Part shown: in pieces, positions 1 to 64,000 of the stretch | How the letters are laid out: the number at the start of each line of letters is the position of its first letter | How positions within the stretch are numbered: the first letter of the stretch is position 1 | From: Podarcis gaigeae | Taxonomy: Eukaryota | Strand: one strand, 5' to 3' | Length of the DNA: 64,000 nt | Assembly: GCA_964106915.2 (NCBI GenBank) | Contig: OZ066927.1 | Program-made: the position numbers and the translations under genes | Notes under the pieces: model-generated | What the model was told of the DNA's origin: nothing | The model's input: only the letters and a program-made list of their open reading frames with translations | Database searches by the model: none

Positions 1-334
1 AGATCCATGGAAACCCAAGCGCCTTCTTCCACAACTCTACTTTCCAAGCAAACGCAAGAGAATTTTCCGAATAAAATAATATCCCCCCCCTCTCCCGGCG
101 TTTGCTCAATTACCGGTAATCACAAGGCACCTTTGCAATAAATGTGATTCCCCCTCCTCAAAGAAACCCGGGCTGACAAGAGTCCCTTTCCTTGGCCAAA
201 CATATATGTCCTCTTCCCGCATTCTAAAAACGCTTATTCCGAAGTAAATCTCACGAAGTTCAAAGCCGTGGAAGACACTCCCAAGCATATGTGCCGAAGA
301 CCGAAGCATTAGTGGGAGGGCTTATCTCTCATGG

Positions 335-443
335 ATAGTAATAGTAATAATAGTAATAGTAATAGTAATAGTAATATAGTAATATACAGTAGAGATGTCT
401 TAGCAAAGCCCTGCATCTCCAACCCAAGACATTATTTCAAATA

Positions 444-485
<42 letters not shown>

Positions 486-505
486 GCAACTGCAACAACA
501 ACAAC
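335..505. repeat. (TAGTAA)n, (TAA)n and (CAA)n microsatellites
   Basis: Visible directly in the sequence. Confidence 0.9.
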
Positions 506-1083
506 ACTGTTGACATTTCACTCCTAGGGAAGAGATGGGCAAGGGAGATGGAAGGGGAGGGAATGCACATATGTATATAAATATATAAAGTTTTAATGGC
601 ACATCTGACATATTAAATTAGGCAGTTTTACAATTGGGCCCGGCTGCGATGCTAACTGATTACAACTGCGTTATCAAAAGGGCAATACGATTTATAACTT
701 GTCGGGCACGAGCCCGGATGATAAACAATAGCGGAGATCTGGTTTGTATTAGGGAAGAGCGGAAGATCTAAGGGCTAAGCGATGGGCTTGCGCCGCGTTT
801 CATGGGCTGTATAACCGTTCCGTGCAAAAGGAACCGACTTCTCCGTTTTCTTTCTTTCTTCCCACCCCCCTCGCTCCCAAACCCCTTCCAAGAGACTCAC
901 GCAGGGGTCTCCCTCTCTCTCTCCCGAGCCTGTCACCTTCTTAAGCAGAGAGTTATTTACACTCTTGATGCGGGGCTGTTTATTCAAGAGGCCTCGCTTC
1001 GCCCCATCCCAACATTCGAGTTAAAGGGCCCCTTCCCCCAGGATGAGGTTTCACACACTCCGTTGGGGAAGGATGGGGGCAAA

Positions 1084-1140
<57 letters not shown>

Positions 1141-2818
1141 CCCCCATTTGCTTCCTTAGGTGTGCAAAAAAACCAAAGGAAAACAAAACAAAACAAAAAG
1201 CTACCCTGAAAAAACAAACAACCCAGATAATTTCTGCAGCCTTTTCTAAATCCACACCTTTTATTAAATACCAGGCTCGTATTTTCTCAGTCTGTTATTT
1301 TTTTAAAAAAATATAAAACACAACACTCTTAACGCATGTTTACGCAAATTCAGCAACTGTTCTCTTTCGTGGTGTTTACTCTAAGGGACAAGCAGGAAGG
1401 ATCGCAACCTTTTTTCCAAATAAATACCAAAACATTCATTCCTAAACTGGGGCGACGGGGTGGGGGGGCACCTAGAAGTTCCTGTGACAAACAAACAACT
1501 AGGACTAAGCGTTTTTTAAAATGACCGCAACGAGGTAAAAATTTGCCATTAAGTAGACAGCCGCGCTGCGGGAAGCTTAACAGATAGAGGAGAAAATGCG
1601 GACGGAGGGAGGGGATGATCAGAAGCACTTTTCCCCTCTTGTAAACTCCTAGCCTCCCTATTCAATAGACTCTAAGAAGGCCTCCATCTTCGTCAAGAAC
1701 CGTCTCTCTTCTATGTAGACAAGACACGCTCTCTCCCCCTTTCCCCTAAAATATTAATAATAATTCATTGATTTTTGGGTTTCTCGCTGCAGATCAAGCT
1801 CCCAACGCCATTCCTTTAAAGAGCACCTTTTGTTATGAGATTGACAACACACACAAGCACAAAAACGCTTCATCACTTCTTTTAAAAAAATTAAATAACG
1901 CTCTGCAGAAGGATTCCCCCCCCCCCTTTTCTCCAATGGTCGTGGAGCTTAAGAAAGGGATGCTTTTAAAACAAGCTGAGTTCCCAGGTAATTTAGATTC
2001 GGACGTGTACCCTAAGCTGAAAGAGAGCCCCTCTCCGCCCACCCCCTCGCCTTTGCAATACGGATGTCTTCAGTCACGTCTGTCCGCCCCTCTGCGGATA
2101 CCTAATGCCAGACCACCTCAGCAAATCTCTTTTAAGTCCCTTCCCCAAACGGAAGACGATAGGAAAATAAACCTTATCCTAGAAACCAACCCCCAACCCC
2201 TATGCTAGGTTGAAGAGAGGCGAGAAGGCGGGCATTTTCCTCCAAATATCTCCTAGATACCCGCTCAAGCCCTGTCCACAGACTTCCCCACCTAAGTGTA
2301 TAAATGTACTAAGCAAAGTAATTCCACATTTGAAGTGAGTGATCCTGTGACCAAGAATGGATTTCAAGAGGTTGTGGACGGCTTCTATTCACACTGAATT
2401 CCTCTACCCACGGATTAGGAGCATGACATCAAGGGATAGATGCACGTGTGAGCCACCCTATCTGAAAAGCACCTTGAAGCCCAATCTATCTATTTCGAGA
2501 TCTGCTAGAGCGAGAGCGAGAGAGAGAGCATCACAAGTTTAGGCATTTGCAATCCTGTGATGGAGAACTGGACAGTGTAGCTGTGGAGGGTTTGTAATAT
2601 CGCCCCCCTTCAACGTACACATCCTTGCTTCTTTAAATCCACAGCTAACCACTGGACTTGCCTTGACTCGATTGCTGGCTTGGGAGTTTTTGCAGAGAGG
2701 TGCCCCGCTGCCTGCAGCCTTGTGTATGCGTTTAAATACCAGCCTCCTCCTGACTTATTACGAGGATGAAGGGAAAGATCTCTCTCCTCATCACAACGCG
2801 ATTCCTTTTGCTTAGCAG

Positions 2819-2819
<1 letters not shown>

Positions 2820-2886
<67 letters not shown>
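2820..2886. repeat. (CT)n microsatellite, representative of many GA/CT and GT/CA tracts (e.g. 1084-1135, 3409-3478, 5203-5245, 6923-6969, 7107-7149, 24311-24371, 35945-36000, 56524-56568)
   Basis: Visible directly in the sequence. Confidence 0.95.
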
Positions 2887-2889
<3 letters not shown>

Positions 2890-3411
2890 GTACACTTCTG
2901 GGAGACGCCATGTTGGCTGAGTTAATAGGACAACCCAGCTTCAAGGCAATAGTTTCACACGCTTTATCTACTCCCCCTCCCCAAACACACACCGCAAACA
3001 TATTTCCTCCCCTCCCCGCAAAAAAACGCCACGGAGGAGGACGAATCCACTCTTTAAGAGGAACGATCTGCTGTCTCTCCAGTAATTGCTACGGGGTTGG
3101 GGGTGGGGAACCGAGAAAGAGCGTGAGATCTAGAGTCAGACAAGCGGAGTGAATGCAATCCGCAGCGAGTAACCTTTTAAACCGGCCTGCGCGCGAGTTG
3201 CGTGTATGCTACCGCTCGCTGGCGTGCGTTTCAAAGCCTCGATTATTCTCCGCGCGATCCTCGCCCTGTCCTGTCCTAAGGCAAGCTCGATCCCCCAAAC
3301 CTTTATGCTTTAACTTTCGGAATAAGATTCCCCCTCTCCCTTCATCCGGTCCAGTATAGTGAAGTTAATTGCTAGAGGGCAGGACGAAGGAGAGAGAAAA
3401 TTAGAAGGGGT

Positions 3412-3482
<71 letters not shown>

Positions 3483-5200
3483 GGGCGGAAAGAGAGCTTC
3501 TCCCATATGCGCTTTTAATAACATTATTAATAACAATCGTATTTCAAAGGTTCTTTCCCCTTCTGTTCTTTAAGTGGAGAGTCACTTTAATAATTTTACT
3601 TATAATTCCAACACTGGTGCTAGGAAGGTGAAGAACTCAGATTTATTTTTATTTTTAAAAGAAATCCAACCAACCTAGAGAGGGAGGCTTGAGGCAAATC
3701 TCCGGACACTTCAAGAGAAAGAGTTGCTCGTATTTAGCAGCTTTTTATAAGAGCTAGTCAATTTCACATAGGACTCATTCTGAGTCCGGGCCCACTTCCT
3801 TTGTCCGGCTCAATTGCTCGGGGGGAGCTCCTTTGTTCTAAGTCAGCAGGCAAAGAAAAACTTTCCTTAAATGCCATAAACTCACACCTATCTGAAAGCC
3901 TTTAAACAACTCCACCTCGAAGCCTTTCCAAATATATGGATGCATATATGCAGACAGAGAGAGAGGGAAGGGGAATGGAATGGAAAATTTACCGAGGGAG
4001 AAGGAGCAAAGTGGAATGGCGGGGTGGTGGTGGTGGCTGGAACTGGGTTTTTGTTGAACCCCTTTTACATTCAGCTCTTTTCTGCCGCCATCTCTCCAGT
4101 CCAAGCTCGATTAGGAAGTTAACGTGGGGAAGCGAGGGAGCGGAGGGAAAGCAACGCCAAGAGAGACAGGTATATAGAGGAAGAACAACTGAGCAACAGC
4201 CCAGATGTCTGAAGGTTGGGGGGGGGGGAGAGAAGAAGAAAAATCAAGGAATGGCTTTTCTGAGGAGCTGAACATCATTAAGTTGCAATATGCTAGGAAA
4301 CACATTTGCAATAAACGATTGTTTAAGAACAAACACCACCACACACGGAAAGCAAGCAGGCCAAAGGGGGTGAGATCCTTCGAGGTGAAGTTAGAGAAGG
4401 GTTACGTTCCCCCTGTTAAGTTCATTCACAGACACAGACATCCTTTAGAGTAGCAGACAGTAACCAGCACGAAAAGCACCACTAAAACAGGGGGATCACT
4501 CTCATCTCTAAACCAGCAAGCATATTTATCTACGCATATCAAAAGTGCCTTGGGTTCATAAGAAAAAGAATCATTTGCAGCCATTCGCAAAGAGTACACC
4601 CATTCCTCGAAAATAAATAAATAAAAACAATGTCTGGTCCATATGCCTGGAACTGAAGCAAGCCAGAGATGGAGTGTAGTTCACAAACTGGTGGGCTCTT
4701 TCCGTATGTATGTATGTATGTATAGGTCAGAATGTGTGGCTGGGGGTGGGGGCAGAAAGCCTTAGAAGAGGGGACAAGGGGCTGTTTTGAGTACACCCTC
4801 TATACTGCCCTCCTCCCACTCAAATTCACAAGACTTCAGAGTTTTTGTCAACCTGCTTTGGAGAGCTGAAGCGCAGGGAGAGTAAGAAAAGTTGACTGTA
4901 GGAGGGGACAGAGGAAGCGTTTTTGAGTAATTTGAGGGCAACAGATAGTGGAGCCAATAATTTCAGTGGGAATCTGGCCTTTACTCAATATGTTGGGTTG
5001 AAATAAATACACTACTATTTACAGCACAATCTCCTGTGTGCTTCCTTCGGGATAAATCCCATTGTATTCAGCGGGGCTTGCTCCTAACATAGGACTGCAG
5101 CCTGAAGTGCAGCGTCTTTTGGAATCAATCATACTTATTCCTAATTATAGTTAGACTCAGAATGCATTATTATAAGTCCTTCTTTTATAACGCTAGGTGC

Positions 5201-5246
<46 letters not shown>

Positions 5247-5959
5247 CTTGTACATTCTGTCTTATGGTCTGAGAATCTTTGGCTCTCTAAAAGAAAATAA
5301 ATGGTGAGGAAACTATGCAAATCCACTTCTGAGTTGAAAAGATCTCTCAGTGACAACCAGCACACAACAATTCCAGAGTTCTTCTCTATGTCACAGACAT
5401 TGGGATTCAGAGCAAACAACTGACCTACATTTTCAATAATGCCACTTTGCTTGAACCAGATTATATACTCACAATACATACATACATACATGTGTGTGTT
5501 TCTGTGTACGTGTGTGTATATCAGTTCCTATGTAGGCACTTAAGTGTGACAGAATTAACAGGTCATTGCTCTTTTAACCATCCCCTCAGCAGTTATTATT
5601 ACTAGTATTATTTTTTATAATTATCAAGAGGATAAGAGGAAAGGAAATGTTGCCATCTTAGGTTGCAATCCTATGTACTCTACGCACAGGTTGTGAAAAT
5701 TATTTTGGGGCAAACATTGAGGATTAGGTTGGCGACCTCATGAAGCCACAATTAAACCAGGAGCTGAAGCTGGAACATCTCACCATCACCACCAAACCAC
5801 CACAATCTATTTTACAGGAAACACACACAAACAACACCTATTGTGTTGCAAGCCGATTTTGAAGCAGAGTCTATCTATCTATCCAAGGACCAAAACCTCT
5901 TCAACAGAAGAATAAATAGGAATATTTTACCCCAAGACATTTAGGAGAGCCATACAAGG

Positions 5960-6918
5960 TGTCAGATATCAAATAATATTTTAATTTCTGAATACTTTCA
6001 ATTTTTCCTTGGAATATAACACACAAAGACTGGACCAAACAGTTTTCAGTTATTATAACTTTTACAGTATACAGAAATGTTGCACTTAAAAAAAAAACCC
6101 TTCAGCTTTTTTTTCTTTAAAACACAAAAACTGTAAACTCTAAGATACTGAATCAACCACATTATCTATAAGTGCCAACAGTAGTGTTATTTTTTTTGTC
6201 ATGCTGAATTCAATGGTTTTTTTTCTTTTTTCTTTAAAAAAAGGGAAAATATCAACAAGTATTATAATACAAAGAGCTTGCAAATATACAAACAGATAGA
6301 GGAACTTGGTAACAATTTAGGACAACTAGGCGGAACCCAATTTTCATTCAAATTACAAAAAAGTTCACTTTGTGATGAAACCCTATGTGTGGTTTTGTGT
6401 GCGTGTGTGTATGTGTGTTTTCATCAAAACTGTGTTGTGTCTTAGACACAATTCCTTCTCCCTCCAAGAAATACGCATTCCCTTCCAAAATTCATGTTTT
6501 GTCTTTAAAATAGATATATATATATAAAAACCTAGTCAAGGGAAGGTGGGCTTGCGGGTGGGGAAATAGTTGTGGTTCTCTTTTATTCGATCTCAATAAT
6601 TATAGCTGTCGTAGCTTGGAGCTAAATTTTGGCTGACTAGTTGTAAGTGCGCTTCCATCTTTCCTACTATTGTGGGGAATTTTTTTTTTCTCTTTATGTT
6701 CTTCTCATAAACCTTTCTGAGACAGTTTTAATTCTTTCAGAACTTTTTTTTAAAAAGGATACACAGTTGTAGTTGTTTTTTTTTTAAATGAAGGCAAGAT
6801 TATATCAAAATTATTATAGAACCACAGAATAAACTGGTTTGGAACCAGAAAAAATACAAAAAAAAACCCCAAACAAAATCCTATAGGTACACAGACAACA
6901 TAGGACAAATTAATAATT

Positions 6919-6972
<54 letters not shown>

Positions 6973-7102
6973 GTTTCCATTCCATTAATTTTCTCCAGAT
7001 TTCTTTTAAATGCACTTTTAGCAAGAGATTGTGTTTCAAGTTAAACACCCCAGAGAAAAGAAAAAAAGAAAAAAATTCCTTTCCCCTTTTCTTTTAAAAA
7101 AC

Positions 7103-7152
<50 letters not shown>

Positions 7153-7426
7153 AGCAACTTCTGGACAACAGGGGAATTCTTAATTCAGTCTGTAAAAAGT
7201 TCATATCACAAGTCTTTTTTTTTTAATTAGTATTCAGTCCATTCCAATTATTCTCTCTTCATTTTTAGCCAAGATGCAACATCCTTGCTTAGCTGAAGGA
7301 CGTTTAAACAACCGCCAGACCCCAAAGTCACTCGCAAAAATCTTCCGTTCCAAAATTTCCAATTTTTTTTTTCAAATTCTCTCATCTGTGGGTTTGTTTT
7401 TTCCTCTCTCCAACATTTTTTTCCCC
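5960..7426 (-). other. NR2F2: NR2F2 3' UTR (proximal form, end approximate)
   Basis: AU-rich sequence directly after the stop, with CT microsatellites, miRNA seed matches and a candidate ATTAAA signal at 5980-5985. Longer UTR forms cannot be excluded. Confidence 0.6.
5980..5985 (-). terminator. Candidate polyadenylation signal ATTAAA
   Basis: Minus strand reads CAGAAATTAAAATATTATTTG, followed by U/GU-containing sequence, at the end of a unique AU-rich UTR block. Confidence 0.45.
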
Positions 7427-7753
<327 letters not shown>

Positions 7754-9964
7754 TCAGTATCAAACAAGTTATAGTTCACCCTTGGAATGGTTTAAAAACC
7801 AATCCCTCCCCCCACCGCAATCAAAACAATACTAATAATGTAAATAAAATCACTGTAAGGATGAAGTCGTGAGCATTGCAAGATAGACGCTGCTCTTGAA
7901 ATCTTTTGAGACTTGCTTCCTAGCGATTTAAGTCCTGCGGAACTTGGGGGGTCAACGTGCTTTGGGTCGATCTGCTTGTGCGCGCCCAAATCTGCGGATC
8001 TCTCCCTCCAACCCTACAGGCATTTATTTTCCCTTTTGAAAGTCAGGCTCGCTGAGTTCAAGTCTTGGACTTCCGAATAAGCCGCGAGGACATGATTCAG
8101 TCCAAGTTAAGCCCTGCTCAAGCTACAATCCCAAGCACAGAGGAGAGTCATGTTGCAGTCCTGTCTGCACGCTTCCTAGGGAGCCAGTCCAGCAAGATTT
8201 TTCCTCTGAGTAAACACGCGTTTGGATCTTCCTGTTCTTTCTTTCGGTTTCAACAGGAGCACGTGCTCTTTTTTCTTTTTTTAAAAACAATATTCCAAAA
8301 GTCTCCCCTCGGGGCCAGGATTTTGGCCTGAGGTCTTGATTTTAAAATTAGCCCCAAACCTTTCAGTGATCTCACCAGATTTTCACTGCATTGGGATGCG
8401 GGAGTGGGGGGGGGGAGTCTTTTGGCGGCGGGGGTGTATGGAGAAGGAGAAAGATAAGACATGGTCTTTCCTCACAACACACATGCTCGCATTGGGGAAA
8501 TAACTGTGCTGAGTCTAATCTCAAAGGCCAGAAAAGAGAGTTTCATAAAAAAAGAAGAAGGCAGCAGAAACCCACACACGTTAAGAAACTGGCTCAACTC
8601 AGGATAATGGAGCCCCGCACCCAAAAAGCGATTCCCCCCTAAAGGAGACACCGCCGTTTCCCTCAGTCTTTGAAAGTGATTTAAGTGGTCCTTTAAAACT
8701 GATCTTGTCAGTTTAGCCTATTCAAAGGCAACCAAGCAAACTCTGATCGCTCTCTTCATTAGAGCTGTTTCTCTCTCTCCCCTTCTCATTCTCTGTCTCT
8801 CCCACTCCCCTTTCTTTCCTCGCCTTTCTTTCCAATCATACGAATATATACTTTTTATTTTTTAAAAAATGCATCTGTAAGATACGATTTTTAAAAAAGA
8901 AAAAAAACCTGTTTAAAAACAATTTAGAATTCTTGCCACGCTTTGCACTAATATATAGATATATATATTGCCCCACTTTTGACAGGCTAAAATACAATGA
9001 GGTCCCTTTTAATCAGAAGCTGCCTTTGCTCAGGTTGTGACCTTAGCTGGCTGGGCAAAGCACTAACACATGCATATTTTTCAAAGCCATTAGAATCTAG
9101 ATATAGATTCTATAGAAAGCACCAGTAAATATTATACGAAAATTCTCTACATCTAAATAACACATCAGCCCCAGTGCTATTGGGGCGTCTTAGCTGACAA
9201 ATCCCTGCATCCGTTCCCCCCATGTTTTATAACCCCACAAAATCAGATAACAGAAGCTTTATCTAAGCTGGGAAGGCAATTTACATACAGATCCACATTT
9301 TGCAAACAGTCATAAATTTCGCACTTTAGACAACAGCTGAGAGGTTTCCCCCACAAAGGTAACAATATTAATCACACTACTGCAACCCACTACAACACCA
9401 GATTTGAAATCAAATGTTTGGGGTTCATGTGTAGGCCTTAAGAGGCTCAGAGAAGATCTTCAAGAAGGAAATAATGTGTCCTTTTAATAGAGGACACACA
9501 CAAGCACAAGCACACTGTTCCTTTCTAATGCTGCCTCTGATAATTGATCACCTCTGAGTCCAACTAATTTAGGTGGGCAACAAATATTTTTGGCCAGGGG
9601 GTGGGGGCAGGCAGAGGTGTAACTGTGGAAAGCAATAATATATAAAAGGAAGTTCAGGTCACGACCTAAATTTTGGACAATGTCCAGAAAGGCACTTGGT
9701 TTCCTCAGACCTCCCTTAACATAACAAGGACTGGATTGTAAATCCTAATTTTCCCACATAAACTACTGATGCCTCGGCCTATTTCCTCATATCAAAGGTA
9801 TTTTTAAAATGAAAGAAAATATTTTAAAATATAAAAATATACGAAAGCAAATATAATATATTGGTATATATATATACCAATGAGTGATTACTTTACAGAT
9901 CCTGCCTCCATTCATATGGTCATCACATGACCACTACCCAAAGCTGCATCATTACTTACAAGAT

Positions 9965-9995
<31 letters not shown>

Positions 9996-10217
9996 TCACT
10001 ATTTATATTCTGAGAATCTAGCATACTGTTAGAGGCCTGATCCGATGAAATATAATTTTTTAAAAAGAAAGTATGTCTTGAAATAATGTTGCCTCCAGAG
10101 TTAATATCAGATATATTACTCACCCAGGTTGAACCACAGCTAATTAGATTTCATCATGCATTCCATTATTGTTTTATAACTGTAGCGCTATTTATATGCA
10201 GCAGAAAGTTGGCACTG

Positions 10218-10260
<43 letters not shown>

Positions 10261-11295
10261 GTCCCCCCCCCTTCTTTTTTGGCACTTTTGATTGTTTAAC
10301 AGTGCAACTCTACACATCTACTCAGGAGTAAGCTCCACAGAGTTTCATGGGGATTGCTTCCAGCCAACTCTGATAAAGGACTGCAGCCTAAGTGACACTT
10401 TTTCAACATGCATTTCTTTTTTGTCTTTATTTAAAGAGGAGTTAAAACAGAAACCCATAATGTTGCAATTCAGGGACTACAGTTGCAACACTTCTTCACA
10501 TTCCTTATCCCCGCTGCTGTTATGCATGAGCGTTACCACTACCGCTAGGTTTTTGTATAGGGGGCAGCAACTTGAATTCCAAACACACATTCTTGCTTCA
10601 ACTTATTATTATTATCATTATTATTTAAAATACACCTAGCCCCTCTGACCATGGTTTAGACCCACTTTCTCCCCCTTGGCAATCTGCTCCAAGGCCGCCA
10701 GGTCCATGAGAGTTTATTCACCCTCAGTCCTTTCCAGAATGTGATTGATTTGTTTATTGGATACTCTAGTTAGAGCTCCAGCACATATCACCCTCCAATA
10801 TCCCTTTAATTTTAGGATTCTTCTATCTCCTTCGAAGTAGGCTTTCTGCTTGGTTAAGAATTCCACTGGTTATTATATATATCTAAAAAGATCAGATTCC
10901 AGCATACTCTGGTTATTTATCAACTTGCTATGCTTTAACTATATCAACCCAGAGGTTATTTTATTTGAACATTTAGCAAAAGTCTTTATTCCCCCTTCGC
11001 CAACAGCGACTGCACATGGCTCAGTAAAAAAAGTTATTCTGTCCATATTACATTAAAATTGGAGGCAGAATATTTGGAGGGTTTTCCTCCTCGAAATAAA
11101 TCGTCTCTCTCTCTCTCTCTCTCTCTGCTTCAGTGCTAGGCACCCTTGAACTAACACTGGACGCAGCGAGCCTTACTTCCGAGTAAACATGCAATAAATA
11201 GGATGAGAGATGTAATCTGCTCATTGCTACTCCCTCCCCCCCCCAAAAAAAAAACCCCAGTTGCGGTGTTACAAGTTCAATTCCGAATTTTCTCA

Positions 11296-12003
<708 letters not shown>

Positions 12004-14052
12004 TTATTTTTTTATTTTTATTTTTTTTTGGGGGGGGGAGTTTGCTCAGATTCAAGGGTGAATTAAAGAAACTCAGGAGGGTCAAGGAGGTGCAGAGAAG
12101 CTGGGTCTCTCGCTCCCCAAATTGCTGAGAAGACAGCAACTAGCACTTTGGCAAATATGTCAGCGGGTGTCAATCCAAATGTACTTTTTTTGTGGGTCGG
12201 GGAGAAAAGATGGGTGAGGGATCAAAAGCTTGGGGGGGGGATGCAGAAGGCAAAAAAGTAATGCCCCTTCTTTGGCCAAACGAACAGCCAGCGGGCAAAA
12301 CACAACCACAAGCGGCTCTTCCGCCCCCTGCATTCAATCGCCAGACGTATCAAAACACAATTAAAATAAAATACTCGAATTATCTTCTCTCCACATCGCT
12401 ATTTTATTTTTTTTAAGGGAGAAACTGGCAGGCAAGGGCCCCCTCCCCATATTTTCCAAACGCCGCTTTCCCCGAAGAAGGAGAGTTGCTGCTGCTTCCT
12501 TTTTAAAACTACAACACAATCTATATCAAAGGAGGAGAGAGATCAGATTAGAACTGCAGCCACACGCGTCCATAAAATAAAATAATATCAAACAGCACGG
12601 CCTATTGTTACATTTCCTCGCCATTCATTCAGAGGTGGGGGTGGGAGCGAAGCTTTGGAAAACCCCGGGATCGGCTGTTTTTATGGAAAGTGGGCCTCTC
12701 ATTTGGTTCATAAATTTACATGGTGACAAGAAGAGAGAAAATGAAAGAGAGAAAGACCCACAAAAGCGCCGAGGGAGGGGGGTGGAGAAGGAAGACGAGA
12801 ATGTGGACGAGAGAATGTTTTTTATTTTATTTTGCAGGGGCTGGATCTGGCTCCAACGTGGCCCAAGGTGGAGATTGAGCGTTTCAGAGAGCGAAGGAGG
12901 GCACCCTTTAACCCCCAAACATAAGCCAGACACCGGAGGTTGGGAGGAGGGGAGAGGAGGAGGAGGAGGAGGCGAGCGCAACGCCATTAAGGAAGCTACA
13001 GGCTCGCCTTTCCTTGCCCTCTCGGAATCTTCCACCACCGAGCTCCATCTTGCTCACAGAAACCTCCCTGGTTTAAACTCTCTATTTATTTGTGTGTTTC
13101 CTTCCGGTGCTTAAGATCCCCGATCGCTCTCTCCCACTCCCCGCCCACCCCCCCGCAACCCGGCTTGCTCTCCTCCACCCTCCCAACCCCCGGGAAAAAA
13201 GAACTGGAATAATACATAAATGAAATCTTGATTATTATCAGGGGCATAGGCCAAACAGGACCCCGCGCGCGCGTGTTTTGAGAGCGCGAGGGTGAGCTTT
13301 CTCGCCCGGACTGGGGAGGAGAGAAAGCCCCGGGAATTCTTGGAAGAAGCCTCGCAGAATTTCTAACCGAAGGGAACCTCTCTGGCAATTGACTGACTGA
13401 TTGATTATTGGGATTAGCAACGCGGGGAAGGCAGAGAAGTTACAGAGCTACGTCTGAGGTTATCTTGCACGTTGTTTGGGGAGTGGTGGTGCCTACAGAT
13501 CGCTGCGGGCGGTGGAAGGGTGGCCAGGAGCAGAAAGATCCCAGCCAGTCTCTGACCCCCGCCGTTGGACAGAACCTACCCCCCTGGTGCCCATCGAATC
13601 CATTCTAAGGTATAACGCACAGCATTTTCGTGGGGTAGCCATTGTGTTTGGGGCTGGTGGGTTGAGAGGAAAAATAAAATAAAATAAAAATGGAATCTAG
13701 CTTTTTTTGGAATCAACAAGCGGGCCAATGTTTGTCAGGGAAACGCATTCCCCCACCCCCACCCCAGCTCTCACACTCCACACCACGTTTCCTTGCCTGT
13801 TAAACTCACCTAACCCTGCTTTCCCAAGGACAGCACCACACTCCCCATTCCAGGCCATTGCAAAAGAATAGGAAATGTACACAAGCTATGCAATCCCAGA
13901 AAGCAACCCATCTCTAAAATCCACGGCCCTAGTCCTCCTCATCCCACGCTGGTCTCTGTTTACATGCGCACGCAAATCCAGAGACCTCCCGCCCTCTTTC
14001 CCCTCCCCACCGGGGTGGGTTGAGAAGTGGAAAACAAATGAAATTCCAATAC

Positions 14053-14482
14053 CTTCCCGTCTCATTCCAACCTTGAGGCATTTTTTGAGGCGACAATATT
14101 GGCACTGGTTGCGGTGATGTTGGTCAATGGGACAGTTCCGGTTGGCGCGGCACGTGTAGCTGAGGTTCCTGCGGACGCTGCGCTTGAAGAAACTCTTGCA
14201 GCCTTCACACGTGAATTGCCCGTAGTGCTTGCCGCTGGACTTGTCCCCGCACACCACGCACTCGATGTGCTGCTGCTGCTGCTGCTTCTCGCCCTGGCTC
14301 TGCTGGCTGCCTTGGTTGGTCTGCGCGGGCGTGCTGGGAGGGCCCCCTTGGCCCGGCGTCTGCGGGGTGTGCGGGGCGCCCGTCGGGGGTCCCGGCACAG
14401 GGGGCGCTTGCGAAGGCTGCGTTCCTTGCGGGCCGGCCACATCGTCCTGCGGGTCTCGCCACGTGCCAACTACCATTGCCAT
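14053..14482 (-). CDS. NR2F2: NR2F2/COUP-TFII coding exon 1 (N-terminal region plus two C4 zinc-finger DNA-binding domain)
   Basis: ATG at 14482-14480. Translates [12 protein letters not shown]...[74 protein letters not shown] is the NR2F2 form (NR2F1 has LTYTC). Donor AAG|GTATTG at 14053/14052; 430 nt, phase 1. Confidence 0.98.
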
Positions 14483-15104
14483 ATCTATGGGACACCTTGG
14501 CCAAATTGCTCGCCCCCCGTAGCTTTCGGTTGCCAGCGGATCCGCTTCTTCCGAGGGCTGAGCCCGCAGCTCTTCAGCTAGGAAGCGTCCTTGCGAGAGA
14601 GACCTATTTATCTCTCTGTCTAGATATAGATAGATATAAATATATAATTTAGTCCACCTTTGTTTTTATTTGTTTTCTCTTTCTTTTGCTGTCCTCCCCA
14701 GTTCGCGTTGGCGAGTTTTTGTTCCCCCCTTCTTTTTTTCCCTTTTTTGTGGAAGTTGTTCGGCTTGTGTGCGGTTTCCCTTCTTTTTCTTCTCTTCTAC
14801 CCTCCTCTGGTCCTTTCTTTTTAAATTAATTTAATGTCCTTTTTTTCCTTTGCTTGCTTGCGCCCCACTTTTTCCTTGCTGGGCAGTCCCCCAAAATAAA
14901 GTCAGCAATGCGGGTCACCAAAGTGGGGTGGGGAGGGGAAGAAAAGTAGAGCAAGAACGAGGAAAGAGAGAGATAGAGGAAGAAAGAAGAGAGGGGACGA
15001 AGAAGGGGAAAACAGAGCAAAGAGGTTGGAGGCGATTGTCTGGTAGCAAATGAATAAAGGAGAAAAGTATAACAAAAATACAAAAGAGGAAGAGAGGAGG
15101 GAGG

Positions 15105-15150
<46 letters not shown>

Positions 15151-16830
15151 CGATTCTCTTCAGAGGTGCCCCCCTCCCTCTCTCTCGGGGAGCCGAGCAG
15201 AGTTGCAGGAGGAGAGGCTGGTGTCTGGGGGCCAGATCCAGAGAAGCCCGAAGTCAGCCATTCAGGAAAGCCATCGAAAGCCAGAGAGGGGGGAAAGCTC
15301 GCAGCAGCGGCGGCGGCGGCGGCAGCAGCAGCAGCAACTCCGGCGCGCAGCCGCTGGAGGAGAAGAGCGAAAGGCGCCGCGGCAGAAGATCCCACGCTCG
15401 GCGCGGCGCTCCGGAGCCCCGTCCTTGCTGCGCCGCCGCCGCCTCCTCCCGCTGCTGCCGCCGGTGGGAGTGCTGGGATCGGATGCCCCGCTCGGAGTTT
15501 GGCGAAGCTGTAGAAACATCAACCAGGGAGGCAGGGAGGGAGAAGAGAGGAGGAGGACGGGAGGGAGGGAAGGAGGGAGGGGGGGAGGGAAAAGAAAAAG
15601 AAAAGAAAAAGCCCTGGCCAAAGAAAACAAACAAAAAAAGCACACACGGGACGCGCGCGCACACACGAGACACGCACACACGCGAAATAGGCTAAGGGAG
15701 CCTTTGGGGGGTTCGGGTTCCCCCCTGGTTCCTCGGTGGTGCGTCCCTCTCTCTCTCGGCGTGCCTCGCTCTTCTTCTTTCGCCCAGCTCTTTCTTTCTT
15801 TCCTTCCTCGCTTCTTTCTTCCCCCGTTTCTTTCTTTCTTTCGTTCGTTTGTTCGTTGTTTTTTTCCTCCCCTCCTCCTTTGCTGCCGAGGCTACTCCGG
15901 CTCGCTCGCTCGCTCGCTCGCAGCCGCCGCCTCCTGCTCCTGCTGCTGCTGCCGCCGCCGCTTGCCGCTGCCTTATGCTGCTCCCGTTTCTTTCGCAAGT
16001 GGGTCTCTTTAGCAAAGCTGCTTCCTCGCACAACACATGGGGCGATAAGGGGAGGAGGCGAGGGAAGGGAGAGAGAGAGGGAGGGAGGGAGGGGGTTAGG
16101 GAGGGAGGCGGCGGCACTGGAGGAGGTGGGTGGGTGGGTAGAGAGGGCTGGGGGGAGGGAGCGAGCGAGGAAGAGAGCGAGAGCGCGGTGGGGGGAGACG
16201 AGAGAAGAGTGAACTCTCCCCAAGCTCAGGAGCCCCCCGACCCACCCGCCCCCCTCAGCTAGGGAGAAGGATAAAAGGAGTGCAGGAGGGGGGAGGGGGA
16301 GGCGGGGGCCCGAGTGGGTGTCGTTGGGTGGGTGGGGGAAAGCAAGGGGTGGAAATTAATAAGAATTAATAATAAATATCAGAAGCAAAGAGAGAGGGGG
16401 GAAGGAAAATGCACCAGATTTCCCCCCTTTTCTTTTTGCATGCATGCAAAAAGTGGAGATTTTGGAGCGGTCCTTTGGCGCTGGGGGTTGGAGGGGGGGA
16501 GAGGAAGAGAGCTCTCCTTGCAAGCAGAAGAGATGGGGGCAAGCGAGAGAGGGTTTTGCACGCGCACAAAAAGGTAAAGGGGGAGGGGGCAGCGAAAGGA
16601 AGAAAGAGAGAAGGCGAGAAGAGAGAGAGAGAGAAACGGGGGTAAGAAAAAGAAAAGGGAGGGGAGGGAGAAAAGAGAGAGAGAGAGAGGCAAGGAAAAA
16701 AAAGAGAGAGACCGAGAATCCCAGTGATCAAATATGCTAAGGAGAGTGGGTGGGTAGGTGGAGTGGGGGGGGGGGTTAAAGGAGTGAATGCGATTTATAG
16801 GAGCGGGGCTGGGGAGAGTGGCGAACGCTT
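14483..16830 (-). other. NR2F2: Long GC/CT-rich 5' leader of the main NR2F2 transcript (TSS position inferred)
   Basis: Sequence between the TATA cluster (16793-16863) and the ATG. Contains polypyrimidine tracts, CNG repeats and a few uATGs. The true TSS could lie further downstream. Confidence 0.45.
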
Positions 16831-16985
16831 TCTCCGCGATCAGCTCACCCAGCTCTCTATATAGTGAACTTTGACACGACGGCTGCAACTTAGCACACGT
16901 TGCCATGGCGACCGCTCGCCTTATAAGGCAAGAGGCTGCCTTTGACTGGTCAAAAGCTCCCGGACCTCCCCTCGCCCCTCATTGG
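16793..16985 (-). promoter_or_regulatory. NR2F2 core/proximal promoter cluster
   Basis: TATAAAT 16799-16793; TATATA 16863-16858; DR1 GTGTCA-A-AGTTCA 16877-16865; RFX X-box GTTGCCATGGCGAC 16899-16912; CArG CCTTATAAGG 16919-16928; TTTGAC-TG-GTCAAA 16941-16954; CCAAT 16985-16981. Confidence 0.75.
16865..16877 (-). promoter_or_regulatory. DR1 nuclear receptor element (RAR/RXR/COUP-TF type) abutting the TATA box
   Basis: GTGTCA A AGTTCA, 1 nt upstream of TATATA. A DR1 element of this kind is recalled from the mammalian COUP-TFII promoter. Confidence 0.75.
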
Positions 16986-19274
16986 GCAGTTCAGCCTTGT
17001 GCACGGCTGGGATGGCTGGAGCCCCGGGAAGTCCGCCAGGTCCTAAAGGGAGCTCGGTTCTTTGCTTCTTCTTCTTCTGCTGCTGCTGCTCCTTTCTATC
17101 TCGTCAACACCCCCCCGCGCGCCCTTTCCCTTTCCCCCTTCTTTTCTCTTTCTCTCACTCCGTAACCCCCCCCCCCAATTTCTTTCACCCAGCTTTGAAA
17201 CTCAGAGCAACAAAAGTAAGATTTGAAGGGGGAATTTTTCTTTTAAAAAGAAGAAGCATTATACATATTTTATTTATTATGGGAATGAGGGATCTAGCAA
17301 TGATATTGTTTTTTAAAAGAGTCTTGATTTTGCGCGCACACACAGACACACACACATATGCGAGAGGGTGGGTTGAGGTCGGGACACCACTTGTTTTTAA
17401 AGGATGCTAGACAGGTCTTTGTGAGACGACGGACTTTCTGAACTCTTTTGCTGGGAGACCAACAGTACGGTCCACCCCCCTGTGAAAGGCTGAGGCTTGA
17501 GGAAGAGAGACAGCTCTATCCTCTTCCTGCCACTGTTGCTGAGCTTAGGTGGGGAAAAACAATTTCGTTCTTATAGGGAAGGGTCATTTCAGCTGAGCAG
17601 TGGCGTTAGGGGAGCTGTATGTGCCTGGGTTAAAGAAATTAGACAAATACAGCACTGTAGACAGCTTGGGTCGCAGCGGTGCTGACACAGATTGACACAA
17701 ACGCTGCCCATTTCGGATTAAAGTTTTACAGGTAGGTGGGTTGAACTTTTAATTGCTTGATGACACGCAAGTCAGAGAATTGTTTTTTTGTTTTTCTTAA
17801 AAAGAAACACCCCTTCTTTTAGAAAAAGAAAAAGGAAGGAAAGAGAATACACTCTAACCTTGGCACGATGGTCTTGTAGAGAGATCTAGGGACACAAACG
17901 CTAACTTGCTCTCACTTTCTGACATGGATGTGCAGCGAGGGAGGCCGTTAAAACTGGATTTCGAGCATGTAGATAATTCCCATTCCTAGTTTAGGAAGTC
18001 TCAGCCTTCCTAACACTCCAGAGGCGGCTGGCCCGTAGGGGGAAAAGATGCAGATAAACTGATTTGCTGGAACTGCGTAGGAATCTTTTGAAAGCTGCTT
18101 GCTCGACACATACATTAGATAGACATCTATCAATGTATAGGGGCGCATACATCAGAGGCTAGGGTAACAGACCTCAGAATACTTAACCACACACTTCATT
18201 GTTCCCTGAAGCCTCTAGCATTCCAAGAACCCATTCCCTTTGCTCCAAAATCCAAACAGAAATGGGGAAAAATTAGCATACAAATACACACATGCATACA
18301 TACGCGCAGAACGCCTGGCCGCCTGTATATACTCCCAAATGGGGAGACATCTAACCCAGATGCCTTCTCAGGAGGAAGGCGATGATAGCGAGGAAGGGGG
18401 AAAAATCAGAGAGGAAAAGGATGGAGTTAATCAAACCCAGAAAACACATTTACAGCCTTTTCGCATTGGATTGGAAAGACCCAAAGTTCCCCCCTCTCTC
18501 ACCACCCCTTAAGAAAGCATATTTCCTCTTTTATGTTAACAGGAAGGAAAGGGGGAGAATTTCAGAACAAAACAAAACACCCAAGCATGGCGAAGTACAT
18601 TTGAACCTCTGCAACTTGATTTAATTTTATAGCCTTAGACGAGGTTACAAATTTAAGTCATCGCCTAGCTGTGGGATCTCTCGCGCTGCAATCTAGAGGC
18701 AAACTGACCTCCAGGCAGAGAAGTAAGTGTTCCAGCGAAATACATTTGCTGAGAAGGACAAGAGAAAAATGATAAATGGCAGGCTAGAAACAGACTCAAA
18801 ACTGAGAGTATATATATTTATATAACTCATATATACCCCCACACGCACTTGCACACACAGACTTCTTGGAGTGTGTGTGTGTATATAAACACACACAAAT
18901 ACACACGAGGTATGTCCAAGACACATATTAAATGAGACAATGGGGATCCCAGATACAAATATCTGGAGCTGTAACCCTTTCCATCAGCTCAACGCTATCA
19001 CGTTGCCACGTTCGTACCACCCACCCCTTTCTGTTGAAGAAATAAATGTCTGTTGCTAAGCTTGCAGGTGCTACGGACGAAGGCAGGAAAGTTGTAACAT
19101 GAACTCTGCTTGTTACTGGCCCTGGCTATATTGTCCGTTTCATACGGTCAGTTTCAAAGCGGTGGAATGTTCTATTGATTAGAAGGACTTGGCCGCCTGT
19201 AAACAGTGGAAGATGCCCTCTATGATCCAGAAGAGATGGAAATAATCGGCCTCTAGGATTGCAGAGAACTAGCG

Positions 19275-19421
19275 NNNNNNNNNNNNNNNNNNNNNNNNNN
19301 NNNNNNNNNNNNNNNNNNNNNNNNNNNNNNNNNNNNNNNNNNNNNNNNNNNNNNNNNNNNNNNNNNNNNNNNNNNNNNNNNNNNNNNNNNNNNNNNNNNN
19401 NNNNNNNNNNNNNNNNNNNNN
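19275..19421. other. Assembly gap (N run)
   Basis: 147 N. Confidence 1.
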
Positions 19422-21904
19422 CCTGGATATATCCTGGATATATAGGTGATCGCAGCCTATATAAGGAAAATTCTCCCCATATATCACCACCATATCTTAT
19501 TTTATCAGAAGAAATCTTATGATTCTGCTGAATGCAAAGACTACCAAAATAAAAATTAAAAAATCCGAAAGGGGAAATAACGACCCTTCTGTATTAATCG
19601 TTTTCCTGCAGGATCGCAAAAAGAGAAAGCAACTAATCACTGAGAACTAAAATAGACGGAGCTCACTCAAGCCCTAACATCAAATGCTTTGATAGTGTAC
19701 GTCTGTTCATCCAAAGGATGGAACTATTAAAAATAGCAGAGGTGGGGAGTTGGCAAGTTCATGGCTGACTGGTTGTTCATTCTCTCTTTCTCTCTCCCCC
19801 CCTCCCCACATTACACAGCAACATAGGATCGCTTAAAGAGAACGATTCTCAAACCAATTCATCATCCATAACTGTCAATTTACAGAGCTCAGTTATAATC
19901 CCAGACCTTATTTATTGCCTTGCAAGTAAGGATCCATTTTGCAATTTCTGGGGAGAAGCAATAGTGGTACGTATTAATAATACCTATCCACGTTCCCATT
20001 TTTTAAAACAGGTGTACAATCATCAGGAGATCCGGGATGTTAAATAGAAAAAAGTGTGGAATATTTTAAGGGAAACGTTAGGCTAAGCGAGGTGGGGAAG
20101 CAGGAACATCCCCTCTTTATTTTTCCCTGGCGAAAGGTGCGGGGATGGGGAGAGTTTGGTAAAATAACAACAATGACAACAAGAAACCCTCCCTTCCTGG
20201 CTTCTTTGCAACGAAGTTTGGACCCTCTGAAGTGAAATCAGTGGGGGGAAACCGCTGGGTTACGTGGGGGGAAGACTCAATGAATGCTCACTGTGTTGTT
20301 TGCCTCCCCCCCCCTCGCGTCCCCCTCCCAGCTCCATCCGAAGAGCTATGAATGGGGGAAAGTGGCCCTCCATTGTGCGACACTGAACTTTCAAGTGAAT
20401 GTAATTTTTAACCACTGGCTTGTGGTACTTTGAAAATCACCAGGGGCTGTCAGAGTCGGGCCCTCTGAAAAATTTACAGTGCTAAATTAGAACATATGCT
20501 AGGAGAGCGAGAGATGGAGAGAGGAAGAGAGGACAGAAGTGTGTGTATTGGTGTGTGTGAGGCGGGGGGGGGGGGAGGAGGAGGAAGAGGACCGGCTGGA
20601 AGACTCCAGAAGTACAGTATGCGTCTGCCCCCTAGCGTAAGTCTTTCATCGGCCTGAAAAAAATCCAACTTTCAAAGAAACGCTGCTTTTAAAGGGAAAG
20701 GGACGTGGGGGGAGGACGTAGGCAAAGCGAGACGGGGGGGAGCCAAGCAACTCCTAAACTTCTGTACGTTTATAATATGATTAATTCCTCCGGATTGCCA
20801 GTTAAGGAGTTATGTCATTTTAAAAATAAAATAAAATAGCATCTTTTTGTGCTCCGGACTTGCAAACTTCCGGGAAAATTGTGATTTTTTTTAAGGGAGG
20901 AGGCGACATAGGATGGATAAGGAATCCCCCCGCCGGTCTAATAGGGAGAAGCGAGTGTGAGCGAGTGAATGTGCGTGCGTGCGTATTTCTCGCGCTAGGG
21001 AAAGTCTAGAGCTCTTCCACGCGGCTTTTTTTTTTAAGTCACATCAGCCTGAAGATTATTACCCCCCCCCACTCCCCAACTTCCAACAATTAAAAGGAAC
21101 AAACAAAACTTTGCGCCTGGAAACCTGGATTTGGCAACAGATATCCCCTCTGGCAATGGTAAGTACCTCTACTTTATCATCCATCAGAGATTTTAAGGGG
21201 GTAAGGATAAAGCGGAGCTGCGGAACGGGGACTGCAAAGAAGGCTAGTCGTGAAACTCAATTTTGCTCCTGGAAGAAGTGTGTGTGGGGGGGGGAGAGAA
21301 ACCCAAGCAAAAACGCACGTGGCTACAAATTCTTGCAGTTTCATTTCCTATTCCCTGCCTTAGAGAGGTCCCTTTTCCTCCCCCCTTTTCAATCACTGCT
21401 TATACCTACAGCAATACGACCTTGAGATTTTAGACTGGTTCTGACTCAGAGAGGCATCATCATCATCGAATCCGAACCGGATTTGGAAGGGGGGGCACCC
21501 TTTGGATAGCTGGAAAAGGGGCTTTATAGAGAAGCATATTTTTCACGGCATACACCCACACACACATAAGGACCTTTCTCTCAATTAGTAGTTGATGTAA
21601 AGTCCACACACACACATCGCCCCCCCCACCCCGCTCCCGGCACAAATCCCGCCCTCCCCACGTAACCTTTGAAAGCAGAGTTTTCGTCCCCGACCCTCAA
21701 ACCATTGACTTCGGGGGTGCGGGGGAAGTTCTCTGAATTTCAACGGAGGGCATTACTTTTGCGCTTCGGATTTCAGCCTTTAAAATGAAATAAGTAAGGA
21801 ATGAGAGAGGGGGAGAGAGACCCGCACGGCCACAAACCAGGTCGCAAGGAGAAGGGGAAAGAGAGAGAGAGAGAGAGAAATTTAAAAAAGAGAATGGAAC
21901 ATAC

Positions 21905-21947
21905 CCAAAACATATTTGCCTTGTTCAAAATCCCAGATCGCTTGCAT
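21905..21947 (-). CDS. NR2F2: NR2F2 alternative upstream first coding exon (V2/isoform-b type, DBD-less, 281 aa)
   Basis: AAGATG CAA GCG ATC TGG GAT TTT GAA CAA GGC AAA TAT GTT TTG G|GTATGT = MQAIWDFEQGKYVL plus 1 nt. Phase 1 matches the exon 2 acceptor. Resembles the recalled human isoform-b N-terminus MQAVWDLEQGKYGF. 43+528+275=846 nt. Confidence 0.9.
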
Positions 21948-22471
21948 CTTCTTCCTGTTGTTTGGCAGCTGATGGCTTTTAAATTACTATTTTTTAAGGA
22001 GAAAAAATGGGCAGGAGAAAACCCCCCCTTAGGCAATGAAAACGTATCGCCCTGGTATTTATCTTAGCGATTGTACAAACTGATTTTGGAAAGGAGAGCG
22101 AGGGGTGGTTACTATTGGGGTGGGGGTGGGGGAGAACCTGAAGGGATCAGTGAACGAAAAAGAAAAAAAAAGAAAAAGAGCGACGAAAGGATAAGATCTT
22201 TCTCAATCTATAAAGGAATGTGTTTTGCCCCCCTGTGTATTTTGAGCGTGGAGCCTTGGAACAGGCGGCAGGGAGGAGAAATGACAATAATAATAATATC
22301 CTATATATGCACTCTCTTAAGTTTAAACAGAGCGGGTCCGAGGGGGAGTTTGCTTCACAGCGGTTGAAGAATGCGCGCCTCTCCTTTAAGAAAAAAAAAG
22401 GGGGGGAGGAAAGAGCCCCCACCCAAACGTTAAGGTAGCAGATATCTATCTTCTCATTCCTTAGAAGGAAG

Positions 22472-22647
22472 NNNNNNNNNNNNNNNNNNNNNNNNNNNNN
22501 NNNNNNNNNNNNNNNNNNNNNNNNNNNNNNNNNNNNNNNNNNNNNNNNNNNNNNNNNNNNNNNNNNNNNNNNNNNNNNNNNNNNNNNNNNNNNNNNNNNN
22601 NNNNNNNNNNNNNNNNNNNNNNNNNNNNNNNNNNNNNNNNNNNNNNN
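22472..22647. other. Assembly gap (N run), close to the V2 promoter region
   Basis: 176 N. Confidence 1.
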
Positions 22648-24306
22648 AATGCACGTATAGGTAGAGATGGACTTCCAAAGCGGAAAGTCATCAGAAATCG
22701 GGGTTAGTAGGACTTCAGAGAATATTAGGTTTTCAGGCAATGAAGGAAAAGAGAGGTATATTAAAAAAAACACACCAAATGGATTGGGGGTGGGGTCTTG
22801 GGCGAAACAGAATGAGCTGGGGCAAAAAGTTCGAAGAGTTATAAATTCGGAACTTCCTCCCCCCCCCCGCCACTTTTCTCCTTCACTCTCTATCATGGGA
22901 TCCCCTCGATCTGGAGCGTTTAAAGCGACCCACAGATATCTGAGGTCCTTTATGTGCTTGTCAGACTTGGTGCTAATTTAAATAAAACAAAAATACCAAC
23001 AAAGATAACCTCGCCTTGTGTTAATACAGACACCCCCACCACCACAATGGGAAGGAAAGCACCTTTTGAAGTCTCCCCCGAAAACTGCTTCTGGAGTTGC
23101 CCATAGAATTGTTCTTAATTTTGCACAAAGTGTGGGTGGGAGGGATTCAGTCTGTACAGATTGTTGTTGTTTAAAAATTACAAGCGGCCACAAATTTCGT
23201 TTACTTATCTGAGCTTTTACAAAAAGAAGAAGAAGAAGAAGAAAAAATATATGGGGGATGCACTTAATTTAATAAAGAGAGGGGAATGTGCGTGTGTGCG
23301 TGGAATATCACCGAAGGTACCTGGGAAAAAACCGTACTGTGAATAAATGTCACAGGTGACAAAAGGATCATACCTTCCCTTCCCTTCTGCTAATTTCTTA
23401 GATTCCCCACTCCCGGCCTTTAAAAGATGCTTCTGCAATTAACTCCACCACCTCCTTCAGCGTTAATTGCATGTTTACAGGGCTAATGAAATTTACAAAT
23501 GGGTTTGGCCCACCTCAAACAATGATGAAAAACTAGAGAAGCAAGTTTAATTACGTCCACCGAGGAGGTTTGCTTGGCGAGGGTGGGGGGAGAGGAAAGA
23601 CAGGGTATTGATCAGAGGGGGGGGGACGGGGGGAAGGTGACTCATTTTCTACAGGTCATTAATGACCTTAGATTATAGGCCTGTAAAAAAAACAAAACAC
23701 CTTTCCTGGGAATGCCTTCGAATGATTGAGACTCATCCCAGTCGGATGGATTTTGATGATGGTTCTGGTGGGGGCACCTTCTATCAAAACGCACCCCTAA
23801 ATCCTTCGACCCAGGCCAATCTTCCCAAAAGACGAACCCCCCAAAACTATATTTAATTCTTCTTAGAGTCTCTCTCTCTCTCTTTGCTTGTATGTAATAG
23901 AATTACAGGTCCTCTTGTTTTCGCTGCTGATATAATTATCAATACCTTTCAAAGGATGTCCCTTTCAGAAATCCTTCAGACACACGTCTCCCCTTCTGTG
24001 TTGTGAGAAGAAGGGAAAGCGGAGAGGAAAGATTTGGGGCGGGTGGGGGGGCGTTTAAAGAAGAGAATTCCACCAGCTACAAATGGATTCAGTCTCCAGC
24101 CTCAGCATTATCCACCCCCCTCCTGCCTCCTTGCAGATCAGCCTTTCCAAAGTTTGACTGAAGTTATGAGGATATCTGAGGCTTTGCTATGGAGAGGTCA
24201 GAGGTGAAGACTATTTTAACCCTAAAAAAGCATGCCGGTCTCCCTACACCCAGAGTGAATGCTCCTGCCCCCCCTTACCCAAAAAAGCAGAACAAAGCAT
24301 GAATCA

Positions 24307-24372
<66 letters not shown>

Positions 24373-26352
24373 CACACTTTAAAATCCCAGTCACATAAGA
24401 GTAATACGATGGAAGCACCAAAGTATTGCGTTTAAGATCCTTCCTTCCTCTCTGTCCTTCTCTCTCTCTCTCTCTCTCCCACCCCACACTCCAGTTTTTC
24501 CAAGGAACTGGCTGAGGGTTTTTTTTTTGTCTTAGGGGGAATAGTGGGAGGGGGTGTTTGAATGGTATGAAAGGGACGAAGAAGGTCCCGGGCAATCGAT
24601 TTTTCTTGTCCTCTCTGTCTTTTCGGATCAGTGCCTTTCAATGGGCATGGAGGTGCTCTTTCAGACACAAACTTGTGCTACATTTTCTGCCTGTATTCCT
24701 GCTAAATACAATAAAATGCTGGGCAGATTCCACACTCGCACTCACACAAATGCACAAACACACGCACATACACCTCTTCCACACCCTCTTTTCTTCTTCC
24801 TTTGGGTAGAAAGCCCTCTAATTAAATTGTTTGATATGCCCAGTCAAGACAGGGCAATTTAATATGCATTAGTATAAAGATATATTCTGCGAGGAAGCGT
24901 TTTTCTACTTTTCCTTATTAGCAAAAGGGTTTTTTGGGGGGGGAGGGAGGAAAGGGCTCCTTTTAAACATCCAGACATTGACAGAAGTGGGTACCTTAGT
25001 TCACTTCACTCCCCCCCCAATTCCTATTCTACCTGGATGGAGCAGGATATTTATTTATTTATTTTTAAAGAGGGAATCCGCAGAATCTCGGCACGTACTC
25101 AAGTTCTTAAGAAACACGCCCTTTGTATTTCTAGCCTATTTGAACACCCTGGGGGCTTACTTCAGAGTTACCGCGCATAGGATCGGGCTGCAGGTCTCTC
25201 GGTGAGAAAGGAAGGTGTCGGTTTCGCAGCCCAAAAAGGCCTTCCGAAGGAGACATTTGAGGATGAGTGTTTGCTTGTTCATTTTTTTTCTCGGGGAATA
25301 ATTGGGTTCCCTACCCCTCCTACCCTTAAAGGCACTGGAAGTTACGCATTCTCACGACCATGTTCTGGGGTGGCGGTGGAAGAAAACCTAACTGCGTGGA
25401 AAGCATCGTCTCTATAATTATACGATGGCTCTAAGAACTGCAGGCACCTATACGTTTATTTATGTTTGTTTTAGACGCTCACGTCCTTATGTTATTCCAG
25501 ACAAACATCTGTCAGCTGGGAGACTCCGTGCCTATCCTTACCGGAGAGAGACACAGATGACTATGATATATATTATCAACCCAACAACACAGAAATACTA
25601 CGCTCCCCCTCCCCCGTAGTGAAAGATACACCGAGTGGGCATGATCCAAACAAATTTAACAGCATGTTCATGTTGCAGTCCCATGCACACTTCTTATGTA
25701 GGAATGAACCCCATTCAAGGGAATGCGCTGCAGGCGCCTTAATAGAAATCGTGAGAGCAATCTTATACTTGCCTAGTCAAGCTCGCTGAATTAAATGGGA
25801 TTTACTCCCAGGTAAGCGGGTAAAGGACTGCAGCTTCGAGATGCCTTTCTTTCATTGTGCTTTTCTCTAACAGGACGCGAAAGTGTCTTAGCGTTGACTA
25901 GATCGCCTGTCTGTTTTTAGAGATACACTCTAGATTAATTTCGCCGCGTTCACACGAACCCTTTGGGTCCCATTCCCAGCAACACCAAAGCTCTCCCAGG
26001 TGTTTCCCTATGCTTGGAAGGGCAGGGAAAGGCCTGTTCAGACATAGAACGAGCCTTTTACCCTAAGATCCTCCCTGGCCACACCATGTGCCTGTCCTGT
26101 CGTGTGAACAAACTGGCCTAACAATTTTCCTGCTTTACTGGAGCGTCTTATTCATTCTTATCCTAAACAGGCGGCGGCGGGGCAACCGTTTTAAGGCGAT
26201 TTCTTCTTCCTTCTTGGGAAGGCAATAGTTGAATCGGTCTCCCTAGATGAGGTCAAAGAAAAGGTGGGCACATTTATCGGTGCGTGAAAGAGAGAGGGAG
26301 CATGACTGATGGACGGATGTGGGGAACGAGCGACAGATGCGACTAAAGAGAT

Positions 26353-26437
26353 GGATCCATACTGCACGCATCTGAAGGACACGTGTGCATACTGCATGGA
26401 CACGGATCCATACTGCACGCATCTGAAGGACACGTGT
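26353..26437. repeat. 34-bp direct repeat, period 51
   Basis: GGATCCATACTGCACGCATCTGAAGGACACGTGT at 26353-26386 and 26404-26437. Confidence 0.95.
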
Positions 26438-26770
26438 ACATTTATTGCACGTCTGCATTTCAGGGGTAAACGCTTTAGAGCTCTGTGGAGCCAGGGGTCA
26501 TATTTAACTCGAGGAAATGCTTCCTCGGCCCGCACCTGGATCACAACGGGAAATCATTTATGCGGAAAAACCGCGATGCGACCCCACTCGCACTCCAGTG
26601 CTGAGCCACCCCCCCATCCCGTCCATTATTTACTTCACTGGGCATGAAAGTCACTGTGAGGCTGCAGATCCGGGAAGGTGATCTGGGGGGATTATTCCCA
26701 AGGAATCCAGCGGGAATGAGGGGGTGACTTCGATTGAAACACGCCCAGGTTCCTGACTCCTATAAGGGGA

Positions 26771-26818
<48 letters not shown>
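26771..26818. repeat. (ATAG)n tetranucleotide microsatellite
   Basis: Twelve ATAG units. Confidence 0.95.
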
Positions 26819-29443
26819 GGACTGCCTATCTGTCTATCCCAGCATGAATGGTATTTTTGATACCCGCGATTCCTGGCCCATTGTAGGTGGACTCCTACCA
26901 GTGAACTTAAGTGGAAGTTTCGAAAACGCCTCCTATAAATTTAACTTGGCGTGCTCAGAATTATATATAAAATATCCCTCTCTCTGTGTGAGAGAGAAAT
27001 TGTTCAGATAGAACCCCCCCCCCCTTGGCCGCTGCGCCTTCAATTCGGCAAGCGCGGCGATTTCAGAGAGTTTTGTTCCCACTGCGGGAGCGTAACTTGC
27101 GCGCTCTTTTGCCGAAAGTTTAGGTTTGTTTTGTTTGTTTTTTTAAAAAGGAGGCCGGAGGGGGAGAATCGACGGAGAGAGAGAGGAGAACAATTTTCGT
27201 GTCGAGAGCAGGAAATGGAGTGGAAGAAAGAGAGAGGCGGAAAGTATCAGGGTCCGAGCCCCTCGCTGCGCTCTTTTCCCGATTGCGCTTCTGCGCCGCG
27301 CGCATTTCAGGCGCAATAAAGCCGGCAGACTTATTTCCAAGGAGCCGCACGTAGGATTGGTGGGGGGCAATCTCTCCCTCCCTCCCTGCTGTCCCTGCGC
27401 TATAAGAGAAGGAGACGTCTGTCTGAGGCAGACCTCACCTCTTGGACAGCCCCCCTCCCTTTGAGACTGGGCTAGCTCTATTGATCCAGAGGAGACGCTA
27501 GAGGTATCACCAGGCTAAATATTTACCGATCACACACAAACAGTCAGGTTACCCGAACGATTTTTCCCTCCCTCCCCTCCTTCTCTTTCTTCCTCCCCCC
27601 CTTTTTTTACTGCGCGGAGAGCGGAGTGGAAAGGGAGAGAGGGGGGCAAATCATTTTATTAGTGTGTATAAAGCAAAGAACACATTCTAAGCAGGAGTGT
27701 TTTAAGATGTGTCTTCAGCGGGATGAAAAGAGTTAGCGAAATCGATACGGAGTGATTAGGAGCTCCCGGAGTGTCGCGGGTGTGGGGGGAGCGAGAGAGC
27801 GCAAGCGAGCTGTGAATTTCTTATATTTGCTAATCCCAGGTTAAGGGGAAAGAAGGAGAGCGCAACTCAAAGAAAGAGGAGTCTGGACGCGACGGCCGGA
27901 GATTTTCAGGCACGGTGGGGCGGGGTGGGATGGATAGAAGAATGAAATCGAACCAGGACTGTAAAATGCTGGCACACATTTCCTTACCCGGATTCCCCCA
28001 ACGCCTCCCCCATCTCCACCCGCGAAAGAGTCCCTCTTAGCTCGAGGAAGGCAAAAGAAAACCTGGAGGATTTCTCAATTAACCCTCTACGAAGCAAGCA
28101 ATTGCATGTGTTTAATTCCCCCCTCTCCTCAGTTATTAACCGTGTTTATGGCACGTTACGATGGTACTTGGAGGGTATCTACGTGTGGATAAAATATAAG
28201 GGGTTTGTGTTTGTGAGAGAGACCGTCACCCAAACATGTCAGAGAAGCCCAGGGGCTGGGATTGTCAACTCTTGGGGGTCCATTTGATGTCCGACTATTC
28301 CGCTGGTTAGGGTGGGGAGGCGGGCGCAGTAAATGGAGCGATTCAGATCGATTTGGAGAAGAGGGGCGTTTAAAGCTTGTGCCTTGGTTGAACTTTTCTC
28401 ATTTTGCCCCAGCACATTTGCACTCCCCTTTCCACGAGAATGGCTGTGTCCGGGAGACAGAAGGTTGTGGAACTGATAAGATGGCTGGGATGTGGGATGG
28501 GAGTTGGTGCGTGTGTGCTCCTTTCAAAAGAAGGATCTTAATAATCGCACACCTCGACAACTTGAAGAAAGAGATGTTTGCTTCTCTTTCCTCTCCTGGG
28601 GTGTCGTCATTTCAGCTCACGGAAAGGTAGCAGGAGCTGAAATGTACAGCGGGAGAACAGGCGGAGATCTTGTAAAAAAACCAAACCTCAACCCCCAAGC
28701 ACAAACACACGTTTTCCGAAGGGATAGAAAGGTTGAACCGAGTCTTCACATGGCAGTTCTTTCAGAAAGTCAACTTCTTTCCAAGGAAAGTTCTCTCAAA
28801 GTGGGGCAGTTTGGCTGAGGAGGCGTTTGTAAGAGAGAGACCCCCCCGCCGCACTTCCCTTCGGGTAGACGTTAGAGTTAAGAAGCTGGAGGGGGGGCGG
28901 GTCAACTAACTGGCTACATAAATCGAAAGGGGGCGGGGAGAAGCCTTTCCGTAGAACTGCACGACCTTGAGCTAAACTCCCCCCCCCATACCAATGATCT
29001 CCATCACCACATCAGGGGGTGGGGTGGGGAGTCAAATTTACCTCGATATTTTTTAATAGGTACTTTTTCAGAGTCTACAATGCTGGTTGGTTTAAATTCT
29101 ACCAAACCCCAGATTAAAGTTACAGTTCTTAACAGTCCAACATTAATTTTTGTGTGTGTTAAAAAACCCACAAGAAAAAAAAGAAAAAGGGGGTGCGCAC
29201 CGTCCATTCCCCTCTTTGACTAATTCGTTAGATTAGAGATAGGAAAAGTTTGACCTCAAAGGTCGGGAGCAGCTGGGTTTCATTAACTCTTGCGGCCCCA
29301 ACACAGAACCGAGGTTGAAGACCCAAATTTAAAGCGGGGTGGAGGACGGAGGTGTGACTACGAGGTAGGCGTAATGTTTGAAATACAATAGAAAGGGGGA
29401 AAGCTATGGTAGATAGTGGGTCTAATATCTGCAGGGTTTTATT

Positions 29444-29470
<27 letters not shown>

Positions 29471-29474
<4 letters not shown>

Positions 29475-29596
29475 GATAGGTAGCCGTGTTGGTCTGCCAT
29501 AGTCAAAACAAAAAAAATTCCTTCCAGTAGCACCTTAAAGACCAACTAAGTCAGTTCTTGGTATGAGCTTTCGTGTGCATGCACACTTCTTCAGAT
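29471..29596 (-). mobile_element. Penelope-like retroelement terminal fragment with minimal hammerhead motif
   Basis: GGTAGCCGTGTTGGTCTG...GTAGCACCTTAAAGACCAAC...ATGAGCTTTCGTGTGCATGCACACTTCTTCAGAT resembles reptile Penelope pseudo-LTR ends. Flanked by ATTTGTGTGTGT on both sides (29441.., 29595-29606). Confidence 0.7.
29561..29596 (-). ncRNA. Minimal type I hammerhead ribozyme core (stem I truncated)
   Basis: Minus strand AU-CUGAAGA-A-GUGUG CAUG CACAC-GAAA-GC-UC-AUAC: CUGANGA and GAAA boxes, 5-bp stem II, palindromic AGCU stem III, UC cleavage site. Confidence 0.6.
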
Positions 29597-30714
29597 TTGT
29601 GTGTGTCCCCCACCTGATTCTTGGAGTCTAGTTTAAATGTCTGGAAAGAGAAAACAACAACTTTTATTACTAAGTTAAAGCAGAATTTAAAACAGGGCAG
29701 CCCAATCCTATGCACGTTTCCTCGAAAGTAAGTCTCACTAGGCTCCAAAGGACTCCCCTCACCCCGAGAATGTGCACAGGGTCGTAGCTTCCCCATCAAT
29801 TAACTGCTGCCAGTTATAGATGCATTCCCTAATCACAAATTTCAAAATGTGGATTTTAATTGGAGCTGTAAAAAGAAGAGAGAGAGAGAGAGATGTTCTG
29901 TGAAGCGATCTAAGCACATCTCTTGTTTCCTGAAATTCCTTCTAAGAGGTTAGGGGTGATGATGGTGGAATTGGGCCCCACAATATGAACTCTCTGCATT
30001 ATATAGCTGAGAAAGAAAGGAGAAAATACATCTTAATTCACAGGCCACCTTCATGTTATCCATCTGGAGTGATTCACATTTATTGCTGCACATTGGTATG
30101 TATTGCAATCAGTTAATTTGTTGATGAATCATGTAAAATCAGAAGCAACCCTTTAATGAGTTGGTAGCCAAAGATGGCAAGTACTTTTACAAGAGGACAG
30201 TCACAAGCAGCCTTTCACACACAGGAAGTCTGCACAGATATAACTAGCAAGCAGTAGAAATGTATGTGTGCATGCATGGTAAACATGCATATGTATGAAA
30301 TACGTACAAATATACATGTATGTGTTTGCAGGTGAACTGTGCACTCATATAATATCTAAATGTGCAGATAGACACTTCCAGTACAAGATGTACTTAAGAA
30401 CACACTACAAAATATACACACCTCACAATCCTGTTCGTAAGATTGATAAAGAGGCTCATCGTGCAAAATAAGCAGACAAAAATGTGAATTTTAAAGGAAG
30501 CAGGAAAGTTGACCCCTACAGTTAACATAGCTGCAGCAATGAATGCACCCCCCCCCCCCCGGAAGCCCTGGTCCAAAAAATGATTTAGCCTTAGGAGGAA
30601 GGGGAAATGTATCTTTATGTAAAAGGGACAAATCAACTGCTGGAATATTTTTTTTGGTTTGAACCTTTTAAGCATCACTGCCTCCTCTACATTGAAGGTG
30701 TGTGTGTGTGTGTG

Positions 30715-30748
<34 letters not shown>

Positions 30749-33700
30749 TGTAAACATCTATCTATTCTGAGCCATAATTTTAGAATATTTTAACTGTTCT
30801 TATATTCTGAATTGATTCCTTGATTGCCATTTCATTAAAAAAACAACTTGCATGTTTCAAGCCAGCAGGTTCCATAATGCACACACACAAAAAACATTGT
30901 ACAGGAGCCATCATATTCCTATTTTAATGGTTTTCTCTCGTATAAAGAAATGAATGCATGTTCAAATAAATAAATATGTTGAAAAGTGAGGTTCATATAT
31001 ACTAAAGGCATAGTCAAATTATTTTGATAGCTTCCTGTTATTTTTAACACAGGCATTCCAAGGACTAGTAACAATGAAACAGTTTCCAAATGTTTTCATT
31101 CAACTGAAAATGCCAGTTTGGGGGGGAAAAAATTAAAATAACCCAGATTACAGAAACCTCTTCTTTCCTTTCCTTTCCTTTCCTTTCCTTTCCTTTTCCA
31201 TAACAAATATTTTCAATAACCTGACAACAAGGAAATTTTGTAGAGTCATTTCTGATGGTTTTTTTTTTTTGAAGCATATTCCCAAACTAAGGAACAAAAT
31301 TGCCCCCAAACATGCAAAACAAGGGCTTTAAAAAAATCACATCCCTTAAAAAACAACAAAACAGAATCACTTTAGACTTCTCTGCATGTATCTATATTGC
31401 AAGCCAATGTTAAACAAATGGGAGCTCAAATTAATTCAATGTGACATTTTATTAGTTTCCAGGCCCTATGTTAAGGTTTATCTAAACAAAGAACTGGCAT
31501 TTGGATCACACTATAAACCTGAACTGATCTATGGGCTGAAGCATAAAGGAGAAGCTCTTAGTCGAGAACCCATATGACTTTAGCAGATAGAAAAATAGCA
31601 GATAGAAAAAACAGCAACCCACAAAACCCACCACATATTAACGAGCCTTGTAATTATTAGCGCACCCTTGATCCTCTTGCCTGCAAGAGCCTAGGATTTC
31701 CTTGCAAAGATTTTAAGTGCCTCTTTAAGATGGTGTCTCCTAAAATGAGTTAAGACGAACTGCTCTCAAACAACAGTTGAATACTTGTCTAAAAGGAAAT
31801 GTTTAAACTCTACTTGTTTGACCATCTGCCCCCCGCCCTCAGATTGACTTTTACTTGTCTCATTCCTCTTCCCAATGATGACACTAAGTTTGGTATCAAA
31901 TATTATTTTCTGTGTTGCTGTTCTAAAAATAAAATAAGCAAACATTTATTTTCATAATCTTGCCTGTTTAAGTGGGGTAAATGGAATCACATTTAAGAGT
32001 TAAATCGCAACTGGAAAAAGCAGTTGTGAAGTACCAGAAACCATGAAAATGGTATCTGTGGTTGTCGGATAAGCTTGTTGTGAAAGTTGCAAAATACATT
32101 TTTGTGAAAAATGAAGTTTTAAACACCTCTCATAGGCATCTTTCCTTATGATCATCCCTCAACTAATAATACTACCACAATCAACTTCCTCTGTGTCATA
32201 GGATAAATGTAGCTGTATATATGTACTGTGTTATTTACAGGCTGTCAACCAATTAAAAAATCGAGTCAATTAATAAGTTGTCTTTTCACCAGTTAATTGA
32301 TTGATCAATGAAATACATTGGCATGTTAGCAAAAAAACTCAAGGGGTCCCATTTTGACTTACTGAAAGAAGGGTGAAGAAATTTTCAGTGTTATAATCAT
32401 TTCCTTCCACCCACCCACCCTTCTCTGTTATGGGGACAGAATAGAATCAAAATAGGCTAAAATAAATACTTAACTTTAACCTGTGTCCTTAATGATGAAA
32501 ACTGGCCTCTACTTTAGTTAATTAATCTACCAATTAAACCAATATTCCAGTTAAAGCACATACACACTTGGTTAAAATAATCTCATCGATAACACCTCTC
32601 TATCCCACTCTTTCACCGTTTCATTCATTGCTTTAGATTCTGTATTCGAAGGTGTATTTCCAGAGATCTATTTATTTAGCAGAACACAACATTCTTTTGC
32701 GCCTCTACTGCACTTGTATGAGTGCCTGATGCCCAGCACTGAGTCTCCCTGAGACCTAAGAAGGAGAACTCACAATAACATTTGTACATTTGGTAATTAA
32801 ACACCTGCATCTTGCATTCTGAAAGTTGATCTTGCAAAGTTTGCCATTTTTCATCCACTGCAACTATTTTTGTTTAAAGGTTACATTTAAATATATCCAC
32901 CTTGTTCTGGCAACCACATTTCAAGCTATTTTACAACCATGTTTGTGTTTAGTACAGTTCTGTGATTTTAAAGTCTCTCTCTCTCTCTCCCCCTCTCCCT
33001 CTCCCTCTTATGAAGCTTGTCCAATTTTAAAGGACATCATAATTTTTGGGGCTGGGGGAGGGATATTTTTTACATTACTTGAAAGCCACATGCTTCTGTC
33101 ATGGTGTACATTGTAGATGATCAGGGTATGGTTTTGCCATAATGTAGTGTTTACACCCCCCCCCCCAAAGCTCCTGGAATTTATCACTTAAAAAAAATTC
33201 ATCCTAATTTTGGCCCACTTCAAGCATCTGTATTTTCATCTTTTTGGGTTTTCATATAGAAGAGGAAATTGACAAGCTCACAGCCACAGAATCTTAGAGC
33301 ACGTCTGTTTTTGAAATAGAGGCTAGGGGTCAAAGGGCAGGGAGTTTTACTTTTATTATTATAATACTTTTAATAGTTTTAAGTTTCAGGGCAACAATGC
33401 AGTCATTTTGATAAGGGAGCTCATGTGTTTCTGTGACACATAACCCCCCCTCTAAATAACAAAAAGAAGAAACTATACCCCTGCTAAATTAAAAAACAGG
33501 GCATATGTTAAGTATGGTTCATATTATGGTCTTCAAAATTCTTTGCCATTGCAGGGAAAGTCTCAAACATTTCCTGAACTCTGTATACAGCCTCAAAATA
33601 GAGAGTTTTGTTTTCAAAGTTGTTGACAAGCACCCTTTGGCATACTTAAAATGGAGACCATTTAAGTTCTAATCAGAGTAGATCCATTGAAGTTAATGAA

Positions 33701-34258
33701 CCTAAGTTAGATTTGTCCATCAATTTCAGTGGTCTACTCTAAGCCGAACATATATTGGCTATCACTTGATGTATTCAGCAACATACATTTTATTGACTGG
33801 TTAACTGAGGTTTCCTAAGCCATATGGGAGAGAACTTTTCCCTCATAAGCTGAAACACTATTTCATGTCTATGACATTTCATGGCTACCTGGTCTAGTAA
33901 GTCTTCATCCATTCTCTGCTGGGTCTACCAAATTTGAATCGGCAAAACTTGTCTTCTTATAATTTCATTCATAAGGAAAATTCTATGATGCCAACAATGA
34001 CGGTTTGTAAGTTGCAAGAAAGGAGAGATCTTTCAACTTTAATGCTATGGTCCTTGCGTTGTGTTTTCAGATCCTATTAATTTATTTTAAACCAGTAACA
34101 TCCCATTGGTAAACCACAGGGCTTCATGAGCCAGCAAACAAGCATATATATCACAACGGAACCTAAACACACCCAAAACTAAAAGAAGCATCAAAGCATG
34201 CCAAAAGCAGCAGAGCAGAAGGAGTGCTGTTTTCAGATTCTTTGTAAAAGTCATGGTG

Positions 34259-34446
34259 CCATAGGAAACTGCTTTATTCGGAGTCATCCTATTGGTCCAT
34301 CTAGCTTAGTAGTGTCAACACTGACTGGCAGTGGTTCTCCACGGTTTCAAACAGAGAGTATTCACAGCCCTACCTGACAATGCTGGGCTTGGAAATTGGG
34401 ACATTCTGGGGGTAAGGACAATACTTTATCACTGAACTATGGCCCT
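34259..34446 (-). mobile_element. tRNA-Ala-derived ~190-bp SINE (Squam2-like)
   Basis: Minus strand: tRNA-like head ATAGTTCAGTGATAAAG, body GCCAGTCAGTGTTGACACTACTAAGCTAGATGGACCAAT, tail TTCCTATG. Confidence 0.7.
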
Positions 34447-34791
34447 TACCCTGATGGCAAGTCAAGGGAAGGGTGTTCCAGAGCTTAGGCACCACAACCA
34501 AAAACTCCATTCTCTCTGCTGATATCCATCTTGCTCCATTCTTTCTGAATAACCTCTTAATGATCTGGAAAACTCACATGGCTGTGTACAATACTCTCTG
34601 GGTACCTTCATTCAAAGCCTTTTAGGGCTTGTGCATATGCAGGTGATATGTTAGTATGTGTTTGTAGTGTTTTTTCAGAGGGTTGTACTAGCTAGATGAA
34701 CCTTGGGATATCTTACAACTCTGAAAGTCTATGATTCTATGTACCTGATATTTCACCCAAGTTCATGGACCTCTTAACTGGAAGAGTCCCT

Positions 34792-35274
34792 CAAATGGAA
34801 GAGGATGTCTTCACCCTGGTATGCCCCCCCCCTTATCACATACACAGCTCAACAAGACAATGACAAGAATCCACCAAGCATACAGATCAATATGGCTAAC
34901 CTGATTCAAAAACACCCACCTCACTCACACATGAAAACAAAGTTCACCACAGCCAATCACAAACAAACAACCACACCCTAGGCCAACCCCAACCTCTCTC
35001 ACCACCAAAGGAACACAAGCGAATAGTAAAGAGAACCCGCACAAGTGACACTGACACAAAACCCCACACATTAATTAAAATAGAAACATTGCCACCCTAC
35101 TCCACCCCCACTCACCATGGCCCCCTCCACCTCTTTCCCCCTTTTCTTCCTAGTGTAACACTAATGTCTCAACAAATGAAACTGATCTGTAGAAAATGTA
35201 ACTTGCAAAAAGAGACATTGCACATACTTTTGTGAACCAATAAATCTTTAATAAAAATACATTTTAAAAAATAC
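34792..35274 (+). mobile_element. 5'-truncated L1-like LINE 3' end
   Basis: Short ORF2-C-terminus-like stretch (QMEEDVFTLVCPPLITYT), C/A-rich UTR, two AATAAA and an A-rich tail. 15-bp TSD with 2 mismatches: ACTGGAAGAGTCCCT 34777-34791 and ACTGGGAAAGTCCCT 35275-35289. Confidence 0.7.
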
Positions 35275-35941
35275 ACTGGGAAAGTCCCTTGCTACCAGAG
35301 TCTGTGGTGGTCCATGCATATAGAAAATAACCTATAGACTTGAACAGAGTGTCTCCAGAGAATATAGGAGGCCCTTCCTGTTCTAGGGTGCAGCCCAGGA
35401 GTTTTGGACCTCTTTATCAACCCAAGTGACCAGAGTGGTGATGCAAACAGAACAGTCTCCTCCTGCATCTTTAGTAGGAGCAAATAAGCTTTGACTTTGT
35501 TAATCTTTGCTCCCTGAGCTGCTTATTGTAGGGTCCCTTAATAAGATTCAGAGCAACCTCTGGATTCCCCAAACGGCTGTCCGAAAACTTCTGGCTAAGC
35601 CAGGTGACCACTTTGACAACATCTAGGTCTCTCCCAGCCATTTTCAGAAAGAGGATCACATTCTGCCCCCCCCCTGTGTTTGTTTGCTTGTTATGCTCCT
35701 ACACATCAAATTAGAAAAAGCACAAAGATTTCTGTGATCTGCAGTTGAAGGCAACTCAAAAGAGAAAAATAAAAATTTCAGAAGCAAGGATGGGCGATTA
35801 TAGAGAATTTATTGAGTGGCGTATTTATTGTGGGATTAATTTTTTGGGGTGGGTGGGTGGGAGGCAAAGCTGTGACTGGAGGGCAGGAGAAACACCGGCT
35901 GCCCCCCCCCTTCTCAAGGCGTTGCTAACTTTTATGATATT

Positions 35942-36000
<59 letters not shown>

Positions 36001-36038
36001 CTTTCTACTATCTGCCTTTGTGCCTTCAGGGGCAGTGA

Positions 36039-36169
36039 NNNNNNNNNNNNNNNNNNNNNNNNNNNNNNNNNNNNNNNNNNNNNNNNNNNNNNNNNNNNNN
36101 NNNNNNNNNNNNNNNNNNNNNNNNNNNNNNNNNNNNNNNNNNNNNNNNNNNNNNNNNNNNNNNNNNNNN
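36039..36169. other. Assembly gap (N run)
   Basis: 131 N. Confidence 1.
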
Positions 36170-36767
36170 CTTCTTGTTGTTGCTTTCTATCTCTCCCTTT
36201 GCTCTTCAGAATAAGAATAAGAAAGAAAAAATGCTGTCCACCACCAAATCCCTTTCAATGCCCCCCCCCGTTCTAAAAAAAGGGACAATAATAGAAATGG
36301 ACAAATTAGGTGTAAAGTTGCAATACAGTCACAGGTTTGAGTGTGTGTTTTTATCTCATTTGCAAAGGCTGAAGCCTCCTGTCAGTCACATTAAAATGAA
36401 ATTGGATCTAACATTTATTCAATAAATACTTCTCTTGTAGGTAATCCAGAGCAGAGTGCTTTTGACACACAAGGACTTAATTTATCTCAGATAAGAAGTT
36501 ATTAATATGGTACATTTAAACTTGCCACCTACAGTAAGGTCATTCAGATCTTTAATGTGATTCAGAAAAACGGGTTTGAGGGGAAGAAGGGGACCAAGTT
36601 TGAGATGGCATTCTATGTGTCAGCAGTGGGAGGGAAACGCAATAGTTAGTGCCAGGGAAATAAGGTCCTATAGTGGAAACATTGACCATCATTTCTGCTC
36701 AGCCTGAATTCATTGGAGAGTTCATTGCTTTTGAACCTGACTTTTCCATCTGCAAAGCAGGAATGAT

Positions 36768-36960
36768 AGGAACATAAGGAGGCTGCCTTACACCCAGTCA
36801 GATCATTGGCCCATCTAGTTCAGTACTGTCCACACTGACTGTCAGCATCTCTCCAGGGTTTCAGGCAGGGGACATTGCCTGGTCTTCCTGAAGATCCTTG
36901 GGGTTCTATTTGGGACCTTATGCATGTAAAGCACATGCTTTACCACTGAGCTATAACCCT
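36768..36960 (-). mobile_element. Squam2-like SINE
   Basis: Head TATAGCTCAGTGGTAAAGCATGTGCTTTACATGCATAAGGTCCC; tail CCTTATGTTCCTA. Confidence 0.75.
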
Positions 36961-37032
36961 TCCTCAAGAAGTGAGGAGGCTGTATTATTTGCCGGTTCAA
37001 CAGTTTGTCCAACTAGCTTGGTACTGTATACT

Positions 37033-37160
37033 CCAGGTGTGAGGAATCTCTGATCTTCCAGATGTCACTGAACTACAATTCCCATCAACATGGGGAACGG
37101 CCAGGGTTGATGAGAGTTGTAGTTCAGCTACATCTTGGCAGGCTAATCTCCCCACACACC
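37033..37160. mobile_element. Short fold-back MITE (ACTACAATTCCCATCA type)
   Basis: AGATG..GAACTACAATTCCCATCAAC...GTTGATGAGAGTTGTAGTTC..CATCT palindrome; sister copy at ~37610-37732. Confidence 0.65.
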
Positions 37161-38029
37161 AGAATCAGCTCTCTGTGAATCCCCAAACGAATCTTTTCCA
37201 GTCTCCTACCTGGAGATTTTGGACATCAAACCTGGGACCTTTTGGGTGCAAAGCTCCTGTTCTGTCACCGAGCCACAGGCCTTCACTGAATGTTGCTTCC
37301 ACCCTACTCTGTATAAATGCCTGATCTGTATAAAATGTAGTGGGCGAATCTTCCAGCCTGCCAAGACACATATTGTATGTACCAGAAGGTTCTTATGGCA
37401 ACCAGACAAGCTGCTTCAAAATCAACCCAATAAGTGCAACGTGGGCTTTTACACTTTTGTGTAACAATGCATTTATGTATAAAAATTTTCAGGCACCTCC
37501 ATAGGCGTGATGAGGTGGTTAAAAGATCAGAAGCAGGAAAGCTAGCTTAAGTGATCTTAGACATGCATTGGAGGAGAGAAGCATATCATTTGGAAGGGTG
37601 ACAGTCAACTTCCCCCAACCTGGTGGCCTCCAGATGTTTGGACTACAACTCCCACCAGCCCCAGAGCTGTGTTTGTTGGGGCAGAGGAAAGCGGTATTCT
37701 AAAACATCTGGAAGGCACCAGGTTGGGGAAGAGTGGCTGAACTAAAGCCCATTCTGCTTATTTATTTGATCAAGTTAACAATGTCTCACATCGTATGATG
37801 TGGCCACCTTTATTAATTATTTAATTAAGTGTATTTATATCCCCCTTTCTCCCAAGTTGGTCTTCAAGGCAGCTTACAATTTTTTTTAAAGAAAAGCATA
37901 ATAAAATACAAAGTTAGAAAAACAAACTAGTTAAAAGCAATAGTTAAAATACAGTACACTAAAACACATTTAAAACAAGCATCAAAGTACAGTTTGCCCT
38001 GACAGAAGTAAAATGGTCAGCTTTGTATT

Positions 38030-38146
38030 ATGATCATTCTACCTTGCTGAAGCTAAGGTTTGCCTGGGTCATATCAGTACTTAGATAAGTGATTACCTAG
38101 GAACTCCCTTGTGTGGCACCTTGGGTTCTGTTGAAGAAAAGTGGGA
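38030..38146 (+). mobile_element. Degenerate 5S rRNA-like fragment (SINE3-type)
   Basis: GAAGCTAAG...GGGTC..TCAGTACTTAGATAAGTGATTACCTAGGAA aligns loosely to the 5S internal control region GAAGCTAAGCAGGGTC...TTAGTACTTGGATGGGAGACCGCCTGGGAA. Confidence 0.5.
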
Positions 38147-38342
38147 TAGGAACACAGGATCACGGGAAACGGCTTTATGCCAAATCAGACAATTGGCCAA
38201 ACAAGCTCAGTGTTGTCAACATTGACTGGCAAAGGGTCTTCAGGGTTTCAGGCAAGGCTCTCTCCCAAACCTATCTGGAGATGCAGGGAATTGAACCTGG
38301 GACCTTCTGCCTGCAAAGCAGATGCTCTACCACTGAGCCATC
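38147..38342 (-). mobile_element. Squam2-like SINE
   Basis: Head GGCTCAGTGGTAGAGCATCTGCTTTGCAGGCAGAAGGTCCCAGGTTCAATTCCCTGCATCTCCA resembles tRNA-Ala(TGC). Confidence 0.75.
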
Positions 38343-38594
38343 TACTATCTTCTCTGTAGATTGAGAAGATGACCGGAGGGCAGGCTGGTTTCATGCAAGA
38401 AGTCTTGGTCCCAAGTTGTTGAGGCCATTGTATGCTAACAACAAAACATATGAAGCAATATACCATATTGGACCATTGGTATTGGTATCTAGCTTGGTAT
38501 TGCCCACACTGGGTTGCAGCAGCTCTCCAGGGTTCCAGACGGGAATATTTCCAAGCCCTTTCTGGAGATGCTGGGGACCTTCTACACGGTGTAC

Positions 38595-38690
38595 ATCTAG
38601 TTCCCAGAAGGTCACCCATCCAGGTTCTGACCAGATCCAGGCCTCCAGTAATGTGACATCCTCCTGTGCCTTCAGACCATACTCTGGGAC
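38595..38690 (-). mobile_element. Degenerate 5S rRNA-like fragment (SINE3-type)
   Basis: Minus strand CTGGTCAGAACCTGGATGGGTGACCTTCTGGGAA resembles the 5S box C region. Confidence 0.45.
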
Positions 38691-39471
38691 TTACCATTAT
38701 TTCTGGGATTTATCATAAAATCTGCTTGTGATATCCTAGTAAGTTGACAACAGATGGAGGAGGAACTTTCTGGTTCACCTCTCATCACCATGCAGTACAA
38801 TCTCATGCATAATTACTTTCGGAAATAGATCTAACAGTTTCCTGGGGGATTTACTTCTGAGTAAGTGTGTTCAGAATTGTGGTCTTGGCTACTTCATGAT
38901 GTGAAGTCTTCTTGTTGATGAAGATAATCTACTTATATAAAACAAATAAGGATGCCAGTTAAAGTTATTTTTCCCATTTATCCTAGGAATTCCTGAGGAT
39001 GGTTCTAATGGAAAGGCCACATGTTTTCTAGAAAAAAGGAAGAAAGCAAGCACAAAGAACTGTTGACAGACTTGCCCAGGGGAGCATTTTCTCCACATGG
39101 TATAGAAATCTGCCCCACCTTCATGTGCAGAAGGTAACGTTTGCACAGGTTACACATCTTTGTGTATGTGTGTACGTAGAGGAGAAAGACTGCATGAATC
39201 AAATTTGTGGACCATATAGGCATATGCAAAGAACACACGAGGCCATGCAGATGTTCAGAATCCATGTTAATGAAGGCATGGGGAGAAGGGATTGTGCCTT
39301 TTGTGCAAGTTCCTGGTGAGCACGTATTTGTCCGAAAGCCTGACTGCTGCACTAAATGCACACAAGCTCTCTCTGAGCAACCAAGAACCTTGCAGAAGGC
39401 AGTGCCCTCAGTTGCACATATAGTAGGACATTATGTGGATGCAGGATGTGTGATCCCATCCACCTCACATG

Positions 39472-39600
39472 CATAAGAACATAAGAAGAGTCTGCTGGAC
39501 TAATCTAGTCCAGCCAATGACTAGTCTAGTCCAGCCAATGACTAGTCTAGTCCAGCATCCTGTTCTCACAGTGGCCTGTGGGAAATCAGCAAGCAGGACC
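39472..39600 (-). mobile_element. CR1 3' tail with internal 21-bp tandem repeat
   Basis: CATAAGAACATAAGAAG tail; CTAGTCCAGCCAATGACTAGT x~2.5 at 39505-39555; CATCCTGTTCTCACAGTGGCC. Confidence 0.7.
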
Positions 39601-39883
39601 TGACTAGGTGACGTTGGGTTGGTCACTACCTCTCTGCTTAACCCTACCTCATAGGGTTGTTGCACAGATGAAAAATAAATGGGAGAGAAGAACCATGTAC
39701 ACCGCTTTGAGCTCATTAAAGGAAATGTGGCATATAATTGTGATTCACAAATAAAAGGAAAAGAGCCTTCAACAATGAGCCCACACATTGCTCAAGAGTG
39801 TCCCTAGTTTCTTAAGTAAAATCCCCATTGAGCACGGAGGGATTTATTTCAATGTAAACATGTAGTGCATCAGGCTACCTAAG

Positions 39884-40095
39884 ACCAGAAGAAGAGCTCT
39901 GCTGGATCAGGCCAAAGCCCATTTAGTCCAACACCCTGTTCTCAAAGCGGCCAGTCAGAAGCCACAATGGGAAAGTCCACAAGCAGGACTGAGGGCAGCC
40001 CTCCCATGGTTCCCAACAACTGGTTTTCAGAGGCATACTGCCTCCAACACAGTAGGTAGAACATAGCCTGGAGGCTAGTAACCATTGATAGCCTG
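39884..40095 (-). mobile_element. CR1 3' UTR fragment
   Basis: GAAGAGCTCTGCTGGATCAGGCC...CCTGTTCTCA...TTCAGAGGCATACTGCCTC...GCTAGTAACCATTGATAGCC. Confidence 0.7.
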
Positions 40096-41948
40096 AGTGG
40101 GAGAGGATATCAAAAGACAGATCAAGGGAAGGAAGAAAAGGAAAGAAGAGAGAAGAAAAGAAAAAGGAAGTCATGGTGTACGTGGGGGGTGTCTTCTTCC
40201 AAAGTACTTGACCCACCCAGACAATTTTCCATGTCTAGTTTCCTCTGCTAACAAACTAACAAACTCCAAATGACCCCATTTAAATTCTGAGGGGTATTTG
40301 GCAAAACACACACAGCCATTTTGCGCCCATCTTGTTTGCCCACCATGAGGATCCCAGAGCATAATCCATCTTTAAATATTATGGGTCTAATTTGACTGAG
40401 CAATATTTGTTCGCGCGTTGGCAGCTAATGTAAGGAAAACAAAAAAGGGGGAATCCCGGGAGTTGTACAGTTGGGATCTGCGTGGCCACATTAACCTCGA
40501 GTCGCTTCCTGTAGTGGAGTCGGAGCTTAGGACTCAAGTGCCGCTTGACAGATGTGTGTTAAAAATGGATAAACTAGGAAGGGAAGGTTTTGAATTCTCG
40601 ACACTCATCTTAACCTTACGCTACTAGTAAATCACAGTGTTCCAGAGGCCTCGTTTCAGATATCGCCTTACAATATATTTTGCATCTTTCTCCTCCCGCC
40701 CTCCACCCACTAAAATGGAGCGTCATGATGAATGGACACAGCAGGGTTTGGTGCGCTGTCTCAGTGATCGCAACTGTACAGGTTAGTGGCTGAATTCCAC
40801 AATTTAATTTCTCCCAGCTTTTCATTTTAGTCCTGTTTGAAACCAGAAAGAAAAGCCACCCCCACAAAACCAGCATTTTTCTCCCAGCACAGTGTATGAA
40901 GGGTGCAATTTCACATTTTAGTTCTTATCAAATTTAAATGGTGCTTTGGATGTAGTCAAAATTAAATGCCCTGAAAGCAGTATATTTTAATTCCCCTGCT
41001 TCATATTTCATCATAGGCATTCACTCCTTCTTGGTTGCAATCCATCACCTGAAGTGCTGGCCTACCTCACAGTGTTGCTGTTCATAACAAAAACAAGAAT
41101 AATCATGTACAGCAGAATCTTGTGCATTTTTTACTTACATGCAAGTCTCATTGTGTCCAGTTGGGCTTACTCCCAGATAGCTGTGCAGGTAACCCTAAGA
41201 CTAGTGTTGCAAATTGCAGGGTGATGGCAATTTAAAACACTGCAACTGTTTCAAAACTGCAGTTGAAAACTGCAGGTGATGTGTTCAGCGGTAAATTCAC
41301 CCTTTTGCAGCAACCCAGTATCTGATGGCTTCATACTACTACATATTACAGAGGAGAAATTGAGAATGAGACAGAAAGGTTTGCTACTTAAGGCCTCGCA
41401 AATTAGATAATGCCTGTGTGACACTCAATAATAAGGACCTCTTGACTTACAGCTCTCATTTGAACCCTGGGCACTTCACTCTATGTCTAACCCTCTGCCC
41501 ATTAGGCCACATTGTTTCAGTTTTAGAAACTTAATGTTTCCCAGGTCTTGTTCAAGTTAGGGAAAAACGTCGTCACACTTGAGTGGGGAAAAGGCTGGCA
41601 GGAGTTGCTAATTAAATGGACAGAGAGAATTAATTATTTCTTTTTTTTAAAAAAAGAGTACAATCTAGTCTCCCATTTTCACTTCTAGTGGAACCTTCAG
41701 TGAAGGCGTCTCCAAGTCTCCGGTGATGCCCAAGAGTGTTTAGATGGAGGGTCTAGATGGAGACACCTATTGAAATGTGTCTGAAGAAGATTAATAGGAC
41801 TTGTCAGTGTTGGGAAAAGCGCTGCTTTGCGGTAAATTTCTACCAGGAGAAGATGAATTACCGATGAATGCCGAGTTATCAACCCCATCACTATCATTCG
41901 ACACTAAATCAAATTGAGCAGTTATCTGCAATCAGAATTCCCCCCTCT

Positions 41949-41992
<44 letters not shown>

Positions 41993-42266
41993 GCAATGCA
42001 CACCTTTCGACTTAAGCCCTTTAAATATAGAAACACATGGGGCAGAACAATTCTTTCTCTGCCTCGTGCATGAAGTAAAGGGGAGCTTTTTTAAAATACA
42101 GAAGGGGTCCTTTCAGAGATGGATACCCCAGGAAAGGGAAGAGAGAGAGAGAGAGATAGAGAGAGGCCCCCACTCTCTACTGAAATGTGTGTGTGTATGT
42201 GTTTTGCAGATGCATTCTGCATTCTGTAACTGGTCACATCTGCAGCATACCTTTAAAGCACATAAC

Positions 42267-42421
42267 TTTCCCTTAAAGATGCCTGGGAACTGTAGTTTGT
42301 TAAGGATGCTGGGTACTATATCTCTGTGAGGGGTCAACTACCATTCCCAGGATTCCCCTCACAGAGACACAGTACTCAGCATCCTTAACAAACTACAGTT
42401 CCCAGGCATCTTTGAGGGAAA
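42267..42421. repeat. Long inverted repeat (67-bp arms, 4 mismatches, 21-nt loop), MITE-derived
   Basis: Arm 42267-42333 matches the reverse complement of 42355-42421. Contains the GGGAACTGTAGTT motif related to the short fold-back elements at 37033 and 37610. Confidence 0.9.
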
Positions 42422-42467
42422 AGTGTTTGTGTGTGTGTGTGTATATAATATATATATTTATATTGCA

Positions 42468-42818
42468 GGGACGCGGGTGACGCTGTGGGTTAAACCACAA
42501 AGCCTAGGACTTGCTGATCAGAAGGTCGGCGGTTTGAATCCCTGTGACGGGGTGAGCTCCTGTTGCTCGGTCCCTGCTCCTGCCAACCTAGCAGTGTGAA
42601 AGCATGTCAAAGTGCAAGTAGATAAATAGGTACTGCTCTGGCGGGAAGGTAAACGGCGTTTCCGTGCGCTGCTCTGGTTCACCAGAAGCGGCTTAGTCAT
42701 GCTGGCCACAGGACCTGGAAGCTGTATGCCAGCTCCCTTGACCAATAAAGCGAGATGAGTGCTGCAACCCCAGAGTTGGTCACGACTGGACCTAATGGTC
42801 AGGGGTCCCTTTACCTTT
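42468..42818 (+). mobile_element. Sauria/Squam1 SINE, full length
   Basis: GGGACGCGGGTGACGCTGTGGGTTAAA head, ...GGGGTCCCTTTACCTTT tail. About 15-bp TSD TATAT(T/A)TATATTGCA at 42453-42467 and 42822-42836. Confidence 0.9.
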
Positions 42819-43044
42819 AACTATATATATATTGCAGATATATGTGACCATTGGCACAACAATGGATCAGTAGCAGCAAATTCATACTGGTCTGTGCGCA
42901 CAGCAATCTGTTTTATTAGTTGTTAGTTGCCATCTGGAGGGGCACTATTGTGCTATAGCACAATCACAGTGGAAACCACCACAAAAACCACATTTGTTGT
43001 ATAAGTTCCTCCTTGGATGTCCTTTTCATGGTGAATTCATGCTG

Positions 43045-43690
43045 AGTTTTATTTTATTTATCAAATATGTATTGGATGTTATTCATAAAAAGTATACAAA
43101 AAATATACTTAAAAAACATACAGTAAAAACTATACAAACAATTAAAAACCATAAATCAGTTAATTATCGTGGAAAGATGTATTCTCAATAGCCCTCATAA
43201 CCCTGACAGAATACAAAAGTTTTTCAGCAGGCATTTAAAAGTTGAAACAGAAGGCTCCTGCTGAATCCCTTTTGGAAGAGTATTCCGCAATACTGAGTTG
43301 ATGACACTAAAAGCTTAGTTTCTTCTTGTTGTCAAATGAGCCTTGCCAGCTTGGCAAATGACCAATGATGCTCCTGTAGAGAATCTTAGTGACTCAGTGA
43401 CAAGGCTCTGGTGGTCCTTGAGGTACCCTGGACCTAAGTTGTTCAGGGCTTTATAAATCCATACAAGAACCTGGAATCTGGCTCAGTAGAAGACAGGCAG
43501 TCAGTGCAGATGCTTTAACGATGGTGTGACATGCTGTTGACTAAACGTACCCATCGGCAATTTCGCGTCCACATTCTGCACCAGCATGAGCTTCCAAACC
43601 AGACCCAAGTGCAGTCTCACATAGAGGGCATTGCACTAATCCAACATCGAGGTTAGCAACATATGAACTACAATGGTTAGGCTCTCCCTG
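43045..43690 (-). mobile_element. L2 LINE 3' fragment (decayed ORF2 C-terminus)
   Basis: Minus-strand translation near 43680-43570 gives TIVVHMLLTSMLD*CNALYVRLHLGLVWKLMLVQNV, like the L2 motif SRLDYCNALY...KLQLVQN; AATAA-repeat tail. Confidence 0.75.
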
Positions 43691-43725
43691 AGTCAAGCAT
43701 TTCAACCCTCTCCCTGTAGCTTGTA

Positions 43726-43954
43726 CAGTGGTACCTCAGGTTACATATACTTCAGGTTACATACTCCGCTAATCCAGAAATAGTGCTTCAGGTTAAGAAT
43801 TTTGCTTCATGCTGAGAACAGAAATCGTGCTCCGGTGGCGCAGCAGCAGCAGCAGGAGGCCCCATTAGCTAAAGTGGTGCTTCAGGTTAAGAACAGTTTC
43901 AGGTTAAGAACGGACCTCCGGAACGAATTAAGTATTTAACCCGAGGTACCACTG
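43726..43954 (+). mobile_element. Tc1/mariner (pogo/Tigger-like) MITE
   Basis: TIR CAGTGGTACCTC...GAGGTACCACTG, TA TSD on both sides, internal CTTCAGGTTA repeats. Confidence 0.9.
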
Positions 43955-45059
43955 TACCTGCAATTTTTTTTGGGATGGACATTCTGCTTTGTTTCCAATC
44001 GGTTCATGTCCCATAGCTCCCTGCTGAAATCCTGCAACTTTCCCTACTGCAAACATCCTTTCTCTGTTATTGTTGTTGCCCTGCTGTTGTGGTGCTATAT
44101 AGCACAAGAGGGACCTTCCAGATGGCAATAATGTGGTAACACTGGGAGCACTGCAGAACAAGTAAGAAAGTGGTACGATATCTGGATGGTCTGGTATAAA
44201 TCCACCATGAATGCATTGATTTATCTACCGTTCACTATTGTATCAAGAACATGTTGCAGAACACACCTGCAAAAAGACTCCAGTCTGAAGGGGTCATCTG
44301 CCATGACATCTCATTCCAAAAGTAACTGTCTTTGCAAATTCTCCATCAACAGCCACATGCCGTTTCTGCCCATTTCAGAGAATAATATGTACTAAAGAGA
44401 GCCTTATTGTATCAGAAGAATGATCCATTTGGTTCAGTATTGTTGAGGTTTTGTGAACACTGTATCCAGAAAACACATTCAAAGCACATTCTTTCCCTCA
44501 AAGAATTCTGGGCCCTGCACCTTACCCCTTGCAGAGTTACAATGCCTATCAACCCTTAACAAAATACAATGCTCAGAATTCTCTGAGGGAAACTATGTGT
44601 TTCAAAAGTGCCTTAAAGTTATAGTGTGTACGCAAGCTTGAGCATGGAAGCATAAAAGGCCAATAGGCATTGATAGACCTCTCCAGTGTCATGAATTCAT
44701 GTCGGCTCCTTCTTAAAGTTGCCTAAGCCAGTAGCCACGATCAAATCCCACAAGCTAATTGCATGTCGTGTGAAAAAGTACCTTCTTTTTCTCTGTCCTG
44801 AATCAACTGCCAGTTAATTTTGTCAGATGACCGCAAATTCTAGGGTAATGAGAGAGGGCAAATGAATTAATCTCTCTCTACAAATCCACAGTTGGTTTAA
44901 ACTGCTGACAGTATAATACAGCATGATGGCTAAGATTTCATGGCCTCCCTTCTGATAATGCAGCACAGCTGGGCTAGGTAAACAAGTTTGAAAAGGCGCT
45001 ACAGACATAACTAGACATTGAAGAGGGTGTGCTCATATACCAGCCTATTAAGTAATTTA

Positions 45060-45150
45060 GGCTGCAATTCTGTACTCAGTTGCCTGGGAGCAAACCCCAT
45101 TGAACAAAGTGGGACTTACTTGTGATGAAACATGTGGAAGATTGCACTGC
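45060..45150. mobile_element. ~85-bp palindromic MITE-like repeat (other copies at ~5023, 10301, 25755, 29696, 38795, 39800, 41110)
   Basis: GGCTGCAATTCTG...CCCATTGAACAAAGTGGGACTTACT...GATTGCACT. Copies share GCAATCC/GGA(C/T)TGCAG ends and a central CCCATTG..TGGG hairpin. Confidence 0.6.
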
Positions 45151-47080
45151 ACATCCAGTTAGACAGGTCCTTGTCTCGAGGAGCTTACAATCTATAAGGC
45201 TTAACAACAATGGAGGGGAGGGAAAGGTAACACAAGCTCAGAAAGACCTCTCTCTGGAAGTCTAGAAAGCTGCTACCAGTCAGTTTAGAACATTGGCAGC
45301 CAATGTGGTTGTTGGACTCTAACTCCCATCAGCCCCAGACACTGTGGCTTGTGGTCAGGAATAATGAAAACCGGAGACCCGTCAAATCTGAAGGGCACCA
45401 GCAGCCCACTGGCTACTCATGGTGTACAAAATGCCAAGCTAGATGGATCAGTCATCTGAATTGGTATGTCAGTTTCGTACATTTGTGGACTGGATTTATC
45501 TAAGCCTCTTTTAAAGCTATCCTAGCTAGTGGAAGGGTTCATATTGACTGAGAAAGATGGGATGCAAATGCTTTCAATAAACAAGCAAACAAATGAATAA
45601 TGATTTGGGGGTGGGGGGAGGATGAGAAGCAACCGGTACCTTTCTGAGTTGGCTGTTCCTGGCCTAGACATTGGTGTTGAGATGGGTGAGTCTGTCAATT
45701 TCTGTTTATCGCAGTTTCTCCTTTTCTCTATTTGCAATTCTTTTAAGAAAAGTCCTAATGAAAATCAGCCAGCATTTTAGTGTGAATTTTTCCTAATATT
45801 CAGAGACTTGTATGCAATTCCCTCTAATATATACATCTTTCAATGTGATTTTCTGTGTTTTAATGCATAGTGTGTGCTATTTCCAGTAATATATACATTT
45901 TAATGCACTCTTTGCCATAGTATATGCATTTTTGCCCCCGTTATTTAGATAGCGAACTGCATCACATCATTTGAAAAGGTGTGAATTTAAAAGGAGGGCT
46001 GTGTTTCAGTTTACATATTATTTTGGGACATGCAGCTTAGGTATATTTACTTTTATGTGCAAACAGAACCACATTTCTCCTCTCCCCTAGTTAGGTGCAT
46101 CAAGTAGGTTAACATTTGACCCTAGATTTTACTGGCTTAAATGTATTCAGCTGTTCCCTTGTCTGCTATTCTCAATTTCTGAATAGCCCAACCAAACTAT
46201 GATGCACATCTGCCAGGTTCTACAGCTAGATCATCGCTGTTTTTTTTTTTTTTTTGGAAAGGGATTCAATTCTTAGAAAGGACAGTATGTTCCCTCAAAA
46301 GAGAAAAATGATTTATTTCAAAAGCCAGGTTCTTTCAATAGGCCTTTGACAGTTAGGACCGAGAAGTGTACCCAAAAAGTGGAATAATGCACCATTCAGA
46401 ATTTTAATAGTCTTCCAGAAGCTAGTTCAGGGACAGCACCAGAGAATTACGAAGCATGGGACATGATCCATAAAGTCCATTTGGCGAGCATGATGTGCCA
46501 ATCTCTATTTATTACAACCACCCTCTGATGCATCTACAACACAAATGGCCAGATTTATATGCTCTAATGGTCCCACAATAAGAAAAACATGTGGTCTTTA
46601 TCTCCCCTTTCTGCCCAAAAGAATCCCTCCACATACTTTCTGGGCATTGCCTTGTCTGGGTTTAATCACAGGGGAGCAAAAACGAGCATTATTAAAAAAT
46701 AAACATATTTTCAGAAGCAATCAAAGGGTTGGAAGATTGATTCAGCATGGAGACAGGACATAATGGGAAGCAGGTTCCCTCTAATAAGGACTACTGGGAT
46801 GCAAAGGCAGGCAGGCAGAGCCACCCATTTAAAAAGTTACGGCAATTCTGCTCAGCAGTAGGTTGTTTGCTTGCTATCAGTTTCTCTGTTTAGCAGCGGG
46901 GGGACCTGGGTGGAATCTACACACATATAAAAATGCTGTGAAAATGCTTTTTAAAAAAACGTTTTGAAAAATATATTGAATTTGCTATAGCTCACCATCA
47001 CCATCTAGTGTCACATTTGTATATTGCACTTTATAACACACTTAAAAATTTTTATTTGCAGCTGTGTAGCTGAGTCCTGT

Positions 47081-47438
47081 GGGACGCGGGTGGCGCTGTG
47101 GGTTAAACCACAGAGCCTAGGGCTTGCAGATCAGAAGGTCAGAGGTTCGAATCCCCATGACGGAGTGAGCTCCCGTTGCTTGGTCCTAGCTCCTGCCAAC
47201 CTAGCAGTTCAAAAGCACGTCAGAGTGCAAATAGATAAATAGGTACCACTCTGGCAGGAAGGTAAACGGCGTTTCCGTGCGCTGCTCTGGTTTGCCAGAA
47301 GCGGCTTAGTCATGCTGACCACATAACCCGGAAGCTGTACACCGGCTCCCTTGGCCAGTAAAGCGAGATGAGCGCCGCAACCCCAGAGTCGGTCACGACT
47401 GGACCTAATGGTCAGGGGTCCCTTTACCTTTACCTTTT
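47081..47438 (+). mobile_element. Sauria/Squam1 SINE, full length
   Basis: Same family as 42468, with B box GGTTCGAATCC and (ACCTTT)n tail. Perfect 13-bp TSD TAGCTGAGTCCTG at 47067-47079 and 47439-47451. Confidence 0.92.
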
Positions 47439-47699
47439 TAGCTGAGTCCTGGGTGTGGAGAACCTCAGGCTTTGGGGCAAAATTTGGTCCTCAAGACTTC
47501 TCCATCTGGTCCTTAGGGCTTTTCATAGACCACATCCTCTCCCTAATCACACACACCATTGCCAACCACACTTCTGCCTTGCACCCTCCTTGGGTGTTTT
47601 TGCTTGGCTGTGTTCTTAGACTCTGATGATGCCTCTTACTTGTCTGAATGGAAAATAGAATGTGTGTAGAAACCAGCCTATTTTTTCATGTCACAAAAT

Positions 47700-48530
47700 G
47701 TATAGATTGTATCAAAACCTCAAAGCAGTTTTTAAAAAAAGAATAAAACAATAAAATTATCATTAAAGAACAGTTAAGTGCAACTATTTAAAACATTCAA
47801 AAATGATTGAAATCACCAGTAAGCTAAAAATCAGGTTTGAAATATAAGTCAACATTCTATATGTCTGGATAGAGAAGGTGCCTTGCCTGATGTGAATAGG
47901 CAGGGAGTCCAAAGTTTGGGTGATGTTACACTAAGATATCAGTTTCTTACAAGTACAGAATGTGTATTATGTTGCACTTATGAACAATGCTAGTGTCACA
48001 GAATGAAGCAATCATGGCGGCATATATGTGGGGATTTTTTGAATTAATTTTTATTAAGTTTTCCATTTTTCCAATATTAAAGCATAACAAAAACATAATT
48101 CACAGTTCCGAAATTTCCCCATTCCCCCCCAGACTTCCCTCAACCTCCCTCTCTGGTTTATTTCAAAATCATATCATTTCCTGCATATTCCATTTTTCAC
48201 CCATTTTTTTTGTACTTTTACTGTAGATTATATGATTTTTGCTAATTGTAAATGATTATTCAAAACCTGCTAATGAGTCCAATTCTTTGCATTGATTCTT
48301 TATGTAGGCCAAAAATGGTTCCCATTCTTTCTTAAATGTTTTTTTTATCCTTATTTCAAAGTCTTTCAGTTAGTTTTGCCATTTTGGCATATTCCATAAG
48401 GTTTTTCTTGCCATTCTTCTTTGGTTGGTATTTTATCGTTTTCCCATCTTTGTGCCAGTAGCATCCTTGCCGCAGTTGTAGCAAACGTGGGGGCCTATAT
48501 GTGATAAGGCGACCTTGAACCGAGATTACT
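47700..48530 (-). mobile_element. L2 3' fragment interrupted by an L1-like 3' end (about 48035-48483)
   Basis: Inner piece reads ATTAARMLLAQRWENDKIPTKEEW and LMEYAKMAKLT on the minus strand, with a T-rich end at 48035. Outer piece resembles the L2 fragment at 43045. Confidence 0.6.
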
Positions 48531-49214
48531 GATAAGGTAGGTCTCTGAACTTACAGTACACAGGTAATATCTGCATTCATTGCTCTCCTCCTTTTTGCCT
48601 CTGGCCCAACCAACCCTAGCATGTGGCACTCAGGTTGAAAAAGCCCCCTCACCCCTGCTTTAGCAAAACAATTCATTGTTTATATGCACATAGAGCAGAT
48701 GCAGAGAAGTTGTAGTGTGGATTTACACATGCATTTAAACCACATTTAGCTGTTATAGATCCAACGTAGAGCAACACAGGAATGGAACTGCATAAAGCAG
48801 CCACACTCTCTGTTGTCATCTGCACACACAGTGGGGATGTCTGCAGGCAGGGGCTCAATGTATATGAAAGCTTCTGTGCTCCCCAGAACCCCAACCATGC
48901 TGGGTCCATACAAAGGCTTTCAGCAATTACATGCAACTTCAGGTTTTATGCTATACATGGATTTCTGGGGGCAGGGCTGCTCAATGCACTTGGTGGCAAG
49001 GGCATGGCTGCTCAGCTCAGCCATCCTCTCCTCCAGTGGTGAACCTGAACAGGACTATATTTTACTCATTTTTAAAATACTTGAACACTGTATACTTGAT
49101 GACTTCCAATTGAAAGGCGAAGTAGATAGGACCTGTGTATTTAAACGCAGATTGATCATTTTTTAAATTGACCATCTAAAAATGTGCAATCAGTGCAGAT
49201 GACAACAACAACAA

Positions 49215-49480
49215 CAACAACATCTGGGCGGCTTCCAACAGAATACTAAAAATATGATATAACATCAAATATCAAAAACTTCCCTAAACAGAGCTGCCTT
49301 CATATGTCTTCTAAAAGTCAGATAGTTGTTTATTTCCTTGACATCTGATGGGAGGGCGTTCCACAGGGCGGGTGCCACTGCCTGGTTCCCTGTAACCTCA
49401 CTTCCCTGTAACCTCGCGCCAGAAGGCCCTTGGAGCCGGACCTCAGTGTCTGGGCTGAACAATGGGAGAAAGCTGCATGA
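49215..49480 (-). mobile_element. L2 LINE extreme 3' fragment
   Basis: ORF 49265-49504 contains APALWNALPSDVKEINNYLTFRRHMKAALFREVF, the typical L2 ORF2 C-terminus. Confidence 0.8.
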
Positions 49481-49489
49481 CATCAAGCA

Positions 49490-49640
49490 AGACCATTGAT
49501 TCATCTCACAGTATCATCTGCACTAACGGGCAGCAGTTGTCCAGGATTTCAAACAGGGGACATTCCCAGTCCTACTTGGAGTTGCTAGGGATTGAACTCA
49601 GGACCTTCTGCATGAATCTATCACCGAGCTATGACCCTTT
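49490..49640 (-). mobile_element. Squam2-like SINE, degenerate
   Basis: GGGATTGAACTCAGGACCTTCTGCATG...CACCGAGCTATGACCC matches the family head in reverse. Confidence 0.6.
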
Positions 49641-51371
49641 CCCCAAAATCAAGATGCCATTTTTCCTTTTTTTTAATTTGAAAAAAATATTAATTCTTAT
49701 ACAGGTATTTCCAAAAATGTGTAGATGTCCAGTATGGTCTGCTAAGAAGTATGCACACCCTTCATTTATACCCAGGAAGGAGATACATCTTCTAAAATGA
49801 TGCCTGATGCTAGAAAACACAAGGTGGAGGTCATGTGAAAACAAACCAAGTGAGCGTTATGCTTCCAAACAGCCCTTTTGACTCAGGCCCATATTAGTTG
49901 AATTAGCTGATCAATGAATTGATTCATTGACTAAATTTTCCATGATCCATTGATTAAGATTGTCCAACCAGGGGACTGTCTTACAGACTTTCTACCATGA
50001 CACAGAACACAGGTGGGGGAACCTGTGGCTCAGGAGCTACAAATGGTCCCAAGCTCATTTTATGTTGCCCCTAAATGCCTTCTGCAACTGGGGCCAGGAT
50101 AGTTGGTTAATTCAGTTTGTACCTCAGTTTGGAGCTTGTGTCTCTAAGCACAGTTTCATGTGTGAGACTTGAACTGACTTGTACATACACCGACTGGTTT
50201 GTCACACAGATGCAAGGCCCACATTGTCTGCATTTAGGGATAGGGGAGATGTTGGATTTACAGTAGTTCTCATTTAAAGGCAAACTTATCTCATTTTTCC
50301 TTTTCAAAACATTAAGCACAAGCTGAAACAGAGCTAGCCTTCAGAAATCGCAAATCTATGGCTGTTGCAATGGACTTCTCCAGCAAGGCAACATGTACAA
50401 AAATGCACACACTTGGTTAATGTATGCATGAAAATGATTATATTATTACAAATAACATATAAAAATTATATTAGGGAAAATGGCATACAAAAATGTGTGT
50501 ATTAGGGGAAATCCACACTAAAATGCTGATGAATTTTCTTGGGGACTTAAAATTCTTTTTTGCATACTGATGTAGAAATGTGGAGAAGTGAAATTGAGAC
50601 AGAAAAGAATGAGAAACTAAAAGAAACTGAAATTGACAGATTTGACGGTTCCTCCCTAGAATGCAACTTCAGTTTCATTTGCATCTTCTGTCCTCCTGCA
50701 AAACAAACACACCCCACAAGTGCTGCAAGCAAAGTTGTAAGACACATTAGTATCTCACATGAAAAGGGTCTACAGTCCTCCCTTGTGCTTGAAGAATGCA
50801 CCTCTTTGTCAGGCAGAAACTGGGCACATGTTATTATTGTATTAAGCCAGCCTGATAAAAGCTATCATATAATCTACACCACCCACCTAGCAGGAAAACA
50901 TGGAAAAATGCAGCAACACTTTAAAGAAACAATTACCACCATGCACACACTCTTGATATGAAAGGAGACAAAGTTTGAATTTGAGAAGCAGAAACCTCCC
51001 CAAAACAAAGTATGTCACAGGTACAGCTCACCTGGGAAAGATCACAGTGCCCAGAGGTTTTAACTGGAGTCATAAATTGCATTAACAAACATACATCATT
51101 AGACAACTCTGATGGGATACTGAAACATGAGATATATTTAATAGGCTGCAATCCTATATCCACTTACTTGGGAGTAGGAATGTCAGAGAATTCCGACAAC
51201 AAACAGAAACGGGAGCAGAAATGGCTGATGTTTGCTTATTTGTCCCATATCCAGAATGGAAATAAATCCAGTGAATATTATATTGTCTTTGCTTTCAGTC
51301 CACAAATGATACATGACATTCCCATTGCATTTCCATTGCACTGAAATGAATGGGGGTGGAATCACATAATG

Positions 51372-51504
51372 TAAGGTTACCAGATTTTTTTCAATGAATC
51401 CAGGGACACTTTTCAACTTCAGTAGGAATGATAGGATTCTGTCAGGGGACTGATTTGTGAATCCAGGGACTGTCCTCGGGAAACGGGGACATCTGGTAAC
51501 CTTA
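51372..51504. mobile_element. Non-autonomous hAT-like MITE
   Basis: Perfect 13-bp TIR TAAGGTTACCAGA...TCTGGTAACCTTA with internal GGGAC repeats; no clear TSD. Confidence 0.65.
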
Positions 51505-51719
51505 TTAATGACAATATGATTTGCACAATTTACATGAATTACATAATTTTGCCACAGCTGACAGCAATGGTGTAGTTTTGGGTGGAAGATGAACTGCAGT
51601 GGATCAGAAACAGTGCTGCATGTGAGAGATAACAGTTCCTCTTTACATCCCCACCTGGCCCACTGAAGTCATTGAGACTTTCTTCTGAATAGACATGTAT
51701 AGGATTTTGCTGTAAGGCA

Positions 51720-52262
51720 GTGATAGCCACCAACTTAGATGACTTTAAAAGAGGATTAGACAAATTTATGGAAGAGGTTATCAATGGCTGCTAGCTGAGA
51801 TGGTTATGCTCTGCCTCTACAGACAGAGACAGTAATGCTTCTGAATATCAGTTGCTGGAAATCACAGGAGTGGAGAGGGTTCTTGTGTTCGGGTCTGGCA
51901 TGCCAGTTGTGTACAGTGGTACCTCTGGTTAAGTACTTAATTCGTTCTGGAGGTCCGTTCTTAACCTGAAAATGTTTTTAACCTGAAGCACCACTTTAGC
52001 TAATGGGGCCTCCTGCTGCTGCTGTGCAGCTGCTGCTGCACAATTTCTGTTCTCATCCTGAAGCAAAGTTCTTAACCCGAGGTACAATTTCTGGGTTAGC
52101 GGAGTCTGTAACCTGAAGCATATGTAACCTGAAGCATATGTAACCTGAAGCGTATGTAACCTGAGGTACCACTGTACAAGCATTTGGTTGGCTCTGTGAG
52201 AGCAGGATGCTGGACAAGATAGGTCATTGGCCTAATCCAGTAGCCTTTCCTTGCATTCTTAC
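51720..52262 (+). mobile_element. CR1 LINE 3' end split by a MITE
   Basis: TTAGATGACTTTAAAAGAGGATTAGACAAATTTATGG (end of ORF2, FKRGLDKFM) plus a 3' UTR that resumes after 52176 (TGTGAGAGCAGGATGCTGGAC...TTCTTA). Confidence 0.75.
51914..52174 (-). mobile_element. Same Tc1/mariner MITE family, nested in a CR1 3' fragment
   Basis: TA-CAGTGGTACCTC...GAGGTACCACTG-TA; reverse orientation of the 43726 copy. Confidence 0.9.
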
Positions 52263-53034
52263 TTGCAACTCTAAAGTTGACTCTGACCAGTTGACTGAAG
52301 ATTTAAAAGTTGAAGCATTAGTATAAATATTTCACCTAGTTTTAACTTAGGCCCATATACTGCAGGCGTCTTTTCCTCCTTGGGGTGGAACACACCAGGT
52401 TGGGTGGGCGACATTCCGAATGGGGAAAAATACTCAGAAAGGTTGAAGAAGTCTCTTTCTCCCTACACAGAACGTCTCCTCCAGATTGCAACCTATTTAT
52501 GCAGCTGCTTTAGGTTAAAAAAGGCATATAAATATGCCTTTTTTAACCTAAAGCAGCATGACTGAGTGTCATGAGTATCACACATTGATTGGTTCTAAGG
52601 ACTGTTTAGCAAATTATGGGGAGCAAACCTGCATTTGCTATTGAGGGGTAAACTAGATTCAGGCTTTGGAGATTTGGGATCAGGTTTCATATCTCTAAAC
52701 TGGATTGGGATCACCATGTTGCAGGAAGGGTTAAACCGTCTCCCTTCCATTTTCTCCAGTGTATTCTATTACTTGACTCACCTGACTCAGGCTGTAATGA
52801 GTCTTATTGGGGAGAAACATATGGGTTTATAGATTTGTTCCCTAACAGTGCAAAGTAGCAGGTTTGTGGGGTGTGCTAGCAAAGGGTGATTTGCACTGAG
52901 TTAACCCTTGCATTGGGTTAACCATTGCTTTGCAAGTGCCTATTCAGTCCCAATACAATTTGCTCTTTGCTCAACTGCTTCTAAAGGGAATTTAAATAGA
53001 TGGAATATATAATAATGGTTCTCCATGATCATCT

Positions 53035-53142
53035 AGATTGGCACTGTACCAGTGAAGTCTGGGTTTCTGACAAGTATATCTATATGAAACCAGATTGGCA
53101 CTGTACCAGTGAAGTCTGGGTTTCTGACAAGTATATCTATAT
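53035..53142. repeat. Perfect 51-bp tandem duplication with 6-bp spacer
   Basis: AGATTGGCACTGTACCAGTGAAGTCTGGGTTTCTGACAAGTATATCTATAT at 53035-53085 and 53092-53142; spacer GAAACC. Confidence 0.95.
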
Positions 53143-53285
53143 TTGTCACATCTGAATGCCACATTTTAAGGAACCACATTTAAAATAATCTTAAGTGTAC
53201 ACCTTAAATGTGCAATAAGTGAAGAAGCCCTAAATTAAGCATGAACAATGTCAGAAATACATACTGGATATCAAACACTAGTGAG

Positions 53286-53335
<50 letters not shown>

Positions 53336-53517
53336 GCCCATGTTGCAGTTTTCTGATCTGTTCCACCCATCCACAGCCAGGCTCCCCAAGTGAATAAAAG
53401 ATTTCTTCAAAATCAACACTACATGGGAGCCACAAGAACAAGTTTTCCTTTGTTGTGAATGCTATAGCATTATTTGCTGTAGGTTTTTTTTTTTTTAAAA
53501 AAAATATACATTCTAAA

Positions 53518-53666
53518 NNNNNNNNNNNNNNNNNNNNNNNNNNNNNNNNNNNNNNNNNNNNNNNNNNNNNNNNNNNNNNNNNNNNNNNNNNNNNNNNNNN
53601 NNNNNNNNNNNNNNNNNNNNNNNNNNNNNNNNNNNNNNNNNNNNNNNNNNNNNNNNNNNNNNNNNN
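53518..53666. other. Assembly gap (N run)
   Basis: 149 N. Confidence 1.
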
Positions 53667-54040
53667 AAAGGATAATGGAGCAGTATTTTTAAAGATGACC
53701 ACCACAAATTGCACAGAGTGTGTTTAAAAGTATAACACCCCCTTCTCAAACACATACATTGTTTCAAAACCATCTAAGCTAACAAATTTAGCATAGCTCT
53801 TGCAATGCTATGCTAAAATTAGCAAAAGATCAAGATAGGAGGGCCCGGTTATATTTAGGAAGTTCGTTTACTTGTAACAAATAAGCTGAGGATCAGAGTA
53901 CCTGGAATAAATGGACCAAGATGTGGTTCTGTTTTGGCTGGACTAAGCACATTAGTGTACATGCTGTAGGCAGATGAATGTGTATAGAGCTACATGAGGC
54001 ATCCCCCAGATGTAGTTGGACTGCAACTCTCATAATCCCC

Positions 54041-54206
54041 AAGTCAGACAATTGGTCCATCTAGCTCCAGTACTGTCTACACGGACTGGCAGGGGCTCTC
54101 CAGGGTTTCAGGCAAGGGACACTCGCAGCCCTACTGGGAGATGCCAGAGATTGAACCTTGGACCTTCTGCATGCAAAGGAGATGCTCTGCCACTGAACTA
54201 GGGTCC
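54041..54206 (-). mobile_element. Squam2-like SINE
   Basis: TCAGACAATTGGTCCATCTAGCTC...CTCCAGGGTTTCAGGC...GATTGAACCTTGGACCTTCTGCATGCAAAG...CCACTGAACTA. Confidence 0.7.
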
Positions 54207-55152
54207 TTTGTCCATCTATTACATCTTTGGAAATTCCTCTACATTCTCACAGGAAATTGTTTTCATGACATGAAACAGCAATTCTAACTTGCAAAGGGCG
54301 AAGGGACTGTGTAGGAATTAGCCAGGAATATTGAACAATTGCAAGCATTATCATATGAAGGTGTTATTGAATACTCCTGGGTCTCTCTCTCTCCCCCCCA
54401 TTTCGGTAAAAGGATGTAGAAAGTCCTCATATTTCTCTCTCTCTCTCTCTCTCTGCTGTAGCAAAGCCGTAGAAAATTATCAGCAAGAAATGAAAGCTGT
54501 CTCTTCCATCTTTGGTTTAATTAACACAGGTATTCCAATTGAACTCCATTTATCAAGCGATCATGGATTAAACAGTAACTCAGGGCTGACAATGAAAATG
54601 TTACCAGGAGGGCGGTGAAGAATAGATTGAAGAAAACCAAGTGAGTGACTTTGCCATTGTGGGCAAGAACGAGCTTGTGTAAATATTAGCTAGGAAACAT
54701 GGTTCTTTTATTCAGATGGAGGGATGGTTTTGTTTTTGCAGCCCGGAAAAGTTGGTTTGCCAGTCGATGCATCTATTCATTAACACTATGAATTGTGACT
54801 GGTTTTGTTTTTTTAAACCCACCAATCTTTTTAATATACCAGTTTCTCAGCTAAAACCCATAGACTTTTTAGTGGAGTTCCTGAATAGGAAAAGGCAACA
54901 ATGCTTTGGAGGCATAGAGGGGAGAAGATTGCTCTTGTGCTCAGCTCCTGGCTTGTGAGTTTCCTACAGGCTTCTGGTTGGCTACTATGACAACAGGTTG
55001 TTGAGCTGGGCTCAAAGTCTAGTAAATGGCACAGCCTGAATTTACTGCTATGTGACTGAATTCCACCCAAATATATTGGCAGCCTGGAAGCATCCTTCAT
55101 CCTTTTGGGTTCTTCCCCTTCCCTAAAGGCATTTTGCACACCTGCACATTTT

Positions 55153-55402
55153 GAGGTGTGGTGTAGTGGTTAAGAGCGAGACTCGTAATCTGGGGAACCG
55201 GGTTTGTGTCTCCGCTCCTCCACATGCAGCTGCTGGGTGACCTTGGGCTAGTCACACTTCTCTGAAGTCTCTCAGCCCCACTCACCTCACAGAGTGTTTG
55301 TTGTGGGGGAGGAAGGGAAAGGAGAATGTTAGCCGCTTTGAGACTCCTTCGGATAGCGATAAAGCGGGATATCAAATCCAAACTCCTCTTCTTCTCTTCT
55401 TC
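55153..55402 (+). mobile_element. tRNA/CORE-type SINE with CTT-rich tail (Squam3-like)
   Basis: A box TGGTGTAGTGGTTAAGAGC, CORE-like GGGTGACCTTGGGCTAGTCAC, body ending AAAGCGGGATATCAAATCCAAAC followed by CTT repeats. Confidence 0.75.
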
Positions 55403-56331
55403 TCCTCAGCCTGTTGTTACCTCCCTCTTACAAGAGGGATATTATAAGGCATCATTTTCCTTCCACCTGGTATATGTCACATGTAGCAGTGTTTCCATTC
55501 TGCTGCATTTCATCTTACACTAAAAACAATGTTGTTTTTCTTGTTGGCAAAATCCAGCCATAGGAACTAGTGAGATGAATAGCATATGTTTCAGCATAAG
55601 CTGAACTGTAGCAGAATGGAAAAGGCTCTGGTTGTGACAAACACAGGATGGGACAGAAATCATTGCCTCCTTACATCCCTTCTGGGCTTTAGGGAAGGCC
55701 TAAGCAGGCCACGTGTGGCCTGCAGACTGCTCACCTGTGAGCTAGACAAAGGAGCCCCCTAATAATGAGTAAAGGCATTTCAACAGCAACAACGTCAAAG
55801 TCAGTAGAAGGAATAAGACCAAAGAGCGTGTTGATGTTGATTGTTCCTCAGTTTACTGGGGTATCCCCTAAGCACACATTGCAGTAAAATAAACACCTGC
55901 CAGCCATATAGAGAAGCAAACCAAGCCTTTCCCTTTCTTCCTTCCAGTCGTCTTTTTATAAATATATATAAAGGAAACGGAATCTATAATTGTAGATGCT
56001 TATCTGCAACAGCTGTCTCTGAAGGAAAACACTAGAAAAATGGCTGCTGGGATGATGTCGCCGGTGCAGTAGGACACTTAAGGGCCAAAAATGTGTTCTT
56101 GATATTTTTTTTTTTTAAAAAAGCAGCAACATAACATACTCCCCCCTCTGCCCAAATGCATTCCCTGCTCTGAATTACCTGAGCTCACTCATATCTCCTT
56201 CAGGAGGCATATCTGCTGAGCACAACAGCCTTAGGAGGGCACCTAGCCCTGGAGTTATAATTAGTGAGGCTTGCTCATAATGGCTTCAGAGGGTAGGGGA
56301 GCAGTGGTGCAGACCAGGCCTGGGGGCTCTC

Positions 56332-56332
<1 letters not shown>

Positions 56333-56408
<76 letters not shown>
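56333..56408. repeat. (CTTT)n microsatellite
   Basis: Visible directly in the sequence. Confidence 0.95.
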
Positions 56409-56519
56409 CATTCATTGCCTTGACGGGGGGGGGGAGACATTGTGTATAGGAGCTTTGTGACATGTGATGCTACTACCTCTCATACCAGTCAAATTGGAGT
56501 AGGAGGGTCTGAAAGGAAC

Positions 56520-56572
<53 letters not shown>

Positions 56573-57166
56573 TGATACCTTGGATCACTGACCATTTACC
56601 AACTGATAGGGGTGGGGAACAGAAATGCAGATTCATACATGATGGAGGCCAGAGCTGGGGAAGCTTTTCAGTCTGAGGGCCATACTGCTTTCTGAGCAAC
56701 CTTCCAGGGGCCACACATGCCAGTGGTTGGCGGGGCTAGAGGCAAAGGGAGGCAGAGCAATTAATGCAAAATTTGAACAGTAGGATACAGTAGATCCCTT
56801 CTGTATCCTTCATCCAGGAAGCACAAGGCATTTACTCCAATTCAAGGACACATTCCAGAAACAGGGCCAGTAGGAGGTGTAGTCTAGGAGAGTGCTGAGG
56901 GCCCGGTAGAGAGGCTTGTTGAAAGATGCTGCACCAGAGCATTGTGGGAAATTTAAATTGGCGACTTGCCTTTGCCAACTGTGGCTCTGTCACATGTGAC
57001 CTACTGGTATTGGAAGGAGTCAACTAGAGGGCATGTTGTTTAGGGCCCTCTCAAGCCTTGAAGGGTTGGGTTCAGGATAGCCCTGTCTCCTACTTTACAG
57101 AGGACAGACCTCTGTTTGAATGAGTCCTCTATTTAAAGGGCTGTCTGGTCTAAAACTAGCTTAAAG

Positions 57167-57510
57167 CATACCCTCCAACATTTCTCCAATGAAAATAGGG
57201 ATGTCCCATTCCATAATGATAATTTTACTATTTATACCCCACACATCTCATTGGGCTGCCCCAGCACTCTGGGTAGCTTCCAACATATATAAAAACATAA
57301 TAAAATGTTAAATATTAAAAAAAAATCCCTATACAGGATTGCCTTCAGACAGTTCAGGGGTTGGATAACGTCATACTCTCCAACATTTCTCCAATGAAAA
57401 TAGGAACATCCTAAGGAAAAGCGGGACATTCTAGGATCCAGTCAGAAACTGGGACAGCTTCTCTAAATCAGGGACATCCCTGGAAAACAGGGACACTTGG
57501 AGGGTTTGGC
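57167..57510. mobile_element. hAT-like MITE with duplicated 5' end and captured L2 3' piece
   Basis: CATAC(C/T)CTCCAACATTTCTCCAATGAAAATAGG occurs at 57167 and 57372, flanking an L2-tail-like stretch similar to 49215-49320; ends TTGGAGGGTTTG. Confidence 0.55.
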
Positions 57511-58224
57511 TTAAAGGCAAAGAGCTATAAGAAGGGAGGGCAGACACCGCTCCCCGTCAACAGAAAGCTTCAGGCCCTCAAACTGAACAAGTGCACCATC
57601 ATGTTGCTGCAGTATTCCCCACTAGGGTGAGATACGCTGCAGCTTTCAGTAGATAGCAATTATTTCTATTTTTGCATCTATTACTATACATATGTAAATT
57701 GTATGCAAATATGTGTGCTTTATTCAGTCCTCTCTTTTTTGGGGGGGAGGGGCATTGCATTTCCTCTTCTTATGGCAACCCTTAGTGGTCCCTCTAGTTG
57801 CCCTACAAGGCTTGAGTGGTGTGTGGAAGAGGAGAGAGGGAAGGAGAATCTAGGGGACTTCCAGGAGAATAGTGGTGGGGACAACTTGGTCTCTGTGAGA
57901 CCATGCCCATAACTTGGACCTTCTCATATCAGGAACATTCAAATTGATTCCCCCCCCCTTTAAAATCTTGTTTTTAATTAAAAAAATAATTACGTTGATG
58001 CATGTGTTTTAATCAATGCTGTGAGCTGCCTTGGGACCTGCCCTTGTGAGAAAGGTGGGATCTAAAATAAGTATATAATATTCTGCATGCAAAGCACCTG
58101 CTCTTCCACTGAGATACAGCCTTTGATTCATGGAGGAGAGGCTACAAAATAAGCTACTGAGAGGCTACCTTCAGGTTCAGAGGCCTCTGAATGCCTTTTG
58201 CTAGGGAGCAACAATAGGAGGTGA

Positions 58225-58402
58225 TTCAGTGATAGAGCACCTCATTTGGCCCCACGTTCAACCTCCTGCACGTCCCAGGTAGGCCTGGGAAAGGTTCTCT
58301 GCCTGAATGAATCCCTGGAGAGCTCTTGCTAGTCAGTGTGGACAATACTGAACTAGATGGATCAATGGTCTGATTCTGTATAAAGCAGCTTCCTATGTTC
58401 CA
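58225..58402 (+). mobile_element. Squam2-like SINE
   Basis: TTCAGTGATAGAGCA...CCCTGGAGAGC...AGTCAGTGTGGACAATACTGAACTAGATGG...GCAGCTTCCTATGTTCC. Confidence 0.7.
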
Positions 58403-58447
58403 ATGATTTGAAGCAGTATATGGCTGGCCACAGTGGAAAAGAAGATA

Positions 58448-58689
58448 CAGTGGTACCTCGGGTTAAGTACTTAATTCGTTCCAGAGGTCCGTTCTTAACC
58501 TGAAACTGTTCTTAACCTGAAGCACCATTTTAGCTAATGGGGCCTCCTGCTGCCGCCGCGCCACCAGTGCACGATTTCTGTTCTCATCCTGAAGCAAAGT
58601 TCTTAACTTTAGGTACTATTTCTGGGTTAGCGGAGTCTATAACCTGAAGCGTCTGTAACCTGAAGGGTATGTAACCCGAGGTACCACTG
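58448..58689 (-). mobile_element. Same Tc1/mariner MITE family
   Basis: TA-CAGTGGTACCTC...GAGGTACCACTG-TA; colinear with the 51914 copy. Confidence 0.9.
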
Positions 58690-60270
58690 TACTGGATTAG
58701 ATTGACTTCACAAAGTTCAAGAGGGAAAACACAAGGGTCAAACTATTTGAGTGAATCTTCAGAATTTTTCTTTTTTTGGGTGGAGAGTGGACAGGGAGTG
58801 GCAGGAATGAGAGAACATTCCCATAAACATTGTTTTCCTTGGAAACCGTGCAGTTTGATATGAAATCCAAACCTGATAAAATCCCAGTCAATATTAGCAA
58901 TGCTAATGACATGTCCCCTCATTCCTATTTTCAAATGTTGGATTTCATCTATACATAGTTAAAAGCTAGTAGCCAAACAAAGAAAAAGTGGGGGTGGGGT
59001 GGGTGGGTAAGCACTGGGGAATCGAAGCCCATTTGAAAGAGAGACAGACAGACATACAGACACACAGAGAGAGAGAGGAGAGAGAGAGAGAAGGGTGTGG
59101 GGGGGGAAATCTACATTTTAATGAAAATATTTTCAAGCCATTTCAAATAAGAGTCCAAGAGAAATAATTACAAAAGTTTGGAAAGAAAGAGCATTAGCTT
59201 TGATAGCTTTCTCCTCTGTGAAGCAATTAAAACGAGCCATTTTTCAAATACTAAGCAGAAAATTACTAATGGACGGACTCAGAAAAGCTTTCATTTCAAT
59301 CTCATGTCCTTTATTCTTCTAAAAAAAGAAAGAGGGGGGAATAAGGTGGTTTTCAGATAGATTGCTACATAAAGGAGTCACTCGCTCGATGTCATAAAAA
59401 CTATGGCAGCGTAGAATGACGGAGATTAACATCCAGATTTAAATCACGCAACAGTCCAGTTAATAGCGACATCTAATTAAAGAATGCATTATAAGTCTGT
59501 AATGTTGATTTGATAGAGAAAACCTCAACTTCAGAGTTTTCCATTGTAATGTACTGTTCATATAGCAGCAGATGTCCAAGTAAGACGATTCAGTTCCTCA
59601 TTCCTACCACACTTATCAATTTCCTGGGCTACCTTTAGTAAAAAAGGAAGGCACCGAGTGAGACCCAGGGACAATCCAGGCAAAGCCTTGGTTCTTAAAC
59701 CAGTGTCTTGAATCTATTTGGTCGGAATGGTTGCTGTGCTATTTGGCTAATTCTGCCTAAGGCCTTGAGAAGCAGGGAATGGTTATTTATCTTGGAGACA
59801 TCCAAAATACAGCCTGCTAATCTCATGGATCAGTTTGTATGGATAGATAACAGGTGTAGCATACGCTTCAACTGTCCTGCTTTGAATGGGACATCCTAGG
59901 ACATCCTAGAATTACAGAAGACATTCCAGCTTCTGTCTGGATCCTGGGATGTCCTGTTTTGACTCCTGTGGATGCACATTTTGTGGTCTTGTGCGCTTGC
60001 ATGAGTCTTGTGACGTGCATGGGAGCATGACCACAAAGGATAAACATCCAAATTTTCCTCTGCCGCAAGTTGGAGAATATGGTGTGGTGATAGCTTACAA
60101 CTGTTGGGGTTTGGTTTGCCCCAGGGGTTCATAGCAGTTGGAAAAGTGCTCATCTGGGTCTTGGGTCAGGCTGAATCCTTAAACAGGCTGGCTGAACTAA
60201 GGTCCATTTTATTTATTTATTTTGTCACTAATGATGACATCACAGAACGCTTCATCCATCATATCGGCTT

Positions 60271-60405
60271 CACTTTGCTGAAGCTAAGGTTACTTTGGGT
60301 CTCAAGTCTCCATGGATGGGAGACTACCTAAGGACCTCTCCCGTGTATACCACTTTGAGGTCACAGAATCATAGAACTGTAGAGGTCTGATGAACAAAAA
60401 TGGGA
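60271..60405 (+). mobile_element. Degenerate 5S rRNA-like fragment (SINE3-type) with a small CR1-tail insert
   Basis: TTGCTGAAGCTAAGGTT...TGGATGGGAGACTACCTAAGGA, colinear with the 38041 copy. CACAGAATCATAGAACTGTAGAG at ~60362-60384 is a reversed CR1 tail. Confidence 0.5.
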
Positions 60406-60570
60406 TAGGAACATAGGATCACACAAAATTGCTTTATAATAAGTTAGAACATTGTTCCATCAGCAATACCGACTGATAGCAGCTCTCCAGGGTTTCAGGA
60501 ACAGGGACTCTCCCAGCTCTACTTGGGGATACTTGGGATTAAACCTGGGACCTTCTGTATGCTATGGTCC
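60406..60570 (-). mobile_element. Squam2-like SINE
   Basis: TAGGAACATAGG tail...CTCTCCAGGGTTTCAGG...GGGATTAAACCTGGGACCTTCTGTATGC. Confidence 0.65.
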
Positions 60571-62369
60571 TTGTTGCAGTAGAAAGCGGCCTTCTACTGT
60601 GTGAGACCATTGGCTGATCTAGAATAGTATAGAGGAAAAGCCACCTATTAGGCATGATGTTCAAAGCACTGAATCAAAGCATGCCACTTTGCATGCTACT
60701 GAATACTGGGGATTGGAGAAAGGCAACGAGGGATGTCGTTGGACCACAACTCCAATCAGACACAGCCAGCCTGGCCAGTGGTCAAGGAGGGTGGGTGCTT
60801 TCTTTCAGCATCATATGGAGGGTAGCCCCCTTGGTCACCCTTGTACAAAGTAGTATCTGACTGGTCATTGTCTGAATCAGAAGGCTGTTCTGGATTGACT
60901 TTGCAGCAAGAATGTTTTGTGTTTTTATTGAATCAGAGCTTCTTCTTCTCTCATTAAGAACTATTTGGTCAGCTATTTAAACTGCATTGAACTGGAGTCT
61001 TCCTGTTCTTGGGCTGACTCCCATACTCCTCTGTGTGCCATCTGACTGAAAAGCATATAGAATAAGGCATGATAACTCAGTTCTATTCCAGACCCAGTGG
61101 CACCTCCCCAAATACAGTGACTGCTTGCAGATTCAATCCACATCTTTTCTCCATGAAGACTAGATCATTGTCTTTGCTTTTGAAGGAAAGCAGATAATTC
61201 TACACCTTTACACCTTTGTGCGTGTGTAGAAAGGTAGCATGCACAACAGCAAACAGGGATTTGTAATTCCATTATTGATCTACCAAATCCCAGGGAGTGT
61301 GCTGCCAAAATCTAGGAAGTCTGAAACCTCCAAATAACACCAATGACCTTAGGAGGAACATGCCAGGAAGGCATTTTAGCATTGGCTAGAAGAGCATATT
61401 AAAATACAAGGCATTCGCTGTAGTAAAAACAGGGTACCTCATTCCAGCTGTCTATATATATTCCTTTCCAGCACTAAATCTGTCCAGGGACCTTTCAGAA
61501 ATACTGCATTAAGCCTCATGCCTTCGCTTAGTGAATAGAAATGTGAAAAGGATGGAGATAAAAATCAGAGGGACACACAATAGCGAATGTTCTATGATTT
61601 AATCACCATTACAGCTTAAAACAGCACAGTCGACATTCACCCTTGGTAAGTCAGGGATAAATCTCTGTCTATGGCTGCCTGGAAGAGTGACGGCATGGTA
61701 ACACCAGGTCCGTTGACAAAGCAGACCCCCAGAGGCGGTGCAAGGAAAGAGTTGAAGGGCACTGGAAGCTGCCTGTTTCAAGAACTGCTGTTTACTAGCA
61801 GAGAGCCCAGTCATTGCAGTGGCTGCTGTACAGGCCTGGTGTATCTGCCCAGAATCTTTGGCCAATTGCATCAGAATATCTTGGCTCCGTCGCCCACATG
61901 CAGTTGCCACAGGTGCACACACACAGAGGCACCCATCTTCCTGTTGAGCAGAGGGTGTCCATCATAGTGCTGGGCCAGACAGAGAGGTTTCTCTGGCCAG
62001 TGCAGCCTGTGCAACAGGCATCAAAAGTGCTTTGTCCCAGCTTGACTATGTATGCTAGTTGTTGAATGTTTGCTCTATCCCATTGACTGTCCTGCCCCTG
62101 GATCATCAAGTCAAAGGCTGGAAGGGCACAGAGGAAGACTTGGTGGGCTGCTTAGGCCTGTAATCTGGAAGTTCCCTGGCCCTGGTCTACCCTGATGGGT
62201 AGATGCTCCTCAGTGTTTTAGACAGGGGTCTTCCCATCCCTACATGGAGATGTTGAACCTGGAACTTACTGTATACAAAGCACACACTTTATAGACTGTT
62301 GGTTCATAGTTCACAATTGCTCATTGTTCATATAGCTCTATCAGCACGTAATGATTTAGATAGCGACAT

Positions 62370-62715
62370 AGGTAAAAGTAAAGGGACCCCTGACCATTAG
62401 GTTCAGTCGTGACCGACTCTGGGGTTGCAGCGCTCATCTCGCTTTATTGGCTGAGGGAGCCGGTGTTTGTCTGCAGACAGCTTCCGGGTCATGTGGCCAG
62501 CATGACTAAGCCACTTCTGGTGAACCAGAGCAGTGCATGGAAAGGCCATTTACCTTCCCGCCGGAGTGGTACCTATTTATCTACCTGCACTTTGACATGC
62601 TTTCAAACTACTAGGTTGGCAGGAGCAGGGACCGAACAACAGGAGCTCACCCTGTCGTGGGGATTCGAACCACGACCTTCTGATCAGCAAGCCCTAGGAT
62701 CTGTGGTTTAACCCA
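62370..62715 (-). mobile_element. Sauria/Squam1 SINE, slightly 5'-truncated
   Basis: Reverse complement of the 42468/47081 family (AGGTAAAAGTAAAGGGACCCCTGACC...TGTGGTTTAACCCA). Confidence 0.9.
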
Positions 62716-62805
62716 TATATATAGTGACCTAAGCAACAAGAAAAAGGCTTAAATTTTGGCAGTTGCAAGGGGAATTGGAAAGAAGGAAGGGGGAAAAAAG
62801 GGAGA

Positions 62806-63066
62806 GGCTTTAAAAGAGGATTAGACAAATTCATGGAGAATAAGGCTTTCCATGGATATTAGGCACAATGGCTATGTTCTACCTCCATTGATGAAGGCAG
62901 TATGCCTCTGTACACCAGTTTCTGCAAATTGCAGGAGGGGAGAATCCTGTTGCTCTCAGGTCCTGCTTCTGGTCTTTCAGTATGCACTTGCTTGGCCCTT
63001 GTGAGAACAGGATGTTTGATTAAATGGGCCTTCAGTCTGATCTGGCAGCAAGGTTGTTCTTATGTA
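62806..63066 (+). mobile_element. CR1 LINE 3' end
   Basis: GGCTTTAAAAGAGGATTAGACAAATTCATGGAG...TGTGAGAACAGGATG...TTCTTATGT; colinear with the 51720 copy. Confidence 0.75.
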
Positions 63067-63074
63067 CTGCAACT

Positions 63075-63722
63075 GGGGATGGAGTATGTATTTAAAGCTG
63101 AATTCACACAATTCACACGTATGAACTGAAACACAGCTATCTTTTGAAATCTGCACAGCTCTGAATTTTGCAATGCAGTTCTCCTGCCAAGTCATGGGCA
63201 CAATAATGCATATACAGCGGTACCTTGGTACCCGAACAGCTTGGCTCCCGAACAAAGCACCGCAAACCTGGAAGTAAGTGTTCCGGTTTGCGAACTTTTT
63301 TTGGAAGCTGGATGTCTGACACGACTTCCCCTTGAGTGCAGGAAGCTCCTGCAGCCAATCGGAAGCTGTGCCTTGGTTTTCGAATGGTTTTGGGAGTCAA
63401 ATGGACTCTCGGAACGGATTAAGTTCAAGAACCAAGGCATCACCGTATTAAGGTAAGGAGTGCCTATATTAGTGAAAATAACATATAAAAATGCATTCTG
63501 TTGGGGAAAATAAAAAGTATTAGGAAAAACATGTTCCATAAAAATGGGTCCATTAGGCAAAATGTCATATGAAAAAATGTATAGTGAGAAAAAATCACAT
63601 TAAAATGCTCATGAATTTTCATAATTTTTAAAAAATTGCTAACTAATGTGGAGAACTGAACTAAAGACCAGAAAAATGAGAATCTGAGAGAAACAAAGAG
63701 AAGCAGATTTGCCCACCCTCAA
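63075..63722 (+). mobile_element. Older AT-rich non-autonomous DNA element (related copies at ~45680-46090 minus and ~50320-50660 plus)
   Basis: All three share ATATTAG(G/T)G(G/A)AAA internal repeats and a TAAAATGCT(G/C)ATGAATTTTC...GAGAA...GACAGATT(T/C)..CCA.CCCTA-type terminus. Confidence 0.55.
63215..63445. mobile_element. Related Tc1/mariner MITE subfamily nested in an older element
   Basis: TA-CAGCGGTACCTTGG...CCAAGGCATCACCG-TA (degenerate TIR). Shares the GGAACG.ATTAAGT subterminal motif with the 43726 family. Confidence 0.75.
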
Positions 63723-64000
63723 GTAAAACCCCCATGGGGAGGCAGATTCAAGGGATAGGAAACTGCCTTATGTTGAATCAGTCCATCAGTCCACCTCCCT
63801 TTGAATACCAAATTCTGGGGATCAACATTAGGAAGCGGGCTGTTGTGCTCGTTCCTTCCCTGTTGGTTTCCCAGAGGCATCTGATTGGCCACTGTGGGAA
63901 ACAGGAAGCTGTACTAGATGGGCCTTTGGACTGATACAGCAGGCAATGTGCAAGCTCATGTATTAAGGTAACATTGAGTTGGAGCTTTGCAAAAGACCTG

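Follow-up and report, generated by a model that had tools for sequence, protein, structure and literature searches.

A conserved upstream exon in the lizard Podarcis gaigeae probably encodes the start of the NR2F2 isoform without a DNA-binding domain

NR2F2 (COUP-TFII) is encoded on the minus strand of a 64,000-nt stretch of Podarcis gaigeae DNA, which was analyzed at its full length and is called the window here. Upstream of the first exon of this gene lies a 43-nt open stretch, exon 1b, that ends in a splice donor. Is this stretch the coding start of a second NR2F2 product without DNA-binding domain (DBD), and, if so, how old is that start? A DBD-less NR2F2 isoform has been described in mouse and human (PMC7016888, PMC5785710), and the human form (Iso2) is reported in PMC10073109 to be transcribed from an upstream alternative start site whose use depends on methylation. 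Human isoform b, also known as COUP-TFII_V2 or NR2F2-Iso2 (NM_001145155), and its mouse orthologue likewise begin with an alternative upstream first exon. As in the lizard, they are without AF-1 and the DBD but retain the whole ligand-binding domain, including Leu231 and Leu232.

The 281-aa product discussed below is this known DBD-less isoform b/V2/Iso2 of human and mouse. The original prediction presented exon 1b as hidden and the isoform as one of the human context; it is neither hidden nor human-only, because the product is annotated in lacertids as isoform X3 and has been described in both human and mouse. The isoform itself is already known, and only its age seems to be unpublished. In our judgment the 43-nt stretch is very probably the coding start of NR2F2 isoform b, carried on a transcript with its own promoter and giving a 281-aa ligand-binding-domain dimer partner of full-length COUP-TFII.

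Results

The coding part of the canonical first exon (exon 1a) covers 430 nt (14053–14482, minus strand), begins with the main ATG at 14482, encodes AF-1 and both zinc fingers, and ends in phase 1. Shared exon 2 (528 nt, 11388–11915, minus strand, with its acceptor at 11915) encodes the hinge together with the larger share of the ligand-binding domain, and the coding part of shared exon 3 (7427–7701, minus strand) supplies the end of that domain, the Leu231/Leu232 dimer surface, and the stop codon. The main protein has 410 aa, or 417 aa by way of an acceptor 21 nt further upstream, which extends exon 2 by 21 nt (11916–11936, minus strand) and adds the residues VSSLFTA. This 417-aa form shows no differences from isoform X1 of Podarcis and Lacerta in RefSeq (P0345), which identifies the host gene of exon 1b as NR2F2 rather than a paralogue; the genome holds three further COUP-TF-type loci, whose exon 2 matches stand at 95, 87, and 71%. 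The seven VSSLFTA residues fall in the hinge, and comparable ones are present in gene models from marsupials, lizards, snakes, sturgeon, and rays. One skate model splices an alternative first exon onto a VSSLFTA-type extended exon 2; the same combination of exon 1b with the extension would encode 288 aa in the lizard.

The coding part of exon 1b (21905–21947, minus strand) comprises an ATG-initiated run of 14 codons (MQAIWDFEQGKYVL) plus one base (G), so that it too ends in phase 1, and is followed by a 5′ splice donor of moderate strength, GTATGT (21899–21904, minus strand). The start context at 21947 is AAGAAG-ATG-C, with A at −3 and C at +4; this C, like the modest donor, weighs against use of the exon. 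Exon 1b sits upstream of canonical exon 1 and in frame with exon 2, its ATG 7,465 nt from the main ATG (14482) and its donor separated from exon 2 by an intron of 9,989 nt. Exons 1b, 2, and 3 together give 846 nt, encoding 281 aa without an internal stop. The architecture originally described, namely an ATG with a purine at −3, 14 codons plus 1 nt, and a G|GTATGT donor about 7.4 kb above the main ATG, is thus all present on the minus strand, and the computed stop-free spliced frame bears out the claimed phase fit to exon 2 and 281-aa length.

This anatomy alone is no better than chance. On the minus strand between 15 and 64 kb, nine sites, exon 1b included, combine an ATG with a purine at −3, 5–40 open codons, and a phase-1 donor whose score equals or exceeds that of exon 1b, which has the weakest donor of all nine. 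Such a number of candidates in 49 kb would suit a reading in which exon 1b is, in this lizard, a silent relic or a chance open frame that is not spliced.

What takes exon 1b beyond chance is homology, and the ATG-free leader described below adds to this. We built a profile from eight distinct non-squamate N-termini of isoform orthologues and scored against it every ATG-started open 14-mer that the window contains, 1,086 in all. The exon 1b peptide scored 42.4 (z = 9.7), and the runner-up 7.9. It agrees with the RefSeq lacertid isoform X3 at 13 of 14 residues and with mammalian counterparts of equal length and position at 10–11 of 14. Judged by sequence, the peptide is orthologous to the N-terminus of mammalian isoform b/V2/Iso2, and the original prediction was right to identify exon 1b as a lizard V2/isoform-b first exon and to call it conserved. 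The primate N-terminus given in its support agrees with simian UniRef entries P0143 and P0146; a simian entry and the window share 10 of the 14 residues, the window differing by I4, F7, V13, and L14.

Over the whole 281-aa frame, 280 residues are identical between the window and isoform X3 (P0125) of Podarcis muralis and Lacerta agilis. The exception is residue 7, leucine in the RefSeq entries for COUP transcription factor 2 isoform X3 (P0125; XP_028562888.1, XP_033023383.1) and phenylalanine in the window. The short isoform is annotated in lacertids under XP_028562888.1 and three more accessions, and also in tegu and cobra. Leu14 (21906–21908, minus strand) is common to all three squamate lineages represented, namely lacertids, tegu, and cobra; the other aligned rows have Phe, except for sturgeon with Cys. 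A relic might show itself in the single change, F7, relative to lacertid relatives, and in the lack of records on 21881–22150 in four runs out of 24, a zero that may be false, as the search had no positive control. Those four comprised three contig sets and a raw RNA run of which about 12% was read; three of the four contain all sampled exon-2 words. A run search with exon 2 named no RNA data set as a recorded holder, which speaks for neither side. Against the silent-relic reading, however, stand the z score of 9.7 on a squamate-free profile, the intact ATG, frame, and donor, and the annotation of the exon in close relatives, tegu, and cobra, and we regard it as highly improbable. In P. gaigeae itself, exon 1b is probably transcribed and spliced, from a putative start site in its leader.

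To survey orthologues, exon 2 was used as query and 30 clusters were opened, with no more than 15 members of each; the sequences are predicted gene models, and the counts refer to the matches listed. Among these, 26 of 103 DBD-less NR2F2-type proteins carry an exon 1b-type start. The remainder begin differently, in many cases apparently through intron read-through in unspliced contigs. The 14-codon start occurs in primate, carnivore, bat, turtle, bird, tegu, frog (three genera), and caecilian models, as well as in bichir, sturgeon/paddlefish, and, weakly, conger eel, and the full length of 281 aa recurs in models from bat/shrew, lacertids, frog, caecilian, bichir, sturgeon, and eel. Of the 19 database proteins profiled, which range from simians to the ray-finned bichir, sturgeon, and conger, 18 have the start immediately ahead of AVQRGR; in the cobra model, the start is present and is followed by an insert before this shared part. 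Tetrapods share 10–13 of the 14 residues of the window peptide, bichir and sturgeon share 6–7, and conger shares 3. All 14 aligned rows have M1 and Y12, and residues 7, 13, and 14 vary even within tetrapods. In guppy and killifish models, a diverged conger-type start has 13 codons, and sharks have 17; these changes in length preserve the frame. Coding constraint on exon 1b thus has indirect support at the sequence level, from an exon length that is fixed or changes without loss of frame and from residues that do not vary. Because the same start recurs across these bony vertebrates, we infer that the exon was present in the bony-vertebrate ancestor, and it was probably present in the jawed-vertebrate ancestor as well. 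The original prediction had made the isoform ancestral to amniotes; its presence in amniotes holds, but the dating is too young, as amphibians, ray-finned fishes, and probably sharks have the exon. The coelacanth models among the matches listed (P0135, P0122) are without an exon 1b-type start.

The case for the jawed-vertebrate ancestor turns on sharks and skates. Their NR2F2 X3/X4 models (P0251, P0252, P0328, P0329, P0327) are DBD-less like the lizard isoform, and we take them for orthologues because they carry NR2F2-type diagnostic residues and because of identity to full-length NR2F2 of the skate itself; a tree of the shared domain (24 rows) was poorly resolved, with 2 of 15 branches strongly supported. 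In four shark/skate models that are NR2F2 by these residues, the first exon ends in an MQIISDTEQR-like stretch in the same phase. On a 10-position profile, this stretch scores 20.6 in skate and sawshark, a value reached by none of 5,000 shuffles, and 14.3 and 14.6 in whale shark and horn shark, reached by 11 and 15 of 5,000, respectively; the best score among 110 control N-termini was 9.4. Unlike the lizard start, the shark/skate stretch is 3 codons longer, is preceded by 54–55 more residues, and begins with Thr instead of Met in two of the four sequences. On balance, its sequence makes homology to the exon 1b start probable. The 54–55-residue extension (P0251, P0252, P0328, P0329) is 83–87% identical among sharks and skate, and that of whale shark contains a short frame-shifted stretch before returning to frame. 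No match to the shark extension was found in the leader of the window. Fish and shark starts appear too diverged for projections copied from human models. Of the three candidates that the sawshark N-terminus brought up as a query, only two were cartilaginous-fish clusters and none was a lamprey or hagfish protein, which does not imply absence there, and a degenerate pattern for the orthologous exon DNA gave no matches in metagenome contigs. Titles and abstracts yielded no mention of conservation of the isoform beyond mammals, although an alignment may stand in the original reports on V2 (EMBO J 2011, Biochem J 2013).

Several neighbors of this start were considered. Human isoform c is of a different type, 261 aa from Met21, comprising only the ligand-binding domain and having no conserved N-terminus of its own. 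In the lizard frame, Met21 lies within exon 2, and a start there would give a 261-aa form without the 14-residue peptide. DBD-less NR2F1 models likewise consist of the ligand-binding domain only; those among the matches listed have unrelated, lineage-specific start peptides. In 50 kb around two of the three paralogues (25.6 kb upstream of NR2F1 and 10.9 kb upstream of the gene on contig C29, the third paralogue being on C31), the best profile score among 754 ATG peptides was 6.25. We therefore set aside the idea of an exon shared by COUP-TF genes and older than the NR2F1/NR2F2 split, as nothing matched near NR2F1 or the C29 gene. A faint likeness to the start of Anolis NR2F1 X2 was also dropped, no such exon having been found in the 25.6 kb upstream of NR2F1 in this genome.

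The C29 gene (G000:C29:5510953-5520644, plus strand) is a third COUP-TF gene, 87% identical in exon 2 and matching the Rhineura "COUP transcription factor 2-like" protein; we take it to be an NR2F5-type paralogue. A 128-nt stretch is 97.7% identical between its locus (L004, ~3242–3369) and the window (29469–29596) and is probably a young interspersed repeat. The NR2F1 locus (L001, ~6630–6700) and the window (16853–16927, minus strand) have in common a 75-nt non-coding element (78.7% identity, E = 1e-9) that lies about 2.3 kb above the main ATG of both genes and contains TATA-like words and a direct-repeat-like nuclear-receptor site. Presumably it is the known retinoic-acid-responsive main promoter.

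Above exon 1b, 509 nt are free of ATG (21948–22456, minus strand), with in-frame stops 12–13 codons upstream of the start, and are likely to contain the short isoform's promoter and 5′ UTR. An ATG-free run of this length was matched by none of 155 background tiles and by 1.5% of 2,000 dinucleotide shuffles. A TATA-like TATATA (22302–22307, minus strand), about 355 nt above the ATG, is a candidate core promoter by consensus match. The CpG observed/expected ratio of the leader is 0.63–0.67 (background median 0.20, maximum 0.57), and the raised CpG extends beyond the leader over the whole region from 20 to 24 kb.

The leader also contains an acceptor-like pyrimidine tract with CAG (22138–22160, minus strand). 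Its use would make exon 1b an internal exon of 233 nt with 22137 as the first base. An upstream non-coding exon would then splice into 22137, the promoter would lie farther out, and the protein would be unchanged. The site has 16 pyrimidines of 20 before CAG|G at 22138, a richness that recurs at no more than 3 of 193 background CAG|G sites. T-rich promoter DNA can, however, yield such tracts by chance, human Iso2 is reported to have its own upstream start site (PMC10073109), and the TATA-like element sits in an ATG-free, CpG-raised leader that reaches to 22456. An internal exon 1b is for these reasons quite unlikely, and we retain the reading of exon 1b as a first exon behind its own promoter.

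Pfam finds zf-C4 in full-length P0345 and not in short-isoform P0125; in the latter, one residue away from the frame of the window, it finds Hormone_recep only. The short product consists of the hinge and the ligand-binding domain, without AF-1 and both zinc fingers; PDB 3cjw spans its residues 40–281, and Leu231 and Leu232 are present at the same numbers as in human. AlphaFold2 on alignment A1 (36 rows) gave a mean pLDDT of 34.7, which is uninformative, and the helix it placed at residues 3–14 was not used.

Discussion

In the mechanism that we favor, a second promoter, some 5 kb upstream of the main promoter, would drive a transcript that skips zinc-finger exon 1a. Exon 1b would be spliced to exon 2, giving a 281-aa protein of hinge and ligand-binding domain. 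This protein would likely dimerize with full-length COUP-TFII as a context-dependent partner, by which chromatin binding would be shifted up or down. According to PMC10073109, Iso2 co-precipitates with full-length NR2F2 in human cells, the L231A/L232A substitutions abolish co-precipitation of Iso1 and Iso2, and loss of Iso2 leaves some chromatin peaks weaker and others stronger; the protein was seen there with a specific antibody and acts through the dimer surface. The direction of the isoform effect is reported differently between studies (PMC10073109, PMC7016888). Expression, methylation control, and function of isoform b have been shown in human cells only, and the dimer mechanism, likely to apply in lizards, is carried over from them by analogy.

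A different account would place selection on the DNA rather than on the peptide: an upstream promoter, or its transcription, would be maintained, for example because it competes or interferes with the main promoter, 5 kb downstream of it, and the 14 codons would be regulatory DNA with the protein as by-product. The locus is CpG-rich over several kilobases, and the local frame-shifted stretch between whale shark and horn shark looks like conservation at the DNA level. In some human cells, moreover, the short transcripts are described as minor; in human gonad-like cells, the canonical NR2F2 transcript is reported at about 1000-fold above other variants (PMC10768475). On the other side, bony vertebrates retain the start codon, the frame, and the phase, insertions and deletions comprise whole codons, and the human protein is reported as antibody-detected and working through its dimer surface (PMC10073109). 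Selection on the promoter alone thus seems unlikely to us, and we return to the coding start of a dimer partner as the preferred reading.

A larger proposal, which we put forward tentatively and think somewhat doubtful, is that the DBD-less modulator is an NR2F2-specific invention of jawed vertebrates, about 450 million years old, whose peptide has been selected for a function of its own. That age corresponds to the split of cartilaginous fishes, placed at about 450 million years (PMC6238376). The peptide, of the form M-Q-x-hydrophobic-W-D/E-x-E-Q-x-K-Y, could serve as a partner-binding helix or as a signal for stability or localization.

The work on this isoform in human and mouse, as far as the cited papers represent it, mostly concerns cancer and stem cells, and the age and spread of the start argue for a role in normal development. 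A single 43-base exon could be removed in Xenopus, chick, or fish with the full-length protein intact, which makes the role of the isoform testable. If the modulator is indeed ancient and selected, the "cancer isoform" would really be an old developmental regulator.
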